Of a stretch of 64,000 nucleotides of DNA, positions 1 to 64,000 are shown piece by piece. How positions within the stretch are numbered: the first letter of the stretch is position 1; every line of letters starts with the position of its first letter. The notes beneath the pieces were generated by a model, which saw only the letters and a program-made list of their open reading frames with translations, was not told the origin of the DNA and searched no databases. This stretch comes from Candidatus Pyrohabitans jungbluthii. Its GTDB lineage: Archaea; Hydrothermarchaeota; Hydrothermarchaeia; Hydrothermarchaeales; BMS3B. A program made the position numbers and the translations under genes. Where the stretch lies: contig MTMD02000002.1 in assembly GCA_002010065.2 (NCBI GenBank), forward strand, positions 32,001-96,000. Direction: 5' to 3'.

Positions 1-394
1 TTCCAAACAGTGGTATTACTCCTAACATAAGAGGAGCATAAGTAAAACCGGCAACTCTAAGGAATCCTATAAGACTTGCTCTTCCACCTACAAATTTTGC
101 AGGAATATGAGCAATGATGGTAAAAACTAACCAGCTTACTAACATAAAAGTCGGCATAAATATTATATCTATCCAACCAAATAATGGACCTGATAGATTT
201 TTAAATAATGTATATTTTTGAAATACTGATGCTACATAAATGTTCCCTAACGCGGGAAGAAATCCGCTTAGTAGTACAATAAGGATAGCATATTTCAACA
301 TTTCCTCATCATCTCTCACCTCTTTATATACCGATTGATCAAGTAGCAGTACGCGTTTCATCCTATTTAGCAAGGATGATTTTGTTAATGGCAT
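1..394 (-). CDS. Yip1-family membrane protein (runs off window start)
   Basis: Manual translation from ATG 394 (not in ORF track): MPLTKSSLLNRMKRVLLLDQSVYKEVRDDEEMLKYAILIV...AKFVGGRASLIGFLRVAGFTYAPLML; GGxxS...L...G(F/Y)xxxP pattern and hydrophobic helices typical of Yip1. Confidence 0.7.
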   Translation of the reverse strand, partial: MPLTKSSLLNRMKRVLLLDQSVYKEVRDDEEMLKYAILIVLLSGFLPALGNIYVASVFQKYTLFKNLSGPLFGWIDIIFMPTFMLVSWLVFTIIAHIPAKFVGGRASLIGFLRVAGFTYAPLMLGVIPLFG

Positions 395-451
395 TCCTCA
401 CTTCCCCTATGGGTACATCCTCTTTAAGTATGACAACAGATAAAATTATTC

Positions 452-751
452 TCATTTCTCCTTTTTGGTTGGTATATTGTAAGTTGGTGGCTCGCTTCTC
501 TCCACAAAAACCACAAACAGCACTGTTATAATTAGGCTTACAATTAAATACAGTAGAGTGGATAGCAGGATTACTACCCATTTCGGGATGCCGTACTCAA
601 AGTAAAGATTAGAGAGAGGCTTCAGCAGAAAATATGTCAGCACCAGCGATGAGAAAACAAGGATGACAAACCAGTGCTCTATAAAATCCCTCCAGCCGAG
701 CTTTTTTATCGCCTTTCTGACCTTCTCCAGCAATGCCATTCCCCCAATCAA
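452..751 (-). CDS. Small two-TM membrane protein, unknown function
   Basis: 99-aa ORF with two hydrophobic stretches, 4-nt overlap with upstream gene, AT-rich islet. Confidence 0.6.
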   Translation of the reverse strand: MIGGMALLEKVRKAIKKLGWRDFIEHWFVILVFSSLVLTYFLLKPLSNLYFEYGIPKWVVILLSTLLYLIVSLIITVLFVVFVERSEPPTYNIPTKKEK

Positions 752-1413
752 TAGCTCTGCAGCAGCTCAAAAAATTTCAGGTTGAAGTCTATTGCCTCTC
801 TCAGAAGCCTGCGTCTTTTTTCTTTCCTGTTGCCTACAGCCCAGTAAATTTGGGAAATCTCTCCTATTTCAAGCTTTAATTCTCTATCGTTAAGACGCCC
901 TTTCCAGAAGGCTTTAAAAATATCAGGTCTCTCAAATGTTTCAAGTAAAGAATTCACTTTATTTGAGAAAAATTGTATTAACTTAGGGACATCTTCAGTA
1001 TTGTCTAAAATCAATAACTTTTTCCCTAAAATACGCTTAACGTAGAATCCTTTTTTGATACTAAATCCCATTTTAAGGTCTCCAAAATTTCTTATTCTTG
1101 GATTGGCATCCTTTGCATCCCATATAAAGGTGAGAGTGTAGTAATTTTCTGTAGGGGTTGAGTAGGATAGAGTCTCTCCAATAAACTCGCAGTTATGCGG
1201 AAGCTTGGCTTTGAGCATCTGATGCTTGTTGGCATCGGTAGTCATCTTAGATGTATTTTTAGGGTGAATTCCAATCCAGATTATTTCTCCATTAAAATCC
1301 TCAACTACAACCCTTGCGAGGTCCTCAATTAAGTCCTTGAGAGTCTCTACTTTAAACATCTCCTTAATGGTTCTGAGGGTATCCAATTTGAATATGCCCC
1401 TAAGGGCTCCCAT
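748..1413 (-). CDS. Hypothetical soluble protein
   Basis: 221-aa ORF co-oriented in AT-rich cluster; no motif recognised. Confidence 0.6.
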   Translation of the reverse strand: MGALRGIFKLDTLRTIKEMFKVETLKDLIEDLARVVVEDFNGEIIWIGIHPKNTSKMTTDANKHQMLKAKLPHNCEFIGETLSYSTPTENYYTLTFIWDAKDANPRIRNFGDLKMGFSIKKGFYVKRILGKKLLILDNTEDVPKLIQFFSNKVNSLLETFERPDIFKAFWKGRLNDRELKLEIGEISQIYWAVGNRKEKRRRLLREAIDFNLKFFELLQSY

Positions 1414-1453
1414 AGTTTATTACCCCACTTAATTTTTGTAATTCCTGTAGATC

Positions 1454-1945
1454 CTATGATAAATAATCCTTCAATGTGCTTATCAAAATAATCGCTAAAA
1501 TTATACCCCATACTATTAGAGTGTCCTTCAATCCCCAGTGAACAATAGGTGCTGCGAAGAGAGATGTTACAATCAGCAGAATAGTAATTGCAATCCACGC
1601 CAGAAAGACCTTTTCGCCCAAGTCACTGAATTTGTTTACCTCGTATATTCCATTAAAATATTCATATAAAGACACTATCCAGAATAGAAAAGGTAACAGA
1701 AAAATCATATAAATAAACGCCCAAGGGACTGAACCTCTCTCAGGCTCCGGGTATGCTATTATATGCCAGATAAAACCCAAAGGGTCTTCCCATGGAAAGG
1801 GGGCTCCCTCCAATTTTACATTCATTAAAACTACAAAGGATAATATGAGCAATGATAAGATTGAGAGAATCATGTATTGAATTGTTTCTTTCAGCTTTTT
1901 ACGTTTGGATTTCTCATCCTTCACTATTCTTGCCCATCCTACCAC
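1454..1945 (-). CDS. Four-TM membrane protein, unknown function
   Basis: 163-aa ORF with four hydrophobic segments; N-half resembles 1978..2253. Confidence 0.65.
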   Translation of the reverse strand: MVGWARIVKDEKSKRKKLKETIQYMILSILSLLILSFVVLMNVKLEGAPFPWEDPLGFIWHIIAYPEPERGSVPWAFIYMIFLLPFLFWIVSLYEYFNGIYEVNKFSDLGEKVFLAWIAITILLIVTSLFAAPIVHWGLKDTLIVWGIILAIILISTLKDYLS

Positions 1946-1977
1946 AAGATTTTTTTAAGCCTTTTCTATTACTTTTT

Positions 1978-2253
1978 TTAACTCCTCCAAATTTGATAAT
2001 TTCCTTGTAAGTATTCTTTGAGTTCCCACAAAAACAGGAGAGTAGAAAAAATTCCCAAGATTACAATAATACCTGGTGCCATTCTGGCCCATCCATAACC
2101 GACGCCAGACAATAAATATTTTATCAACTCCCATTTGGTTTCAGCAGGAGCAGTTTTAATTATGTAGTAGGACCATAGGTCAAATATTATAGCTAAAACA
2201 AACATCTGTAATACCTGATTTCTCTTCTTCCTCTTTGCTTCTTTAATATCCAT
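1978..2253 (-). CDS. Small membrane protein, unknown function
   Basis: 91-aa ORF, basic N-terminus then hydrophobic helices. Confidence 0.6.
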   Translation of the reverse strand: MDIKEAKRKKRNQVLQMFVLAIIFDLWSYYIIKTAPAETKWELIKYLLSGVGYGWARMAPGIIVILGIFSTLLFLWELKEYLQGNYQIWRS

Positions 2254-2327
2254 ACTGAATTTTATTTAATCACTCATTTAAAATATTTTCTCATTCTCAT
2301 TAACTGACGCTGAATCACGCTATTAAG

Positions 2328-3407
2328 CTACATAAAGTCCTCCAGCGTAACCGCCTGCCTCTTTTTAAGCTTTGAAAGCCTTATACCCAGGAGACGTACC
2401 TTTCTCCCGCGAAGAAAGCTTGAGAGCAGGGCTTCAGCCACTTCCTTTATTGTATCCAGGTCGCCATGGTAGCTGCTCAGGGTTCTAGCATGAGTGTGTG
2501 TTTCAAAGTCGGCAAACCTCACTTTTAACGTCAGGGTTTTGAACAGGAAGCCTTCCTCCTCTAAATCGCGGTGCACGCCTTCAGCGATTTCCTCCAGCGC
2601 AGATTTTAGCGCTTCCTCCTCGCCTAAGTCATGCTCAAACGTCCTCTCCCTGCCTATGGACTTGACCTTTGAGCGTTCCCTTACCTCGCGGTCGTCTATG
2701 CCACGGGCAAGCATAATTAGGCGGTGAGCCCACCTGCCAAAAGCCGGGATTAGCCTCTGCACATCGCAGTTTGCAAGTTCCCCAATTGTGGTTATTCCCA
2801 GCTCCTTCAGCACCTCCTCGCTTCTTGGCCCAATACCTGGAATTTTTCGGACAGGTAGCGGAGAAAGGAACCTCTCAACCTCTTGCGGCTCAACCACAGT
2901 TAAGCCGTCTGGCTTGCGGTGGTCAGATGCGATTTTAGCAACGAGCTTGTTTGGGCCTATGCCTATGGAGCAGGTTAGCTTCTCCTTTTCGTAGATCTCG
3001 GCCTTTATGCGCTTCGCGAGCTTAGCAGCCTCTGCATAGCTTTTAGCGATGCCGGTAACGTCTAAGTAAGCTTCGTCCACGCTCACCTGCTGGAACTTGA
3101 CCGCGTAGCTCCGCAGTATCTGCATTATTCTCCTCGACACCCTCCAGTAGAGTTCGTGGCGCACCGGCAAAAACACGCAGTGGGGACAGAGCTTGTAAGC
3201 CTGGGATATAGGCATTGCGGAGCGAACGCCATACCTGCGAGCCTCGTAGCTGGCGGTGCTCACCACCCCTCTGCCCTTACCTCCCTTTGGGTCAGCGCCC
3301 ACAACGACGGGCTTGCCTCTAAGCTCGGGATTCTCCCTCTGCTCTATCGCAGAGAAGAAGCTGTCCATGTCAACGTGGAGTATTATTCTATTGCGGCGCG
3401 AACGCAT
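2328..3407 (-). CDS. dinB: DNA polymerase IV (Y-family, DinB/Dbh)
   Basis: HVDMDSFF, STASYEARRYGVRSAMP, SVDEAYLD, KIASDHRKPDG motifs. Confidence 0.97.
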   Translation of the reverse strand: MRSRRNRIILHVDMDSFFSAIEQRENPELRGKPVVVGADPKGGKGRGVVSTASYEARRYGVRSAMPISQAYKLCPHCVFLPVRHELYWRVSRRIMQILRSYAVKFQQVSVDEAYLDVTGIAKSYAEAAKLAKRIKAEIYEKEKLTCSIGIGPNKLVAKIASDHRKPDGLTVVEPQEVERFLSPLPVRKIPGIGPRSEEVLKELGITTIGELANCDVQRLIPAFGRWAHRLIMLARGIDDREVRERSKVKSIGRERTFEHDLGEEEALKSALEEIAEGVHRDLEEEGFLFKTLTLKVRFADFETHTHARTLSSYHGDLDTIKEVAEALLSSFLRGRKVRLLGIRLSKLKKRQAVTLEDFM

Positions 3408-3426
3408 ACCTTAGAGAGTGAGGTTC

Positions 3427-3861
3427 TCAATGGGACTCTTTTCCGAAGTCCCAGGTGGAGATGCTCTCTGGGGTTATCTCCAGGAGAACACCCCGGGGTG
3501 CGTTTGTGGTCTTCAGGTATCTTTTTGCCGGGTCACTCTCCGGGTCTCCCACATACCTTTTCAGGATCTTGGCACGCACATCGCCTATCCTCTCCGGGTC
3601 GTGGCTGAGTTCCGCCCTACCCCTCCCCACGGCGCCCTTATAGGGTTGCTGGCGCAGATCCACGCAAAAGGCAACTTCAGGATTCTCAGCGGCATTTTTT
3701 GCCTTAGCAGAGTTCTCTCGGGTTAGGATAAAAATCTTCCCTCCCTCGTAGAGATACCATACCGGCGACAGGTCGATGCCACCATTTTTATCTAGGGTAG
3801 CCAGGGTGAGAATGTGCCTGCCGTCCCTAAGAAAGTCCTCAAGCTCCTCCCGCTCTATCAT
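3427..3861 (-). CDS. Pyridoxamine 5'-phosphate oxidase-like (possibly F420-binding) protein
   Basis: LATLDKNG..LSPVWY, SAKAKNAAENPEVAFCVD, C-terminal WDF; ATG 3861 after GGGGAG preferred to track start 3933. Confidence 0.85.
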   Translation of the reverse strand: MIEREELEDFLRDGRHILTLATLDKNGGIDLSPVWYLYEGGKIFILTRENSAKAKNAAENPEVAFCVDLRQQPYKGAVGRGRAELSHDPERIGDVRAKILKRYVGDPESDPAKRYLKTTNAPRGVLLEITPESISTWDFGKESH

Positions 3862-3954
3862 AGCTCCCCCAGGAAAAGCCTGGAAAATTTCGAATGTAAT
3901 CCTTATCACCTCCCTAGCATAGTATTTTTCCAAAGAAGTTAATAACTCTTTGGA

Positions 3955-5085
3955 CTAAACCTCAACCAGGCGGTACTCTGCGCTGCCCAAGCCAAGGCGC
4001 TCCGCCTCTTCGAGTTGCACCCTGGTATCCAGGTCTTCAAACAGGGACTCAAACTTCTTAGCCTTAGCTGCTCTCGCCTCCTCGCTCAGGAGCGTATTGT
4101 CCAGACCATGCGAAGCCTCTATTAAATCAAGAGAAGCCCTGTCTATTGCTAAGATATCCCTGGAAGCGAGCACGCCTAAGTCAGCAACAATAGGATTATC
4201 GCTGAAAGCGCAGCAATCGCAGTGGGGGGTTATGTCCAGAAGGAAGTTGAAGAAGAGGAAGTTTTCCCTGCCCTTGGCTTCGAGCACTGCCTTGGCTGCG
4301 GCGACTATACGCTTGCTCAAGTTGGCGTTGCTCGTCCACTTGAGTATAATTGCATCCTCTTCGCAGTACTCCACGCACCCGTTGCATTTTATACACTTCG
4401 CAGCCTCTATGGCAGGCGGCGAAATTGCTCTGCCGGGGCAGCGCTTGGCGCAGGCGCCGCAGCGCGTGCACTTAGCGGCATCTATACTCGGCACCGCGTC
4501 GAGGTGGAGGTCATACTTCGTTGGCTTAGCCACGCACCCCACGCCTATGTTTTTAATCGCCCCTCCAAAGCTGGAGCTGAAGTGCCCTGTAAAGTGGGTA
4601 AGCGCAATCACCTTATCTGCCTCGAGAATCGCCTTCGCCACGTACACTTCCCTGAGCGCTGCATTCTCCAGCTTGTAGGCTATGCCGTCGAAGCCCAGCA
4701 AACCGTCGGCAATAACTATTGGCGCAGCGAGGGTTTCGAAGGTGTAGCCGTTCTCCCGGGCAATCTTAATCCTGCCATGGGCAGTGCTGCGGTCGTACCT
4801 CATGCCCAAGCCGGTGGTTTCGGTGACGAAAGGCTTGCCCCCGAGCTTCTTCACCAGCTGCACAACCTTTCTTACATACACGCTGCGCAGCGTGCGAGTG
4901 GTGCCATGGTCACCGAAGTGGGTTTTTACCGCCACCACGTCGCCCTTCTCGATAAAATTCTCCAGCCCAGCCTCAAAGGCGAGCTTCTCCAGCCTTGTGA
5001 CTAAGCTATAGCTCCTGTTCGCCCAGTGCTCAACACTCCTCACCGGTGCGCGGGAATCCAGGAAGTAAACCTCACTCATGCTCAT
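3955..5085 (-). CDS. DUF362-domain Fe-S protein with 2x[4Fe-4S] ferredoxin insert
   Basis: VAVKTHFG, FGGAIKNIGVGC, two CxxCxxCxxxC motifs, ITPHCDC. Confidence 0.9.
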   Translation of the reverse strand: MSMSEVYFLDSRAPVRSVEHWANRSYSLVTRLEKLAFEAGLENFIEKGDVVAVKTHFGDHGTTRTLRSVYVRKVVQLVKKLGGKPFVTETTGLGMRYDRSTAHGRIKIARENGYTFETLAAPIVIADGLLGFDGIAYKLENAALREVYVAKAILEADKVIALTHFTGHFSSSFGGAIKNIGVGCVAKPTKYDLHLDAVPSIDAAKCTRCGACAKRCPGRAISPPAIEAAKCIKCNGCVEYCEEDAIILKWTSNANLSKRIVAAAKAVLEAKGRENFLFFNFLLDITPHCDCCAFSDNPIVADLGVLASRDILAIDRASLDLIEASHGLDNTLLSEEARAAKAKKFESLFEDLDTRVQLEEAERLGLGSAEYRLVEV

Positions 5086-5798
5086 ATGTCTGCTATCCCC
5101 CGCTCTGTTATCACAAATCTCGCCTTCAAGCCCTCTGGTAGAGAGCGATGACGGCGCAGTATCGCCTCGCGAACATTGCCGTGACGCTTAATCTCAAGAA
5201 TCGCCTTGCTCCAGTACTTCAGCACATCTCCAGCAATTGGTTCAAAGCCTTCGCCGTTCATCGCTGAGTAAACTTGGTTGGTGATTATAACTGGAAGGTT
5301 GAACCTCCTCGCCAGTTCTAAGAGCTTTGCCATCTGCCTGCTCAGCGCACGGTTGAGCATGCTTGCGGTGTCGTCGTCGCGGTCAAGGCGGTATAGGGAA
5401 ACCGCAGAGTCGAGAACAACCAATCCAAAATCCTCGCTTAGCACGTGCTCTATATTCTCCACTATGAAGCACTGCTCCTCAAAGGTGCTCGCCTCATAGA
5501 AGTAAGCCCTCTCAAGCACGCGCTCATAATCCTCGCCGGCGATCTGCCGCACCCTCTCCAGCGAGTGTCCCCCTTCGGTGTCTATGAATATGGCGCGTTT
5601 TCCATGCCTCACAGCGCTCACAGTGTACAGAAGGCACAGGTTGGTCTTTCCCACGCCAGGTGGGCCATAAATCTGGGTTATGATTCTGCTTTCCACCCCT
5701 CCAGAGAGGATTTCATCTAATGCGGAGCCGATGGGAAGTTTCCATGTTTCTGCCCTCGCCCTATAGGCCTCTAGCCTAGCGTCACTGTTCTCAGACAT
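5082..5798 (-). CDS. radB: DNA repair and recombination protein RadB
   Basis: GPPGVGKT Walker A, FIDTEG, VVLDS, ITNQV, LRRHRSLPEG (KHR motif); TATA-like TTTATATC about 30 nt upstream of ATG 5798. Confidence 0.93.
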   Translation of the reverse strand: MSENSDARLEAYRARAETWKLPIGSALDEILSGGVESRIITQIYGPPGVGKTNLCLLYTVSAVRHGKRAIFIDTEGGHSLERVRQIAGEDYERVLERAYFYEASTFEEQCFIVENIEHVLSEDFGLVVLDSAVSLYRLDRDDDTASMLNRALSRQMAKLLELARRFNLPVIITNQVYSAMNGEGFEPIAGDVLKYWSKAILEIKRHGNVREAILRRHRSLPEGLKARFVITERGIADI

Positions 5799-5863
5799 CC
5801 GTATAAAGATGGTTGTGGAGAAGATATAAACCCTTTCCTCAATCACTTTTCCGGCGCTCTCGG

Positions 5864-5888
5864 ATAAGGGATATTTATGCACCCTTAT
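5864..5888. promoter_or_regulatory. Spaced palindrome ATAAGGG-N11-CCCTTAT, copy 1 (radB / Zn-ribbon divergent intergenic region)
   Basis: Read directly; identical arms and spacer length at 32584..32608. Confidence 0.5.
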
Positions 5889-5911
5889 AAGCTTAAAGTA
5901 GGTGGAAGAAT

Positions 5912-6142
5912 ATGAAAGCCGGAAAGTTCTGCTTCAACTGTGGGGGTGCTCTCGAGTACAGCGGAAGTAACTTGGAGTGCCCCTCCTGCAAGGCGGTTTA
6001 TCATAACCTGATTATCTCAGAATCGGAGTTTGCAGAAGGCGAGGCGAGGGTTGTGGAACTGAGCATCGCCGCGGATATAACCTTTAAACTACCAGCGCAT
6101 GTTACGCAGCACACTCTTGCAAGACCTCTAGCGCATGCGTAG
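5912..6142 (+). CDS. Small zinc-ribbon protein
   Basis: CFNCG...CPSCK motifs, 76 aa. Confidence 0.65.
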   Translation: MKAGKFCFNCGGALEYSGSNLECPSCKAVYHNLIISESEFAEGEARVVELSIAADITFKLPAHVTQHTLARPLAHA

Positions 6143-6331
6143 CTAGAAATCCTCGTACACCATTATTGCGCGCGGGGTACAGTTTTCAACTACAGCCTCG
6201 CAATCGCACTCATCGCAGGCGTCGGGATTAACCACGTTGGACTTGCCGTTTATAAGCTTAAATACCCCCGGGCAGAGCAACTCGCACTTCCCGCAGCCTA
6301 TGCACGCGCGCTGGTCCACGACGGGAATCAT
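6143..6331 (-). CDS. Ferredoxin
   Basis: CIGCGKCELLCP plus distal Cys in CTPRAI. Confidence 0.92.
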   Translation of the reverse strand: MIPVVDQRACIGCGKCELLCPGVFKLINGKSNVVNPDACDECDCEAVVENCTPRAIMVYEDF

Positions 6332-6395
6332 ACCTGATTGCGGGGGTTTTAACCTTGGAATAATATTTTAATAATTGCTATGCCGATAATCTCCC

Positions 6396-7586
6396 ATGCA
6401 TGTAGACGTTCTAGTAGTGGGCGGGGGACCCGCTGGCTTAATTGCAGCACGCGATGTGGCAAGGCATGGCCATGAGGTTCTCGTTATTGAGGAGCATCCC
6501 GAGATAGGCGAACCCGTGCAGTGCTCTGGCTTATTCAGCATCCGCGGGCTTAAGCGCCTCGAGGTAAACCTCCCAAAAAGGGCAATCGCGGGCGTTATTC
6601 GCGGAGGGCGCTTTTTCTCTCCGGGCGGAGAAAAATTTGAGGCATACTCAAAGCTCGACCGCGCGTATGTGGTTGAGCGCAGGCTGTTTGATAAGGAGTT
6701 AGCGAAAGAGGCAGCGATGGCGGGCGCAAGAATAACGCTGAAAACAAAGGCAATAGGGTTAAGAATAGCTGATAAAGCGAAAGTGGTACTGGAAAGTGGT
6801 GGAAAAAGAGAGGTGGTTGAAGCAGAGGTGGTTATCGCTGCCGATGGGGTGCGCTCCCGTGTGGCGTCATTGCTTGGACTCAAGACTCCAAGGAAAATAG
6901 TCGCCGCCGCCCAGGTCGAGGTGGAAAGCGCGCGCGTGGAGGATGATGTTGCCGAGCTTTACTTCGGCAGAGAGTGGGCTCCCAACTTCTACGCGTGGCT
7001 TTTACCCAAGGGTGAGGTTTACGAAGTGGGCGTAGGCGTGCGCCAGGGAAAGTATCCGCCCCGTGTTTACCTGGAGAGGTTTATGAGGGAGCACCCCATT
7101 GCAAAGCAGAAAATCACTGGCAGGAGCCAGGTTGAGTACAACATGGGCGGCTTTCCCGTAGCGTCGCCGCAGGATACTTTCGCCGAACGCGTGCTTCTCG
7201 TCGGCGATGCGGGAGGCTTTGTCAAGGCAAGCACCGGCGGAGGGGTTATCACGGGAGGAATCTCTGCAAGGCTTGCTGCGAAAGCAGCTTGCTTAGCAAT
7301 TGAGGAGAAAAACTTCTCTTCTCAGTTTTTCCGGGAGAATTATGAGAAGGCGTGGAAGGCAGAGCTTGGAAGGGAGCTTGAGGTGCACGAGCTGATAAGG
7401 AAGATATTCGACTCTCTGAGCGATGAAGAGCTGGACGCACTCTTTAAAATAGCCATTGAGGAGGATATCGCCTCGCTCATGGTCCAGTATCCCGACACCG
7501 ATCGCCCCTATGATTTCTTCATGCAGCTTCTGGAAAAGGAGCGCTTTGTCAGGGCAATAGAGAGGTTTATATCGCTTGAGCTTTAG
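6396..7586 (+). CDS. Digeranylgeranylglycerophospholipid reductase (GGR family)
   Basis: GGGPAG FAD motif, PVQCSG, YAWLLPKG, LLVGDAGG..STGGG. Confidence 0.9.
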   Translation: MHVDVLVVGGGPAGLIAARDVARHGHEVLVIEEHPEIGEPVQCSGLFSIRGLKRLEVNLPKRAIAGVIRGGRFFSPGGEKFEAYSKLDRAYVVERRLFDKELAKEAAMAGARITLKTKAIGLRIADKAKVVLESGGKREVVEAEVVIAADGVRSRVASLLGLKTPRKIVAAAQVEVESARVEDDVAELYFGREWAPNFYAWLLPKGEVYEVGVGVRQGKYPPRVYLERFMREHPIAKQKITGRSQVEYNMGGFPVASPQDTFAERVLLVGDAGGFVKASTGGGVITGGISARLAAKAACLAIEEKNFSSQFFRENYEKAWKAELGRELEVHELIRKIFDSLSDEELDALFKIAIEEDIASLMVQYPDTDRPYDFFMQLLEKERFVRAIERFISLEL

Positions 7587-8875
7587 TCTTCATTCAAAAC
7601 CTCAATAAGCTGTCCCTGGCGCAGGCGAAGCTCGGGAGATGGAAACTTTGCTTTACCGGCCTCAATAATCCTGACAACCTGAAAGGGAAGCTCGGCGATG
7701 CGCTTTCCTGCTAATGAGGCGTCAACATTTATGAACTCGCGCCTCTTCTCGCGCAGCACCCGTGAGGGTGGGGTTATTTTCAGTTTACCCTCTTCCTCAA
7801 GTTTAAGAAGTATATCCACAATTTTTTTGGCAGAGTCGCCCTTGCCGAAGGGATTCTCTGCTGCTTTCATGGCCTGGTAAACGCTCTGGTCGCCGAGAAC
7901 GCGCTTTACCGTGCGGACTATCCCAGCTTTCTCAACTCCAGCTAAGACGTTCCCTCCAGCTTCGACGGTTTCTGGCCTCTCCGTCGAGGTTCGCAGGGTT
8001 ATGCATGGCGTGTGGAGCACTATCGCCTCTTCCTGCACCCCACCTGAGTCTGTGAGCACCAGCTTTGCCCTGCTCAGCAGCATGAGGAAGTCCAGGTAGC
8101 CAACCGGCGGAAGGAGGCGAAGCTTCTTCTCCACCTTCTCCAGAAGCCCAAACTCCGCTAACCTTCGCCGTGTGCGCGGGTGCGCAGGGAACACTATCTC
8201 TTCCTCAAGCTCCAGGAGTGCTTCAATTATGCCGGTGAGTCTCTCTTTGCGGTCCACATTCTCAGCGCGGTGCAGTGTGAGTAGGAGAAAATCCTCCGGC
8301 AAAGCTTCAAGAATGCGGGAATTCTGCCTTGCTATCTCGAAATTCTGAAGCGTGGCGTCAACGATGGTGTTCCCAACGATGAATATTTTCTCAGGCAAAA
8401 TGCCCTCATTGATGAGGTTGAGCGCAGCCTTCTCGGTTGGTGCAAAAAGTACATCGCTGGCGTGGTCAGCCAGCACACGGTTTACCTCCTCCGGCATGGT
8501 GCGGTCGAAGCTTCTTAACCCTGCCTCAACGTGGGCAAACGCTACATGGAGCTTGGCACAAGCTAAAGCGGCGCTCAGCACCGAGTTGGTATCGCCCTCA
8601 GCGATAACTACGCTTGGCTTTTCTTTGAGGATTATCTCCTCCAGTGCCTCAAGTGCTCGCGCAGTCTGGTATGCGTGGCTTCCGGAGCCCACCTCCACAT
8701 TGTACTCTGGCCTGCGAAGCCCAAGCTCACGAATAAAATTCCAGAACAGCTCATCGTCGTAGTGCTGCCCGGTGGTGACGAAGGTATAGGCGATGTCGCG
8801 GGAATCCAACTCTCGCATTATGGGGGAGAGCTTTATCACCTCTGGGCGAGTGCTTGCCACGATAAGGGCGTGCAT
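7583..8875 (-). CDS. wecB: UDP-N-acetylglucosamine 2-epimerase (non-hydrolysing) with C-terminal extension
   Basis: TRPEVIK, TGQHYD, GDTNS, HVEAGLRS, TLHRAEN, TDSGGVQEEA, TERPE. Confidence 0.95.
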   Translation of the reverse strand: MHALIVASTRPEVIKLSPIMRELDSRDIAYTFVTTGQHYDDELFWNFIRELGLRRPEYNVEVGSGSHAYQTARALEALEEIILKEKPSVVIAEGDTNSVLSAALACAKLHVAFAHVEAGLRSFDRTMPEEVNRVLADHASDVLFAPTEKAALNLINEGILPEKIFIVGNTIVDATLQNFEIARQNSRILEALPEDFLLLTLHRAENVDRKERLTGIIEALLELEEEIVFPAHPRTRRRLAEFGLLEKVEKKLRLLPPVGYLDFLMLLSRAKLVLTDSGGVQEEAIVLHTPCITLRTSTERPETVEAGGNVLAGVEKAGIVRTVKRVLGDQSVYQAMKAAENPFGKGDSAKKIVDILLKLEEEGKLKITPPSRVLREKRREFINVDASLAGKRIAELPFQVVRIIEAGKAKFPSPELRLRQGQLIEVLNED

Positions 8876-9594
8876 TAGGCTATGTCCTCCCTGAGCTTGA
8901 CCACCTCGCCTATTACAGTAATCGCCGGAGGCTTGAGCTTCGCTTCCTGGGCACGCTCTATTATGTCGGCAAGCGTGCCAGTGATAACCCGCTGCTCCTC
9001 CAGCGTGCCCTTCTCGATTATTGCAACAGGCGTTGTTGGTGGGCGGGTTTTCCTGAACTCTTCTATTATCTTCGGCAGGTTCTTGACGCCCATGAGGATA
9101 ACCACAGTCTCAGCCTTAAGCGAGGCGTAGTCGAGACGTTCCTCCTTCTTCTCGGCAAGGTGGCCAGTGACCAGCGTTACGCTTGAGGCTATGCCGCGGT
9201 GAGTAACTGGTATACCGGCTAAGGCAGGCACCGCTATGGCGGAACTCACCCCGGGCACAACCTCTACGGCAATGCCGTGCTTGCGCAGAGCCAGAGCTTC
9301 TTCGCCCCCTCTGCCAAAGACAAAGGGGTCGCCTCCCTTGAGGCGAACCACGAGTTTGCCCTCCTCCGCCTTCTTTATGAGCAGCTGATTGATCTCCTCC
9401 TGGGTAAGGGTGTGCTTGCCCGCCTGCTTGCCAACGTATATCAGCTCCGCCCCGGGCTTTGCATAAGCTAGGAGCTTCCTGCTCACAAGGCGGTCGTAGA
9501 TTATAACGTCGGCGCTCTGGATGAGCTTCATACCCTTTACGGTTATCAGCTCCGGGTCCCCAGGACCCCCGCCCACGAGGTACACTTTTTTCAT
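8875..9594 (-). CDS. cobA: Uroporphyrinogen-III C-methyltransferase
   Basis: GPGDPELIT, RLKGGDPFVFGRGGEE, VPGVSS. Confidence 0.97.
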   Translation of the reverse strand: MKKVYLVGGGPGDPELITVKGMKLIQSADVIIYDRLVSRKLLAYAKPGAELIYVGKQAGKHTLTQEEINQLLIKKAEEGKLVVRLKGGDPFVFGRGGEEALALRKHGIAVEVVPGVSSAIAVPALAGIPVTHRGIASSVTLVTGHLAEKKEERLDYASLKAETVVILMGVKNLPKIIEEFRKTRPPTTPVAIIEKGTLEEQRVITGTLADIIERAQEAKLKPPAITVIGEVVKLREDIA

Positions 9595-10532
9595 TACCCT
9601 AACCCCAGGCTCTTCTTCAGCACCCCCACGTTAATCTCACCGGCGGTTGCAAGCTTTTTCTCCTCAATGTTGTTGACAATCACCTTCGCAGGGGCGAATA
9701 TCGCAGGGTTTATCTTGTAGAAGTCGTAGTTCGCCTCCTTGAAAATCTCCTCGAAGGTTTTGCCGTACGCCGGCGAGCCGCTGGAGGGGAGCTTCTCGGC
9801 GGGTATGCCTTCGCCCGCGAGGTAGACTTCGCCGCCGTAGATTATCATGTCGTTGGTGACGCCCATCATCTTGGCGTCGCCTCCAACAATAGGCGCCACT
9901 GGTGCAGTGCCGAATGCCGAGTATATCTTTGTGGTGTCGCACCCAATGTGCTGGGCTTTGTAGAGCGCTGTCTCAACAACGCGAGCGGAGATCTGCACCG
10001 CCCCTGCCAGCGAGGCAGTGCGCGCTATGAGTATATAGAGGTTCTCGGTTTCAATTCCACACTGCGAGGCGATGCTGCGCACGACCTCTTCGTCAGGATA
10101 CTTTCCCGCCTCCAGCGCGATGAGCGCCTCCTCGCTTTCCTCGGAGTACCCAAGCTCCTCATAGGTCTCCTTTGGCTTCTTCGCCAGTATCCTCGCGGGT
10201 CCAGAGCCCAGAGAGAAGAATCCCTCGCCCTTTATGCTCCACCCCGCCTTTTGCGAGGCTAAACACGCTATAGCCGGTTTTCGCGCTGTAACCTCGACGA
10301 CAGGCAAGGTAAGAGAACCGTAATCACGTGCGCTTAGCCTAACTTCTCCCAGACCGCCCATGCACGCCTCCGCAAAGAGCACTCCCGCAGCAAAGCTGCC
10401 CTTCGCCTTAACTCCGCAGTCTATCAGCGTAGCGCCGCCAACCTCGGCAACGCTTATCTCCAGCTCCTCCTGGCGACGAACCATCTCTCGCGCAATCTCA
10501 CAAGCCTCGCGGTTGAGATTCATAGCACTCAC
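9594..10532 (-). CDS. mch: Methenyltetrahydromethanopterin cyclohydrolase
   Basis: ACLASQKAGW, GSGPAR, TASLAGAVQISARVVET, MGVTNDMIIYGG, FYKINPAIFAPA. Confidence 0.95.
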   Translation of the reverse strand: MSAMNLNREACEIAREMVRRQEELEISVAEVGGATLIDCGVKAKGSFAAGVLFAEACMGGLGEVRLSARDYGSLTLPVVEVTARKPAIACLASQKAGWSIKGEGFFSLGSGPARILAKKPKETYEELGYSEESEEALIALEAGKYPDEEVVRSIASQCGIETENLYILIARTASLAGAVQISARVVETALYKAQHIGCDTTKIYSAFGTAPVAPIVGGDAKMMGVTNDMIIYGGEVYLAGEGIPAEKLPSSGSPAYGKTFEEIFKEANYDFYKINPAIFAPAKVIVNNIEEKKLATAGEINVGVLKKSLGLG

Positions 10533-10578
10533 CTTTCATAAAAAATCCGGCACCGGGTATATAAATTTTGGCTGGACG

Positions 10579-12057
10579 CTAGCACATCATGAGGAAAAGC
10601 CAGAGGGGTGTGAAAACAATCTCATCCCTGTAGTCCAGCGCATCCTTTGTTATAACGATGCCCAAGCATTTGTCGTGCTCCCTCTGGAACTGCCTTATAC
10701 CTTTAAGTTCACTTTTGCGTATTTCATTTCTGTACTTGCACTCTATGGCCACGGGTCTTCTGGATACCTCAAAAACTATATCGACCTCTTTACCCTGCGC
10801 CGTCCTCCAATAAAATAGCTCCAGCCTGCTTCCCGGCTCTAAGTTGAATTTGAGCCTTCTGCAGTGGTCATGAACAATAGTTTCGACGATCTTGCCGAGT
10901 TCAGCTGCATCTTCGAGAAGCGTCTCACGCAACTCACCAACAATGGCGTTTCTTAGTCCCACATTGCTAAGGTAAAGCTTCTTCGCTTTTCTAATCCTGG
11001 ATGCCCTGCTTTTAGAATAAAACTCAGCCCTGCTCGAAAGGAACACCGATTCTAAATAATTCAGGTACTTTATCAGAGTGTCTTTTTTTAGTCCCAATGT
11101 CCCGGATAAACTCGAATAATCAACCCGTTGAGAGGACTGGTCGGCTATCAAAATAACAAGCTCTTCCAGCGCTCTGGGGTCGCGCAGATTGAAAATCCTG
11201 ATAATGTCTTTGTATATTGTAAGGTTTAGGTAAGTTCTGAGCTTTTCAGCACACTCATCTAGTGACTCAATCTCTAAAAGTCCGGGATAACCGTCTTTGA
11301 GAAGATACGTCTGTAGATGAATTTTAATTTCATCCTCATATGGTACAAGGCTTGAGTAGGACTCTCTCAGCGCACTATAAAACAGGCTGGGATTAGATTT
11401 TTTAATAGAATCAACAAAAGCGTCTCTAAGAGTCCTATTGACCATCTTAAAAATAGAGTCCTTCTTGGGCATGTGATACCTCAGGAAATCCAGAAACTTC
11501 AGAGGAAACATAATTTGAATGGTTATTCTGCCCGCTAGGGATTCAGAACTTCCCTGTAGAATGTTTGCGCTTGAGGAGTCTGAGATTATGAACTTTATTG
11601 GGTACTTCAGGTCATACCAACCCTTGAGGACATGGCTCCAGTTTTCAAGCTTGCAAACCTCGTCGAGGAATACATATATCCTGTCACCAAGCTTGGAAAT
11701 GGGTTCTTTAAGAACCTGGGTGGAGTATATCTCAAGGATATCGTTCAGCGGGGTATCCATAATAGTGGTGAGATACGGGTAGTCAAAGGAGACATAAAGA
11801 ATACGCTTTGGATTCACTTTTTTCTCACGTATAAGGTGTTCAATCAGCTGGTATATCATGGTTGTTTTTCCAACCTGTCTCGGTCCAATTATGGCGGTTA
11901 TCTCCCCTTCACCCAACCTTTTATCTCTGATGACGTAAAAATCACGCCTTTTAAATGGTTTTGTTAGGTTCTTAGGCACGCTGGCAGTCTCCCACCAGGG
12001 GTTCTGACGGTGAAGCAACTTTATAACTTTTTGTTCAATGTCTCTTTGCATGACCAT
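10579..12057 (-). CDS. AAA_14 ATPase with DUF4143 C-terminal nuclease-like domain
   Basis: NPWW, GPRQVGKTT, FLDEV, ESLAGR, EVDIV..AIECKY; lower GC than flanks; start uncertain (12051/12057/12090). Confidence 0.9.
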   Translation of the reverse strand: MVMQRDIEQKVIKLLHRQNPWWETASVPKNLTKPFKRRDFYVIRDKRLGEGEITAIIGPRQVGKTTMIYQLIEHLIREKKVNPKRILYVSFDYPYLTTIMDTPLNDILEIYSTQVLKEPISKLGDRIYVFLDEVCKLENWSHVLKGWYDLKYPIKFIISDSSSANILQGSSESLAGRITIQIMFPLKFLDFLRYHMPKKDSIFKMVNRTLRDAFVDSIKKSNPSLFYSALRESYSSLVPYEDEIKIHLQTYLLKDGYPGLLEIESLDECAEKLRTYLNLTIYKDIIRIFNLRDPRALEELVILIADQSSQRVDYSSLSGTLGLKKDTLIKYLNYLESVFLSSRAEFYSKSRASRIRKAKKLYLSNVGLRNAIVGELRETLLEDAAELGKIVETIVHDHCRRLKFNLEPGSRLELFYWRTAQGKEVDIVFEVSRRPVAIECKYRNEIRKSELKGIRQFQREHDKCLGIVITKDALDYRDEIVFTPLWLFLMMC

Positions 12058-12121
12058 TATATGGGGTGTGTTGGTATATAAATTTAACAAATATAATGGT
12101 CATGTTAGAGGTATTTACAGC

Positions 12122-12313
12122 TTAGCGGTCACCAGAAGCCACCGCGTTAAGCTCTTCCAGCAGCTTCTCCAGGTCGAGCTTCCTCAGCTTCGCCTGCTTC
12201 TCGATGGTGGAGAGGGCGTCGCACTCGCATATACCGTAGCGGTTGAGGAGCTCTGCGGCGCGGGGATAGTGCTTGTAAACCTCATAAACGCGCGTCTTTG
12301 CCGTAATCTTCAT
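12122..12313 (-). CDS. DUF1858/ScdA-N-like small protein
   Basis: VYEVYKHYPRAAELLNRYGIC..C...TIE...LDLEKLLEELN pattern. Confidence 0.75.
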   Translation of the reverse strand: MKITAKTRVYEVYKHYPRAAELLNRYGICECDALSTIEKQAKLRKLDLEKLLEELNAVASGDR

Positions 12314-13041
12314 CAGTACTTCCTCCCGAAGGCCAGGTATCCGGTGTGCCCCAGCATCCTCGTTTTCGGGCGAGTCCCGACTTTCTTAACCTCAATCTCC
12401 CGCTCCAGAATCTCTATAACCCGCTTGTCCTTGAAGTTCGCCTCCTGCATCGCAAGGTAAGCCTTGCGTATCTGCTCTATGTAGGGGTTGTACACCGCAA
12501 TAAAGCCCCCGTGGCGCAGCGCTTCGTAGGCGTGGGGAATCGCCAGCCAGGGATCTGGCATGTCGAAAACTACAACGTCAACCTCGCGCTCCTCTATACC
12601 CTGACGCACGTCAGCGAGCTTCGCCTCAATCCTATCCTCTACGCCAGCCTTGGCGAAGTTTTTCCTGGCAATCTCCAGGTGGTCCTCACGTATCTCGTAG
12701 GTGTACACCTTGCCCTCGCTGCCCACGATGTGGGCGAGGTAGATTGCAAGCGCTCCTGTACCTGTGCCCGCCTCGACGACGCGCGAGCCAGAGCCTATGC
12801 CGGTGTATGCGATTATCGGCCCTATCTCCTTCTTGAGGATTATGCTCCCAGCGCGGGGGAGCTTGTCATAGTAGTCCACTACAGTGGGCTCCAGCAGGTA
12901 GAACTCATGTCCCAGGTGGGAGCGCAGCTTGTCTCCAGGCTTGGCATCGCTGAGCTTCACCACCCCTAGGCTCGTGTGAAACTCCTCCACATCCTCTCGC
13001 AAAAGGTACTTCTTACCCCGCTTGTCTATTAGCAGCTTCAC
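12313..13041 (-). CDS. trmI: tRNA (adenine57/58-N1)-methyltransferase TrmI
   Basis: VEAGTGTGAL, YEIREDH, DMPDPW, YNPYIEQ, RPKTRMLGHTGYL. Confidence 0.95.
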   Translation of the reverse strand: MKLLIDKRGKKYLLREDVEEFHTSLGVVKLSDAKPGDKLRSHLGHEFYLLEPTVVDYYDKLPRAGSIILKKEIGPIIAYTGIGSGSRVVEAGTGTGALAIYLAHIVGSEGKVYTYEIREDHLEIARKNFAKAGVEDRIEAKLADVRQGIEEREVDVVVFDMPDPWLAIPHAYEALRHGGFIAVYNPYIEQIRKAYLAMQEANFKDKRVIEILEREIEVKKVGTRPKTRMLGHTGYLAFGRKY

Positions 13042-13304
13042 CTAAAACCTCCTCTGTAGAACAGGAAGTAAACAACTAAGATAAGCACAATGGTTAGGAG
13101 GAGCACAGTCTTAACGCTCTGGGCATCGCTCCCGAAAACTATGGGGAAGGGGCCGATAAGCACCACGCCACCGCCGCGGACCTCTGCCTTGCCTTCGCCG
13201 CCCCTGATAACGCCGCTCAGCATGCCCGTGAATATCAGAATCATACCTATGAATACCAGAAGGATGCCCATGCCTATCAGCTCTTCCCTCATGCTACCCA
13301 CCAA
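13038..13304 (-). CDS. DUF131 / TIGR00304 membrane protein
   Basis: GGGVVLIGPFPIVFGSD signature. Confidence 0.9.
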   Translation of the reverse strand: MVGSMREELIGMGILLVFIGMILIFTGMLSGVIRGGEGKAEVRGGGVVLIGPFPIVFGSDAQSVKTVLLLTIVLILVVYFLFYRGGFR

Positions 13305-13366
13305 AGCTTTTTATACAACTGCGTATTTAATGACTATGATTTCTTTCTTATTTCCGGAGGTCTAAC

Positions 13367-14230
13367 ATGTCAAAGCTTGATGAATTTCTTGCCATGGATA
13401 TAAGGAAGTTCATGGTATTGCCCATTGGCATGCTCCTCGCGGGCTTGGTAATCGTCATAACGGGCTACACCTCGGGTACGCTTCCCATGAGCATTGACTT
13501 CAAGGGCGGGACGCTGCTCATCGCCCCTGCACAGGGAGATGTTGAGAACATTGCAGAGGAGCTGGCGGCAGAGCTCGGGTATGAGGTCAAAACCCGGGTG
13601 GTAAGCGACGCCTTCGGTAACAAAGAGCTGGAGATATTCATAAACCATGCGCTGAGCAGCGAGGAAGTTAAGAGGGCAAGGGAGGTGCTCTCACACTATG
13701 GGATAGGCGAGGAGAGCATAGCCAGCGACATAATCTCACCTTCGCTGGGAGAAACATTCTTCAGGCAGGCTATCTACGCGCTGCTCTTCGCCTTCGCCTT
13801 CATGGCGGTCACCATCTTCTTAAGGTTCAGGACATTTGTGCCTAGCATAGCGGTGGTTCTCTCAGCCTTTTCAGACATCGTGGTAACCCTGGCGATGATG
13901 TCCCTCTTGGGAATTGAGCTATCCAAGGGCTCGCTACTTGCCCTCCTCCTTCTGGTGGGCTACTCTGTGGATACGGACATACTGCTCACCACCCGCGTTC
14001 TCGTGCACAGAGAGGGCGACTTGGTAGCGAGGATTAAGCGCGCTATGGAGACAGGCTTGACCATGAGCATAACCACCTTCACAGCCATGCTTGTACTTTT
14101 CTTAGTTTCCTCATCCAAAGTGCTGGACGACGTTGCGATGGTGATAATGATAGGCATGCTCGTTGACATAATCAACACATGGATTCAGAATGTGGGAATA
14201 CTTCGCTGGTATGTGGAGCGGAGAGCATGA
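13367..14230 (+). CDS. secF: Protein translocase subunit SecF
   Basis: IDFKGGT, GYSVDTDILLTTR, followed by secD. Confidence 0.95.
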   Translation: MSKLDEFLAMDIRKFMVLPIGMLLAGLVIVITGYTSGTLPMSIDFKGGTLLIAPAQGDVENIAEELAAELGYEVKTRVVSDAFGNKELEIFINHALSSEEVKRAREVLSHYGIGEESIASDIISPSLGETFFRQAIYALLFAFAFMAVTIFLRFRTFVPSIAVVLSAFSDIVVTLAMMSLLGIELSKGSLLALLLLVGYSVDTDILLTTRVLVHREGDLVARIKRAMETGLTMSITTFTAMLVLFLVSSSKVLDDVAMVIMIGMLVDIINTWIQNVGILRWYVERRA

Positions 14231-15534
14231 GCTTCGAGGAGATATTCAGGATTCGTAGGGTGCAGGTTCTTCTAGCCCTTGTGATTCTCTCACTGCTTTC
14301 CATGTTCGCCCATGACCCCCCTCTATCCTTAGGCTGGGACCTGAGCGGTGGCAGCGAGCTCAAGGTGAAGACTGAGCAACCCTTACCCTATGTAACGCCT
14401 GACGGCACCACCGTGACCATGGAGCTCATCGTGGAGATAATGACAAAACGAATGAACGGGCTGGGCATAAAGGACTTCTCAATCTCACCCTGGGGCAACC
14501 AGTATCTAATTATCGACTTCGCGGGCATAGACCCGGAGCAAGCGAGGGAGCTTGTTGAAAGGCAGGGTAAGCTGGTGGTGAAGGTGGGCAACTACACCGC
14601 CTTCACGGGCAGTGAGCTCGTGCGAATTGCGCCGTACACGAAAAGCCTGAGCACAGGAAAGTGGGAGGTGCCCTTTACCATAAGCGAAGATGCAGCGCAG
14701 CGCTTCCGTGAGGTCGCCATTAAGGCGCTTGAAGACGCTGGTATAGACCCGGCGAGTGTTACCAACTTCGAAGCTCTTGCCAACGACCCGCGCGTCCCCT
14801 GGGTAGAGATGTACCTCGACGACATGCTGGTGAACAGCGCGCCCATAGGTGGTAGCCTCTGGCAGGAGTTCATCGTCGCTGGCAAGGCACCCCGCGATCT
14901 GGTACTTGAAACCGGCTCTGACCCAGAGGCTGAGGCTCAGGCGAAGAGCGTTGAGGTGGTGCTCCGCTCAGGCGCGCTGCCCATAAAGCTTGAGGTCGTC
15001 TCAGTCTCAAATGTGCCCCCAGAGCTTGGCTTGCAGTTTGCCAAAAATGCTATGGTCGCGGGCATATTCGCGGTTATCACCGTCGCCCTGGTGATATTCC
15101 TGCGCTACCGCGAAGTTGGGATAGTGCTGCCCATAATCGCAACGGGTATATCTGAGGTGATAATAATCCTAGGCATCGCCTCCCTGATACGCTGGGACCT
15201 CGACCTTCCCGCAATCGCTGGAATAATCGCCGCCGTAGGTACTGGCGTTGACGACCAGATTGTTATAACCGACGAGGTGCTGCTCCAGCGCACATACTCC
15301 ATGCGTTCCCGCATAAAGCGAGCTTTCTTCATAATCTTCTCAGCGTGGTTCACCACCGTCGCTGCCATGGTGCCGCTGTTCATGATAGGCATGGCGGCAC
15401 TGAAGGGCTTCGCTCTAACCACGATAATGGGCGTAACCATTGGAGTCTTCATCACCCGCCCTGCGTATGCAAGAATTGTGGAGCACCTCTTTGGAAAAAC
15501 TAGAAGAGTCAGGAAGAGGAAAGACAAGAGGTAG
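14227..15534 (+). CDS. secD: Protein translocase subunit SecD
   Basis: LGWDLSGG, LRSGALP, GTGVDDQIVITDE, GFALTT; ATG 14227 overlaps secF stop. Confidence 0.95.
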   Translation: MSFEEIFRIRRVQVLLALVILSLLSMFAHDPPLSLGWDLSGGSELKVKTEQPLPYVTPDGTTVTMELIVEIMTKRMNGLGIKDFSISPWGNQYLIIDFAGIDPEQARELVERQGKLVVKVGNYTAFTGSELVRIAPYTKSLSTGKWEVPFTISEDAAQRFREVAIKALEDAGIDPASVTNFEALANDPRVPWVEMYLDDMLVNSAPIGGSLWQEFIVAGKAPRDLVLETGSDPEAEAQAKSVEVVLRSGALPIKLEVVSVSNVPPELGLQFAKNAMVAGIFAVITVALVIFLRYREVGIVLPIIATGISEVIIILGIASLIRWDLDLPAIAGIIAAVGTGVDDQIVITDEVLLQRTYSMRSRIKRAFFIIFSAWFTTVAAMVPLFMIGMAALKGFALTTIMGVTIGVFITRPAYARIVEHLFGKTRRVRKRKDKR

Positions 15535-15537
15535 AGC

Positions 15538-16194
15538 ATGTACATCATAATAGTTGGCGCTTCCAAGATCGGCTTGGCCCTTGCTAGGCTCCTCATAGAG
15601 GAGAAGAGCAATGTGGTTATGGTGGAGAAGGACGAGGCGAAGGCAAAGGAGATAGCCGAGGAGATAGACGCTCTGGTGATAAACGGGAGCGGAACTGAGA
15701 TAGATGTGCTCAGGGAGGCGGGGGCTGAGAAGGCGGACGTTATTGTCAGCGCCACAAGTGATGATGCTGTAAATTTAATGGTGTGCGAACTTGCCAGGAT
15801 GCTCGGCATTCAGCGCAGAATCACCCTCTCCCAGAACCCTAAACATGAGGAGATTTTTAAAGAAGTTGGAGTGGAGCAGATAATCTACCCCAGCAGGACT
15901 ATAGCCAAGTACATCCGGAATTTGATACTCCGTCCAGGGGTTAAGAGCGTGCTTACCACCATGCAAGACGCGGACATAATCGAGATTACAATACCCGAGG
16001 ATGCGCTGGTGGTGGGCAAGGAGATTCGCGAGATAGGAATGCCCGAAGGCTCGACGATAGCCGCTATCCATCGAAACGGTGAGCTTATTATACCTCGAGG
16101 AAGCACTGTACTCAAGGCAGGGGACAGGCTCACAATCCTCGCGAAGGTGGGCGTGGTTGAGAAGGTGGCAAACCTTATTAAAGAGAGGGCTTAG
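15538..16194 (+). CDS. trkA: TrkA-family potassium uptake regulatory subunit (RCK-N + RCK-C)
   Basis: IIVGASKIG, ATSDDAVNL, IIPRGSTVLKAGD. Confidence 0.92.
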   Translation: MYIIIVGASKIGLALARLLIEEKSNVVMVEKDEAKAKEIAEEIDALVINGSGTEIDVLREAGAEKADVIVSATSDDAVNLMVCELARMLGIQRRITLSQNPKHEEIFKEVGVEQIIYPSRTIAKYIRNLILRPGVKSVLTTMQDADIIEITIPEDALVVGKEIREIGMPEGSTIAAIHRNGELIIPRGSTVLKAGDRLTILAKVGVVEKVANLIKERA

Positions 16195-16195
16195 C

Positions 16196-17566
16196 TCAGC
16201 TTTTTCTCAGGGCTGTTAAGAGGGTTAGCACTGGGATAATCTCCAGCCTGCCTATCCACATGTGGAATATCATCACCACCTTTTCAATGGGGGTGTACTG
16301 GGTAAGCACCACCAAGCCATTGTTGCCCTGCGCAGAGGATATCATGAAGAGCGCGTCCATGAGGTCATGCCCCAAGAGTATGAAAATAAAGGTGCCCAGG
16401 GTGAGGAAGAAGAGGTAGAGCAGGGCAAAGAGCAGGGTGGAGAACACCTCCTCCTCACTGAAAACCTTGTCCTGGATTTTGAATGGTATCACCTGCCTTC
16501 GCGGGGAGGTTATCTTGCGAATAAACCACTCTATCGCCTTGAGAATTATGACGAACCTTATCACCTTCATCCCGCCCGCGGTTGAGCCGTAGCCACCGCC
16601 GATGTTCAGAAGGAGAAGCAGGTAGTACTTGGAAAGCTCGCTAAGCGAGGAGACATCTATGCTTGCGAAGCCCGTGGTTGTGAGGGCGGAGATTGTGGTG
16701 AACGCCGCATCCACCGCCGGCACGCCGTCGAGGTAGAGAAGGAGGGAGAACACCACAACGATGGCGAGTATCGCCCGAACCTCGATGTTTGAGAAGAACT
16801 TCCTGAAGTCGCCCTCCATCCAGCGCTGGTGTAATGCGAAGCTTATGCCTCCGAGGAGCATGAAGAGCATCGTAACCAGCTTCACCTGGGGAGAGATTCC
16901 CATATAACTGTCATCGTTGGGCGAGAAACCACCTGAGGATAAAGCGGTTAGCGCGTGGTTTACTGCCTCGAAAACGCTGGCGCCGCTGAGGTAGAGTGCC
17001 AGTATAGCGGCGAGGGTTAAGTAGGAGTATATGTAGAATATCTTGCGCGCAGTCCTCGCCATGCTGGGCTCAAGGCGCTCACTCCTCGCCTCTGCCACGT
17101 AGAGCTTCGCCGCCACGTTGGTGGGAGCAAAGATGGCGAGGAAGAGCACCACTATGCCCACGCCCCCAATCCACTCTGTCAAGCTTCGCCAGAAGAGCAC
17201 GCTTTTGGGAAGCTGGCTTGGCGTAAAGACTGAGATGCCCGTCGTGGTGAAGCCGGCCATTGCCTCGAAGTAGGCGTCGAGGAGCTCTGCCTTTGAGGCG
17301 AGCACGTAGGGCGTGCCCCCTATGAGAGCGATTAAAAGCCAGCCCAGGGCGGAGATGATAAAAGCTAAACGGAGGTCAAGCTCTTTTTTTGGCGCAAGCT
17401 TCTGGAGTAGAAAACCTGCGAACATGCTGGCAATCGCCGGCAGAAGAAAAGCTGGAGCAACGCTGTACTCCCTGAGCAATAAACTTGCGAGGCTGGGCAG
17501 GAGGAGCAGCAGACCCATGCTGAGCGTTATAGTGCCCAGATAGTGAAGCACAGTCATCATGGCCAA
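16196..17566 (-). CDS. trkH: TrkH-family potassium uptake membrane protein
   Basis: FEAMAGFTTTG, WIGGVG, SSGGF, GSTAGGMK, MWIGRLE. Confidence 0.95.
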   Translation of the reverse strand: MAMMTVLHYLGTITLSMGLLLLLPSLASLLLREYSVAPAFLLPAIASMFAGFLLQKLAPKKELDLRLAFIISALGWLLIALIGGTPYVLASKAELLDAYFEAMAGFTTTGISVFTPSQLPKSVLFWRSLTEWIGGVGIVVLFLAIFAPTNVAAKLYVAEARSERLEPSMARTARKIFYIYSYLTLAAILALYLSGASVFEAVNHALTALSSGGFSPNDDSYMGISPQVKLVTMLFMLLGGISFALHQRWMEGDFRKFFSNIEVRAILAIVVVFSLLLYLDGVPAVDAAFTTISALTTTGFASIDVSSLSELSKYYLLLLLNIGGGYGSTAGGMKVIRFVIILKAIEWFIRKITSPRRQVIPFKIQDKVFSEEEVFSTLLFALLYLFFLTLGTFIFILLGHDLMDALFMISSAQGNNGLVVLTQYTPIEKVVMIFHMWIGRLEIIPVLTLLTALRKS

Positions 17567-17649
17567 ACCCTCTTCTCATGCCGGGAAAAGAACACCAATA
17601 TAACCTTTTCTGTAATATTAAACCTCTGGCTGTTTCACAGTGCTAAAAT

Positions 17650-18318
17650 TCACCTTATGTGCTTTAAATACTCCTCCAGCATCTTGGGGAAGCTCGCCCC
17701 CTCGACAAAGCGCAGCCCAAGGCGCTCAGCCCACTTCTTAATCCCCTCGTCGCTCGCCACGACGCCTGCATCCATCTCCTTGGCGAGGAGTAGCACGTCC
17801 AGATCAGGGGCGCTATCCAGTGTGCCATAGCGCAACGCGTTGCGATACTTGGCACGGAAGTCCTTAATAATGTAGCCTGTGGATTCGCGTTTTATTGTCT
17901 CGCGATCTACGTTTTTTAGAGTTAAATTGATCGCCTCGCTGGCGCTCAGCCAGATGCTGCTCTCTGCGATCTTCATCCCTCGACTCATGCGCTCCCGCAT
18001 GTCCTTCACGTACTCGTAGAATACCTCCGCGGGGATCTTCACCTCAAAGCGGTTTGGTGTCTTCTTCACCAGCCACGTGTCTACCTCCACGAAAAGCTCC
18101 TCGTCGCACTCGTAGCGCTTCATGAACTGGATTAGCTCGTCGTAAACTGTAGGAAAAGGAATGTGACAGGAGATGTTGAGCTTAATCCTAGCTTCAGCTA
18201 TTAGTGTGAGCATACGCTTTATCGCCTCGCACAGCTTCTCCCCAGTTTCGCGCAGCTCAACGCTGGTTAGCGCGGTGGTGTCCAGAACAAAGCGCTGCTT
18301 TTCCTGCAGTTTTGTCAT
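17650..18318 (-). CDS. RNA-free RNase P (HARP, PIN-like; RNA ligase partner family)
   Basis: RFVLDTT, VKKTPNRFEVKIPA, LRYGTLDSAPDLDVLLLAKE, DEGIKKWAERLGLR. Confidence 0.93.
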   Translation of the reverse strand: MTKLQEKQRFVLDTTALTSVELRETGEKLCEAIKRMLTLIAEARIKLNISCHIPFPTVYDELIQFMKRYECDEELFVEVDTWLVKKTPNRFEVKIPAEVFYEYVKDMRERMSRGMKIAESSIWLSASEAINLTLKNVDRETIKRESTGYIIKDFRAKYRNALRYGTLDSAPDLDVLLLAKEMDAGVVASDEGIKKWAERLGLRFVEGASFPKMLEEYLKHIR

Positions 18319-18357
18319 GAATATTTATTGCCGGGAGCGCATAAAAAGGCTTTCGGG

Positions 18358-19383
18358 CTATTCCACAACCACATCGTAAACCGCGTGCCAGCGCTTAGGT
18401 GCGTAGGATTTAATTATCCTGCGGTGCGCTATCTTCGCTTTATACCCGAGCTCTGCGATGCGCTTAACCAGCGCCTCACCTTCTTCATCCAGCGCCTCCT
18501 TCGCCACTAGGGTGTGGTAGTGGATTACCCCCTCTCCCCCTTTCAGTGCGGCTAAGGCTTTTGGCAGATACCTCTCGGGTGAGAAGAAGTAGCCCATTAG
18601 TACGCGGTTGGCGAAGTTCTCAGGTGCGATCTCAAGGCAGTCGCCAAGCCTTGCCTCCATAATCCCCTCAAGCCGGTTAAGCGCTATGTTCTCCCTCAGA
18701 AATTCGTAGGTCTCAGGGCGCTTCTCTATCGCAAGCACCTTTCGCGGCGATGCATGCTTCGCCAGGGGTATGCTGAGCTGCCCCACGCCTGCGAACATGT
18801 CCAGCACAACCTCACCCTTAGCCGGAAGCTGCGCCATGCGCTTGCGTTCCTCCATGTTACCCGCTGAAAACATCACCCTGCAGGGGTCAAGCTTGAACAC
18901 ACACCCGTGCTCGCGGTGCAGCGTTGTTGTGTTAGCATCTCCTGCAATAACCTCTGCCTCGGGATAGCGCAGCTCCTCGCTTATGCCGCGTCTGGCGACA
19001 ACGCTCCTGGCGCGAGGGTGAAAGCTGAGGAGGAACTCCCCAATCTCATGGCGCAGGGGATAAAGCTCAGCCGGGATGTTTATAATGAGAACATCCCCTA
19101 TAAGCTCCCAGCCTCCGCGCAGCAGCTCTGCCTTGCTGCCTATGCGCCTGCGAAGCTCCCGCTTGAGCTGGGCAAAGCTCATAGGCGGAGAAGCAAATTG
19201 CGGCGAAGTCTGCTCTACCAGCGTAAAGGGCACGGGTAGCGAGGGCGGCGCCTCAACCACAGGAAGCTCAACCCTATCCCCCTTGGCTAGAATACGGCGC
19301 CTTTTGTCCAGAAGTCCCTCGCGCAGAAGGTGGCGCCTCACGCGTTCTGCATGCCTGCGCTCAACGACGACGGCGAGATTCAT
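18358..19383 (-). CDS. Trm5/Taw2-family tRNA wyosine biosynthesis SAM-dependent transferase (Taw2-like)
   Basis: HREHG..FKLD..VMFSAGNMEERKRM, DMFAGVG, RVLMGY, KSYAP; Trm5-like N-terminal domain. Confidence 0.85.
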   Translation of the reverse strand: MNLAVVVERRHAERVRRHLLREGLLDKRRRILAKGDRVELPVVEAPPSLPVPFTLVEQTSPQFASPPMSFAQLKRELRRRIGSKAELLRGGWELIGDVLIINIPAELYPLRHEIGEFLLSFHPRARSVVARRGISEELRYPEAEVIAGDANTTTLHREHGCVFKLDPCRVMFSAGNMEERKRMAQLPAKGEVVLDMFAGVGQLSIPLAKHASPRKVLAIEKRPETYEFLRENIALNRLEGIMEARLGDCLEIAPENFANRVLMGYFFSPERYLPKALAALKGGEGVIHYHTLVAKEALDEEGEALVKRIAELGYKAKIAHRRIIKSYAPKRWHAVYDVVVE

Positions 19384-19565
19384 GGCTTTATAAAGCCCAG
19401 CACCGCACGGATATCCTTAACCTCCACAGGACCAAGAGCCTTGAACAGCCCAGGCTTTGCGCCTTTGCCCAGCTTTAAAATAACCCTGCCCTCGTGCACC
19501 ACCTCTATGGCGTAGCCCTTCTCCTCCAGCCTCTTCGCAAGCGCGAGCAGCTTTTCCAGACTCAT
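19380..19565 (-). CDS. Small hypothetical protein
   Basis: 61-aa ORF, overlaps next gene by 4 nt. Confidence 0.7.
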   Translation of the reverse strand: MSLEKLLALAKRLEEKGYAIEVVHEGRVILKLGKGAKPGLFKALGPVEVKDIRAVLGFIKP

Positions 19566-19691
19566 CTACACGAACTCCTGAAGGAGGCGCTTCAACGCCT
19601 GAGGGTTGTGGATAACCACCTCAAAACTCTTCTCAGCCTTAGGCTTGAGCTCAAGTATCCTCTCCTCTCCCATAAGCACGTTTATGCTCAT
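19566..19691 (-). CDS. 41-aa hypothetical microprotein
   Basis: Manual translation MSINVLMGEERILELKPKAEKSFEVVIHNPQALKRLLQEFV; GAGGG before ATG; stop abuts next ATG. Confidence 0.65.
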   Translation of the reverse strand: MSINVLMGEERILELKPKAEKSFEVVIHNPQALKRLLQEFV

Positions 19692-19734
19692 CCCTCTACG
19701 CACAAGAAAATCGAGAAGGGAGGTAAAATCCATC

Positions 19735-20007
19735 CTACTTCTCCAGCACTATCTCTATTGAGGACAGCCTCACCGTCTTGCCGTCCTCTGTGGTCACCTC
19801 CTCGGTGCCGATCTTAATATCCTTCACCTTCGCCTCTGGTATAAAGCGGTTCCTGACGATCTCTGCCACGTCCACTGCGCGGGAGATTGCCCTTCCCCTC
19901 GCCTTTATCACCACTTCCTTGGCGTTTCTCGTAAACTGGGTGCTAACTGCAAGCACGTAATTCATCGCTGGCTTATTTCCCACGTAGACCACGTTGTCCT
20001 CCGTCAT
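19735..20007 (-). CDS. albA: DNA/RNA-binding protein Alba
   Basis: [30 protein letters not shown]. Confidence 0.98.
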
Positions 20008-20036
20008 TTCTGAGACCTCCTTCTGATTTTTATTGA

Positions 20037-20864
20037 CTATTGGAGAGAGGTGATATTTATTTTTTTCTTAAGAACCTCATCCATACTCCCCGGACGGTAC
20101 CCCTCAAGGTCAAGGGTAACGTAAGCAAAGCCCAGCCCCTTGAGATGGGCAACTATCTCCTCGCGCAGCTCAAGAGCCAGAAAAAGCTCCTCCTGCGGAA
20201 GCTCCACCCTCGCAAGCTCGCCATGCACGCGAACGCGCACATTGGTGAACCCCTGCTCAAAGAAGAAGCTTTCAGCCCTCTCCACCATCTCCAGCTTCTC
20301 CCGGGTAATGCGCTCCCCGTATGGTATCCTAGAAGCTAGGCAGGCCATCGCAGGCTTGTCCTTCACAGAAAGCCCGAGCAGTGCCGCAATTTCGCGCACG
20401 TCGCTCTTGTCGAAACCCAGCTCCAGCAGCGGGCTTCGCACCCCGTGCTCTTTAAGCGCCTTTAAGCCTGGGCGATGCTCGCGAGTATCGCCGAGATGAG
20501 CGCCGTCGACGATGACCGCATAGCCCTCGCGCTCGGCAATTTCCTTAAGCGCAAGCGCAAGGCGGGAGCGGCAGTAGTAGCACCTGTTTTCTGGGTTGGC
20601 AGCGAAGCGCTCATCCTCCAGCTCGTCTTCTTTAATAACCAGGTGGCGTATGCCTATCTCGCGGGCAACACGCTTGGCTTCTGAAAGCTCCCGCTTTGAG
20701 AGCGTGGAAGACTCTGCAGTCACCGCCAGCGCTCTATCTCCAAGCGCTCTGCGCGCCACCGCTGCTACCACGCTGCTATCCACTCCGCCTGAAAAGGCGA
20801 TTACCACGCTGCCATGCTGGCGAAACCACTCCACAAGCTTTTCAAGCTTCTCCTCGCTGCGCAT
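20037..20864 (-). CDS. larE: LarE-family ATP-dependent sacrificial sulfur transferase
   Basis: [10 protein letters not shown]-loop, [29 protein letters not shown]. Confidence 0.92.
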
Positions 20865-20925
20865 GGTATAAGCTCCAAGCTTCCCGTCGATTATTTTTCT
20901 AATGGGAAGCGTTGTTATTTAAGAG

Positions 20926-22026
20926 ATGCCAAGCATTGAGGAGAAGATACGCGAGCTTGAGGAGGAGATACGCCGCACCCCCTACAACAAGGCTACGCAA
21001 CACCACATAGGAAGGCTTAAAGCAAAGCTTGCGCGCCTTCGCGAGGAGGCGGAGCAGCGGGGCGCAGCTAAGGGGGGAGGGAGAGGCTACGCGGTGCGAA
21101 AGAGCGGCGATGCCACTGTTGCCCTCGTGGGCTTTCCCAGCGTGGGCAAGTCAACACTTCTCAACATGCTCACCAATGCGGAGAGCGAGGTTGGAAGCTA
21201 CGACTTCACAACCCTCGATGTCGTGCCTGGGGTGCTCGAGTACCGCGGGGCAAAGATTCAGATACTCGACGTTCCGGGCTTAATACGCGGCGCCTCTCGT
21301 GGCAGAGGGCGCGGGCGGGAGGTGCTCTCTGTTATAAGGAGCGCTGATTTAATTTTACTTCTCATAGACGTGTTCAACATTGAGCAGTACCGCATTCTTG
21401 TTAAGGAGCTTCACGACGCCGGCATTCGCCTTGACGCCACCCCACCCAAGGTGAAGATAACCAAGAAAGCGCAAGGTGGGATAAAGGTAAGCTCCACAGT
21501 GGAGCTAAAGAGCATTACCGAGGAGACAATAAAGGCGATACTCAGCGAGTACAGGATTCACAACGCAGACGTAGTGATACATGAAGATTTAGACGAAGAG
21601 CGCTTTATCGACGCTATCGCTGGCAACCGCGTTTACATCCCCTCCCTCGTGGTTCTGAACAAGATAGACCTCGTAGGCGATGGGTACCTGAAGGAGGTGG
21701 CTTCAAGGCTCGGGAGGGAGTTTGTGGCAATCTCCGCCGGCAAAGGCATAGGTATAGAGGAGCTAAAGGAGAGGATATACTCCAAGCTCGGGTTTATACG
21801 CGTGTACATGAAGCCCCAGCGGGGCGAGGCTGACCTGGAGGAGCCCCTAATTGTGAGGCGCGGCACCACCGTCGCTGAGGTTTGTCAAAAGCTCCACCGC
21901 GACTTCGTGGAGAGATTCAGGTACGCCCAAGTGTGGGGCAAGAGTGTACGCTTCCCGGGGCAGCGCGTGGGCTTGGAGCATGTGCTGGAGGATGAGGATA
22001 TATTAACCATAGTGGTGAGGAAGTAG
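20926..22026 (+). CDS. DRG/Rbg1-family GTPase with TGS domain
   Basis: NKATQHHIGRLKAK, GFPSVGKS, YDFTT, DVPG, NKID, GQRVGLEHVLEDED. Confidence 0.96.
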   Translation: MPSIEEKIRELEEEIRRTPYNKATQHHIGRLKAKLARLREEAEQRGAAKGGGRGYAVRKSGDATVALVGFPSVGKSTLLNMLTNAESEVGSYDFTTLDVVPGVLEYRGAKIQILDVPGLIRGASRGRGRGREVLSVIRSADLILLLIDVFNIEQYRILVKELHDAGIRLDATPPKVKITKKAQGGIKVSSTVELKSITEETIKAILSEYRIHNADVVIHEDLDEERFIDAIAGNRVYIPSLVVLNKIDLVGDGYLKEVASRLGREFVAISAGKGIGIEELKERIYSKLGFIRVYMKPQRGEADLEEPLIVRRGTTVAEVCQKLHRDFVERFRYAQVWGKSVRFPGQRVGLEHVLEDEDILTIVVRK

Positions 22027-22027
22027 T

Positions 22028-22678
22028 ATGCTCAGCGAGATATCTCAAAGCCTGCTTTCAAGCATAGACAACGCTTCCCTGGGCTTTTTCCTCTTTGCGA
22101 CGGTGGTTATCTCCCTCTCCGGTGTGCTTATGCCCGGCCCTGTGCTGGCGGTGAGTATAGCCAAGGGGCACGTAGATAAGTACGCAGGGGTTAAGGTATC
22201 CCTGGGGCATGCCCTGCTTGAGGTGCCCCTGATACTCCTCATCTACGCGGGTGTAGCCTCGGCGATTAAGGGCGCGCCGCTAAAGGTGCTCTCCATCGCC
22301 GGAGGCGCGCTGCTCTTCTACATGGGTATAGAGATGCTCCGCATGCGCAGAGAGGTGGCGCTTAGAGGGAGAGACCTGCCCTACGGCGCCACATTCGCAG
22401 GCTTTGCCACGAGCTTTGCAAACCCCTACTTCTACCTCTGGTGGCTCACCGCAGGCGCGCTGCTCGTAGCCAAAGCCTCGAGCTTTGGTTTCGCTGGCTT
22501 GGCGCTCTTCATAATTTTCCATGAAGCTTGCGATTTCGTGTGGTACTCCTTCGTCTCCCTTGCAACCCATGCTTCAAAGCAGCTCCTCAGCGCAAGGGTA
22601 CATGAGCTTGTTTTCACCCTTCTCGGAATAATGCTACTCTTCTTTGGGGCGTGGTTTTTCAGCGCTGGGCTTGGGTAG
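22028..22678 (+). CDS. LysE-family translocator
   Basis: SGVLMPGP, GHALLE, ANPYFYLWW. Confidence 0.9.
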   Translation: MLSEISQSLLSSIDNASLGFFLFATVVISLSGVLMPGPVLAVSIAKGHVDKYAGVKVSLGHALLEVPLILLIYAGVASAIKGAPLKVLSIAGGALLFYMGIEMLRMRREVALRGRDLPYGATFAGFATSFANPYFYLWWLTAGALLVAKASSFGFAGLALFIIFHEACDFVWYSFVSLATHASKQLLSARVHELVFTLLGIMLLFFGAWFFSAGLG

Positions 22679-23660
22679 CGCTGAGAAGTGCTCTCAGATT
22701 CTCCACCGGCGCCGTTGGAGGCACGTCGCAACCAGGAGAGAGCACAAAGCCTGAGGTATCCCCAATAGCATTAAGCAGTGCCTTCGCCTCGCGCGCCACC
22801 TGCGCTGGGCTCGCCTTAAGAAGCAGCATGGGGTCTATGTTGCCCGCCACGCAGGCTACGCTAGCGATCTCGCGCTTTACCAGCGGAAGGTTAACCTCCT
22901 GCCCCAAGCTTAGGCAGCTCGGCTTTATGGCAGCGATGTCCCTAACCCTGTCTTCGGTGCTCCCGCAGTGGTGCAGGTAAATCACAACGCCGCGCTTTTT
23001 AAAGTGCTCCACCAGGTGAGAGAGGTAGGGCAGGGCAAAGGTTAAGAAATGCTCTCGCGATATGAGGTTGCCCGACGCCGAGGGTTCAGCGAGGCTCACG
23101 GCTTCTAAACCAAGGTCGAGAAAGGGCGAGTAAAACTCCTCTATGGCGAGGGTGGCTAGCTCCAGCGCCTGCTTCGCAGCCCTGGGGTTCATATACAGGT
23201 CTGTCATTAGCTTTTCCACGCCGACGAGGTTCGCGGCGAGGGTGAAGGGGCCCCAGCTCGTAACAGCCACTAGGTAGCGGTCACCAATCTCCTCATTCAC
23301 AACCTCAAACCCCTGCCTCAGCGTGGCAATTTCCTTAAGCTCGTTTACCTTACCGACTAGCTCCTTCTCCGGCTCAATATGAGTGAGCACCTGCAGCGAT
23401 GTCTGCTCCATCCTCACCTCGCATCCAAGGGCGGCGCACAGGAGGTTGTTCAAGCCCGAGCCCACAAAAACCATGTCGCTTTCAACGGCACGCTGCATTC
23501 CAAGCACAGCCTCAGCGTAGTCATCCCCGCTCCTCAGAAGCTCGCGAAAGCTCTTTCCCGCTCGCCTAGCTGCCCAGAAGCCACCCCCAAATATCAGCGC
23601 CGGCACGCGCGCTGACGCTGAGAGGGAAAAAGCTGAGAGGAGCAGGTCCTTAGGTCGCAT
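22659..23660 (-). CDS. MtaA/CmuA-like methylcobamide methyltransferase (UroD superfamily)
   Basis: GPFTLAANLVG, AEPSASG, Zn-ligand HHCG and PGCD, GNIDP. Confidence 0.8.
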   Translation of the reverse strand: MRPKDLLLSAFSLSASARVPALIFGGGFWAARRAGKSFRELLRSGDDYAEAVLGMQRAVESDMVFVGSGLNNLLCAALGCEVRMEQTSLQVLTHIEPEKELVGKVNELKEIATLRQGFEVVNEEIGDRYLVAVTSWGPFTLAANLVGVEKLMTDLYMNPRAAKQALELATLAIEEFYSPFLDLGLEAVSLAEPSASGNLISREHFLTFALPYLSHLVEHFKKRGVVIYLHHCGSTEDRVRDIAAIKPSCLSLGQEVNLPLVKREIASVACVAGNIDPMLLLKASPAQVAREAKALLNAIGDTSGFVLSPGCDVPPTAPVENLRALLSATQAQR

Positions 23661-23747
23661 GGTGCTAACCTAGAAGGTTAGTTTCTAAAAATAATTTCAT
23701 AATCTTTTACACCGACAACCTTCCACAGATTGAAAAAATGGCGAGGG

Positions 23748-24683
23748 ATGATAATGGAAAAGAACAACGAGTGCAACACCTGTTCCACAGACAGTGCGGG
23801 AGAGGCATGCTCCGCATGCAGCGCTGGTGGCGATAACAAGGCTGCTGTTGACCCAACCTTCGCAGCCGTAAAGGCGCGCATGAAGAATGTGAAGCACAAG
23901 ATTGCGATAATGAGCGGCAAGGGTGGTGTGGGCAAGACCACGGTGAGCGTGAACCTTGCCCTTGCGCTTGCGAACAAAGGTTACAAGGTGGGACTTTTAG
24001 ACGCCGACGTAACCGCGCCCAACGTGGCGAAGATGCTGGGCATTTCCAACCCGGAGCTCTTTGCAACGCCAGCCGGGCTATTCCCTCCTGAAGCCAAGGG
24101 GGTAAAGGTAATCTCCATGGCATTCCTGGTTGATGATAACCAGGCCATAATCTGGCGTGGCCCTGTGATAATGGGTGTAATTGAGCAGTTCCTTAGCGAC
24201 ATCGTTTGGGGGGAGCTGGACTACCTGCTCATAGACCTCCCTCCGGGCACCGGCGATGAAGCACTGAGCGTTATGCAGCTTATTCCTGATCTAGACGGGA
24301 TAATCACAGTCACAACGCCACAGGAGGTGGCAGTGCTCGACACGAGGCGGAGCATAGACATGGCAAAGGTAATGCGCGTGCCTGTGATTGGCGTGATTGA
24401 GAACATGAGCGGCTTCGTTTGTCCGCACTGCGGCGAGGTTACGCAGATATTCAGGAGCGGGGGCGGTGAGAAGGTTGCGAAGGAGCTGGGCGTTCCCCTC
24501 TTGGGAAGTATCCCCCTCGACTCGAGGATAGCTGAGGCGGGGGACTCTGGTGAGCCCTTCATCGCAAGCAACGAGGGACCTGCTAAAGAAGCTTTTGAGG
24601 CGATTGTGGCGAAGATAGAGGAGATAGTTAAGAAGCGCGCCGAAGAAAAAGAGCGGGAGCTTTCCTCGCTTTTTAAGGAGTGA
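23748..24683 (+). CDS. Mrp/NBP35 (ApbC) Fe-S carrier ATPase
   Basis: SGKGGVGKTT, WRGP, DLPPGTGD, VTTPQ, ENMSGFVCPHC; Cys-rich N-terminus. Confidence 0.96.
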   Translation: MIMEKNNECNTCSTDSAGEACSACSAGGDNKAAVDPTFAAVKARMKNVKHKIAIMSGKGGVGKTTVSVNLALALANKGYKVGLLDADVTAPNVAKMLGISNPELFATPAGLFPPEAKGVKVISMAFLVDDNQAIIWRGPVIMGVIEQFLSDIVWGELDYLLIDLPPGTGDEALSVMQLIPDLDGIITVTTPQEVAVLDTRRSIDMAKVMRVPVIGVIENMSGFVCPHCGEVTQIFRSGGGEKVAKELGVPLLGSIPLDSRIAEAGDSGEPFIASNEGPAKEAFEAIVAKIEEIVKKRAEEKERELSSLFKE

Positions 24684-24699
24684 GCAAGCTGAGCAAGCG

Positions 24700-25737
24700 C
24701 TACCTGGCGCTCAGCTCCTTTACCATCCTCACCAGCGCGACCACCTTCTCTTCGGGCGTATCCTTGTGCACCCCATGCCCCAGGTTGAATATGTGACCTG
24801 GTCGTGACTCAGCCTTCGCAAGGATGTCGCGCACCCTGCGCTCTATCTCCTCGAGGGGTGCGAAGAGCGCCATGGGGTCTAGGTTACCCTGTATCGCGAC
24901 GTCGTAACCCACGCGCCTCCAAGCTTCGTCGAGGGGTATGCGCCAGTCCACGCCTATAACGTCGCCTCCCGCGGCTCGCACCTTCTCCAGAAATGTGGCT
25001 GCCTGATTGGCGAAGTGAATCACAGGCACTTCGCCCCGCGCATCTAAGCTTGCGAAGATTCGCTGCATGTGGGGCAGAACGTAGCGCTCATAATCCTCCG
25101 GCGCAAGACACCCCACCCAGGAGTCGAATATCTGCAGCGCCTGCGCACCCGCGTGAATCTGAGCATTGAGGTAGTCAATCACAGCATCGGCTATCTTCTC
25201 CATTAGCGCGTGGAAGGTCTCGGGCTGGGAGAACATCATCTCCTTGGTGAAGCGAAAACTTCGCGAACCCTGTCCCTCGATTATGTAGCTCGCCAGCGTG
25301 AAGGGCGCACCCGAGAAGCCTATCAGCGGCACCCTCCCGCGGAGCTTCTCCCTTGCTAGCTTAATCGCCTCCATCACGTAGCCAAGCTCTTTTTCTGCAT
25401 CTGGAACCCGCAGCTTCTCCACACCCTCGAGGCTTCTCACCGGCTCGTGCAAACGTGGTCCCAAGCCCTCGTGAAACTCAAGCTTCATACCCATAGCCTC
25501 AACCAGAACCAAAATGTCGCTGAAGAGTATCGCCGCATCCACGCCAAGCCTCTCCACCGGCTGAAGCGTCACCTGCACCGCAAGCTTCGGATTCTTGCAC
25601 ATCTCTAAGAAAGAGTGCTCTGCCCTCACCTTCTGGTAAGCTGCCATATAGCGCCCCGCCTGGCGCATCAGCCACACCGGGGTGCGCTCCACCTCTTCGC
25701 GACGACATGCGCGCAGAAAAAGGTACTCCTCGCTCAC
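24700..25737 (-). CDS. hemE: Uroporphyrinogen decarboxylase
   Basis: PVWLMRQAGRY, DAAILFSDIL, GFSGAPFTLASY, QIFDSW, QGNLDP, HIFNLGHG. Confidence 0.96.
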   Translation of the reverse strand: MSEEYLFLRACRREEVERTPVWLMRQAGRYMAAYQKVRAEHSFLEMCKNPKLAVQVTLQPVERLGVDAAILFSDILVLVEAMGMKLEFHEGLGPRLHEPVRSLEGVEKLRVPDAEKELGYVMEAIKLAREKLRGRVPLIGFSGAPFTLASYIIEGQGSRSFRFTKEMMFSQPETFHALMEKIADAVIDYLNAQIHAGAQALQIFDSWVGCLAPEDYERYVLPHMQRIFASLDARGEVPVIHFANQAATFLEKVRAAGGDVIGVDWRIPLDEAWRRVGYDVAIQGNLDPMALFAPLEEIERRVRDILAKAESRPGHIFNLGHGVHKDTPEEKVVALVRMVKELSAR

Positions 25738-25929
25738 AGCTAGCCTCCTGAATAGGGAGTTAAGAGAGGGAGGATTTAAAATTTTCCATTGGCAAAAGGG
25801 TAATGAGACACCTCATAAAAATTAACTCTCTTTTGAGTTATAAAAACTTATAGAGAGTCATAAAAGAAATGTGGTATCCCATCACCATCGCAATAAGTTT
25901 TATATTCCGCCCCATCCCATATTTAAATA

Positions 25930-26115
25930 ATGAAAACTCTGCTCACCGACGAAGATGCCCAAGTAAGCTTGGAATTCATCCTCCTTGCGGGAGGGATTAT
26001 TGTAGGCGCTCTCACAATATTCACTCTTCGCGACTCCCTTAAGAATTTCGCCCAGGTAATAAGCGACTGGGTTGAGGCGGAGAGGAACCTCACTATAGCC
26101 AAGGTGACCAGGTAG
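25930..26115 (+). CDS. Class III signal peptide protein (pilin-like)
   Basis: AQVSLEFILL prepilin cleavage motif followed by hydrophobic helix. Confidence 0.85.
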   Translation: MKTLLTDEDAQVSLEFILLAGGIIVGALTIFTLRDSLKNFAQVISDWVEAERNLTIAKVTR

Positions 26116-26116
26116 C

Positions 26117-27019
26117 TTACTCCTTCTTTGAAAAATGCATCCTGCGGTGATGCTCGTCGAAGGGCTCCACGTGCACAAGTGCTGAAGCAACTTCTGGCAT
26201 GTTCTCGGTTATCTTCACCTGAACCTCATGGGCTATCTCATGAGCCTTTTTAAGGGGTATATTCTCATCCACGCACACGTGGAGGTCCACCTTGTTATAT
26301 GCACCCATCGCGTGCACTCTTACGCGGTGCACATCAATGACGCCCTCCACCTCCCTGGTTAGCCTTTTAATCTCCTCCACCATCTCCGGCGAGGGCACTG
26401 TACCCATAAGGCGCTGGATGTTCCTCCAGCTTATGTCCACCGCAACCTTGAAGATGAGCAGGGTAATGCCGAGAGCAACGAGAGGGTCGAGGGCATAGAG
26501 GCCCAACCTGCTCGCTCCAATGCCTGCGAGAATCGCTAGGGAGGTATAGATGTCCACTCTGAAGTTGGCTGCACTTGCTGCAAGGGCAGGGCTATTGATT
26601 TTTTCCGCAACTTTCTTGGTGTAGCCCGCGAGAAACGCCTTTCCCATAAGGTTAACACCAACTGCAAGCAGGGCAACGAGCTTCACCTGCTCAGGTGCAT
26701 GGAAAAGGCGCACAACCGCGTGTTTTGCAAACTCATACGCGAGCAGGGCAAGCATGAGAGAGACGATTAGCCCGGCTATAGCCTCGGCATCGTAGTGACC
26801 GTAAGGATGGCTTTCGTCCGCAGGCTTATAGCTTATCTTAATCCCTATCCAGGTGATCAGGGAGGAGAGCACATCAGAAAAGGAGTCAAGGGCATCTGCC
26901 ACAAGTGCCATGCTCCCTGAATACACTCCCGCCACGAACTTCATCGCCGCAAGAGAGAGGTTTCCAAAGATTCCAACCAGCGAAGCTCTCTCACCAGCCT
27001 TGTACCTCTCCACATCCAT
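26117..27019 (-). CDS. Cation diffusion facilitator (FieF-like)
   Basis: DSFSD, PADESHPYGH, HEIAH, VHVEP. Confidence 0.95.
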   Translation of the reverse strand: MDVERYKAGERASLVGIFGNLSLAAMKFVAGVYSGSMALVADALDSFSDVLSSLITWIGIKISYKPADESHPYGHYDAEAIAGLIVSLMLALLAYEFAKHAVVRLFHAPEQVKLVALLAVGVNLMGKAFLAGYTKKVAEKINSPALAASAANFRVDIYTSLAILAGIGASRLGLYALDPLVALGITLLIFKVAVDISWRNIQRLMGTVPSPEMVEEIKRLTREVEGVIDVHRVRVHAMGAYNKVDLHVCVDENIPLKKAHEIAHEVQVKITENMPEVASALVHVEPFDEHHRRMHFSKKE

Positions 27020-27070
27020 GTTCAGCGCTCCCTACTGTTTTATAGTACTCCCGCGTATATATTAATCAGG

Positions 27071-28711
27071 ATGTTCAAACCTGCGCGTATGCTTAAACTT
27101 TTCTGCATAATCCATGAATCCACCCTTGAGCAGGTGGTGGAGCAGCTTCAGCATTTAGCTTGTGTGCAGTTCTTCAATGTGAGGGAGCACTTCCGCTTTC
27201 TAAAGCCAGTTGATACCAGAAAGAAGGAGATTCTCGCCCTCGAGGAGAGAATTTCCGTGTTGCTCGCTGATTTAAAGTCTGAGGCAAGGGCAAGCTTTCT
27301 TGAGAGGCTCATTGGCCCAAAGGTTGTGCCCGTGGAGATAATTGAGAGGGGGGAGAGTTTCGATAAGATAGAGAGGGAAGTAGAGGAGGTTGAGAGAGCC
27401 TACCTTGCCTTCTGTGAGAAACTCTCTGAGATTCACCGCGAGCTAAAAGAGGTGGAGGAGGAGATAAGCAGGGTAAAGAGGGAGGCGATTGACATAGAGG
27501 CGCTGCCAGAGGACAGTGATCTAAAGAGGAGGTACGAAGAGCTTGGGCAGGAGAGGGAGGCAAAGGAGAGGCGCTTGCACGAGGCTGAGGCTGAGCTTAC
27601 CCTCTTTAAAAAGAAGAGCTACTCGCATCTTCTCGCCCTGAAGGAGAGGCTAAAGAACATCAAGATTAGAGTAGAGGCTCTGGAAAAATTCGGACGCTCG
27701 CGCAGCATCATCATCTTTGCTGGCTGGGTACCTGAAAAACACAGGGAGCGCGTACGTAGCGCCATTGAAGAAGCTGCCAGAGGTCTTGCAATTCTGGAGT
27801 TCTATCCTCCTGGTAAAGATGAATCACCGCCCATCCTCCTGGAAAACCCGCGGATTATAAAACCTTACGAGGTGCTGACCACCACCTATGGTTTGCCGGA
27901 GTACAACGGCATAGATCCCACACCTATCCTCGCGATAACTTTCACTGCGATGTTTGGAATGATGTTTGCTGATGTTGGCTACGGGTTAGCGCTTAGCCTT
28001 CTCGGCCTCATCCTCTACTTTCTCACCACCCACCGTGAAAGGGTGCTGAAGGACATAAATCTCATAGTTTTTTACGCTGGCACCGCTTCTGTATTTTTCG
28101 GCCTGCTTGCAGGCGAGTTTTTCGGCGGACTTCTGGAAATTAAGCCCCTCCTTGGTAGCTACATGCAGAACATCCAACTTTTGCTTGCGCTCTCCTTCCT
28201 CCTAGGCATTACTCACATCTCCATAAGTCTCCTTTCGAGAGTGGTATCCCTGAGGGGTGTGAGCTACCCCCTTTCGCTGCTCTTTATCCTCTGGGGCTCA
28301 GTGGTTTACCTGGCACTACCCCAGTTCAAGGCTCCCTCTTCATTAATCCTCATCGCAGGCATCGCCCTGCTCGCAAGAGATAAGGGCTTGGAGGCAATAG
28401 AAGAGCTCATCGCCCTTACGGCTAACATAATATCATACGCAAGAGTCGGTGCACTGGCGGTGATTCACGTTACCATGGCGAGGCTCCTGATGGGGGTGGT
28501 AGAAAGCATACAGGATGGAGTGGTTGGGGTAATCATCGCCACCTTCCTTTTCGCTCTTGGCGCTGCCTTTATCCTCGCTTCAAGCACATTCATAGTCTTC
28601 ATCCAATCGCTGCGCCTTCACTGGCTGGAGTTCTTCCGCAGATTCTACTCTGGGAAGGGGGAAATGTTTAAGCCCTTTGCCTATATACATGAATATATAT
28701 ACCTCCTGTGA
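27071..28711 (+). CDS. A/V-type ATP synthase subunit I homolog (stand-alone)
   Basis: GWVP, PPILLENP, YGLPEYNGIDPT, FGMMFADVGYG, SYARVGAL, LRLHWLEFF. Confidence 0.9.
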   Translation: MFKPARMLKLFCIIHESTLEQVVEQLQHLACVQFFNVREHFRFLKPVDTRKKEILALEERISVLLADLKSEARASFLERLIGPKVVPVEIIERGESFDKIEREVEEVERAYLAFCEKLSEIHRELKEVEEEISRVKREAIDIEALPEDSDLKRRYEELGQEREAKERRLHEAEAELTLFKKKSYSHLLALKERLKNIKIRVEALEKFGRSRSIIIFAGWVPEKHRERVRSAIEEAARGLAILEFYPPGKDESPPILLENPRIIKPYEVLTTTYGLPEYNGIDPTPILAITFTAMFGMMFADVGYGLALSLLGLILYFLTTHRERVLKDINLIVFYAGTASVFFGLLAGEFFGGLLEIKPLLGSYMQNIQLLLALSFLLGITHISISLLSRVVSLRGVSYPLSLLFILWGSVVYLALPQFKAPSSLILIAGIALLARDKGLEAIEELIALTANIISYARVGALAVIHVTMARLLMGVVESIQDGVVGVIIATFLFALGAAFILASSTFIVFIQSLRLHWLEFFRRFYSGKGEMFKPFAYIHEYIYLL

Positions 28712-28720
28712 GGCTTTGCA

Positions 28721-29137
28721 ATGATATCCAGGATACTCCTCGCCACGGACGGCTCCGCCTTTTCAGAGCTTGCCGGAGAGTATGCCCTGTACTTAGCTGA
28801 GAAGCTTGGGGCAAGGTTGACGGCGCTCCACGTTTTAAAACTCGAGCCTCCAAAGAGGCTCTCGCCAGAGGAAGTGGACGCTGAGAAGGCTAGGGCAGTT
28901 AAAACGATTTTTCATAGCCTTGAGAAGGCTGCCGCTGAGAGGGGTATGGAACTGGAAACAAAGGTGCTCATCTCACGCGATGTTGGTGGGGCAATCGTTG
29001 AGGAGGCAAGGCTCGGGAAGTATGAGCTGGTGGTGATAGGAAGTCTCGGCAAAACTGGCTTAAAGAAACTCCTCATGGGCAGCGTCTCTGAGCAGGTGGT
29101 TAAGCACGCACCATGCCCCGTGCTTGTCGTGAGATAG
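28721..29137 (+). CDS. Universal stress protein
   Basis: ILLATDGS, GSLGKTG..LLMGSVSEQVVKHAPCPVLVVR. Confidence 0.96.
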   Translation: MISRILLATDGSAFSELAGEYALYLAEKLGARLTALHVLKLEPPKRLSPEEVDAEKARAVKTIFHSLEKAAAERGMELETKVLISRDVGGAIVEEARLGKYELVVIGSLGKTGLKKLLMGSVSEQVVKHAPCPVLVVR

Positions 29138-29279
29138 CTAAAAAACTGAAATAAACAAAATTCTTGCGTTTATTGCGGAATAACATACATTTCGTGGGTT
29201 TTATCTATCGCATATAAACGATTTTTAAGGATATTTTAAATCCCCCTATGCCCAAATGTAAACCATGGAGGTGAGCAGA

Positions 29280-30332
29280 ATGAAAAGGTTGGTAATGCTC
29301 TGGATGGTAATCATGTTTTTGATGCCGACCAGTGCTCTCGCACAGGAAACTGGCACAGGCGATACAGCAAACGACACAGTGAGCGAGGAAGAGGCCGGCA
29401 TAGCCCCTGACTCCTTCCTGTACCTATTCGACAGGCTATTTGAGAAGCTTGAGCTTGCCCTCGCCTTGAGCGAGGAGGCAAAGATAAAGGTACGCCTGAA
29501 GCATGCAGAGGAGAGGCTGGCAGAGATTAAGCTGATGCAGAAGAAGAACAAGACCAAGGTCATAGTAAAGCTGAGCAATGAATACCAGAAGGAGATTGAA
29601 GAGGTGGAAAAGGAAATTGAGGAGGCAGAGAAAAAGGGCAAGAATGTAACGGAGATCAAGGTAAAAGCCGTCGAGGCTACGGCAAAGCATCTCGAGGTTC
29701 TGCAGTGGGTTTATCAGCTTGTGCCTCCTGAGGCGAAGCCCGCGATTGAGCACGCGCTCAACGTTTCGCGGAGGGGACATGAGAAGATAAAGATGAAGTT
29801 CGAGACCAACGCCGGCGAGCTGGAGATAAAGGTGGGCAAGAAGGGCGTGAAGATAGAGCTTGAGTCCAAGATTCCAAAAGAGGAGCGCGCAAAAGCAGGG
29901 AAGCAGAAGGATGGACATGGTGAAGAGGGCAAGATAAAGGCGGAGGTCAAGGGCAGCGTAACCGAGGTTGAGGTGGAGCTCGCCGACGAGGAGTACAAGC
30001 TAACACTGAACACAACGCAGAGAGATGAGATAGTGGAAGAGATAGCAAACATCACAGGGTTAACGCCAAACGAAGTGGAGCAGCTTCTGGAGCTTAAAGT
30101 GGAAAAGGAAGAGCATAAACCAAAGACCAAGATGAAGACAGAAGTCGAGGTTGAAGAGGAAGAGTCTGAGACGAAGGTGGAAATAGAAGTGAAGAAGGAA
30201 GAGAGCGAGGAGAAGTCTGAGGTGAAGGTAGAGATCGAGGAAGAAGAGGAAGAGCACAGGGAGAAGCCCAAGGCGGAAGTAGAAATTGAGATAGAGGGTG
30301 CCGGAAGTACCAGAAGAGGCTGGGGCAGGTAA
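29280..30332 (+). CDS. Secreted DUF5667-like protein with acidic repetitive C-terminus
   Basis: Signal peptide ending ALA-Q, AGIAPDSFLY, AEERLAE, HLEVL; GGAGGTG before ATG 29280. Confidence 0.8.
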   Translation: MKRLVMLWMVIMFLMPTSALAQETGTGDTANDTVSEEEAGIAPDSFLYLFDRLFEKLELALALSEEAKIKVRLKHAEERLAEIKLMQKKNKTKVIVKLSNEYQKEIEEVEKEIEEAEKKGKNVTEIKVKAVEATAKHLEVLQWVYQLVPPEAKPAIEHALNVSRRGHEKIKMKFETNAGELEIKVGKKGVKIELESKIPKEERAKAGKQKDGHGEEGKIKAEVKGSVTEVEVELADEEYKLTLNTTQRDEIVEEIANITGLTPNEVEQLLELKVEKEEHKPKTKMKTEVEVEEEESETKVEIEVKKEESEEKSEVKVEIEEEEEEHREKPKAEVEIEIEGAGSTRRGWGR

Positions 30333-30342
30333 TTTCCCGAAC

Positions 30343-31266
30343 CTACCCCTTCCCTCCAAACTCTTTTTTTAGAATAAGCCTGTTTGTCTTGCGGTAAGGC
30401 TCCTTTTTTATTATCCCCTTCTCCTCCAGGTTTCGCACCAGTTTGCTCACCTTCGCCTTGGAAAAGCCGGTCTGCTTGACAATCTCCTCCTGCAGTATTT
30501 CTCCCTTCTCCGCCAGGAGGTCGTATATTTTCTGCTCATCCTCTCTGAGCACTAGCTTGACGATTTTGCTCTGCTCCTCTCCCCGCCTCTTTTTCTGGTA
30601 AGCGAAATATGCATACGTAAGCGCTGCTCCCAAGGCAAGTCCCAAGAACGCCAAGGCATAGGCTGAGCGCTGCTCCTGCCTAACTGTGGTGTACATCACA
30701 AAAATCCTGAAGCTCTCGCGAGGCGAAAGTTCCCACTTCTTCCACATCACTATTATGTGCTCCCCATCGGTGAGAATCTTCTCCGGCGTTGGATAAACCG
30801 CGGCTATCGCCTCGCCGGTGCCCCGCTGCTCCGACACGAGAACGCTGCCCTTAGGGAGCTTGACCATAAAGGTAAAGTTGACCACCCTCACCTCGGGCAC
30901 GTAGCTCATGGTAAGTATGTTATCCCCGCGGTAGCTGGATACCACCTCAGGCAGGGTAAAGACAAATCGCAGCCTCTGGCTTTCGCCCGTCTGGAGCTTC
31001 TTACGCAGGGGCACCACCAGGGTATTGTCTTCAATGAAAACTTCAAGCTCGCCCTCCTCGTCGTACACCTCTACCTGCGAGGGCATCGCAGCAATCGCGT
31101 ACTCCACCGCTGAGATATTGCCCTTTAGATTTACAACGGTGAAGGAGACCTCCTCTACGGCGTTGCCCTGGTAATCAGGCGCAATCGATATGGTGTAGTC
31201 TCTGAAGTGGTACTCTTGAGCGGCAGCTACGGGTATGAGCAGTAGGAAGAGGATTATGAATCTCAT
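30343..31266 (-). CDS. Membrane-anchored protein with extracellular domain and C-terminal winged HTH
   Basis: Signal peptide, single TM, then DEQKI..GEILQEEI..FSKAKVSKLVRNLEEKGII..GRxN-like YRKTN. Confidence 0.85.
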   Translation of the reverse strand: MRFIILFLLLIPVAAAQEYHFRDYTISIAPDYQGNAVEEVSFTVVNLKGNISAVEYAIAAMPSQVEVYDEEGELEVFIEDNTLVVPLRKKLQTGESQRLRFVFTLPEVVSSYRGDNILTMSYVPEVRVVNFTFMVKLPKGSVLVSEQRGTGEAIAAVYPTPEKILTDGEHIIVMWKKWELSPRESFRIFVMYTTVRQEQRSAYALAFLGLALGAALTYAYFAYQKKRRGEEQSKIVKLVLREDEQKIYDLLAEKGEILQEEIVKQTGFSKAKVSKLVRNLEEKGIIKKEPYRKTNRLILKKEFGGKG

Positions 31267-31376
31267 TGACTAAAAATTGATTCGCTGCTCAAATAAAGGT
31301 TACCCGCAACTGTGTTGCGGGTGACGAACTTTGCCAGGGCAGGTATTAAATACAAAGAGAGCGCATACCTTTGGGC

Positions 31377-32579
31377 ATGGAAATTGGTGTTGTGGGCAAG
31401 CCAAACGTGGGCAAGAGCACCTTCTTCAGTGCTGCCACGCTGAGTAAGGCGGAGATAGCTAACTACCCCTTTACCACCGTTGAAGCAAACAAAGCGGTAG
31501 CCTTCGTGCGTGTTCCCGAGCCCGCGGTGGAGCTTGGAGTTACGCCAAACCCGCGCAACTCTCTCACTATGGGAGGCTATCGCTTCGTGCCCGTGGAGAT
31601 GATAGACGTCGCGGGCTTGGTGCCAAAAGCGCACGAAGGCAGAGGCTTGGGAAATAAGTTTCTGGACGACCTGCGCCAGGCGGGGGCGCTCATCCATGTC
31701 GTCGACGCCTGCGGTGCGACGGACGAGGAAGGAAATCCGCTAAAGCCAGGAGAGCACGACCCTCGCAAGGATGTGCGCTTCCTTGAGGAGGAGATTGAGC
31801 TGTGGTTCTTCGGCATATTCCAGCGAAACTGGGAGAAGCTTTCCCGCAGAGTTCAGCTCGCTGGCGAGAGCTTTGAGCACCTCTTCCAGGAGCTCTTCGC
31901 CGGCTTGGGGATACGCGAGGCACATGTGCAGCTTGCGCTCAGAGAGACAGGCTTAGACCCTAAGAAACCGGCACAGTGGAGCCAGGAGGAACTCTTCTCC
32001 TTCACCCGCACCCTGCGCAGGCTGGCGAAGCCCATAATCGTTGCTGCAAACAAGGCGGACGTTGGTATAGCCGAGGAGAACATAGCCAGACTTAAGGAGG
32101 AGTTCTCTCATACGAAGGTAATCCCCACCAGCGCAATGGCGGAGCTCATGCTGAAGAATCTTGCGGAGGCTGGGGTAATAAGCTATGTGCCCGGGGAGAG
32201 CAGCTTTGAAATTTTAAAGCCCGCTGAGCTCTCGCCCAAGCAGAAGAAGGCTCTGGAGATAATTAAAAAGAATGTGCTCGAGCGCTACGGGAGCACGGGC
32301 GTGCAGCAGGCGATTAACGTCGCTGTGTTGGACGTGCTCAGGAAGATTGTGGTTTTCCCTGTCGAAGATGAGAATCGCTACTGTGACGGCGAGGGGAATA
32401 TTTTACCGGACGCCTACCTTCTCGACGAGGGCGCCACTCCTCGCGACTTAGCGTATAAAATCCACACGGAAATAGGGGAGAATTTTATCGCCGCCATAGA
32501 TGCGCGCACCAAACGAAGAATCGCCAGCGACACACCGCTAAAACACATGGATATAATTAAGATAGTGACAAGAAAATAG
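31377..32579 (+). CDS. ychF: Redox-regulated ATPase YchF (archaeal type)
   Basis: GKPNVGKST, NYPFTT, DVAGLVPKAHEGRGLGNKFLDD, NKAD, TGS domain. Confidence 0.96.
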   Translation: MEIGVVGKPNVGKSTFFSAATLSKAEIANYPFTTVEANKAVAFVRVPEPAVELGVTPNPRNSLTMGGYRFVPVEMIDVAGLVPKAHEGRGLGNKFLDDLRQAGALIHVVDACGATDEEGNPLKPGEHDPRKDVRFLEEEIELWFFGIFQRNWEKLSRRVQLAGESFEHLFQELFAGLGIREAHVQLALRETGLDPKKPAQWSQEELFSFTRTLRRLAKPIIVAANKADVGIAEENIARLKEEFSHTKVIPTSAMAELMLKNLAEAGVISYVPGESSFEILKPAELSPKQKKALEIIKKNVLERYGSTGVQQAINVAVLDVLRKIVVFPVEDENRYCDGEGNILPDAYLLDEGATPRDLAYKIHTEIGENFIAAIDARTKRRIASDTPLKHMDIIKIVTRK

Positions 32580-32583
32580 GAAC

Positions 32584-32608
32584 ATAAGGGCGCCGCACCC
32601 GCCCTTAT
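32584..32608. promoter_or_regulatory. Spaced palindrome ATAAGGG-N11-CCCTTAT, copy 2 (9-bp stem ATAAGGGCG/CGCCCTTAT)
   Basis: Read directly between ychF and yjbQ. Confidence 0.5.
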
Positions 32609-32654
32609 CAACCCGTCTTCACCAAAATAAAGGCGCTATCCCTAAGGTGAAAAA

Positions 32655-33074
32655 ATGCGCGTGGAGAGCTATACCATAGAGGTGGAGCTTGAGGCGGAGA
32701 AGGGCTTCGCAGACATCACCGCTCAGGTGCAGGAGATTGTTACAAAAAGCGGGATGAAGCGCGGCATCGCCGTGGTGTTCAACGTGGGCTCCACCGGCGC
32801 AGTAACAACGATGGAGTACGAACCCGGACTAAAGAAGGACATCCCCCGCGCCTTAGAGCGCATAGCACCGCGAAGCGAGAGCTACGAGCACCACCTCACC
32901 TGGGGTGACGACAATGGCAGTGCCCATGTTAAGGCGGCGCTTCTGGGCCCCAGCCTAGCAGTGCCCTTCACCGACGGCAGGCTCACCCTAGGCACGTGGC
33001 AGCAGATCGTCGTAATTAACTTTGACACCCGCGCAAGACGTCGCCGTGTTGTGGTACAGCTCTTAGGGGAGTAG
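32655..33074 (+). CDS. yjbQ: YjbQ/UPF0047 protein
   Basis: GSTGAVTTMEYE, YEHH..DDNGSAHVKA, LGTWQQI. Confidence 0.93.
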   Translation: MRVESYTIEVELEAEKGFADITAQVQEIVTKSGMKRGIAVVFNVGSTGAVTTMEYEPGLKKDIPRALERIAPRSESYEHHLTWGDDNGSAHVKAALLGPSLAVPFTDGRLTLGTWQQIVVINFDTRARRRRVVVQLLGE

Positions 33075-33473
33075 CTACTGGTTGAGGTACCGCCTTACCT
33101 TCGAGAGAAGCTCGCCAAGGTCGTGCTTCGGCGTAACCGGGTCGAGGATAACGCTGTCCTCGCTCTCCAGCTCCAGCTTCTCCATACTCTCCGGCGAGAG
33201 CAGCGCGTAGCCCTGGCGCGCTAAGGCGTAGCCGTAGTGTACCCGCTTGTCCACCTCCACCACGAAGTGGCGCTGCCTCAAGAAATAGGGCTTAACCTCG
33301 CCTAAGCGATAAATAATAACCTCGTCCATAGCTGAGATCTCGCTACCCCTGAGATGCTCCCGCGCAAAGCCTATCTCATTCTCCCCAACATCGCCCTCAC
33401 GCACACGTACAAGGTACTTGTTGCCCAGCACTCTCTCAAGCATCTCAATAAGCGCAGAGAAGATTAACGTCAC
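33075..33473 (-). CDS. Hypothetical protein
   Basis: 132-aa ORF with host-like codon usage and GGTG-type RBS; no confident family. Confidence 0.65.
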   Translation of the reverse strand: MTLIFSALIEMLERVLGNKYLVRVREGDVGENEIGFAREHLRGSEISAMDEVIIYRLGEVKPYFLRQRHFVVEVDKRVHYGYALARQGYALLSPESMEKLELESEDSVILDPVTPKHDLGELLSKVRRYLNQ

Positions 33474-33610
33474 CTAAATACATCCGCACCTAAATAATGC
33501 AACCCGCTATTGCTCCTTAAGCCACTGTTTCAAAACTCTGCGTTAGATTTGTCCCGTCCCACCAACACACTCCTACATGTAATACAGTGAGGTTTATTCT
33601 TCTTCAGTTA

Positions 33611-34416
33611 TCAAAATAGTCCTGCAATTTTAACTCCAATATCCAAAAAGAATTTTTTAACTTTTGAAGCGAATGTTAGCCCTTCATATCTAATTCCACT
33701 GCCCCACGCTTGTTTAAATGCCGCAAATGGATCCTCTGCATTTATTATTTCTACTATTGCTTTTTCATCAATATAAAGGGCCATTGTCGGTTTTATTCCT
33801 TGCTTTTGCCAGATGTCGTGTATCCCATTGCTGTCTTGGTCTAACCAGGTGTTTCCTTCTACTATTACCCCATTTTCTGTGATTGAAGCATATTCTGATT
33901 TGGTTCCATCCAGATGTGTAATATAAATATGCAGCTTCTCATTCCCCAAAAGGCCCTTGACAAAACCCGGCAAGTAATTGACATTCTGGTTGTAGTTGCT
34001 GATGCTTTCAGATAATTTTTCCTTTTCAAGCTCTTCCTTTTCCATCTGTTCCAATATTTCTTCCATACTTGGTGGAAGAGGTTTATCTTTTTTCCAGTAC
34101 TCACATGCCAGAATTTCATCATATTCTACGGTGATATCTCCAGTTTCCTCATCGACTGTTGACTCCGTTTGCGATGCAATGTATACATAACCACCTGGCG
34201 AACTCGATGGAACCCATCTTCCTTCGTCATAGGCGACGGCATGATTAATAGTTATTTGCACCCAATCAAAATATAGCCTGGCTCAGGTGGCGGGCAATCT
34301 TTTGTGCATGTAAAATATTTACCTGAAAATGACGAAGTTCCAGGGGTTATTTGAGCTTGAGCTACACTAATTAAGCTCATTACAATTAATGGGATTATTA
34401 ATATAATTTTTTTCAC
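33611..34416 (-). pseudogene. Secreted protein apparently split by a 1-nt frameshift near 34258
   Basis: 34252..34416 encodes a signal-peptide-bearing 54-aa ORF overlapping the 216-aa ORF 33611..34261 in another frame; AT-rich. Confidence 0.55.
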
Positions 34417-34567
34417 TTTTCTCTCCTTACATACTCAAATTAGTTAAATACTTGTATTTCAAACTATAAAAGCTTTACGCTCTCCAATTTTTCAAAGAGT
34501 AAACTGAAATTTTTCGCCACAGCTTTATAGACTTGCCAATTCAGTGCTTACAAGGTTATTTCGAGAA

Positions 34568-35491
34568 TTAAATGGTTATCTCTATGTCCAGCTTCTCCGC
34601 CAGCTCCTTGTAGCGGTTGCGTATGGTTACCTCTGTTACGCCAGCCACTTCTGCAACCTCGCGCTGCGTCCTGCGCTCGCCAAGCAGCACACTCGCTATG
34701 TAAAGCGCAGCAGCACTTACGCCAGTGGGTCCACGCCCTGAAGTGAGCTCCTTGTCCATCGCCTTCTTGAGAATTTCCCTCGCCTTGCTCCTCACCTCAC
34801 CGCTCAACCCCAGAGCGGTGCCAAAGCGCTCGATGTAGTCCACGGGCGTGGTGGGGCGCAGACTCAGCCCCAGTTCGCGGGCAACGAAGCGGTAGGTTCT
34901 GCCTATCTCCTTGCGGTTCAGCTTGGCGGCGTCGGCAATCTCGTCAAGGGTGCGGGGAACGCCACACTGCCGGCAAGCGGCATAGATAGCGGCGGCGGTT
35001 ACACCCTCGATGCTCCGCCCGCGGATTAAGCCCTTCTCCACCGCACGGCGGTAGAGCACCGCAGCAGCCTCGCGCACATTCTTGGGCAAACCCAGGCGAG
35101 AGGATATCCGCTCCAGCTCAGTGAGCGCTATAGCAAGGTTGCGCTCCATGGCATTGCCAACGCGGATGCGCTGCTGCCATTTGCGCAGGCGGTACAGCTG
35201 GGCACGCTTGCTTGCGGAAAGCTCTTTACCATAGCTGTCCTTGTTGCGCCAGTCTATAATCGTAGAAAGCCCCTTGTCGTGGATCGTGTACGTAAGCGGA
35301 GCTCCGGTGCGGGTTCGCCTCACCGCCTGTTCATGGTCGAAGGCACGCCACTCCGGACCCTCGTCCAGCAGGTCTTGGTCTATTACGAGACCGCAGCCAT
35401 TGCACACAATCTCAGCGCGCTCATAATCGCGCATTAAACTCGTGCTCCCGCATTCGGGGCACTCATCTACGTACTCTACCTTTCTTTCCAA
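34568..35491 (-). CDS. tfb: Transcription initiation factor IIB
   Basis: CPECG..CNGCG zinc ribbon, [35 protein letters not shown]; TTG 35491 after GGAGG. Confidence 0.98.
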
Positions 35492-35750
35492 GGGACCTCC
35501 TCCTCTCCTCTTTCTTGGATAACACAAATAACCCCCCGCTCTTTGCAGCGCTAAGCGCCCTCTCGAAAGCTCCCTCCTCCGGTTTAATCACGAAGTACGG
35601 ATTGGAGACAGGACCGATTATATCAACAACTTTTCCAACTTTTACACCATTTTTTGTGAAAACGTCCGCGTATAGCGGAGGAAAATCCCTTCCACGAAAA
35701 AGAAGTGTCCCACTCTTGCTTACATGGCTGAAAGTCCCCAGCATCCTCAA
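35463..35750 (-). CDS. gar1: H/ACA RNP Gar1/Naf1-family protein
   Basis: [15 protein letters not shown] motif; conserved gar1-tfb order. Confidence 0.9.
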
Positions 35751-35780
35751 AGAGCTCTCCTCCGGGCATAAAACTTAAAA

Positions 35781-36437
35781 CTATAGATGGCCTAATATTC
35801 TCTTGGGGTTAACACTGGTAATAATTTCTGAATACTTTTTGCTCATCCCTGAGCCAAGAGCGACGCTGATGAACTCTTCTGGGCTGAGTATATCCCCTGG
35901 TGAATGAGCGTCGGTGCACACCACAAGCTCCGCCTTTGCTTCCTTCGCAACGCTCGCCACGTGGCCGTTGGTCAGGCAGTGCCCCCTGCGAGAGGTCAGC
36001 TCTAAGTAAACTCCGTGCTCCCTCGCCTTCTCCGCCTCTTCCAGGGTTATGAATCCGGGATGGGCGAGGATGTCAACGTGAGTGCACTCTACGGCGGCGG
36101 CGTTTGTTCCCCTTGCGACTGGCTCAACCATGGTTTCGCCATGCACAACCACAATGCCTGCGCCAAGCTTCTTAGCCTTAGCCGCCAGCTCGGGAATCTT
36201 CGCCGGCGGGAGATGGGTAAGCTCTATCCCGGGTATAACCTCTATCCCGTGAGCCTCAAGCTCTTTTCCTATGCCCTGCAAACGGCGAAGGATGAACTCC
36301 ATATTTGAGCTGTCGGCGTGGTCAGTGATAGCTACCGCCTTAAACCCCTTCTCCGCATACCGCCGCGCTATCTCGGCGGGTATCAACTCGCCGTCGCTGA
36401 AAATTGAATGCACGTGCAGATCATAAGCCATGCTCAT
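35781..36437 (-). CDS. PHP-domain phosphatase (histidinol-phosphatase-like)
   Basis: DLHVHSIFSDG, ITDH, ELTH, ILAHPG, TDAH. Confidence 0.92.
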   Translation of the reverse strand: MSMAYDLHVHSIFSDGELIPAEIARRYAEKGFKAVAITDHADSSNMEFILRRLQGIGKELEAHGIEVIPGIELTHLPPAKIPELAAKAKKLGAGIVVVHGETMVEPVARGTNAAAVECTHVDILAHPGFITLEEAEKAREHGVYLELTSRRGHCLTNGHVASVAKEAKAELVVCTDAHSPGDILSPEEFISVALGSGMSKKYSEIITSVNPKRILGHL

Positions 36438-36573
36438 TAAATTCCCCTTTTGATATAATTTATTTTCTGTGATCCCCGCATTTGCTCGCTCCTCGCCTGT
36501 GCATGCTGAGCAAATACATAGAGGAATTATGTAATACTAGGATAGAATAGTAGGTGTTAATAAAATAAAAGAA

Positions 36574-36585
36574 TGAGGCGCCTCA
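36574..36585 (-). terminator. Possible terminator of the zinc-ribbon gene
   Basis: Self-complementary TGAGGCGCCTCA followed on the minus strand by T-rich TTCTTTTATTTTATT. Confidence 0.4.
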
Positions 36586-36610
36586 CGGCGCACTGATAAA
36601 CACAAGTTTT

Positions 36611-36775
36611 CTAGAACCTGTAGCTTCTGCTCCTTCTCTCCGCTTTCTTTTTGTCGCGACAGGCTTTGCATCGCTTGGGGTCGGCGAACCCCTTCTCAGC
36701 AAAGAATTCCTGCTCACCTACGGTGAAGACGAACTCTTCTCCGCAGTCGACACAAACCAGGGTTTTATCTTCCAT
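36611..36775 (-). CDS. Zinc-ribbon protein (zf-trcl type)
   Basis: Manual translation MEDKTLVCVDCGEEFVFTVGEQEFFAEKGFADPKRCKACRDKKK...; GGAGAG upstream. Confidence 0.9.
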   Translation of the reverse strand: MEDKTLVCVDCGEEFVFTVGEQEFFAEKGFADPKRCKACRDKKKAERRSRSYRF

Positions 36776-36793
36776 TTTTACATCTCTCCTTTC

Positions 36794-36982
36794 TTACTTT
36801 TTTCTGTACCCTTTGTTCGGGGGCGGCACAGTCTCCCCTCTGAAGATTTTGCCGCAGTCGCAGCTCACCACCTGATAGAAGGTAGCCTTGCCATGTTTGT
36901 AAACCCGGGTTGTTCCCACAACCGAGTTGAGCGAACAAAGAGTACCGCAAGAGGGACACCTTATCTCCGACGACAAATGCAC
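36794..36982 (-). CDS. Small Cys-rich (zinc-finger-like) protein
   Basis: GTG 36982 after GGAG; CPSCG...SCDCG; 3' part of track ORF 36794..37195. Confidence 0.65.
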   Translation of the reverse strand: MHLSSEIRCPSCGTLCSLNSVVGTTRVYKHGKATFYQVVSCDCGKIFRGETVPPPNKGYRKK

Positions 36983-37068
36983 ATCTCCTTGAAGAAGCTC
37001 CCCCTTTCGAAGGAAACCTCTTTTCCTCCTGGGGCTAATATTCACGAAAATAAAAGTTGCTGGAAAAT

Positions 37069-38127
37069 TTACTCTTTCCTCAACTTCCTGGGTACATAGC
37101 TGCAGTATGGCTCCTCTGCAAGGTAGTCGCCTGTCACAGCATACGCACGAGCGCGGCAACCCCCGCAAACTGCGAGGTACTCGCACACTCCGCACTTACC
37201 CTTATAGCGCTTGAAGTCTCTGAGCTCTTTAAAAAGCTCACTGTTCTCCCAGATATCCTTAAAGCTCTTCTCGTATATGTTTCCAGCGCTCTTGGGGAAG
37301 TATGAGCAGGGGTAGACTTCGCCCTTGTGATTTATGAGCGCTATTAGCTGCCCGGCTATGCAGCCCTTTCCTCCGCCCGTGGAGAAGCTCAGGGAGCGCC
37401 GCTTTATGGGCTTGCCCTCCTGCTTCGCGCGCTGGGCGAATATGCGGTAGTACATGGGTGCGCAGGTTGGGCGCACGTACATCTCAGTCTCGCGCTGCTC
37501 CATGTCGTAGTGCCAGTTGAGTATCTTTTCATAGTCCTCCTTGCTTATCAGCTCCTCCATTATCTCCTTTCCTCTGCCTGTGGGCACAATCATGAACATA
37601 TACCACGCGGTGGCGCCGAGCTTCTTGGCAAGCTCGTAAACCTTAGGAATCTCGTCTTGGTTCCTCTTTGTGAAGGAGGAATTGACTATGAAGGGGATGC
37701 CGTGCTTTTTGAAGAGCTTGGCCGCGCGTATCGCGCCCTCAAAAGCTCCGCGCTGGTTGCGGAAGTTGTCATGCACCTCTGCGGTTGAGCCGTCTATGCT
37801 GATGGAGACTATCCTTATCCCGGCATCCTTGATCTTCTCACACACCTCGTCGGTAACGAGAGTTCCATTTGTCGCCATAGCCATTCGCAAGCCGCGCTCA
37901 GTACCGTAACGGGCTATCTCAAAAATATCCTTGCGCAGCAGTGGTTCGCCCCCGCTGAGCACCAGCACAGGCTTGGCATAGCTGGCGATGTCATCTATCA
38001 CCGCCTTAGCCTGCTCTGTGCTCGGGCCCTTCTCAGCCTTTATCGCTGCCTCAGCGCGACAATGCACACAGCGCAGGTTGCACCTCTGCGTAATCTCCCA
38101 GGCTATCCAGCGAGGTTCGAACTTCAT
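37069..38127 (-). CDS. ahbD: Radical SAM/SPASM enzyme, AhbD-like (coproheme decarboxylase / heme b synthase)
   Basis: [62 protein letters not shown]. Confidence 0.8.
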
Positions 38128-38235
38128 TGTAATAATCGCAGGAGCTATCAATAAAAATCAAAGCTGAACCAGGGAAGGAGGATACCCAACCCCCAACAGG
38201 TATATACGTAAGAAATGATACGATTTTGAGGAAAA

Positions 38236-38922
38236 ATGAGAATCCACGGAAAGCTTAAACAGGGCACCTTTATCCAGCGCTTGAACAGGTTTTCAGCGCT
38301 TGTGGAGGTGGATGGAAGCATTGCAAAAGCACACCTCCCAAACCCGGGCAGGCTTCAGGAGCTTCTCATCCCTAGCACGCCTGTGCTGCTGCGTGAGAGC
38401 AACGCTGCCCACAGAAAGACCGCCTATGACCTCATAGGGGTTAAAGCTGGCGAGGTGTGGGTGAGCATCGATTCTCGCCTGCCGAACGCGCTTTTCAGAG
38501 AGGCGATGGAGCAGGGCACATTGGAAGAATTTGCAGGCTACCGCATAGCCAAGGAAGAGGTGAGCTTCGACACGAGTAGAATAGATTTCCTGCTTGAAAA
38601 CTCTTCACCCTGCCTTGTGGAAGTCAAGTCCTGCACCCTTGTTGAGGAGGGTGTTGCCAAGTTTCCTGACGCGCCAACCGATAGAGGGAGGAGACACCTC
38701 CACCACTTAATGAAAGCAAAAGAGGCTGGCTACCGCTGCGCCGTCGTCTTTGTTATCCAACGCAGCGATGCCTTTGCTTTTGCGCCCAACGACGCCACAG
38801 ACGAAGCCTTTGGCGAAGCTTTGAGAGAGGCGCATCGCAGAGGCGTTGAGGTCTACGCCTATCGCTGTGACTTCGACGGGAGGGAGATTAGGATAAAAAG
38901 CAAGGTTGAGGTGCTGATTTAG
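38236..38922 (+). CDS. sfsA: DNA/RNA nuclease SfsA
   Basis: RLNRF, HLPNPGRL, SRIDFLL, VEVKSCTL, FPDAPTDRGRRHL. Confidence 0.96.
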   Translation: MRIHGKLKQGTFIQRLNRFSALVEVDGSIAKAHLPNPGRLQELLIPSTPVLLRESNAAHRKTAYDLIGVKAGEVWVSIDSRLPNALFREAMEQGTLEEFAGYRIAKEEVSFDTSRIDFLLENSSPCLVEVKSCTLVEEGVAKFPDAPTDRGRRHLHHLMKAKEAGYRCAVVFVIQRSDAFAFAPNDATDEAFGEALREAHRRGVEVYAYRCDFDGREIRIKSKVEVLI

Positions 38923-39089
38923 AGAATTGAAAAATCTTTTCTGCTTTTTCTAAGCAAAGTTAACCATAAATACAATCATGATAAAATATAGATTGATGAA
39001 CAATATTTTGTCTGACAGATATTTACAATATAGTCATAAGATGAGAATAAACACTATTAATTTAAATAAATCTCTATGATTTGGTGAAA

Positions 39090-40196
39090 ATGGCAGGAAA
39101 ATGCGCAATATGCGGAGCCGAGGGCAAAGAAATCTCAGCAGAGCTTCAGGTGTGCCTCCGCTGCATAAGGCAGAAGCCCGAGGAAGCTCTCGCGCTGGCG
39201 CAGGAGGCTCACGCAACCTCGCGAAGGCGCTTTGGCTTTCCCGCCAAGGTGCCGAGAGGTGGCAAGGTTAAGTGCACCCTGTGCGTCAACCAGTGCGAGC
39301 TCCATGAGGGCGAGCGCTCGCTCTGCGGGCTGCGCGTTAATCGCGGAGGTAAGCTGGTGCACCTCTCTGGCACCGCTCGCGAAGCGGTGGTGAGCGCCTA
39401 CCACGACGCCCTGCCGACGAACTGTGTCGCCGCCTGGGTATGCGCTGGCTGCACCGGCGCAGGCTATCCGCGCTACTCGCACGCGGAGCATGGGGTAGAG
39501 CTCGGGTACAAGAATCTGGCGGTCTTCTACGGCGCGTGCACCTTCGACTGTCTCTTCTGTCAGAACTGGGAGTACCGCGAAAATGCTCGGACGCTGAGTC
39601 CGAGGATGACGCCGGAGCAGCTTGCCTCGCTTGCAGACTCCAAGACGAGCTGCATCTGCTACTTTGGCGGCGATCCCTCACCGCAGATAGCACACTCAAT
39701 AAAGACAAGCGAGCTTGCGCTTAGCCATGGCGAAGGTGAAATTTTGAGGATATGCTACGAGACCAATGGGAGTATGCATCCTGGCGCACTCAGGAAGGCT
39801 GCGAAGCTCAGCCTTGAATCGGGAGGGTGCATAAAGTTCGACCTCAAGGCATGGGATGATAACCTTCACCTTGTGCTCACTGGGGCGAGCAACCGCTATA
39901 CCATTGAGAACTTCGCCTACCTGGCTAGCCTTGTGGAGGAGCGCCCTTCGCCACCCTTTCTGATAGCGAGCACCCTGCTGGTGCCGGGCTACATCGACGA
40001 GGCTGAGGTCGAGGCGATAGCGCGCTTTATCGCAGAGCTAAACCCGGAGATACCCTACTCCCTGCTCGCATTCTACCCCACCTATATGATGCGCGACCTT
40101 CCAACGACGAGCTGGAAGCAGGCGAGGGCATGCTTAGAAGCGGCGCGGCGTTACCTTCGCAACGTTAAGCTTGGCAATGTGCACCTGCTGCGCTAA
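39090..40196 (+). CDS. Radical SAM protein (PFL-activase / AmmeMemoRadiSam-like)
   Basis: GACTFDCLFCQNW, CYFGGDP, ETNG, KFDLKA, N-terminal Cys pairs. Confidence 0.9.
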   Translation: MAGKCAICGAEGKEISAELQVCLRCIRQKPEEALALAQEAHATSRRRFGFPAKVPRGGKVKCTLCVNQCELHEGERSLCGLRVNRGGKLVHLSGTAREAVVSAYHDALPTNCVAAWVCAGCTGAGYPRYSHAEHGVELGYKNLAVFYGACTFDCLFCQNWEYRENARTLSPRMTPEQLASLADSKTSCICYFGGDPSPQIAHSIKTSELALSHGEGEILRICYETNGSMHPGALRKAAKLSLESGGCIKFDLKAWDDNLHLVLTGASNRYTIENFAYLASLVEERPSPPFLIASTLLVPGYIDEAEVEAIARFIAELNPEIPYSLLAFYPTYMMRDLPTTSWKQARACLEAARRYLRNVKLGNVHLLR

Positions 40197-40672
40197 ACGG
40201 CGAGAGCTCCTGGCACCTTCGACTCTTCAAGCAGCGCGGAGTTAACGTATATGGGTGCATCCTCAATCAGCGCTAATATTATAGCATCGCTGGGGCGGGC
40301 GTCCAGCTCTTCTACGCCCGGAATGTGGATAGAGGCATAGTAAACATCGCCTATCAGCGTATCAACGCTCACATAGCTCACCTTCTTTCCCATTTTGAGC
40401 AGAAGCATGGCGAAAACCTCATGCATCCATGGGCGAGGAGGCTTCTCCCCTGCGAGCACCATAAGCATGCGCTCCCCCTGCTCCCTACTCACAACAATGG
40501 TAAGCTTGCCCTTACCATCAACCTCCTTCAGCACCACCGCATAGCCAAAGGCTTCCTCGCGCACATCGGTGACCTCAACCAGCGCATAGTTCGCGGGCGG
40601 AGCTTTTTCTTTGCCAACGCAGCCTGCAGCGGTGATCAGGAGCACAAGCAGCGGAGCCATGCGAAGAAGCAT
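40193..40672 (-). CDS. Bifunctional nuclease (DUF151) family protein with lipoprotein-type N-terminus
   Basis: PPRPWMHE, YYASI, LDARPSDAIILAL..APIYV; LLITAAGC lipobox. Confidence 0.85.
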   Translation of the reverse strand: MLLRMAPLLVLLITAAGCVGKEKAPPANYALVEVTDVREEAFGYAVVLKEVDGKGKLTIVVSREQGERMLMVLAGEKPPRPWMHEVFAMLLLKMGKKVSYVSVDTLIGDVYYASIHIPGVEELDARPSDAIILALIEDAPIYVNSALLEESKVPGALAV

Positions 40673-41160
40673 TACTTCACCTTTCCCCCCTGGTAGCGCC
40701 CCTCATAGGCGATGGCGTTGCCCTCCACGCGGGCGAAAACAACCTGCGCTATGCGCGCGCCCCTTTCAAGGGTGAACTCAAAGCTGCCCTCGTTTTTTAT
40801 GCCTATCGTAAGCGCCCCCCTGTAGCCTGGGTCTATGACAGCGGTGCGCAGGCTTACGCCACAGCGGAAAAGCGTGGAGCGCTGAAACATGAAGGCTACT
40901 AAATCTTTAGGCATGTTCACTCTCTCAAGGGTAGTGCACAGGTAGTATTTCCCTGGCTTTAGCACATAGCGCTCGCCCTTTATCTCGCGAAGCTGCGGCA
41001 GGCTGCGCTCACTCTTACCCAGCGACGCAGGAGAAGTTATGTCGTAGAGCTTGTTGATGCGCAGGTCGACGCCAGCACCCTGAACATTACTCTCGTCCAC
41101 GCCTTCCAGCAGCTTTTCCTCACGTATTCTGCGCAGAAGTTCTTCATAGCCGAGGTACAT
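40672..41160 (-). CDS. dUTPase / dCTP deaminase family
   Basis: GVDLRI, QRSTLFRCG, IDPGYRG, RIAQVVF, YEGRYQG. Confidence 0.92.
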   Translation of the reverse strand: MYLGYEELLRRIREEKLLEGVDESNVQGAGVDLRINKLYDITSPASLGKSERSLPQLREIKGERYVLKPGKYYLCTTLERVNMPKDLVAFMFQRSTLFRCGVSLRTAVIDPGYRGALTIGIKNEGSFEFTLERGARIAQVVFARVEGNAIAYEGRYQGGKVK

Positions 41161-41345
41161 GATTCTAAATTCGCTGCAGGGAAGATAACTTTTTCTATGT
41201 GTTCATAGAACAGATACGAGAAATTAAAAAGTATCTTCTATTTTTATTTCACCTCACTAAAATCAATTTCTTCTACAAAGCAGATAACCAACTGAAAAAA
41301 TATGGGTAATGAATTAATAAACTCTTCGTTCACGTTTGTGTAAGG

Positions 41346-43205
41346 TTACCCCCTGAACTTCGGCCTCTGAGAAAGCCTCTCCGGCAGAGGCAACTTAGCA
41401 AAGGGTTTGCCCTCATTCTCCTTCTCCACCCGCTCGGCGAGCTCTTCCTTGGTTAGCTGCACCTGCTCGCCGGTGCTCCTCACGCGCACCGTGAGGTAAC
41501 CTCCCTCCTGCTCTCGCGCGCCCACCACGACGATATATGGAATCCACTCCTTCTCAGCATTGCGTATCTTCTTTTGAAGCGTTGCCGCCTCATCGTCTAA
41601 GTCGGCGCGCACCCTGCGCTTTTTAAAGTACGCCAGCACCTCTTCCGCATAGCCGAGGTTCTGCTCAGACACAGGGATTATCCTCACCTGCGTCGGGCAA
41701 AGCCAGGTTGGTAGAGAAGGCTTCTCGCCGCGCTTTGATTTGAGGTAGGCCTGTTCGAGCAGCGCATAGAGGTTGCGGTCTATGCCTCCGCTGATACTGG
41801 CATGCAAAAGCAGCGGGTGGCGCCTCTCTCCGCTTTCATCCACGTAAGTTATGTCGAAGCGCTCTGTGTTCTCAACGTCGATCTGCACCGTGGAGAGCGT
41901 CGCCGCTTTGTTCTGCGCATCGTTGACGCTGAACTCGAACTTCATCACAAAGTAGAAGAAGCGCTTATCCCATAGCTCGATTAGGATAGGCTTGCCTATT
42001 AGGCGAGCGAGCTGCTTCGCAAACTCCTCGTTTTCCTCGTAGAAGTCGCGCACAAAGCGAATCGCCACCTCGTACTCTAAGCCAAGCTCCTCCATCCAGC
42101 GCATGCTCAGCTTGAACTGGCGCAGAAACTCCTCCTTCGCCTGCTCCATATCTCTGCACAGAGTGTGCATATCCGGCATGGTGAAGGTGCGCAGGCGTTT
42201 AAGCCCTGCCAGCTCACCGCTCTGTTCGCGACGGAAGGAGTAGTGGGTAAGCTCGTACAGGCGAAGTGGGAGGTGGCGGTAGCTTATGGTCATGTCGTGC
42301 ATCATTAAATACTGCCCAAAGCACGCAGCGAAGCGCAGGAAGTATTCCTTGTCGTCGCTTATCACCACGTACTGCCTCGCCGGGAAGCGGTGCAGATAGC
42401 GGCTGAGCGTGGGATGAGCAAAGTCGTACATTACCGGCGTCTCCACTTCCATGGCGCCGTAGTCGAGCACAAGCTGGGTGACGTGCTCCTCCAGAAGCTT
42501 CTTGATCAGCCTCCCCTTGGGATACCAGCGTAAATTGCCGGGGTCGCTGCCCGGCTCGTGATCCACAAGCTCATGCTCTTTCATTAAGCGAATGTGGGGC
42601 GGCTCCTCGGTTACAGCGCGAGTGCCCTTAGTCTCGTACTCATAGAATATTTTTAAGCCTTCATGCTGTGAAAAATCGAAGCTTTCTGCAGGCGTTAGCT
42701 TGCCTTCAGGGGTAAGCACATACCATTCGCTCTTTAGCTTCTTCTCCGCTTTAAGCGCGAGGCTCTCTTTTTCCTCCTTCTCCTCCACGCGGATCTCCCG
42801 CGAAAGCTCGCTCAGGGGATGCCCCTTGCAGCGCAGCTCAAACGCCTTGTACCACCCGAAGGGTGCGCGCAAAACCTCGTAGCCCCTCGCTACAAGTTCC
42901 TCCTCCAAGCTCTTAAGCACTTCTACCGCAAAGTCTGGCTTAGCCAGCGATGAGCTTAGATGGGCATAGGGGTATAGCACCACTCGCTTTGCCTTAACTT
43001 GGGAGTAAACCTTCTCTATCTCATCAGCGGCGCGCTTCACCACCTCTTCGCTGTACCCCTCGTCCGATTTTTCGACAGCAATAAACGCGGCAAGCGCCTC
43101 CTCCGCCCTGCCTGCAAGCTTCTCCTGACTAACCTCCTCAGCCACCTTCGTCTTCTGCTTTGCTTTAAACTCTATGTGGTCCACGTGAAGGAGAAGAAGC
43201 TTCAT
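41346..43205 (-). CDS. thrS: Threonine--tRNA ligase (archaeal type)
   Basis: YPYAHLSS, PFGWYK..CKGHPLSELSR editing domain, RFAACFGQ, FRREQSGEL, TMPDMHT. Confidence 0.98.
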   Translation of the reverse strand: MKLLLLHVDHIEFKAKQKTKVAEEVSQEKLAGRAEEALAAFIAVEKSDEGYSEEVVKRAADEIEKVYSQVKAKRVVLYPYAHLSSSLAKPDFAVEVLKSLEEELVARGYEVLRAPFGWYKAFELRCKGHPLSELSREIRVEEKEEKESLALKAEKKLKSEWYVLTPEGKLTPAESFDFSQHEGLKIFYEYETKGTRAVTEEPPHIRLMKEHELVDHEPGSDPGNLRWYPKGRLIKKLLEEHVTQLVLDYGAMEVETPVMYDFAHPTLSRYLHRFPARQYVVISDDKEYFLRFAACFGQYLMMHDMTISYRHLPLRLYELTHYSFRREQSGELAGLKRLRTFTMPDMHTLCRDMEQAKEEFLRQFKLSMRWMEELGLEYEVAIRFVRDFYEENEEFAKQLARLIGKPILIELWDKRFFYFVMKFEFSVNDAQNKAATLSTVQIDVENTERFDITYVDESGERRHPLLLHASISGGIDRNLYALLEQAYLKSKRGEKPSLPTWLCPTQVRIIPVSEQNLGYAEEVLAYFKKRRVRADLDDEAATLQKKIRNAEKEWIPYIVVVGAREQEGGYLTVRVRSTGEQVQLTKEELAERVEKENEGKPFAKLPLPERLSQRPKFRG

Positions 43206-43292
43206 TGCAGCACCCCTGCTACCTTGGCTCTGCCTTTTTATAAGGTTTTCGAAGACCTACCTCAATCCCTATCTTACGGTTGAGAGAAGAAG

Positions 43293-43805
43293 CTACTTTT
43301 CGGCGATGATTTTCAGAATATCCTTTATGTCCCTCAGAAGACCTGTGTTCTCCTTTAAAGTGCCGTCGATAGAGCTGAGGCGGGTGCTGACGGAATCGAG
43401 GCGCACGTCCACAGACTTCATGTATCCCTCCATAGATGTGAGATGTTCATCAACAGAACCAAGTTTGCTGTCAATAGAACCAAGTCTATCTACTCCCAAG
43501 TCAAGCCTATCAAAAATGTCTTTTTCTACGCCTCCAATCACTCTGCCTACAGGCTTTGGCAGGAGTATTTTTTCTGAGAATGATATCTTTTTAACTCCGG
43601 GATATCTGCTTATTTCTTCTGAAATCCTCTCGATTTTTGAAATCTCTCCCTCACAGACAAATTTTACATTCCTCTCATTATAATCATTGTATACAAATCC
43701 TGCTAAATCGTACTTATGAGCTAGATTTTCTATGTAATTCCGGAATCCAACATACTGAACATCTCCCTCAATCACAAGGGTTAGCTGCTTTACCTTTGAG
43801 AGCAT
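43293..43805 (-). CDS. Acylphosphatase-domain protein with C-terminal coiled coil
   Basis: IEGDVQYVGFR, GFVYN; heptad repeats in C-terminal half. Confidence 0.85.
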   Translation of the reverse strand: MLSKVKQLTLVIEGDVQYVGFRNYIENLAHKYDLAGFVYNDYNERNVKFVCEGEISKIERISEEISRYPGVKKISFSEKILLPKPVGRVIGGVEKDIFDRLDLGVDRLGSIDSKLGSVDEHLTSMEGYMKSVDVRLDSVSTRLSSIDGTLKENTGLLRDIKDILKIIAEK

Positions 43806-43837
43806 GTCATAATGTTTATGTTTAGTCTATATAAAGG

Positions 43838-44467
43838 TTAAGTTGTAATGCAAAGTTCACTTTTTGTCTGATTTACTTCAGTCTTTGAGTTGATCTTGTG
43901 ATAGGCGAACAATGCCCTGTCAACCTTGCGAATATCCCCTCCTGCATACTTTTTAGCAATATTTAGTACTTCGCGCCGGAAGATTTTGTAACCTTCGATT
44001 TTATCACGGTAATGATAATACTTTTTTGATCCATCGAGATAGTTTGCTTTCTGCAGTACCTGAACCGTTCTTTTATCCACGATCGGGAAGTCTTTTGGAG
44101 AAATGAAATGCACAATCGTAGATGCTATTGGAATCCCGATACCATCTAACTTATCCAGATCACGAATAATGGTTTCTAAATATTTATCAGGATTTTCTTT
44201 TATCATCTTGATAACTTGTTTAAATGTATCTTCGTAGCCTTTAAAATTGTCCAATTTCACATAACCTTTTACACGAGCTGCTTTCCAGTTTAAAATGCAT
44301 CTGAATGTTGATTTAGATATATTTCCTTGTGAAACATCATAAGATACTCTCTTAATTAGTTCACTATATTCTCTTTCGTCACCTCCAATTTCTGGATCGT
44401 CATATTTGGATTCATACTCAATTATAAACTCCTCATCAATTACAATTTCATTTCCCTTCATATTCAT
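43838..44467 (-). CDS. Hypothetical protein with HhH-GPD-like motif
   Basis: LNWK, LDGIGIPIASTIVHF..FPIVDKR, RKVDRALF; AT-rich. Confidence 0.7.
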   Translation of the reverse strand: MNMKGNEIVIDEEFIIEYESKYDDPEIGGDEREYSELIKRVSYDVSQGNISKSTFRCILNWKAARVKGYVKLDNFKGYEDTFKQVIKMIKENPDKYLETIIRDLDKLDGIGIPIASTIVHFISPKDFPIVDKRTVQVLQKANYLDGSKKYYHYRDKIEGYKIFRREVLNIAKKYAGGDIRKVDRALFAYHKINSKTEVNQTKSELCITT

Positions 44468-44535
44468 CCCCCTTTACTATGTTGTGTTAAGACTCCGTCC
44501 ACAACCCTTATTAACCTCCACGCCTACCTCTCAGC

Positions 44536-45573
44536 ATGGAAGAGGGAATGACCTATGCCAAAGCGGGAGTTGATATAGATAAAGAGAGCCTTGCAATTCG
44601 CGCCATTGCTGAGCATCTTAAAGGTACCCTGAGGCTCCGCCAAGGCAAAGCTGGGGAGAGCCTCCTGGGAGTGGGGCACTTCGCAGGCTTGGTTAAGCTG
44701 GACGAGAAGCGCGCGCTTGCTTTATCTGCCGATGGCGTGGGCACTAAAATTCTCGTCGCCAGGGCGATGAACAAGTACGACACCATAGGTATTGATTTAG
44801 TGGCAATGAACGCCAACGACGTAATCTGCGTGGGCGCGGAGCCGCTGGTGCTCCTGGATTACCTTGCCATCGATGAGCCTGACCCGAGCATAACCGGGGA
44901 AATCGCCAAGGGCTTGGCAAAGGGTGCTGAAATGGCGAACATAAGCATCCCCGGCGGCGAGCTTGCAACGCTGCCCGAGATGGTCAAGGGTTTTGACCTC
45001 GCGGGTTTAATCGTGGGCATGGTGGAGATGGATAAGATAATCACAGGCGAGAAGGTTGCGCCTGGCGACGTGGTTATAGGTCTGGAAAGCTCTGGCATAC
45101 ACAGCAACGGGTTAACCCTCGCCAGGAAGGTTATTCTCGAGCATTACAGCATAGATGAGGAGATATTCCCTGGCAGAACCGCTGGTGAGGAGCTTCTTGA
45201 GCCGACAAAGATATACGTGCGGGAGGTTATGCGTTGCCTTGCTGAAGCGGATGTGCACGGCTTGGCTAACATCACCGGCGGTGGCTTGGCGAATCTAACA
45301 AGGATAACGAGGCACGGCTATTATCTGGATGCCCTGCCCGAGCCGCCCAGGATATTCCAGCTTATCCAGGAGCTTGGCAAAGTGCCAGAGCATGAGATGT
45401 ACAGGACGTTCAACATGGGCGTGGGCTTCTGCATCGTAACCAGCGAAGAGGAGAGCGAGAAGATAATAGATATATGCAAACGCCACTCCACTCGCGCTCA
45501 GGTTATTGGCAGGGTGGTCGAGGGGGAGAACGTGGTTAAAATCGCCGACAAGAGCTTTACCCTGCGCTACTGA
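44536..45573 (+). CDS. purM: Phosphoribosylformylglycinamidine cyclo-ligase
   Basis: TYAKAGVDI, DGVGTK, MNANDVICVGAEP, SSGIHSNG, ITGGG, TFNMGVG. Confidence 0.98.
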   Translation: MEEGMTYAKAGVDIDKESLAIRAIAEHLKGTLRLRQGKAGESLLGVGHFAGLVKLDEKRALALSADGVGTKILVARAMNKYDTIGIDLVAMNANDVICVGAEPLVLLDYLAIDEPDPSITGEIAKGLAKGAEMANISIPGGELATLPEMVKGFDLAGLIVGMVEMDKIITGEKVAPGDVVIGLESSGIHSNGLTLARKVILEHYSIDEEIFPGRTAGEELLEPTKIYVREVMRCLAEADVHGLANITGGGLANLTRITRHGYYLDALPEPPRIFQLIQELGKVPEHEMYRTFNMGVGFCIVTSEEESEKIIDICKRHSTRAQVIGRVVEGENVVKIADKSFTLRY

Positions 45574-45764
45574 CGCCTCGCGCGATATAGAAAGCGCCTT
45601 CCGTCCCAGCGCCGCTCCACCAGGCCGAGGTTGTAAAGCTCCTCCAGAAGCCTGCGGGTCTTTCGCCTGTTGCTAAATGTGGCGCTGGAGAGGGTGTCTA
45701 TGTCCATATATGCACTTCCCAGAAGCCTCAAAACAAAAGTGTGGTCCATACTCAACTCTCGCAT
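45567..45764 (-). CDS. Small winged-HTH protein
   Basis: LEELYNLGLVERRWDGRRFLY wing motif; GAGGTG upstream. Confidence 0.7.
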   Translation of the reverse strand: MRELSMDHTFVLRLLGSAYMDIDTLSSATFSNRRKTRRLLEELYNLGLVERRWDGRRFLYRARRQ

Positions 45765-45773
45765 ATCATCACC

Positions 45774-46994
45774 TCACGTGAAGAAGTAAATATGCCTTAT
45801 GCTGTTGTCGGCGGCGGCGTAGCTACCTGCGGGGGAGACTGCTATCTTGGAATAAACCCTGCCGTAGCTCCGCTTCAGCAACACCTCGCCCTCTGCGTTG
45901 AAGTAGTAGATGTTCTTGTCGTAGGAAACAGCGGCAAAGTAGGAGTCGTCAGGAGCAGCGAACACCTGTATAACCTCCGCCCCAGTCTTTATCTCAATGG
46001 GCGCCTGAGGTGAATCTGAGCTAAAGAGCAGCCCTCTATAGTAGTCTGTGCCCGCCACTACATGGCTGCCATCGCCGCTGACCGCCACATCCAGAATGTC
46101 AATATTGAAGGAGTAGCCCTCCCACTCCCACAGAAGCTCGCCCTCGCCTGTGTACAGGCTGACTGTTCCGTCTTTCCCTGCCACAGCAACGTAACTAGCA
46201 TTCTCTGAAAGCGCAAAGGCTGCGATGTCCACTTCGGTTTTTATCTCCCTGAATAGGGTGCCGTTGTTCGCATGGAGGAGGTAAATCTTCTTGTAGCTGG
46301 AGTAGCCCACCACCTCACCGTTGCCGCTGATTGCGAGATTCTCAATCACATCCTTAGCGGAGTGTTTCCACAGAAGCTCAGCGCTGCTGGAGATGGCGTA
46401 TAAACCCCTGTCCCACGCCGCTGTAGCGCCGTATACCACACTTCCCTCTGGCGAGAGCACCACATGCTTCGGCTCCGCCTGCGTGGGATAGAAGGCTATT
46501 TGATTACCGTAAATGTCGAAAAGGTAAAAGCCCTTCTCACCAGCAACGCCCACGTATTCCCGCGAAGCTGCAAGCTCGCTTACCTGCTCCCTGAGGTTGA
46601 CGTCTGCCACCTGCGTGGGAGAAGCTTCCAGCACAAGCTCAAGGTAGTTCTTTCCAGCGGCTGGCAGCGTAGCAGGAGGCGGCGTAGTGAGCGGAGCCTC
46701 CGTTTTAGGCGGGAGCGTTGTGGGAGGTGGAGTTACCTCTGGTTGAGGCGCAGCTTCAGGTGCTTCCTCTGGCTTCACCTCTTCTTCCTTCTTTCCGGGT
46801 ATTGTGGGGTCAAGGGGGTTAGGGTCAAGAGGGTCCCAGAGTCCGTCACCATCTGTATCCACCCTCGTCGGGTCAGTTCCTGCTCTAGCCTCTTGCGCAT
46901 CGTCCCAGCCGTCACCATCGGTGTCTGGAATCTTCTCCTTGATGCAGCCTGAAAAGAGGGATAGGAGTATAAGGAGAAGTAGGAGCTTTCTCAT
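45774..46994 (-). CDS. Lipoprotein with Ca-binding DxDxDG repeats, Pro/Thr linker and PQQ/WD40-like beta-propeller
   Basis: LFSGC lipobox, DTDGDG x2, TPPPTTLPP linker, repeated (V/A)ISxxG and ELLW blades. Confidence 0.85.
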   Translation of the reverse strand: MRKLLLLLILLSLFSGCIKEKIPDTDGDGWDDAQEARAGTDPTRVDTDGDGLWDPLDPNPLDPTIPGKKEEEVKPEEAPEAAPQPEVTPPPTTLPPKTEAPLTTPPPATLPAAGKNYLELVLEASPTQVADVNLREQVSELAASREYVGVAGEKGFYLFDIYGNQIAFYPTQAEPKHVVLSPEGSVVYGATAAWDRGLYAISSSAELLWKHSAKDVIENLAISGNGEVVGYSSYKKIYLLHANNGTLFREIKTEVDIAAFALSENASYVAVAGKDGTVSLYTGEGELLWEWEGYSFNIDILDVAVSGDGSHVVAGTDYYRGLLFSSDSPQAPIEIKTGAEVIQVFAAPDDSYFAAVSYDKNIYYFNAEGEVLLKRSYGRVYSKIAVSPAGSYAAADNSIRHIYFFT

Positions 46995-47110
46995 GTGTAT
47001 ACACAATCATCGGGAGGATATATAACTCTTCCGCCCCAGAGAGTAACACGCCCTTATAGGCAAAGGTATTTATTGCCCGGGCGTAAAGATTGTGATAGAG
47101 GGATGTAACT

Positions 47111-47401
47111 TTGAAGATAGCAGATTTACGCCCGGGTCAGGGCAGGGTTAATATTGTGGTTGAGGTTGTGAGCGTTGGCGATGTCAGGACTTTCCAGAAG
47201 TACGGTCGCAGCGGGAGGGTTGCGACTGCCACCGTTAAGGACGATTCTGGTGAGATAAACCTGAGCCTGTGGAATGAGGACATAGACAGGGTCAGCCCCG
47301 GTACAAAGCTAAAGATAGAAAACGGTTACGTTGGCGAGTTTAAAGGCGAAATGCAGCTTACCACCGGAAAGTACGGCAAACTTGTTGTGCTCGCCGACTA
47401 A
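47111..47401 (+). CDS. Single OB-fold ssDNA-binding protein (SSB/RPA-like)
   Basis: KIADL, VKDDSGEINLSLWN, IENGYVGEFKGEMQLTTGKYG. Confidence 0.88.
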   Translation: MKIADLRPGQGRVNIVVEVVSVGDVRTFQKYGRSGRVATATVKDDSGEINLSLWNEDIDRVSPGTKLKIENGYVGEFKGEMQLTTGKYGKLVVLAD

Positions 47402-47560
47402 TCCTCTCTCAATATGGACTCCAGCCGGAAGTCAGCGAAGTAGCACTTATTTTTATATTTTACTTACTTTTATTGAAATTGTCTTCAAATAAAATTTATA
47501 ACCCCCCCCTCGTGATATTACTCTCAAATTTGGTAGCTGTACCCCTGCAGGTGGGGAGTC

Positions 47561-47929
47561 TTGGCCAGAATACTCGTGGTGGACGACGACGCTGACATAT
47601 GCAGTCTTGTAAAGGTTATACTGGAAAGGGAGGGTTATGAGGTAGAGGTGGCAAGGTCAGGGGAAGAGTGCCTTGTGCGGCTTTCTATGGGCCCCAACCC
47701 CGATTTAATTCTCATGGATTTTTTAATGCCCGGCAAGGATGGCCTCAGGATAACCCAGGAGATTAAGAGCAACCCGAGGACAAAGAAAATACCCGTCTAC
47801 CTCTTTACGGTTGCAGCAAATGAGGAATGGAAGAGAGAGGCAAAGAAATCGAGGGCCGACGGGTACATCTTGAAGCCTTTCAGTGTGGAGGAGTTTGTTA
47901 ACACGATTGAGGGCGCCTTTAAGCGATAG
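47561..47929 (+). CDS. Stand-alone response regulator receiver domain
   Basis: ILVVDDD, PDLILMDFLMPGKDG, YILKPF. Confidence 0.95.
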   Translation: MARILVVDDDADICSLVKVILEREGYEVEVARSGEECLVRLSMGPNPDLILMDFLMPGKDGLRITQEIKSNPRTKKIPVYLFTVAANEEWKREAKKSRADGYILKPFSVEEFVNTIEGAFKR

Positions 47930-47967
47930 TGGATTTGCTTGGAAATGTTAAGGCTCGAGCTTAGGGT

Positions 47968-48339
47968 GTGGAAGACGAGGATATTGCGATTGCCCTGGAG
48001 TTTAGGAATCTGATAGTGGAGCTTGAAAACGTTGCCGAGGAGATATTCAGGCACGATTTTACAGATGCGATGAAGGAGAAGCTTCTGAGGATTCACGAGA
48101 GGCTGCACAGCGACCTTGAAAGTCTGATAAAACATGGCCACGCCGACGCAGCAAGGGTGGAGAAGGCGATCGCAGGCTTGCCAGCTGAACATGAGGCGAA
48201 AAAGCTTTTCAGGGAGCTTAAGGAGAGCCTCAACAGGGCGGAACAGGAGCTTGAGCGGGAAAATTACAGGGAGTGCATGTCTGAGATTCTGGTTTTCCTC
48301 GACTCTCTGAGGGCGCTGGAGATGGTTTTTGAGGTGTAG
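47968..48339 (+). CDS. Hypothetical alpha-helical protein
   Basis: 123-aa charged helical ORF downstream of receiver gene. Confidence 0.65.
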   Translation: MEDEDIAIALEFRNLIVELENVAEEIFRHDFTDAMKEKLLRIHERLHSDLESLIKHGHADAARVEKAIAGLPAEHEAKKLFRELKESLNRAEQELERENYRECMSEILVFLDSLRALEMVFEV

Positions 48340-48497
48340 GATGGAAAAGTTGTTTTTGGCTGTTGATAGCAATCGCAGTGGCAGGGGGATGCGTGCTCCA
48401 GCTACAAAAAAGCTCACATCAGCGATGAAAACTCTGAGCACAGCTTTTACTTTAAAATGAGATTAATGTTTTTATAGTTAATATAAAAAATAGTGCC

Positions 48498-49175
48498 ATG
48501 CTTGGAACCATTGTCAATAGCTTGAGCATTGTCATTGCCTCCCTGGTAGGTGTCCTGATAGGTCACCGATTTCCGGCAAAGGTCAGGGCAACTGTAATGC
48601 AGGCATTGGGGCTTGCTGTATTGCTTGTTGGCTTCCAGATGGCTTTTAAGACTCATAATCCCCTTATTGTAATCACAAGCCTCGTGCTTGGAAGCATTAT
48701 AGGAGAAGCCACAGATATTGAGGGCTTTCTTGAAAGGATTGGCAGGAAACTGGAAGCTGGCTCTGAAAATCCTGTTGCCAAAGCCTTTGTGAGTTCAACG
48801 CTGATATTCTGCGTTGGCTCAATGGCGATAGTGGGCTCCATCCAGGATGGCCTTCTTAAAGACCCAACCCTACTTTACACCAAGTCGATGCTTGACGGGG
48901 TTGTGGCGCTCGCCTTTGCCTCGGTAATGGGCATAGGGGTGATGTTTTCGGCAATCTCAGTGTTTGTTTACCAGGGGTTGATTACGCTACTGGCAGGTTC
49001 TTTGAGTCAGTTTCTGGTGGAGGAAGCCGTGAGAGAGCTGGAAGCAACCGGGGGCTTGTTAATTGCAGGGATAGGTATAAACATACTGGAAATAAAGGAG
49101 ATAAAAGTGGGAAACATGCTCCCCGCCATTTTTATAGCCCCGATATTGGTAAATCTCTTAATAGCAATAGGTTAG
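48498..49175 (+). CDS. DUF554 membrane protein
   Basis: GTIVN, FCVGSMAIVGSIQDG, KSMLDG, YQG, KVGNMLPA. Confidence 0.93.
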   Translation: MLGTIVNSLSIVIASLVGVLIGHRFPAKVRATVMQALGLAVLLVGFQMAFKTHNPLIVITSLVLGSIIGEATDIEGFLERIGRKLEAGSENPVAKAFVSSTLIFCVGSMAIVGSIQDGLLKDPTLLYTKSMLDGVVALAFASVMGIGVMFSAISVFVYQGLITLLAGSLSQFLVEEAVRELEATGGLLIAGIGINILEIKEIKVGNMLPAIFIAPILVNLLIAIG

Positions 49176-49176
49176 A

Positions 49177-49248
49177 AGCCGAGGGAGGGAATTGAACCCC
49201 CGAAAAGCGGATCTGCAGTCCGCCACGTTACCACTCCGTCACCTCGGC
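49177..49248 (-). tRNA. tRNA-Cys (GCA)
   Basis: GCCGAGG acceptor stem, GCGGA-CTGCAGA-TCCGC anticodon arm, GGTTCAATTCC T-loop, U73 discriminator, CCA not encoded. Confidence 0.97.
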
Positions 49249-49294
49249 GCTAAGAATAATGCCAAAAAATAACAACCTCAATCTATAGAAGCAG

Positions 49295-49945
49295 CTAAAG
49301 CTCACAACTCTCTTTTGTGCAGGTGCCTGTAGCTTTGCCTGTTTCAGCTGGGGAATCGCCAAGAGCCTTTACCAGATCCTCATAGGTCTGGAGCCCGCTG
49401 AGCAGTTTACCATTGATAATAAAAGTGGGAACGGCATAAACTCCATAAGACTCTGCCAGTTTTAGATTCTCTTCGAATCTCTCTCTGGCAGTGTTTTTGA
49501 GGAAAGCATCTATCTCACTCTTGGATATTCCAAGCTCCCTCAGGTAGCCGTAAAGTCTTGCCCTATCGCTTATATCGATCCCCCTAACCCAGTAGTCCCG
49601 GTATACTCTGTCGTTAAACTCTTTGAATACTCCCCTATCCTTTGCAAGCTCCGTAAGAAGAAGGGCAAGATGTGAGTTGCTGAACCTCTCGGGGATGTTT
49701 ATTTCCACACCGAGCTGAAGTGCACGTTTTTTTATCTCACCCACAATAACATCTATATAATCCTCATCAAAACCCATCTCCAGAAGCGTCATGCCTCCTT
49801 CTGGTATTTCCGGATGAATCTCGTATCCTATCCACTCTAGCTGAACGTCATGATTCTCCACCAGCTTGTCCAGCGCCTTTTTGCTCAGATAGCAGAATGG
49901 GCAGGAGTAATCTGAAAAAACGATGACTTTGTTCATGTATTTCAC
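49295..49945 (-). CDS. DsbA/FrnE-family thiol oxidoreductase
   Basis: FSDYSCPFCY, YEIHPE, GVYAVPTFIING; C-terminal CTKESC. Confidence 0.92.
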   Translation of the reverse strand: MKYMNKVIVFSDYSCPFCYLSKKALDKLVENHDVQLEWIGYEIHPEIPEGGMTLLEMGFDEDYIDVIVGEIKKRALQLGVEINIPERFSNSHLALLLTELAKDRGVFKEFNDRVYRDYWVRGIDISDRARLYGYLRELGISKSEIDAFLKNTARERFEENLKLAESYGVYAVPTFIINGKLLSGLQTYEDLVKALGDSPAETGKATGTCTKESCEL

Positions 49946-49970
49946 CCGCGGTATGGCATCACCTAACGAG

Positions 49971-50219
49971 CTAACTTTTCTCTCTGATCTTAATTAGATA
50001 GATAAATTTCCCGTCCTCTTCACTCATATCTAAGAGCTCATTTCCAGTATGCTTAACCCACGCTGGAATGTCTTTTCTGGTGCCCAAATCAGTGGCTATG
50101 ACCTTTAGAACCTTCCCTGCTTCCATTTTGGATAATGCCTGTTTGACTCTAAAAATTGGCATGGGGCAAGCCATGCCAGAAACATCCAGCACCTCATCAG
50201 CTTCTATCAAGCCTCTCAC
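49971..50219 (-). CDS. tusA: Sulfur carrier TusA family
   Basis: LDVSGMACPMP, ATDLGTRKDIPAW. Confidence 0.93.
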   Translation of the reverse strand: MRGLIEADEVLDVSGMACPMPIFRVKQALSKMEAGKVLKVIATDLGTRKDIPAWVKHTGNELLDMSEEDGKFIYLIKIREKS

Positions 50220-50221
50220 CC

Positions 50222-50638
50222 TCAGAACGTAAGGACGACGTCTGCCTTCTGAGCCTTTTCCAGGAGGAACCAGGTTGCTCCGACGATGTCCTCAGCCTCA
50301 GGCACAAGGTTCTCCTTGGTAACGTCAAAAATCTGCGCAGCAAGGCTGCACACGTACATCCTTACCTTCCCTGTAGCCTTCAGCGCCTTGATAATCTCGT
50401 ACACGTCTGTGGGAAGCCCAGCCTCAGCCACCTTAGCCTTTATCATCTCATCGCTGCCTTCATGCTCCTTTGAGACCTTCAGATTCTCTGCACCACCTTT
50501 TGTCAGTACTCTGGCAGCCCAGTTTACGAACAGTATGTCAACCTCCATGTCAGAGGCGGCCCCGAGGTAGGCGAAAGCCAGAGGGGTCAAAATTCTATCG
50601 TATGCATCTTCCCTTACAATTATTGCCAGTCTCTTCAT
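50222..50638 (-). CDS. DsrE/DsrE2-family sulfurtransferase-like protein
   Basis: GAASDMEVDILFVNWA, MYVCSLA, IVGATWFL. Confidence 0.85.
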   Translation of the reverse strand: MKRLAIIVREDAYDRILTPLAFAYLGAASDMEVDILFVNWAARVLTKGGAENLKVSKEHEGSDEMIKAKVAEAGLPTDVYEIIKALKATGKVRMYVCSLAAQIFDVTKENLVPEAEDIVGATWFLLEKAQKADVVLTF

Positions 50639-50654
50639 ATCTTTTCCTCCTATC

Positions 50655-50670
50655 GAACGAACGTTCGTTC
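50655..50670. promoter_or_regulatory. Perfect 16-bp palindrome GAACGAACGTTCGTTC, putative TetR operator
   Basis: Self-complementary; lies just upstream of the dsrE RBS and downstream of tetR. Confidence 0.65.
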
Positions 50671-50707
50671 TATTGTAGAATAATAACCTGTGAAAAACAA
50701 CTTGAAA

Positions 50708-51286
50708 CTACCTTCTCAGCGCCCTCCAGCAGGAATCAAGAGTCTCATCCACATAATTTAAAAGGCTGTCCCGAATAACACCGTCCAGCTTTAGGGTTAT
50801 CAGCCTGATTGGAAGCCCCATTAAAGTTGCAGTTGCCAGCAGGGGGTCCATTTCCCTGATTTCCCCCTTTACAATGGCATCCGATACTATTTCCATGATA
50901 TAGTCAAATGGTTTAGAGGAACAGATAGTGCGGTTGTCCCTCAGGATTTCTCTGTGCTTTACATACAGGGCATACTCCATAATATCTGGGTACTCATCGG
51001 TAAGCCTGTAGAATACTTCAATAATCCTCCTGAATTTCTCTTTAACATCTTTTTCATCGCCGAGTGCCTCTTTCAGGTTTTTCATGAGAAACTGTACTGT
51101 ATCGTTGTAGAGGTACTCCGCAATATCTTCTTTTCCGTCAAAGTAGTGATATATCGCCCCTATGCTTAGCCCAGCCTCCCGCGAGATGTCCCGAATGGAG
51201 GTGTTAAAATACCCCTTTCTTGTGAAAAGTCTCCGGGCAGTTTTAATGATTTTACCTTTTGTTTCTGTGTCCATCTGAGACCTCAT
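50708..51286 (-). CDS. TetR/AcrR-family transcriptional regulator
   Basis: ARRLFTRKGYFNTSIRDISREAGLSIGAIYHYFDGKE. Confidence 0.96.
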   Translation of the reverse strand: MRSQMDTETKGKIIKTARRLFTRKGYFNTSIRDISREAGLSIGAIYHYFDGKEDIAEYLYNDTVQFLMKNLKEALGDEKDVKEKFRRIIEVFYRLTDEYPDIMEYALYVKHREILRDNRTICSSKPFDYIMEIVSDAIVKGEIREMDPLLATATLMGLPIRLITLKLDGVIRDSLLNYVDETLDSCWRALRR

Positions 51287-51364
51287 TTGTCTTACACCAG
51301 GTGGAGGTGCGAAATAATAACTTCTTCTAAAGGTTTGAGCAATTAAGAATAAAAATATTATGCG

Positions 51365-52264
51365 CTAGTCAATCATCCCGCCGGCACGCATCGCTCGCCG
51401 TGCTTTCTCAGCTATCTCCTCAGGCACGCGAACCTCTGGTGCGAGGTCTTCAAGGCACCACAACACCTTGGCGGCGTCGGTCAGCTTGTGGTTGCTGCAG
51501 CTTGCGCGCTCACTGGGGAAGTAGAATCGCTTTTCAGGAAACTCCCTCTCAAGGCGGTGCTTCATTCCTATCTCAGTGGCGACGATGAACTCCTCGCTGG
51601 GCGAGGCTCTGATGTGCTCCACCATTTGCTGTGTGTCAAGCACGTGGTCCGCGAGCGCAATCACGTCGCCCCTGCACTGAGGATGGACGAGCACCTCTGC
51701 ATTAGCGTGAGCCTCCTTAAGCCTTGAGACCTCACTGGCGAGAATACGCACATGGGGCGGACAGTACCCTTCAGCGATGATTAAATCTTTGCCGCTGGTG
51801 TTGCGGAGATAGCTCCCCACGTACTGGTCGGGCAGGAATATCGCCTTTTCGTTGAGTTCTGAGAGCACGCGAAGCGCTTTGCTGTGGTTGCATATGTAGT
51901 CGCACGCAGCATACTGCTCTGCCCTGGCTTTAATGTAGCCAACAACCTTCGCCTCGGGTGAGCGTTCTTTAATGCCCGCGATCTGCTCCACGCTCACCAT
52001 AGCCACCATGGGGCAGCGCGCCTCAGCGCTGGGAATGAGCACCTTCTTGTCAGGATTTAAAATCGCAATAAGCTCCGCCATGAAATCAATGCCGCACGCC
52101 ACAACCACGCTTGCATTGCTCTTCTGGGCAAAAAGGGCACATTCGAATTTATTCCCCACGAAGTCCGCTAAGTCCTGCACATCACCGGGTTGAAAATTGT
52201 GCGCCACTATTATGGCGTTGTGCTCCTCCTTGAGCTTCTCAATCCTGCGCTCAAGCTTAGCTAT
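51365..52264 (-). CDS. NadA (quinolinate synthase)-fold [4Fe-4S] protein with divergent active site
   Basis: AHNFQ, DFMAE, LNPDKKVLIP..ARCPM, GYCPPH, HPQC, ATEIGM, ASCSNHK; homology continues upstream to ATA 52264. Confidence 0.85.
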   Translation of the reverse strand: MAKLERRIEKLKEEHNAIIVAHNFQPGDVQDLADFVGNKFECALFAQKSNASVVVACGIDFMAELIAILNPDKKVLIPSAEARCPMVAMVSVEQIAGIKERSPEAKVVGYIKARAEQYAACDYICNHSKALRVLSELNEKAIFLPDQYVGSYLRNTSGKDLIIAEGYCPPHVRILASEVSRLKEAHANAEVLVHPQCRGDVIALADHVLDTQQMVEHIRASPSEEFIVATEIGMKHRLEREFPEKRFYFPSERASCSNHKLTDAAKVLWCLEDLAPEVRVPEEIAEKARRAMRAGGMID

Positions 52265-52634
52265 ACTCCTGCCCCCTGTAGTTGGCGATCGCCTTCTTCA
52301 GAGCGCGCACGCCAACTTCCTTGCAGCACCTGTTTATCTCAGGTAAGCCCCCCGCGGCGCGCTCTATATCGGCTAAGCCAAGCTCAGCCGCCTCCTTCAC
52401 GCTCTTACCCTCTGCCAGGCTTGCCAGTATTTCGCTGCTTGCTATGGCGGCGGCGCAGTTGTACGCCTGGAAGCGCGCCTCCTTTATCACGTCACCCTCA
52501 ACTTTGATGTAAAACTCCACCTCGTCGTCGCAGAGGGGGTGTACTTCTTTGCCCACGCCGCTGGCATCGCTCAGCATGCCCTCATGCCTAGCCTCGCGAA
52601 GTATTCGAGCGACCTCTTCACCCCTCAGAGGCAT
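52257..52634 (-). CDS. IscU/NifU-N-like scaffold paralog
   Basis: HPLCDD, YNCAAAIASS, GGLPEINRCC. Confidence 0.88.
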   Translation of the reverse strand: MPLRGEEVARILREARHEGMLSDASGVGKEVHPLCDDEVEFYIKVEGDVIKEARFQAYNCAAAIASSEILASLAEGKSVKEAAELGLADIERAAGGLPEINRCCKEVGVRALKKAIANYRGQEYS

Positions 52635-53025
52635 CTCCCTTCCCCGCTTTTTTCTTCTTGTAGTCCTCGATTGCTGCCTTCAAGCCATCGCTGGCGAGAA
52701 GCGAGCAGTGCATCTTTATCGGCGGGAGCCCGCCAACCGCGTCGGCGACATCCTCTTTGCTTATCTTCGCCGCCTCCTCCAGGGTTTTGCCCTTGGCAAG
52801 CTCCGTCACCATGCTACTCGTGCCTATTGCTGCGGCACAGCCAAAGGTCTCAAACTTTATGTCCTCGATTATCTCCTCGCCCTTTTCGTTCTTCCCGACT
52901 TTAATGTAGATGTACATCACGTCCCCGCACGCGGGGTTTCCCACCTTGCCCACGCCGTCGGGGTTCTCCATCCTCCCCATATTCCTGGGGTTTCTAAAGT
53001 GGTCTATCAAGGTTTTGCTATACAT
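52618..53025 (-). CDS. iscU: Fe-S cluster scaffold IscU/NifU
   Basis: YSKTLIDHFRNPRN, GNPACGD, FGCAAAI, LPPIKMHCS. Confidence 0.97.
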   Translation of the reverse strand: MYSKTLIDHFRNPRNMGRMENPDGVGKVGNPACGDVMYIYIKVGKNEKGEEIIEDIKFETFGCAAAIGTSSMVTELAKGKTLEEAAKISKEDVADAVGGLPPIKMHCSLLASDGLKAAIEDYKKKKAGKGDASEG

Positions 53026-54229
53026 GGCAGTGCTCGCCTCCTTTCCATTCTGTTCCCTCTACGTAATCCTCAAAGCTGTCCTTAAATGGCGATATATCGC
53101 GCAGGCGCTTAACCACGCGGGGCAGGACTTCAAGCAGGCGCTGCACATCTTCGCGGGTGGAAAACCTGCCAAGCGTGACGCGAAGCGAACCATGCGCCTC
53201 GGCGTGGCTCAGCCCTATCGCCGTTAAAACATGGCTCGGCTCAAGCGTTGGCGAGGAGCACGCGCTGCCTGTGCTCGCGCTTATGCCCTCGAAGTCCAGC
53301 TCCAGTATCAACCCCTCGCCCTCTATGAATGCAAAGGCGAAGTTCGCGTTGCCGGGGAGGCGCTGCTTGGGATGCCCGTTTAAGCGGGTGCGCGGTATCT
53401 TCAGCACCTCCTTAATAAGCTCGTCTCGAAGTTTTGTCAGGCGCTCCGTTTCGTCCTTCATCTCTTTCTTCGCTATCTCCGCTGCCTTGCCAAAGCCAAC
53501 TATGCCGGGGACGTTCTCAGTGCCGGAGCGCAGCTTTCTCTCCTGCCCGCCTCCATGAAACAGGGGCTCAAGTCTTGTGCCCCTAGCTACGAAGAGGGCG
53601 CCTATGCCCTTGGGACCATACATCTTGTGTGCACTCATGGCGAGCATGTCCACGCCAAGCTCTTCAACGTCTATCGCCACCTGACCGTTGCTTATGCACG
53701 CGTCGCTGAAGAAGGCAACGCCCTTATCCTGCGCCACCTCCGCAAGCTCCTTTATGGGCTCTATTGTACCTATCTCGTTGTTTGCGTGGTTGATTATGGC
53801 TAAGATGGTATCGCTGTTAATTGCATCCTCCAGCGTCTCGGGCTTAACGAGACCATATTCGTCCACATCTAGGTAAGAAACCTCAAACCCCTGCTTCTCG
53901 AGCCAACGGCACGCCTCAAGCACAGCAAAGTGCTCTATCTTGGAAACAACTATATGCTTTCCCTTGTTCTTATTCTTCAGCGCAAACCCCTTTATGGCAA
54001 GGTTGCACGCCTCTGTGCCGCCAGAGGTGAAGATTATCTCCTCGGGCGAGGCGTTTATCAGCTCAGCAACCTTAGCTCGAGCCTCCTCTACGGCTGCCTT
54101 TGCCTCCTGCCCAAATGAGTAAAAGCTGGTTGGGTTGCCGTACTTCTCAGTGAAGTAGGGCAGCATCGCCTCAACCACGCGTTCGTCCACCGGCGTAGTC
54201 GAGGCGTAGTCGAGGTACACTCTCCTCAT
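53018..54229 (-). CDS. iscS: Cysteine desulfurase IscS/NifS
   Basis: YLDYASTTP, FTSGGTE, NNEIGT, SAHKMYGPKG, RSGTEN, STGSACSS. Confidence 0.96.
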   Translation of the reverse strand: MRRVYLDYASTTPVDERVVEAMLPYFTEKYGNPTSFYSFGQEAKAAVEEARAKVAELINASPEEIIFTSGGTEACNLAIKGFALKNKNKGKHIVVSKIEHFAVLEACRWLEKQGFEVSYLDVDEYGLVKPETLEDAINSDTILAIINHANNEIGTIEPIKELAEVAQDKGVAFFSDACISNGQVAIDVEELGVDMLAMSAHKMYGPKGIGALFVARGTRLEPLFHGGGQERKLRSGTENVPGIVGFGKAAEIAKKEMKDETERLTKLRDELIKEVLKIPRTRLNGHPKQRLPGNANFAFAFIEGEGLILELDFEGISASTGSACSSPTLEPSHVLTAIGLSHAEAHGSLRVTLGRFSTREDVQRLLEVLPRVVKRLRDISPFKDSFEDYVEGTEWKGGEHCHV

Positions 54230-54230
54230 C

Positions 54231-54461
54231 TTAAACTTTCCTCCTTATGTACGCTTTTATTATCCCGCCTTCTCGCGCATAGCCAAGATACTCGTTCCCG
54301 GTTACACGGCACCAGGCAGGGAGGTCTTCAATTATATCTTCGTCGTCTGCAACTATCTCCAGAACTTCCCCGACGGCAAGCTTTTGCAAAGCTTCGCCAG
54401 CCTTTGCGAGAGGCACAGGGCAGTGCATACCCACGCAGTCCACGCTGAGCTTTGCCTTCAT
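54231..54461 (-). CDS. tusA: Sulfur carrier TusA family
   Basis: VDCVGMHCPVP, DLPAWCRVTGN. Confidence 0.92.
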   Translation of the reverse strand: MKAKLSVDCVGMHCPVPLAKAGEALQKLAVGEVLEIVADDEDIIEDLPAWCRVTGNEYLGYAREGGIIKAYIRRKV

Positions 54462-55594
54462 CTCTCCCGCAACCTGTTTATAACCTCCCCCGCCTCCTGC
54501 GCAACCCGCGCTACGTCTGCCTCGCTCGTGGGGATGCCGAAGGAGAAGAGCATGGCACCGCGGATTAGCTCCTGGGATAAGCCCATCGCCGCAAGCACGT
54601 GGCTCGCCTTCGCTGCTCGAGCCATGCAGGGCGAACCCGAGGTTATGTATATTCCTCGTGAGCTGAGCTCAGCCACGACAGCCTCGCCCTCTACCCCAGG
54701 GACGCTAATGTGCACATACATGGGGTTAACTTCGCTCGGGTGCCCGTTTATCTTGGCTTCGGGCACCTCACGGCGCAGCGCCTCTATAAACTTGCTCCTC
54801 AGCGTGCGCAGCTTCTCTAGGCGCTGCGACATCTCCCTCTCAGCCAGCTCTGCTGCCTTTCCCATGCCCACTATTCCTGCGACGTTTTCGGTGCCCGCTC
54901 TGTAACCGCGCTCTTGTATGCCGCCCTCTATCTGGGGCAGAAGCCTTACTCCACGAGCTAAATAAAGCGCTCCCACACCCTTAGGGCCATAGAAGCGGTG
55001 CGCCGAAAGGGTGTAGATATCTACGCCCAGCTCTTCCACCTTAGCGGGCACTATGCCAGCGGCGCTGACGCCGTCGCAGTGAAATGTTATCCCCCGCTCC
55101 TCGGCGATTTCGGCAATCTCCTTAATCGGCTGGAGGGTGCCCACCTCGTGGTTGGCGTGCTGCACAGAGATTAAAATCGTGTCGTCGCGAATCGCCTTCT
55201 CAAGCTCCTCCACGTTAACGCGGCCGTGCTCGTCAACGCCCACGCGGGTAACCTGCACCCCCTCGCGGGCTAAGCTCTGGAGCGGATGCATTATGGAGTA
55301 GTGCTCCACCGCAGAGATAACCACATGCCTCCCCCTCGCCTTATTAGCCTGAATCACGCCTTTAATCGCTAAGTTGTTTGCCTCCGCCCCGCCGGAGGTG
55401 AAGACTATCTCCTCGCTCCTCGCCCCCAAAAGCTGGGCTACCTTCTCCCTTGCCCCCTCCACAGCGCGCCTCGCTTTGAGCGCAAAGTCGTGCAGATTGG
55501 AGGGGTTCGCGTAGAGCTCGTCGAAGTACGGAAGCATCTCCTGCTTTACCTCTTGCAGCACAGGAGTAGAAGAGGCGTAGTCTGCGTAAATCAT
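54458..55594 (-). CDS. IscS-like protein lacking the PLP Schiff-base lysine
   Basis: YADYASSTP, FTSGGAEANN, SAHRFYGPKG, RAGTEN, TSGSPC; ATG 55594 after GAGGAG. Confidence 0.92.
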   Translation of the reverse strand: MIYADYASSTPVLQEVKQEMLPYFDELYANPSNLHDFALKARRAVEGAREKVAQLLGARSEEIVFTSGGAEANNLAIKGVIQANKARGRHVVISAVEHYSIMHPLQSLAREGVQVTRVGVDEHGRVNVEELEKAIRDDTILISVQHANHEVGTLQPIKEIAEIAEERGITFHCDGVSAAGIVPAKVEELGVDIYTLSAHRFYGPKGVGALYLARGVRLLPQIEGGIQERGYRAGTENVAGIVGMGKAAELAEREMSQRLEKLRTLRSKFIEALRREVPEAKINGHPSEVNPMYVHISVPGVEGEAVVAELSSRGIYITSGSPCMARAAKASHVLAAMGLSQELIRGAMLFSFGIPTSEADVARVAQEAGEVINRLRER

Positions 55595-55677
55595 TCTCCT
55601 CGCCTGAATAACGCTGCTCCTTCCCATCGCAAAATTGTTTGGAAAGGTTTAAGCAGCTTTAGTCAACATTCTGGTGC

Positions 55678-56493
55678 ATGCTCTACCTTATCCTCGCCTC
55701 ATTGATATGGGGAACCACGCCCATAGTGGCGAAGCTTGCGTATGCTCAGGGCATCTCACCCTTGGCGCTGGTCGAGGTGAGGCTTGTCGTGGGCGCGCTC
55801 CTCTTCGCCTTTTATCTCCGCAGCTTTCGCATGGAGCACCTCCTCAGTAAAGAGCTCCTCGCCCTCGCGCTTTTAGGCTTAGCCGCCAACTTCCTCTTCT
55901 ACCACTTGGCTGTGAAGCACACCTCTGCGGCGGCGGCGCAGGTGCTGGAAAGCACCTCCGTAGCCTTCGCTGCTCTCTTCGCCTACCTTCTGCGGGAGGA
56001 GAGGCTGAGCCAGCGCAAGCTCCTCGCCATAACCGCGAGCTTAGCAGGCTCAGCGCTTATATTCTACTCCCACGCCTCTGGTAGTAACCTGTTTGGCGAC
56101 ACCCTTGCAATTCTGGCGGCGCTAACCTGGGCGCTCTTCACTGTGCTTGCCTCACGTTTGCTTGCCTCGCTTCGCGAGGAGGAAGTGCTCCTGCTTGTCT
56201 TTACTATAGCTGCGCTCGCGTTGCTACCCTTCGCCGCAGCTTCGCCAGTGATAACCCTGAACGGCGCTTTGATTGCGTTTGCCATGGGGGCTGTGCACAC
56301 CTTCCTTGCCTACCTTCTCTACTTTCGGGGCATCGCGAGGGCGAAGGCTATTGCAGCTAGCATAGCTTTTGCTCTTTCGCCTGTGGTTGCGATAGCACTT
56401 TCTGCGCTACTCCTGCATGAGATGCTCACTCCAGCGTTTTACGCGGGCGCTGCTCTGATCATAGGCGGCATCCTCGTGGCAAGGGCGAGATAG
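55678..56493 (+). CDS. DMT/EamA-family transporter
   Basis: LIWGT, two EamA repeats, LREERL, HTFLAYLLY. Confidence 0.93.
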   Translation: MLYLILASLIWGTTPIVAKLAYAQGISPLALVEVRLVVGALLFAFYLRSFRMEHLLSKELLALALLGLAANFLFYHLAVKHTSAAAAQVLESTSVAFAALFAYLLREERLSQRKLLAITASLAGSALIFYSHASGSNLFGDTLAILAALTWALFTVLASRLLASLREEEVLLLVFTIAALALLPFAAASPVITLNGALIAFAMGAVHTFLAYLLYFRGIARAKAIAASIAFALSPVVAIALSALLLHEMLTPAFYAGAALIIGGILVARAR

Positions 56494-56526
56494 CACTTTT
56501 CCAATGTTAGCCTCCTGCGCGGGGGC

Positions 56527-57672
56527 ATGGAGATAATCACCACCTTCCCCCGCGGTCTGCGCTACGCGTGCACACTCGAGAGCTGCTTCACCTGCTGCTC
56601 CCTCTTCGAGGACATCCCGGTTACCATCGAGGAGATAAAGCGGGTGAAGGCGCTGGGGTATAAGGATTTTTACGAGGCACGGAGCGGGCGATACTTCATA
56701 AAGAAGCCCTGCACCTTCCTTGAAGACAAGCTGTGCTCTCTTCACAGGGAGCACGGCAAAGCCAAGAAGTTCATGACCTGCCGCAAGTATCCTTTCTCGG
56801 CGAGCGTGCTTGACAACGGGAGCGTAATCGTCGACGTGAAGTGGACATGCCCTGGCGTGGGGTTTGAGGGTGGAGAGGAGATAACCGAGGCGCTGCTTAG
56901 AGAAGAGTTTCTGGAAGACCTTCTCAAAGGCGGAGCAGAGGAGATAAAGCGAGGCGAGGTGGTTTACCTGCACAGCCCGAGCGGGCAGCGCATCCCGTGG
57001 GGAGCGCTTGTGAAGCTTCACTCAGGCATAGCCGAAGCCCTTGCTGGGGAGGGATTCTACGATACCCTGCTTTTGCTCACCGCTGCGGTGCGCCACCTGG
57101 GCAGCAACCTGGGTGGGAAGAGCTTTGTCTCCGAAAGCGACGCTGCCTCAGCCCTGGAAAGCTTCGAGGCGCGGTATCGCCAGGAGAGGGAGGCGTTGCT
57201 CCGCGAAGTAAAGGCGCAGGCACAGGTGGCGGTGGATATCCTTACAATATACGACTATTTTGATGAACTCTTTGAGTACGAGATTAACCCTGGCTACGCG
57301 GCGAAGAAACTGGGTATAGCAGAGGAGCTGGAGTTCGACGAGGACTTCGCCCGGCTCTTCTCCAAGCCTATATCCGCTGAAGCTCAGCGCTTGCTTGCCA
57401 TGCACACCAGGCAGAGCTTCATGGAGACTTTAGCAAGACCTTGGGATTTGCCCTCAGCCTACTTCTGGACCCTGGGCGTGGCCTGCGTCGCCGACTACTT
57501 AGCAAGGCTGCTTTCAAGCGATGAGGTTACCCGCGACGACGCGCGAAAGGCGCTCAGCATAGTGGACTTCCTCAACAAGCACTTCCGCTCCTTCCGCGAT
57601 TACTACTTCCCCCGCTACCCGGAGCTGGGAATGCAGTACCTGCAATTCCTGCTGGGTGGGGTGCTTGAATAG
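56527..57672 (+). CDS. YkgJ-family cysteine-cluster protein with helical C-terminal domain
   Basis: CTLESCFTCC, PCTFL..LCSLH, TCRKYPF, CPG. Confidence 0.85.
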   Translation: MEIITTFPRGLRYACTLESCFTCCSLFEDIPVTIEEIKRVKALGYKDFYEARSGRYFIKKPCTFLEDKLCSLHREHGKAKKFMTCRKYPFSASVLDNGSVIVDVKWTCPGVGFEGGEEITEALLREEFLEDLLKGGAEEIKRGEVVYLHSPSGQRIPWGALVKLHSGIAEALAGEGFYDTLLLLTAAVRHLGSNLGGKSFVSESDAASALESFEARYRQEREALLREVKAQAQVAVDILTIYDYFDELFEYEINPGYAAKKLGIAEELEFDEDFARLFSKPISAEAQRLLAMHTRQSFMETLARPWDLPSAYFWTLGVACVADYLARLLSSDEVTRDDARKALSIVDFLNKHFRSFRDYYFPRYPELGMQYLQFLLGGVLE

Positions 57673-57706
57673 AAAATATTAAAAGTCACAGCGCAAAACT
57701 CTCCCC

Positions 57707-58690
57707 ATGCCAGTCGCTTGTTTCGATCTTGAGGGGCCACTCTCGCCGCAGGACAACGCGTACGAAGTTATGGGTCTCGTGGATAGGGGGAAGGAGATTT
57801 TTGAAGTTATAAGCAGGTACGACGATCTACTCACGCTGGCGAAGAGGCAGGGGTATGAGCCTGGCGATACGCTCAAGCTGATCGTACCCTTTTTGATATA
57901 TCACGGCATCACCGAGGAAGACATAGAGCGCGTTTCTAAGCGCGCAAAGGTGGTGAATGGAGCAAAGGAAACAATAGCGCATCTGCGCGAAGCCGGCTGG
58001 AAGGTGCACATAATTTCGACAAGCTATCAGCAGCACGCGTATAACATAGCGGAGCAGCTTGGCGTCGCCAGAGAAGACGTTGCGTGCACAAAGCTTGAGC
58101 TGAGCAAATATCGCAACGCCGCTGGTGTGGAGCTGGTTGCAGAGGTGGAGAAGACTATCCTTGAAAAGCTTTACCCGCGCATGCGCGACGATGAGATCGT
58201 CGCAACTCTGGACGACTTCTTCTTTAACAAGCTTCAGCGCACACAGCTTGGCAAAGTTTTCAACGAGGTTCGCGTGGTCGGAGGCAGGCGCAAGGTTGAG
58301 GCTATGCTCGGCTTTCTTAAAAGGCATAACGCAAAGCTCAGCGACTGCGCAGCCATAGGCGACAGCATCACCGACTTTAAGATGCTCCGCGAGGTAAGCA
58401 GCGGCGGGGGCATTGCCATAGCGTTTAATGGAAATGAATACTCCCTGCCATACTGCGACGTCGCTATTGCTGCTCGCGATTTGCGTGCCCTTCTCCCTGT
58501 TATGGACGCCTTCGCCTCTGGTGGCAGAAGCGAGGCGCTTGAGGCGGCGCGCAAGCTTCAAAGCAGTGGAGATGATGAGGTGGAATATACGCTGTTCCCC
58601 GCTGCCAGCGACGAGAAGCTAAAGCTCACTCTTGAAGTGCACAAACGCTTTAGGGCGCTGGTTAGAGGCGATGCCGCAAAGCTGGGGTGA
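57707..58690 (+). CDS. HAD-superfamily protein (EhaR-like)
   Basis: FDLEGPLSPQDNAYE, SRYDD, GDTLKLIVPF, ISTSY, GDSITD, AFNGNEY. Confidence 0.88.
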   Translation: MPVACFDLEGPLSPQDNAYEVMGLVDRGKEIFEVISRYDDLLTLAKRQGYEPGDTLKLIVPFLIYHGITEEDIERVSKRAKVVNGAKETIAHLREAGWKVHIISTSYQQHAYNIAEQLGVAREDVACTKLELSKYRNAAGVELVAEVEKTILEKLYPRMRDDEIVATLDDFFFNKLQRTQLGKVFNEVRVVGGRRKVEAMLGFLKRHNAKLSDCAAIGDSITDFKMLREVSSGGGIAIAFNGNEYSLPYCDVAIAARDLRALLPVMDAFASGGRSEALEAARKLQSSGDDEVEYTLFPAASDEKLKLTLEVHKRFRALVRGDAAKLG

Positions 58691-58691
58691 G

Positions 58692-58799
58692 TCAACACTC
58701 CTCCGACACCCTCACCACGGTCATGCCCGGCAGCAGCCCAACTGTTAGAGCAACCTCTCTGAACTTGTCCATAAACTCCTCTACAATTTTTCTGCTCAC
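58692..58799 (-). CDS. 35-aa microprotein candidate
   Basis: GTG after GGAGGGGG; MSRKIVEEFMDKFREVALTVGLLPGMTVVRVSEEC. Confidence 0.45.
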   Translation of the reverse strand: MSRKIVEEFMDKFREVALTVGLLPGMTVVRVSEEC

Positions 58800-58932
58800 A
58801 CTACCCCCTCCTATGGACGTGCACGCACTCATAGTAATAATATTCAATATACTTTCACATATTTAAAACTTTTGTGAATGTATATTCACATAATAAAAAT
58901 CTCTGCCCAGGTGTGGGTTGATTTAAAAAGTC

Positions 58933-60003
58933 ATGCACTACCACCTGCTGCTCACCCAGCGGTGCAATCTTAGGTGCAGCTACTGCGGTGGCACTCGCGA
59001 TGACGCCGAGCACATGGAGATGGAGTATCCCCTGGAGGTGCTGCGCAGCTTTATCGCTCAGGACCCTGACCCTGTGATCGCTTTTTACGGCGGCGAGCCC
59101 CTTCTTCGCGTTGATTTGGTGGAGGAAGTTATGGATACCATACCAGCGAAGTACATCCTGCACACCAATGGGATCCTTCTCCACAGGATTAAACCACACT
59201 ACCTGCGCAGGTTCCACACCATCTTAATCTCAATAGACGGTCGCCGCGAGGTTACTGATGCGTACCGCGGTGAGGGAGTTTATGACAGGATAATAAGAAA
59301 CGCCCGCAGGATAAGGAGGCACTTCAGCGGAGACCTTATTGCAAGAATGGTGGCTTCGCTTAGAAGCGACATCTATGAGGATGCGCTTCACCTGGCGAAG
59401 CTGGGCGTCTTTGACCACGTGCACTGGCAGCTTGACTTTGAGCTTTTCTGGGACGGTGGAAGCGAGACTACGCGGGAGTGGCTGCGCAGCTATAACTCCG
59501 GCATAACAAGGCTGGTTCATGCATGGGTTGAGGAGATGCGCCGCGGCGAGGTGCTCGGCTTCGTGCCATTCATAGGGATTACAAAGACTCTGCTCTCCCG
59601 GAAGCCAACGAAGCTGCGCTGCGGCGCCGGCGTGGACTTCTTTGCAATTTCGCCAAGCGGTGAGATAACCCTGTGCCCAGTAACGCCGGAGTACGAGTTC
59701 ATGCGCGTGGGCAGCATCTTCACCACTGCGCCAGAGGAGCTGCACAACTGCGCTTCGCCGGGCGAGCCATGCGCTAGCTGCGATTTGCTCTGGGTGTGCG
59801 GCGGACGCTGCCTCTTCATAAACCTGGCGAAAGAGTGGGTGGGCGAGGAGGGCTACGCCTTAATATGCTCCACTGTGCGCCACCTTGTTAATGAGCTTGA
59901 GGCAGCGCTGCCCGAGATTAAGAAGCTGATAGGCGATGGTGTGATTTCAGCCAGAGTCTTCGACTACCCGGAGATAAACAACGACTGCGAGGTTATCCCT
60001 TGA
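58933..60003 (+). CDS. Radical SAM/SPASM protein, AF0577/TIGR04084-like (putative peptide-modifying)
   Basis: CNLRCSYC, FYGGEP, HVHWQLD, LRCGAG, CASC..VCGGRCL, C-terminal CEVIP. Confidence 0.88.
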   Translation: MHYHLLLTQRCNLRCSYCGGTRDDAEHMEMEYPLEVLRSFIAQDPDPVIAFYGGEPLLRVDLVEEVMDTIPAKYILHTNGILLHRIKPHYLRRFHTILISIDGRREVTDAYRGEGVYDRIIRNARRIRRHFSGDLIARMVASLRSDIYEDALHLAKLGVFDHVHWQLDFELFWDGGSETTREWLRSYNSGITRLVHAWVEEMRRGEVLGFVPFIGITKTLLSRKPTKLRCGAGVDFFAISPSGEITLCPVTPEYEFMRVGSIFTTAPEELHNCASPGEPCASCDLLWVCGGRCLFINLAKEWVGEEGYALICSTVRHLVNELEAALPEIKKLIGDGVISARVFDYPEINNDCEVIP

Positions 60004-60029
60004 TAAAAACATCAGCGGTTGTTCGGCTC

Positions 60030-60569
60030 TTATCTTAGCAGCCCATCCCCCTGCTCAAACCCCATATGAAGCGCCTTTTTGTTTAGCTCTTCGGTACCCT
60101 TGGGCACGCTCTCCAGCACCGCCTTCTCTATCGCCTCCCTGCTGACTATCCCCGTAATAGAGGTTAGCGCCCCAAGCATTATTATGTTGGCGACGATGGT
60201 TTTGCCCAGCTCGCGCTTAGCGAGCAACGTTGCAGGTACCGCAAACGCCTTGCCCCTTTCGGGTGGGGTTTTGATTAGCGAGGAGTCGTAGATAACTGTG
60301 CCATCCTTCTTAAGGTCCCGTATGTACTTCTGCATCGCCTGCCCCGACATAACCACAAAGATATCCGGGTTCAGAACCTTGGGGTAGAGTATCTCCTCGT
60401 CGCTTATTATCACCTCGCTCCTGGAAGCGCCTCCTCTCGCTTCAGGACCATAGCTCTGAGTCTGAACAGCATTCTTGCCGTCGTGGATGCTCGCCGCCCT
60501 GGCAAGGATTATACCCGCTGTGACGATGCCCTGCCCACCGAAGCCTGAGAAGCGAACCTCAACCCTCAT
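60030..60569 (-). CDS. korC: 2-oxoacid:ferredoxin oxidoreductase gamma subunit
   Basis: SGFGGQG, QSYGPEARGGAS, ANIIMLG. Confidence 0.93.
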   Translation of the reverse strand: MRVEVRFSGFGGQGIVTAGIILARAASIHDGKNAVQTQSYGPEARGGASRSEVIISDEEILYPKVLNPDIFVVMSGQAMQKYIRDLKKDGTVIYDSSLIKTPPERGKAFAVPATLLAKRELGKTIVANIIMLGALTSITGIVSREAIEKAVLESVPKGTEELNKKALHMGFEQGDGLLR

Positions 60570-61575
60570 GCTTCACCAGCTCCTTCTCAATCTTCTCCAC
60601 ATCGCCGCCCAGCTCTATCATGCGCCTTATCTTGGGCGAGCCCAGCTTTGCTATAACCTCAAGGATGCGCTTCCTCGCCTCGCGCAGGCGCTCCTCTTCC
60701 TCCTTGCGCTTCGCTGCGCGCTGCTCAGGCGTCAGCTTCTCCTCCTTCTTTTCAATGCGCTTCTCCTCTTCCTTCACCAGCCCCAATAGGCGCACCAAGC
60801 CAGGGCGGTCGCGGTCCACGAACTCGCCCACCACAACCTTTGCGGAGAGGTCAACGCCCTGCTCCTCAAGCTCCTGGGCGTGGTGAAGCGCAACAGTATT
60901 CTCCTTGTACCAGCGCAGCATATCCACGGCGGTGCGCAGCTTGTTTCTCCTGCCAAGTGCGGTAGGACACTGGGTGAGCACCTCTACTAAGGTGAACCCC
61001 TCTTTGGTCAGAGCCTTCTTTATCGACTCCTTAATCTGCAGCGGCGACGCGGTGCTCCACCTCGCCACGTAGTTCGCCCCGGCAGCAACGGCGACTCTTG
61101 CTATATCCATCGGAGGCTCGGCGTTGCCATACGGCGAGGTTGTGGTGCGCCAGCCGCGCGGCGTAGTAGGCGAGACCTGCCCGCCTGTCATGCCGTAGGT
61201 GTAGTTGTTGGAGCAGATTACAGTCATGTCTATGTTGCGCCTAGCAGCGTGGAGAAAATGGTTGCCACCTATGCTCGCCATATCGCCGTCGCCTGTTATA
61301 ACTATAACCTTGAGCTCAGGGTTGGCGAGCTTTATACCCGTGGCAAAGGCGATGGGTCTACCGTGGGTGGTGTGCAGAGAGTCGAAGAGCAGGTAGCCAG
61401 GTATTCGTGAAGAGCAGCCGATACCAGAGACGAATACAATTTTTTCCCTAGGCAAGTTCAGCTCCACTATCGCCTCGAGCAACGCGTTGACTATTATGCC
61501 ATCGCCGCAGCCCTCGCAGAGTATATGTGGCAAGCGGTCGCGACGAAGCAGTGGCTCTGAAGGATGCATGCTCAT
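60559..61575 (-). CDS. korB: 2-oxoacid:ferredoxin oxidoreductase beta subunit
   Basis: CEGCG, SGIGCSS, HGR, GDGD, YGMTGGQVSPTT, QCPT. Confidence 0.95.
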   Translation of the reverse strand: MSMHPSEPLLRRDRLPHILCEGCGDGIIVNALLEAIVELNLPREKIVFVSGIGCSSRIPGYLLFDSLHTTHGRPIAFATGIKLANPELKVIVITGDGDMASIGGNHFLHAARRNIDMTVICSNNYTYGMTGGQVSPTTPRGWRTTTSPYGNAEPPMDIARVAVAAGANYVARWSTASPLQIKESIKKALTKEGFTLVEVLTQCPTALGRRNKLRTAVDMLRWYKENTVALHHAQELEEQGVDLSAKVVVGEFVDRDRPGLVRLLGLVKEEEKRIEKKEEKLTPEQRAAKRKEEEERLREARKRILEVIAKLGSPKIRRMIELGGDVEKIEKELVKHEG

Positions 61576-62693
61576 TTCAGCGCCTCCACAAACTTAACAA
61601 TCTCTCGCGGAGTGTGAAGCTCCCCGCCTATCTTGGGCAGGAAGTGCACATCTCGCTTAGCGCAGCGCTGCACTTCTCTGAGAATCTGCCCGAGGTTCAT
61701 CTCCAGCACCACAAGCTTTGCGCGGCGCGCAAGCTTCGCCAACAGCTTTTCCGGGAACGGGAAGAGGGTTACCAAGCGTAGGAGTCCTGCCTTAATCCCG
61801 CGCTTTCTCAACTCTCTCACCGCAGCTAGGGCTGAGCGAGACACAGCGCCGTAAGCGATGAGCACCACCTCTGCGTCGTCCAGGTGGTGCTCCTCCACCT
61901 TGATAATTTTATCAGCGTTCTTCTCAATCTTCTCCACCAGCCTGCGCACAAGCCTCGCATGCACTTTCGCATCGTTCGTCGCAGGATAGCCACGCTCATC
62001 GTGGGTTAAGCCAGTGACATGCACATTATAGCCCCTGCCAAACACCTGCATCTTGGGCACCAGCGTTTTGGGGTCTGGTTTGAAGTAGTATCTCGCGCCC
62101 TTTTTACTCAGAGGCGCAGTGAAGGTTTCCACCTCCTCGGGAAGCACCACCTTCTCCCGCATGTGACCGACGATCTCGTCTGCCATTAAGAAGGTGGGAA
62201 CGCGGTAGCGCTCGCTCAGGTTGAAGGCCTCAACGGTCAGGTCGAACATCTCCTGCACGCTGTTGGGCGAGAGCGCTATTATTGCGTAGTCGCCGTGAGA
62301 GCCAAAGCGCGCCTGCATTATGTCGCCACTCGCGGGCATCGTGGGCTGCCCTGTGCTAGGCCCGCCGCGCTGCACATTTACTATAACGATAGGCGTCTCA
62401 GTCATGGCGGCGAAGCCGATGTTCTCCATCATCAGCGAGAACCCAGGACCGGAGGTGGCAGTCATCGCCTTGACGCCTGCCCATCGCGCTCCAATTATCG
62501 CGGAGATTGAACCAATCTCGTCCTCCATCTGGATGAAAACTCCGCCCACCTTGGGTAAGCGCTGCGCCAGCCACTCTGCCACTTCAGTGCTCGGGGTTAT
62601 TGGGTAGCCGGCGAAGAACCTGCACCCAGCGGCGATAGCGCCTTCAGCACAGGCGATGTTACCCTGAAGGAAGCGCACTCCAGCCATGTGCAT
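61572..62693 (-). CDS. korA: 2-oxoacid:ferredoxin oxidoreductase alpha subunit
   Basis: YPITPSTE, QMEDEIG, ATSGPGFSLM, QRGGPSTG, EMNLGQ. Confidence 0.95.
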   Translation of the reverse strand: MHMAGVRFLQGNIACAEGAIAAGCRFFAGYPITPSTEVAEWLAQRLPKVGGVFIQMEDEIGSISAIIGARWAGVKAMTATSGPGFSLMMENIGFAAMTETPIVIVNVQRGGPSTGQPTMPASGDIMQARFGSHGDYAIIALSPNSVQEMFDLTVEAFNLSERYRVPTFLMADEIVGHMREKVVLPEEVETFTAPLSKKGARYYFKPDPKTLVPKMQVFGRGYNVHVTGLTHDERGYPATNDAKVHARLVRRLVEKIEKNADKIIKVEEHHLDDAEVVLIAYGAVSRSALAAVRELRKRGIKAGLLRLVTLFPFPEKLLAKLARRAKLVVLEMNLGQILREVQRCAKRDVHFLPKIGGELHTPREIVKFVEALK

Positions 62694-62956
62694 TATTCAT
62701 CTTCCTCCTCTGCGTAAATATCTATGTCGATTGCAAAGTCTGGGCACATGTCCTGGCATAGCGAGCAAACCTTGCGCTTCAGATGCTTACTCACCTTGAG
62801 CTTTGTGCACCTCTCTGGATGGGCTACAATGGGCACAAAGTACCCCTTCTCGTTAGGCTCCTCTGCCGGCTCGAAAACCTTCATGGGGCAGAATTCTATA
62901 CAGATATTGCATCCCTTGCAGTACTTCTCATTTATGGTTATTTTGCCCATGCTCAC
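62693..62956 (-). CDS. korD: 2-oxoacid:ferredoxin oxidoreductase delta subunit (ferredoxin)
   Basis: CKGCNICIEFCP and C..CSLCQDMCPDFAI. Confidence 0.92.
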   Translation of the reverse strand: MSMGKITINEKYCKGCNICIEFCPMKVFEPAEEPNEKGYFVPIVAHPERCTKLKVSKHLKRKVCSLCQDMCPDFAIDIDIYAEEEDE

Positions 62957-63408
62957 ACCTGATACATCTCTATTACCACGTGGGAAGAGGTCTCTTCTAC
63001 ACCTTTGAGCCTGGAAGCGCCGTCAAGGAATTCGCGAAGCTTCGCCGCAGCTACGACAGCGATGACGTCGTACTCGCCAGCCACGCGGTATACGCGCTCC
63101 GCAGGCAGAGAGCGAAGCTTGCGGTACGCCTCGTCTCGGTAGCGGGGCTTTACCCTGAGGAGCACAAAGGCTTCCTCGCCAAACTTGCCGATTTCAGCCA
63201 AGGCTTTGTCGGTGAGGTCTATGAAACCTCTGCCCGTGCGTATTAAACCTCGCTCGCGAAGCTCGCGAAGGTGGGCGCTTAACGCCTGCCTACTTATGCC
63301 AAGCTCTGCCGCAAGCTCCGCCTGGGTTTTATGCGTTGAATGAACTTTGAGGCTGCGCGCACTCTCATAAAGTTTACGCAGCACCTGAAGCTGCTTCTCA
63401 CTTGTCAT
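62953..63408 (-). CDS. Lrp/AsnC-type regulator heading the kor operon
   Basis: TQAELAAELGISRQALSAHL HTH; YRVAGEYDVI AsnC ligand domain. Confidence 0.9.
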   Translation of the reverse strand: MTSEKQLQVLRKLYESARSLKVHSTHKTQAELAAELGISRQALSAHLRELRERGLIRTGRGFIDLTDKALAEIGKFGEEAFVLLRVKPRYRDEAYRKLRSLPAERVYRVAGEYDVIAVVAAAKLREFLDGASRLKGVEETSSHVVIEMYQV

Positions 63409-63427
63409 GGCTTCACAACTTTACTTT

Positions 63428-63480
63428 TGTAAACGTTTGCTTGCTAATTGTAAAGCTTCGCAAGTGTAAATATTTTGGCA
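63428..63480. promoter_or_regulatory. Three TGTAAA-based imperfect palindromes upstream of the Lrp-kor operon
   Basis: TGTAAACGTTTGC (63428), TGTAAAGCTTCGCA (63449), TGTAAATATTTTGGCA (63465). Confidence 0.45.
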
Positions 63481-63555
63481 GTGTTCGGCTGGCGGTGAAC
63501 AATTTCGCGGGGTTTATATAACCATAGGCACAAGGTAACATCGAGGTGTGGAGAT

Positions 63556-64000
63556 ATGAGAGTGAGGGTTGTCGTGCTCATCCTGCTGATACTTGCCGCA
63601 GGCTGCGCAGCAAAAGCACCAAAGCAGGATATGGCGGTTATGCCGGAGCCGGCGGTAGGCGGGGAGGTGGTGAGGGAAGAAGCGATGAAAAGCCGGGGGA
63701 TAGGTTTCCCCGAATTTCAGACCACAGAGGCGGAGCCTACAGCCGAGCCTCAGATCGATAGGAAGGTTATAAAGACCGCGTATATTAAACTCGAGGTGAG
63801 CGATTTCGACGCTGCGGCCAGCGAAGTTGAAAGGCTCGCCTATGAAGCAGGGGGCTACATCTCTGAGTCCAATTCCTACGTCACGCCGAGCAACCACAGA
63901 CGAGGCACTATAACAATTCGCGTTCCTGAGAGTAGCTTTGGAAGTATTATCCAGGAGATAAGAAAGCTGGGCAAAGTTGTGTCTTACTCTTCGTCGGGCA
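63556..64000 (+). CDS. DUF4349-domain lipoprotein (runs off window end)
   Basis: Manual translation MRVRVVVLILLILAAGC...RKVIKTAYIKLEVSD...GGYISES...ITIRVP. Confidence 0.88.
   Translation, partial: MRVRVVVLILLILAAGCAAKAPKQDMAVMPEPAVGGEVVREEAMKSRGIGFPEFQTTEAEPTAEPQIDRKVIKTAYIKLEVSDFDAAASEVERLAYEAGGYISESNSYVTPSNHRRGTITIRVPESSFGSIIQEIRKLGKVVSYSSSG

Follow-up and report, generated by a model that had tools for sequence, protein, structure and literature searches.

NadA, IspH and Dph2 are related by fold, the plant protein SufE3 is a fusion of SufE and NadA, and in Escherichia coli tusA lies outside the isc operon. Of the five prokaryotic systems for Fe-S assembly, the minimal IscS/IscU system MIS (MisS/MisU) has, according to passages of PMC13066941, been studied least; its electron donor and carriers are described there as unknown, and a number of archaeal species carry it together with SMS. 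Passages of the same review cite a dedicated NifS-NadA pair in Bacillus subtilis that carries out direct cluster assembly. IscS proteins without the catalytic lysine are likewise known from archaea, namely Archaeoglobus fulgidus, where Asp takes its place (PDB 4eb5 and related entries), and Methanosarcina acetivorans (IscS1), and passages of PMC7585200 provide a precedent for a cluster ligand coming from a non-catalytic IscS.

The locus described here lies in a window of 64,000 nucleotides (C2:32001-96000) from a deep-sea archaeon of the Hydrothermarchaeota. Six tightly packed minus-strand genes called as open reading frames from 51365 to 55594, namely iscS*, tusA, iscS, iscU, iscU* and nadA* (asterisks mark the divergent paralogs), encode proteins matching the Pfam families Aminotran_5, TusA, Aminotran_5, NifU_N, NifU_N and NadA in that order (Table 1). 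By their coordinates, neighboring genes overlap by 4, 8 or 17 nt or are separated by a gap of 1 nt, and genes and junctions lie where the original prediction had placed them, the last 8-nt overlap (iscU*/nadA*) requiring initiation of nadA* at the codon ATA (52264). Within one Hydrothermarchaeota family, 6 of 11 genomes share the order of all six genes (G000, G002, G004, G006, G008 and G010); the remaining five hold parts of the operon, G005 keeping the order without tusA and G001, G003, G007 and G009 having it cut by contig ends. Wherever the junction is visible, nadA* shows translational coupling to iscU* or iscU. An AT-rich spacer of 78 bp separates nadA* from a TetR-DsrE-TusA-DsbA module (49295..51286), which probably forms a separate transcription unit and represents an indel between close relatives, DsrE-TusA being present in G000 and genus g2. 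On the other side, the PF03692 gene is conserved upstream of iscS* in G002, G004, G006, G008 and G010.

Table 1. Genes of the operon and its surroundings (positions within the window).
Feature	Position	Strand	Description
iscS*	54458..55594	-	class-V aminotransferase-fold, IscS-like; ORF and Pfam
tusA	54231..54461	-	TusA-family sulfur carrier; PF01206
iscS	53018..54229	-	MIS/NifS-type cysteine desulfurase, catalytically complete by residues
iscU	52618..53025	-	canonical scaffold with Cys, Asp, Cys, His-Cys
iscU*	52257..52634	-	divergent IscU paralog, His to Cys
nadA*	51365..52264	-	NadA-fold, three cluster Cys; ATA start inside iscU* end
TetR regulator	50708-51286	-	downstream module
DsrE-like	50222-50638	-	downstream module
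second TusA	49971-50219	-	downstream module
DsbA-like thioredoxin-fold protein	49295-49945	-	downstream module
EamA transporter	55678-56493		between iscS* and the PF03692 gene in genus g1
CxxCxxCC protein (PF03692, putative Zn/Fe-chelating)	56527..57672	+	divergently placed

The core of the operon is of MIS type and constitutes the only IscU-based system of the genome, whose two IscU-family matches both lie inside it. IscS (PF00266, 2.9e-88; 539.3 bits against a TIGR03402 cut-off of 530.75) has its lysine, in the motif AHKMYGPKG and kept in 10/10 orthologs, together with the Cys loop GSACSS, the arginine and the C-terminal tail. IscU (PF01592, 1.5e-45) carries KMHCS, the His being kept in 10/10. 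TusA (PF01206, 6.5e-21) has the Cys-Pro motif GMHCPVP, with CP kept in 6/6 orthologs; in genera g1 and g3 its gene lies between the two iscS-type genes, and it is absent from G005, where a gap of 72 bp remains. In a tree, the operon IscS is sister (97*) to IscS genes adjoining canonical NadA, from Thermoplasmatota-titled and untitled metagenome loci. SufB/D (SUFBD_core) was searched for in this genome, which is 99.95% complete, with 0 matches, the control matching in 14/14 genomes; across the phylum, SUFBD_core was found in 1/38 genomes and IscU in 37/38, so that MIS apparently must mature every Fe-S protein. Because SufB/D is missing throughout the phylum but for that one genome of 38, we ruled out that the enlarged operon replaces a SUF or SMS system lost in this family alone. 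The original prediction of an undescribed Fe-S/sulfur-relay system was overstated, since the core is known MIS and both lysine-less IscS and nadA-iscS linkage have been described. On balance, we consider it somewhat more likely than not, from sequence, that the locus is a housekeeping MIS Fe-S assembly operon enlarged by accessory paralogs, with NadA* neofunctionalised. Within such an operon, IscS would turn cysteine into a persulfide, from which IscU would build clusters and which TusA would relay. The IscS/IscS* complex of the original prediction, and a feeding of NadA* by TusA, would be candidate arrangements.

IscS* had been predicted to be an altered twin of IscS without the PLP lysine. 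The missing lysine is borne out: the motif reads AHRFYGPKG, and the residue is Arg in 6/7 orthologs and His in the other. Two further features with roles in IscS are also altered, with the substrate arginine being Leu in 7/7 orthologs and the C-terminal tail missing. The Cys loop (SGSPC or GSPC; GSACSS in IscS) is kept in all aligned orthologs of both proteins. The aminotransferase fold is matched at 3.1e-78 (PF00266) and PDB 4eb5 at 5.1e-98, and the TIGR03402 score of 439.6 bits lies below cut-off; an alternative, longer reading frame begins at an ATG at 55627. The twin relationship did not survive the tree, in which IscS* forms its own clade of nine rows (100*) within a larger group (99*) that also includes a third lysine-less IscS copy of the same genome (Thr for Lys; C8:42885-44039) along with IscS proteins, some labelled by their source as Chloroflexota or Dehalococcoidia. 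IscS* thus belongs to a different lineage from its neighbor, which rules out a recent duplication of the adjacent iscS, and 13/14 database clusters of its clade have no lysine. As in non-catalytic IscS of the A. fulgidus type, the lysine is absent, the loop cysteine is present and an IscU is encoded alongside. Having lost both the PLP lysine and the substrate arginine, IscS* would be incapable of cysteine desulfuration while retaining its mobile Cys loop, and the database name "cysteine desulfurase" is probably wrong for it. Most likely it would act as a structural partner like that of A. fulgidus, lending a Cys ligand or accepting persulfide. Its probable partner would be the His-less IscU*, a pairing that is a guess on our part, with G011 having nadA* and neither iscS* nor iscU*, and G009 carrying iscS* on a different contig.

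IscU* was likewise predicted to be an altered twin, with a His to Cys change. The change is conserved, N[RK]CCK replacing KMHCS so that the His ahead of the third Cys (His105 equivalent), present in IscU, is Cys in 9/9 IscU* sequences; what had been called a twin is a member of a phylum-wide second IscU lineage. The Cys, Asp, Cys and Cys positions are kept in both proteins, giving IscU* (RCCK) four cysteines and the aspartate. Its match to PF01592 is weaker (1.5e-25), its TIGR03419 score of 92.3 bits is below 187.9, and its N-terminal FRNPRN motif is altered. The His-less lineage is new, rare and confined to this group, with a function that we read from its residues. Because of the fourth cysteine, IscU* should bind its cluster more firmly than would a scaffold that passes clusters on, and may be a carrier or redox center. 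Across this lineage, the same position is Cys, Lys or Glu, and the Lys and Glu of sister copies from other families weaken the case for a fourth Cys ligand as the purpose of the lineage. A complex prediction for IscU* with NadA* (score 0.00, mark 0.32) was counted neither for nor against their interaction.

The original prediction that NadA* keeps the fold and cluster cysteines of NadA and has lost substrate residues is confirmed by a signature found in 12/12 aligned members. The cluster cysteines C84, C168 and C256 (own numbering) are invariant, as are K39, K112, P169-P170, Q196 and H259 in all 12. In Pyrococcus horikoshii numbering, Phe replaces Tyr23, Lys replaces both Ser38 and Asn111, Gln replaces Glu198 and His replaces Met259; a CPPH motif is present, Thr64 has become Leu, Ile or Met, and the Ser126 position is variable. 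In NadA, Tyr23, Ser38, Asn111 and Glu198 have catalytic roles, and with Ser126 they make up the catalytic and substrate residues considered here. The equivalents of His21, Tyr109, His173, His196 and Thr213 are kept. Glu198 corresponds to Gln in PDB chain 6ora as well, and to Glu in 5ktm and 1wzu. NadA* matches PF02445 at 9e-86, and its structural model (pLDDT 93.3) has the three-domain fold, with TM 0.91-0.94 to NadA structures. We set aside a reading of its C-terminal ...GG.. as a ubiquitin-like sulfur-carrier tail, the GG not being terminal. In the NadA tree, NadA* forms a long branch of its own, not with Thermoplasmatota-type NadA, with all 102 canonical rows on one side of a starred branch. 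Together with the IscS* and IscU* trees, this places each of the three starred paralogs in its own clade, a point that the original prediction had put forward for checking.

NadA* is found in 9/38 phylum genomes at E<=1e-70. In the scan of genome contigs, its signature occurs at four loci (L037-L040), all from this Hydrothermarchaeota family, and at 0/76 others. NadA*-like proteins outside Hydrothermarchaeota were found (P0008 and P0006), and a metagenome scan seeded with them, using patterns from the N-terminal region common to NadA* and canonical NadA, gave only canonical NadA, with the HPQC motif at 0/80 loci. Our literature searches turned up nothing on such a NadA paralog; the MIS/SMS supplements of Garcia et al. 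might list the operon type. What is new here is a rare NadA* subfamily, confined to this group, with Lys, Lys, Gln and His at the former Ser38, Asn111, Glu198 and Met259.

Canonical nadA, whose presence elsewhere in the genome had been left to be checked, lies about 400 kb from the operon at C2:486-490 kb (380 bits), beside nadC and nadX. No nadB, nadX or nadC matched inside the window, as predicted. With a canonical nadA-nadC-nadX set elsewhere, NadA* is very unlikely to be the quinolinate synthase of the organism. Six relatives (G002, G004, G006, G007, G008 and G009) each also keep a canonical-type NadA, about 40% identical to NadA*. An iscS-type gene lies within 700 bp of canonical nadA at 13/76 genome loci and 7/80 metagenome loci; linkage of nadA with iscS, in cases with iscU, is widespread around canonical NadA and already known functionally in B. 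subtilis.

From these residues and its context, NadA* has probably lost the quinolinate-synthase job, and that database name is probably wrong for it. In the reading we favor, it would be a neofunctionalised quinolinate-synthase paralog that would keep a [4Fe-4S] cluster, one iron of it open, and would act on or bind a different anionic ligand, because its acid/base and substrate residues have been exchanged for conserved Lys, Lys, Gln and His. It would stay translationally coupled to iscSU because their products load its labile cluster. The linkage would be inherited from an ancestral nadA-iscS-iscU arrangement, but the tree, where NadA* is a long separate branch, does not show such a descent.

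A rather unlikely alternative is that NadA*, with IscS* and IscU*, is a working part of the sulfur/Fe-S machinery and not a client enzyme: a persulfide-reducing, sulfide-holding or cluster-carrying component of a kind lacking in known MIS, its open iron binding, for example, hydrosulfide or persulfide delivered by IscS, TusA and IscS*. The coupling of nadA* to iscU* or iscU wherever the junction is visible would suit such a role, as would a phylum in which no SUF or SMS was found and MIS must serve everything, and passages of PMC13066941 give the MIS electron donor as unknown. Further sulfur-trafficking context comes from the downstream DsrE-TusA module of G000 and genus g2. Two other proteins point the same way. 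P0363 (717 aa, labelled Armatimonadota by its source) fuses a lysine-containing IscS-type domain to a non-canonical NadA-like domain with CPPH, as in NadA*, and His at the Glu198 position; it is, however, a cluster of one member and could be a merge made in assembly or gene calling. G022 has a related NadA-like paralog next to two genes of sulfite-reductase type (NIR_SIR) and a cytochrome c, but this context is not repeated in G029. Against the machinery role, most genomes of the phylum have MIS but no NadA*, and no chemistry of this sort is known in the NadA fold. That NadA*-type proteins, with a pocket of Lys, Lys, Gln and His surrounding the open cluster iron in a NadA fold, are an unrecognised MIS accessory component, not metabolic enzymes, and with IscS* and a tight-binding IscU* reduce, hold or pass sulfur or clusters, we consider unlikely; if true, they would supply the reductant or carrier function lacking in known MIS, in a phylum for which no SUF/SMS backup was found.

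It is quite improbable that NadA* is a second, divergent quinolinate synthase isoenzyme kept beside the genes that load its cluster. Its score exceeds the cut-off of NF006878 (321.8 bits against 294), for which reason residual quinolinate synthase activity is possible, and falls just under that of TIGR00550 (262.1 against 262.9), and the intact fold, the three cysteines and the five retained residues are as an isoenzyme would have them. The equivalents of Glu198, Asn111, Ser38 and Tyr23 are nevertheless replaced by the same residues in every aligned member, a canonical copy accompanies nadC and nadX here and canonical-type copies persist in six relatives, and the canonical rows group apart from NadA* in the tree.

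Purifying selection acts on the starred genes, which are conserved paralogs. Their dN/dS values are 0.09-0.10 between G000 and G004 and 0.17-0.28 between G006 and G008, compared with 0.07 and 0.20 for IscS in the same pairs, and their reading frames are intact in every ortholog seen. The original prediction held that a gene order unique to this assembly, with substitutions not conserved in homologs, would speak for drift; the order recurs in the family and the substitutions are conserved. The first in-frame ATG, GTG or TTG of nadA* is a GTG at 52207. We ruled this out as the start because the 19 residues ahead of it are conserved, are structured in the model (helix 2-14 and part of strand 17-22) and match Met starts of orthologs: the ATA position aligns with an ATG start in G009, G007, G005 and G011, and is likewise ATA in G000, G004, G002 and G008, four genomes of two genera. 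That the starred genes are decaying duplicates or an assembly artefact is hardly credible: all three proteins have lost catalytic residues and the ATA start is non-canonical, but frames, replacement residues and the ATA itself are conserved, dN/dS is low, and 51737-53212 is covered with 0 differences by a contig (X5, record 20) whose run is not marked as a possible source.

The MIS operon of one family has thus gained three conserved, selected, non-canonical paralogs, whose roles we infer from residues and context and which offer clonable candidates for helper functions that MIS is missing. NadA* would be a natural case of a [4Fe-4S] open-iron enzyme with a rebuilt pocket, and its ligand, once found, would widen the known chemistry of the NadA/IspH/Dph2-type fold. 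If NadA* is only a client enzyme, the locus still marks the widespread archaeal nadA-iscS-iscU linkage and the probable misnaming of NadA* and IscS*.

NadA* shares 36-41% identity, the three cysteines and the three-domain fold with NadA structures (PDB 5ktm, 1wzu, 4p3x and others) and differs from them in the replaced Tyr23, Ser38, Thr64, Asn111, Glu198 and Met259, the CPPH motif and the C-terminal ...GG.. tail. NadA entries in the PDB titled Y21F mutant and S124A variant, presumably in Thermotoga maritima numbering, are variants at two of the positions changed in NadA*. As with B. subtilis NifS-NadA and plant SufE3, a [4Fe-4S] protein of NadA fold has a genetic link to the genes of its own sulfur donors; in those two cases NadA is genuinely a quinolinate synthase and has nadB/nadC as partners, whereas NadA* has lost the catalytic set. 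IscS* resembles A. fulgidus IscS and M. acetivorans IscS1 in fold, replaced catalytic lysine and retained loop cysteine, and the A. fulgidus role of cluster ligand or structural partner may be transferable to it by analogy. It differs in having Arg or His instead of Asp, in the additional loss of the substrate arginine, and in sharing an operon with an active-type IscS, with tusA in between. Like the E. coli IscS-TusA sulfur relay (PMC2854127 and PMC11302665), the locus combines a Cys-Pro TusA with IscS-type proteins, here encoded side by side; unlike there, tusA lies between an inactive-type and an active-type IscS and is missing in G005. With MIS, as described in passages of PMC13066941, the locus shares an IscS-type desulfurase and a single-domain IscU in an archaeal system, canonical IscS and IscU residues, and an operon without chaperones, ferredoxin or A-type carrier. 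It is set apart by four extra genes, iscS*, tusA, iscU* and nadA*, and, unlike the dual SMS and MIS archaea in those passages, by a search that found no SMS/SUF partner in this genome or in 37/38 genomes of its phylum.

The six minus-strand ORFs of the operon lie head to tail in an ORF reading of the window (C2:32001-96000), within a source genome (G000) of 1.99 Mb that is 99.95% complete. The nearest database proteins bear the name 'Candidatus Pyrohabitans sp.', a Candidatus Hydrothermarchaeota genus, and titles such as 'Candidatus Hydrothermarchaeota archaeon' occur among related loci. Scored against NCBIfam models, IscS (539.3) lies above the NifS equivalog cut-off of 530.75 and IscS* (439.6) well under it; for a cut-off of 187.9, IscU scored 184.9 and IscU* 92.3. 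The overlaps of 4, 8 and 17 nt and the 1-nt gap in the original prediction were reproduced by the ORF coordinates, and its further 8-nt overlap, at the fifth junction, holds only if nadA* begins at the ATA at 52264.

Genes of the operon in the window, listed from the upstream end
Gene	Position	Strand	Pfam domain
iscS*	54458-55594 (or 55627)	-	Aminotran_5
tusA	54231-54461	-	TusA
iscS	53018-54229	-	Aminotran_5
iscU	52618-53025	-	NifU_N
iscU*	52257-52634	-	NifU_N
nadA*	51365-52264	-	NadA

No ATG, GTG or TTG occurs in the nadA* frame from the upstream stop down to a GTG at 52207. The ATA at 52264 lines up with ATG in the orthologs of four other genomes of the phylum (G009, G007, G005 and G011), and the same position is ATA in G000, G004, G002 and G008. 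The 19 residues ahead of the GTG are conserved in the ortholog alignment and make up helix 2-14 and part of strand 17-22 in the predicted model. Moreover, 51737-53212 is matched with no differences by a contig from a run that is not flagged as a possible source. Given the ATG alignment, the conserved ATA, the conserved and structured residues and the difference-free contig, we conclude that this ATA is the true start or a re-initiation point. The conserved ATA (52262-52264) is nested in the final codons of iscU* (…TAT AGC TAA), with a purine-rich GGGGGCAGGAG stretch ahead of it; in gene calls, nadA* starts 19 codons downstream (database proteins P0002 and P0004) or further upstream (P0001 and P0003).

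Both IscU-family genes of the genome sit in this operon, and a SUFBD_core model that was positive in 14 of 14 control genomes had no match in G000. Because of these two findings, the operon is, at the level of gene content, the sole recognisable Fe-S assembly system in G000. Across the 38 phylum genomes SUFBD_core matched in only one and IscU in 37, and the phylum appears to rely on the minimal IscS/IscU system (MIS) alone. On balance, we lean towards an enlarged MIS operon. IscS and IscU would form its working core, IscS* would be a non-catalytic partner like the IscS of A. fulgidus and IscU* a second, more tightly binding IscU, and NadA* would be a neofunctionalised [4Fe-4S] protein that retained an ancestral coupling to its cluster-loading genes.

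At the position of the PLP lysine, IscS* orthologs carry Arg (six of seven) or His (one), and all seven have Leu where the canonical GSLRVTLG motif has Arg. As in E. coli IscS, this Arg is taken to be the substrate arginine. The loop cysteine (GSPC) remains in IscS*, the C-terminal tail of about 25 residues is missing, and the IscS orthologs are canonical at all these positions (10/10). Database clusters belonging to the IscS* clade number 14; the lysine position is Arg in 11 of them, His in two and Lys in one.

In an IscS tree made by a quick method and containing long branches, a 99* group unites IscS* with a third IscS-like gene of G000 and other IscS proteins, some of them source-labelled Chloroflexota or Dehalococcoidia. 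Sister to the operon's IscS (97*) are IscS genes beside canonical NadA, which come from loci titled Thermoplasmatota and from untitled metagenome loci. This placement rules out IscS* as a duplicate of the neighbouring iscS. The third IscS-like gene, outside the window (G000:C8:42885-44039, 384 aa), has Thr for the PLP lysine and Ile for the substrate Arg; it adjoins a gene for a 248-aa membrane protein, and a Cys-rich protein and a 114-aa ORF lie 0.5-1.5 kb beyond. In G035, another genome of the phylum, the IscS of an IscU-TusA-IscS locus has its lysine replaced by Thr. Because of these two Thr copies, putative IscS proteins without the lysine occur more than once in the phylum.

In IscU*, the His before the third cysteine is Cys in 9 of 9 orthologs; it is His in 10 of 10 IscU. 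Of 31 matches found by a word-based search in 5.8 billion proteins, only seven had Cys-Cys, each at least 61% identical to the IscU* query, and the remaining 24 had His-Cys. IscU* shares one side of a 96/98* branch of the IscU tree with the second IscU copies of G013, G019 and G027. These genomes belong to other Hydrothermarchaeota families and have the order iscS-iscU-iscU' (L201, L202 and L203 in G019, G013 and G027, respectively); in their second IscU, Lys or Glu stands at the His position and C-E-D is the first motif.

It is possible, if rather unlikely, that NadA* itself belongs to the sulfur or Fe-S machinery. Three things point this way: nadA* is translationally coupled to iscU* or iscU, no other assembly system was found, and a database protein, P0363, fuses an IscS-type domain to a non-canonical NadA-like one. 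P0363 (717 residues, source label Armatimonadota) is a single-member cluster whose IscS-type domain contains the lysine and whose NadA part reads AHNAQ, CPPH and HPHC, with His at the Glu198 position (P. horikoshii numbering). NadA domains are also fused to an FdhD sulfurtransferase (P0273) and an Rrf2-type regulator (P0283).

That NadA* is a plain second quinolinate synthase we regard as distinctly unlikely. Its predicted model (pLDDT 93.3) has a TM score of 0.91-0.94 to NadA structures. In an alignment with P. horikoshii NadA, Tyr23 is replaced by Phe, Ser38 and Asn111 by Lys, Glu198 by Gln and Met259 by His; NadA* also has a CPPH motif, and its Ser126 position is variable. In quinolinate synthase, Tyr23, Ser38, Asn111, Ser126 and Glu198 are catalytic or substrate residues. 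All 12 aligned members share Lys39, Lys112, Pro169-Pro170, Gln196, His259 (NadA* numbering) and the three cysteines. Among NadA structures, the Glu198 position is Gln in PDB chain 6ora and Glu in 5ktm and 1wzu, and a Y21F mutant and an S124A variant appear in the titles of PDB entries. Elsewhere in the genome we found the canonical NadA that the original prediction had left to be looked for (C2:486458-487324, 380 bits), nadC (C2:489209-489709) and an aspartate dehydrogenase domain (C2:489766-490029); the best nadB model match in the genome, on C15, falls below cut-off. With these genes, the predicted de novo NAD route is complete without NadA*.

The starred paralogs IscS* (nine rows, 100*) and core NadA* (eight rows, starred at 99) form clades of their own, a point the original prediction had raised. 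In the NadA tree, a quick, long-branch-flagged tree whose root was not inferred, all 102 canonical NadA rows, the family's own included, lie across a 100* branch from NadA*. Among the best 150 representatives in a library of 1.84 billion proteins, two carried the full NadA* signature, one further representative (P0272) a near variant, and six, around the Glu198 position, a match to [H/S]PQC. Judged by these searches, the NadA* type is rare. A related NadA-like paralog at L205 (G022:C177, 2729-6883) has AHNFQ, YVKA and CPPH but HPEC; its gene overlaps a cytochrome c gene, two NIR_SIR (sulfite-reductase-type) genes adjoin divergently, and the arrangement was not seen again in G029. At L204 (G019:C3, 5638-8511), two NadA genes stand in tandem with about 1.1 kb between them, one with an odd third-Cys motif, GLCYKLK; GLCYRLK or GLCHRLK motifs of this type also occur in several loci titled Thermoplasmatales.

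NadA* was detected at E<=1e-70 in 9 of the 38 phylum genomes, with fragments in two more. The window's family comprises 11 genomes, and the six-gene order is present in G000, G002 (on two contigs), G004, G006, G008 and G010. G005 has iscS*-iscS-iscU-iscU*-nadA*, without tusA; G007 and G009 have iscS-iscU-iscU*-nadA* with iscS* on a separate contig; and in G001 and G003 portions of the operon are visible at the ends of contigs. In G011, a member of another family, only iscS-iscU-nadA* is present, and the IscS* query used found no IscS* there; most of these genomes are fragmented metagenome assemblies, in which "not found" does not equal "absent". Rough dN/dS values, dS being near 1, are 0.09-0.10 (G000 against G004) and 0.17-0.28 (G006 against G008) for the starred genes, similar to those of IscS (0.07 and 0.20). 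Decay of the starred genes is scarcely credible: the original prediction had allowed for an order unique to this assembly and for substitutions reflecting drift, but the order recurs in 6 of the 11 family genomes and the substitutions are conserved in orthologs at dN/dS of 0.09-0.28.

Downstream of the operon lies a TetR-DsrE-like-TusA2-DsbA-like module (49281-51377), and the affected tract begins near 51840, inside nadA*. The congener G004 lacks the module at this place: DUF554 comes about 760 bp after its nadA*. In genus g2 the module does follow nadA*, and its DNA shares 87% identity with that of G000, the operon itself only about 70%; identity is 96-97% for the TetR and DsrE proteins and 56% for NadA*. 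The final 20 NadA* residues of G000 are closer to G009 than to G004. From these comparisons, the module and the end of nadA* look like products of recent lateral exchange or recombination. The divergent neighbour of iscS* (56527-57672) encodes a 381-aa protein with a CxxCxxCC domain (PF03692), described as metal-chelating, and is conserved in G002, G004, G006, G008 and G010 at 53-86% identity. G+C content is 0.37 in the first 2,000 nt of the window; most of the remainder has about 0.50-0.57 (0.47-0.58 overall).

In the review PMC13066941, the MIS consists of MisS and MisU, its electron donor is described as unknown, and a dedicated B. subtilis NifS that assembles the cluster directly on NadA is cited. 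PMC7585200 describes an A. fulgidus IscS without the catalytic lysine, which supplies a cysteine ligand to the IscU [2Fe-2S] cluster, and a lysine-less IscS1 in M. acetivorans. At thresholds of 40% identity across more than 250 residues, 13 of 76 genome loci (the titled ones being Thermoplasmatota or Thermoplasmatales) and 7 of 80 metagenome loci have an IscS-type gene no further than 700 bp from canonical NadA; for a distance of up to 5 kb the counts are 16 of 76 and 14 of 80. The system was first put forward as undescribed, and this holds, in the literature searched, for one part: we found no description of a NadA paralog with such a rebuilt pocket. The lysine-less IscS and the NadA-IscS link are not new, given the A. 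fulgidus and M. acetivorans reports, the B. subtilis NifS-NadA pair and the frequent linkage of nadA and iscS.

Follow-up and report, generated by a model that had tools for sequence, protein, structure and literature searches.

The last gene of an iron-sulfur (Fe-S) cluster operon in Candidatus Pyrohabitans jungbluthii, designated nadA* here, was found by sequence and by predicted structure to encode a protein that belongs structurally to the NadA family, and the altered pocket makes it very unlikely that this protein is a quinolinate synthase. The explanation that we favor, although only tentatively, is that NadA* would be a non-catalytic holder or relay of a [4Fe-4S] cluster, a pseudo-enzyme derived from NadA that serves a minimal IscS/IscU system and in which Lys111 caps the open iron. 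All coordinates refer to the window, that is, the whole stretch of 64,000 nucleotides that was analyzed (positions 32,001 to 96,000 of contig MTMD02000002.1), and residues are given in the numbering of Pyrococcus horikoshii NadA unless stated otherwise.

The nadA* frame is uninterrupted over 299 codons and a stop (Table 1). Pfam NadA PF02445 was its sole Pfam match (E=1.4e-91, 307 bits against a cut-off of 27), none of the domains that define established Fe-S carriers (A-type, Nfu, Mrp) was matched, and the predicted structure (pLDDT 95.8) has the three-domain NadA fold, with TM values of 0.92-0.95 between this model and solved NadA structures. A search of the ESM Atlas returned NadA clusters only, and a plasmid search gave matches no better than the level of ordinary NadA. 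The protein passed the cut-off of NCBIfam NF006878 (321.8 vs 294) and narrowly missed that of TIGR00550 (262.1 vs 262.9), two curated models on which the intact NadA of the host genome (G000) scored 396 and 360. Database relatives of nadA* carry the label "quinolinate synthase", and we flag this public naming, to which one curated HMM lends itself by accepting such proteins, as a mis-annotation.

Table 1. Features of nadA* and its surroundings in the window. Residue names follow the numbering of the nadA* product; NadA equivalents are in brackets.
Feature	Position	Strand	Remarks
tetR-dsrE-tusA-dsbA run	49295-51286	-	directly after nadA*
nadA*, NadA-fold K111 paralog	51365-52264	-	299 aa, probable ATA start
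H259 (NadA M259>H)	51488-51490	-	
C256, predicted cluster ligand 3	51497-51499	-	
Q196 (NadA E198>Q)	51677-51679	-	
C168, cluster ligand 2 (NadA C170)	51761-51763	-	CPPH motif; predicted from alignment
K112 (NadA N111>K)	51929-51931	-	clade signature; would cap the open iron
C84, cluster ligand 1 (NadA C83)	52013-52015	-	predicted from alignment
K39 (NadA S38>K)	52148-52150	-	fixed in type A subgroup
F24 (NadA Y23>F)	52193-52195	-	
Probable AUA start codon of nadA*	52262-52264	-	overlaps iscU2 end (stop at 52257-52259)
G-rich Shine-Dalgarno-like run	52272-52277	-	ahead of nadA*
iscU2 (iscU*), divergent IscU	52257-52634	-	three Cys and Asp kept; without YS.K N-terminus
iscU1, intact IscU/MisU scaffold	52618-53025	-	
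iscS1, cysteine desulfurase	53018-54229	-	PLP Lys, catalytic Cys, Arg; TIGR03402 cut-off passed
tusA-like sulfur carrier	54231-54461	-	
iscS2 (iscS*), desulfurase look-alike	54458-55627	-	PLP Lys and substrate Arg lost, loop Cys kept
CxxCxxCC protein (and, in genus g1, EamA transporter)	56527-57672 and 55678-56493	+	divergent from iscS2

Translation of nadA* probably starts at an AUA codon, to judge from the arrangement of the genes. There is an 8-nt overlap between this end of nadA* and the end of iscU2, and the earliest standard start is a GTG at residue 20, use of which would remove helix 1. The start position was occupied by ATA, again overlapping the iscU2 stop, in 7/7 sequences from two genera, and by an ATG lying directly after that stop in the 4/4 sequences of a third genus. 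Since ATA accounts for 47% of the Ile codons in the host genome, we do no more than infer the AUA start. A programmed frameshift joining IscU2 to nadA* was considered and is disfavored relative to an AUA start because in one genus nadA* has an ATG of its own here. Initiation at AUA would leave nadA* less abundant than the scaffolds.

Residues were compared in phmmer alignments to the Pyrococcus NadA chains 4hhe, 6ora, and 5ktm. The residues that the original prediction had listed as kept were all matched in these alignments (H21, M61, C83, Y109, C170, H173, H196, T213, and C256, corresponding to H22, M62, C84, Y110, C168, H171, H194, T211, and C256 in the numbering of nadA* itself), as were all the motif changes that it had listed (HNY>HNF, GDS>GNK, YVN>YIK, TS>NH, HPEC>HPQC, ST>DT, and CxxM>CSNH). 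Position by position, the substitutions are Y23F, D37N, S38K, A86V, N111K, T125N, S126H, E198Q, S212D, and M259H; the changes at D37 and A86 and the loss of the entire T125-S126-x-N128 motif go beyond the earlier list. Several of the changes coincide with sites that have been mutated in laboratory variants deposited in the PDB, as named by the entry titles (Y21F in 5lqm, S124A in 7p4q, and A84L in 7p4p), and HPQC is also present in chain 6ora. In NadA, according to the available parts of two articles, three cysteines hold a cluster with an open iron (PMC11117964, PMC7725820).

The comparison pool, whose composition is biased towards relatives of nadA*, comprised 543 aligned proteins, 499 of them near full length (455 with N111, 40 with K111, and 4 others); dropping identical rows left 451 distinct N111 NadAs and 35 distinct K111 proteins. 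Y23, D37, and S38 were each retained in 446 of these 451 NadAs, S126 in 444, E198 in 448, and M259 in 441, so that Y23, S38, S126, E198, and M259 are 98-100% fixed in a set that is itself defined by N111. The least constrained position was S212, kept in 90% of 180 thinned sequences, and K was found at position 111 in 40/44 rows without N111. The original prediction had allowed that the altered residues might vary among true NadAs, an objection that these counts do not uphold. On this comparison, the residue changes of nadA* are far beyond ordinary NadA variation. Y23F and E198Q reportedly each abolish the activity of P. horikoshii NadA, in which we take N111 to adjoin the open iron of the cluster.

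Conservation within the K111 clade was assessed on 21 K111 rows thinned to 90%, two Armatimonadota fusions among them. C83, C170, and C256 were retained in 35/35 distinct K111 proteins (a group defined by K111), and the only residues at the cluster that were fixed across the thinned rows were the three Cys and K111. H21, H173, H196, and M61 were each kept in 19-20 of the 21 rows, position 23 was F in 17, D37 and S38 were lost, the T125-S126-x-N128 motif was unconstrained, and the E198 position held Q in 14 rows, E in 5, and H in 2. Position 38 was K, T, I, E, or L across the clade, and H196 was replaced by G or S in two rows. Two subgroups were distinguished. In type A, to which the host protein belongs, F23, K38, K111, Q198, and H259 are fixed and their codons vary synonymously in 9/9 loci, whereas type B mostly has T38, E198, and M259; the pocket is broken in the basal rows P0123 (E38/F109/G196) and G011 (R173/S196).

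These results limit the systematic rewiring of the active site that had been proposed. It stands for the residues fixed in type A, but S126H (5/21) and S212D (8/21) are not conserved in the clade and are thus not part of any systematic rewiring. The more basic pocket holds for type A and not for a clade in which positions 38 and 198 are loose, and the family-wide core consists, on these alignments, of the cluster residues and K111. The persistence of a site-differentiated [4Fe-4S] cluster, also expected originally, agrees with the invariant cysteines; however, the open iron may be capped by K111, and the term "site-differentiated" cannot be applied safely. Other NadA-fold proteins with a degenerate pocket and three Cys were observed across the tree (P0133, P0129, P0196, P0222, P0255, P0262, P0264, and P0270), and NadA pseudo-enzymes seem to arise repeatedly. 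A far more divergent NadA-fold protein of 355 aa, with three Cys, N111, and GGT and HGEN motifs, was seen in G025 (L044:7435-8499), between DUF7714 on one side and an aldehyde:ferredoxin oxidoreductase gene on the other.

K111 proteins were found in 12/38 Hydrothermarchaeota genomes and in 9/11 genomes of the host family; in one of the two K111-negative genomes of this family iscU2 runs off the contig end, and the other is without an assembled iscU. When 18 pocket columns were masked, 18 K111 rows formed one clade (100/98 in IQ-TREE; FastTree support 0.98) that was not sister to the intact NadA of the host and whose closest intact relatives were, weakly (89/87), of Chloroflexota type. A recent duplication of the host nadA was ruled out as the source of nadA*, the host NadA grouping apart. 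Three K111 lineages lay outside the clade (P0128/P0274, P0202, and P0215), and N111K, which is reachable by one base change, thus arose more than once. An exact search for the pattern CPPH-22-HPQCR over GTDB gave 12 matches, 6 NadA-like, all archaeal MAGs, and 6 of 33 matches in a metagenome pattern search were K111. At a strict E cut-off, no K111 was found among the best-scoring matches read from 121 archaeal genomes (3/3 matches) and from 401 Chloroflexota genomes (15 best of 20 matches), and 301 other archaeal genomes gave 0 matches. This kind of paralog is narrow in range. The dN/dS values were 0.09-0.32 in 9/9 K111 gene pairs, and the nadA* matches from 12 genomes, at ~50% identity across genera, contained no stops or frameshifts. 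The K111 clade genes are under purifying selection, and a pseudogene or sequencing artefact was rejected on the basis of dN/dS and the intact frames.

The gene terminates a compact operon with the order iscS*-tusA-iscS-iscU-iscU*-nadA*. In IscU2, NRCC replaces the K-M-H-C motif, a change conserved in the host family; tandem second IscUs were also observed at L118-L120. The PLP-Lys position of IscS2 is Arg in 7 and His in 2 of 9 rows, and a third IscS-like gene of the host genome (C8:42888-44334), with a tusA-like gene before it, has Thr at this position, so that IscS1 alone of the three looks active. By gene content, an IscS-like desulfurase and a single-domain IscU with no SUF, the operon fits the MIS type. 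SufB/D was not found in G000 (99.95% complete) and was present in 1/38 genomes of the phylum. The two IscU genes of G000 both lie in the nadA* operon, which is the only Fe-S cluster-building operon found in this genome; an A-type carrier and Mrp/ApbC are present there, and Nfu was not found.

Type A genes come after iscS-iscU in 10/10 carrier genomes (two of them split over contig ends), the operon of G011 being a short form, iscS-iscU-nadA*. None of the three type B loci is in an isc operon: two of the genes (L040 and L090) are divergent beside dsrAB, and the third adjoins cupredoxin genes. The iscS-iscU context, of which the original prediction had made no use, points to Fe-S or sulfur handling by nadA*. 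The tetR-dsrE-tusA-dsbA run that follows nadA* in the window recurs after it in genus g2 (L036, L037, L042, and L089); it does not follow nadA* in G002 and G004, which are more closely related to the host, and this distribution suggests an exchange between genera. Genera g1 and g3 both retain the CxxCxxCC protein upstream of the operon.

The host genome has a separate intact nadA, 40% identical to nadA* and located near nadC and an aspartate dehydrogenase gene, and an intact nadA was found in 9/12 K111 carrier genomes. In the other three, G005 (98% complete), G010 (62%), and G011 (88%), nadC is present but an intact nadA was not found. The G005 contig breaks in a transposase-like gene; in the related G007 the next gene at this point is nadA, and the break may explain the missing gene. 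Two intact-looking nadA copies ~2 kb apart were observed in G019 (C3:31646-34513).

Of 20 further iscU loci in the phylum, which come from 19 genomes and in several cases lie close to a contig end, none contained a nadA-like gene, and MIS thus does not require nadA*. In these loci, the gene after iscU coded for a TrxR-like flavoprotein (5), SepCysS (3), QueC (2), or another product. Several operons of the form tusA-iscS-iscU(-trxR) (L121, L122, L123, and L125) have an IscS that gave no match to the usual H-K PLP motif, and that of L121 has Asp at the PLP-lysine position, as in A. fulgidus. Among the Chloroflexota, in 2/15 nadA loci fetched nadA was intact, was the sole copy in its genome, and had iscU and a Lys-less iscS as neighbors, in the orders iscS-nadA-iscS*-iscU-dsrE-like (G577) and nadA-iscS*-iscU..tusA-like (G604), where the dsrE- and tusA-like labels come from sequence likeness and not from a family scan. 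The Lys-less IscS proteins of these cassettes (L157 and L158) grouped with the host IscS2 in a quick tree. The presence of intact NadA in such cassettes indicates that the neighborhood of nadA* may be inherited. The likeliest history, in our view, would have a nadA-iscS-iscU cassette arriving in a lineage with a nadA of its own, where the spare NadA lost catalysis yet was kept.

In the Armatimonadota, P0211 and P0275 join an intact-looking IscS to a K111 domain that has lost nearly all of the pocket; these fusions were sister to the K111 clade at 0.90 in FastTree and placed elsewhere at 99/95 in IQ-TREE (AU p=0.19). Fusion to IscS was considered as proof of a K111-IscS partnership, an argument that is weakened since IscS is also fused to intact NadA (P0353 and P0355). 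Intact NadA was further seen fused to aldo-keto reductase-Fe-S (P0285/P0303/P0342), BioB-like radical SAM (P0383), FdhD (P0127), and HPPK domains (P0276 and others).

If nadA* indeed holds or relays a cluster, one [4Fe-4S] cluster would be bound on C84, C168, and C256 of the protein, and K112 would reach the fourth iron or its ligand and, with K39 and H259, would close and charge the former substrate cavity. Sulfur would come directly from IscS, as is reported for Bacillus NadA from NifS, or clusters from IscU1/IscU2; nadA* would then serve as a store, for the cluster itself or for its sulfide-loaded state, and would supply client proteins from it. This reading draws on the kept cysteines, the lost acid/base residues, the iron-proximal Lys, the long retention in tight coupling to the scaffolds, and the NifS-NadA report. 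It is consistent with the fixation of the cluster Cys and K111 while catalytic and substrate residues drift, with the neighbors IscS2 and IscU2, which are likewise degenerate but conserved, and with the Armatimonadota IscS-K111 fusions. On the other hand, the isc context is older than the rewiring, as the cassettes and fusions with intact NadA indicate, the host already has an A-type carrier and Mrp/ApbC, and type B members lie outside the isc operon. The new basic residues fixed in type A and the retention of H21, H173, and H196 also fit a ligand site. Moreover, the cluster of NadA lies within a cleft and is less exposed than in known carriers.

Such a ligand site is central to an alternative that we consider unlikely but keep in view, a sulfur-anion enzyme or sulfur relay. 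In it, a positively charged pocket (H21, K38, K111, H173, H196, and H259) would, together with the open iron, take up sulfide, persulfide, sulfite, or thiosulfate and convert the ligand for IscU/TusA, for example via a [4Fe-5S] form. The fixation of the new basic residues in type A despite synonymous codon variation, the loss of both pocket acids (D37 and E198), tusA within the operon and dsrE/tusA downstream of it, and the two type B genes beside dsrAB all speak for a sulfur anion; however, most type B rows, those beside dsrAB included, are without K38, Q198, and H259, the basal rows have a broken pocket, and the third type B locus has cupredoxin genes as neighbors. It is distinctly improbable that nadA* is a new enzyme for an unrelated anionic metabolite, catalyzing, for example, a condensation or elimination with K111 or K38 as Schiff-base or charge partner and owing its place in the operon to inheritance as an IscS/IscU client. 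Intact NadA already occurs in such cassettes, and the slot after iscU elsewhere in the phylum holds likely clients or partners (SepCysS 3/20, QueC 2/20, TrxR-like flavoprotein 5/20), but the general acid/base is gone (Y23F, E198Q), downstream there is no conserved pathway gene but six different neighbors, and the pocket is loose across the clade. The enzyme for a different anionic substrate that the original prediction had put forward was, for the same loss of the proton-handling Y23 and E198 and the same looseness, not borne out.

We give little credence to a cluster-status sensor or electron-transfer partner, whose capped cluster would report Fe-S supply or give electrons for persulfide reduction: the TrxR-like flavoprotein in the equivalent slot of 5/20 other loci, the probable AUA start, and the lack of a known MIS electron donor in the available part of PMC13066941 would suit it, but no DNA-binding or additional domain was found in nadA*. 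A protein that still makes quinolinate by means of compensating changes would pass NF006878, as nadA* does, and would be expected where nadC is present and intact nadA was not found, as in 3/12 carriers (G005, G010, and G011). This is nevertheless very hard to sustain, as six near-invariant residues are altered together, two of the changes are each said to abolish activity, 9/12 carriers have an intact nadA, and the G005 contig breaks where nadA is expected from G007. A decaying spare copy without function is scarcely credible at all: catalytic residues and a standard start codon are indeed missing, but the low dN/dS, the intact frames in 12 genomes, the retention across genera, and the confidently predicted fold all oppose it.

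A cluster-holding accessory thus remains the reading that we prefer. Its broader form, which we regard as possible but rather doubtful, is that evolution has turned the NadA fold, perhaps more than once, into a new [4Fe-4S] scaffold or carrier with three Cys and Lys as ligands, which in these archaea completes a minimal Fe-S machine of three pseudo-enzymes (IscS*, IscU*, and NadA*) around one active IscS-IscU pair. If this is true, a client enzyme became part of its own assembly line. No Fe-S system besides the nadA* operon was found in the near-complete host genome, and the operon bears on the carriers of the little-studied MIS. A NadA paralog of this kind was not described in the literature searched, which covered few subscription journals, and no NadA-fold function other than quinolinate synthesis was found there; the available parts of PMC9981529 and PMC8207962 contain nothing on such a paralog.

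Among known systems, quinolinate synthase NadA (PF02445, TIGR00550, NF006878; P. horikoshii 5ktm/5ktn/4zk6/6ora, T. maritima 4p3x) shares with nadA* the fold, ~40% identity, the three Cys, and H21/M61/Y109/H173/H196/T213. In contrast to this enzyme, nadA* has the substitutions listed above, is not linked to nadC/nadX, and resides in a genome with a second, intact nadA of a different lineage. Plant SufE3/QS is a fusion of SufE and NadA, so that its NadA domain is tied to sulfur-mobilizing machinery, as nadA* is; that domain is active. In B. subtilis, NifS is reported to give sulfur directly to NadA, presumably for in-place cluster assembly (Jones et al. 2026, as described in the available part of PMC13066941). 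The likeness lies in a desulfurase encoded beside a NadA-fold protein and in the proposed direct delivery of sulfur, but the B. subtilis NadA is an active end user, whereas nadA* is not expected to make quinolinate and is accompanied by IscU scaffolds.

The MIS system (MisS-MisU) and the IscS-IscU pairs of Archaeoglobus fulgidus and Methanosarcina, as far as they are described in the available part of PMC7585200, share with the host operon the IscS and IscU core, an IscS that has lost the Lys but not the Cys, and an operon in which no chaperones were seen; TusA, a divergent second IscU, and nadA* are additional in the host operon. The accessible part of PMC13066941 describes MIS as the least studied of the Fe-S systems and as one with no known carrier or electron donor. 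Finally, the Fe-S carriers of the A-type (PF01521), Nfu (PF01106), and Mrp/ApbC (PF10609) families resemble nadA* in the proposed role only, nadA* being a monomeric three-domain fold in which the three Cys come from one chain.
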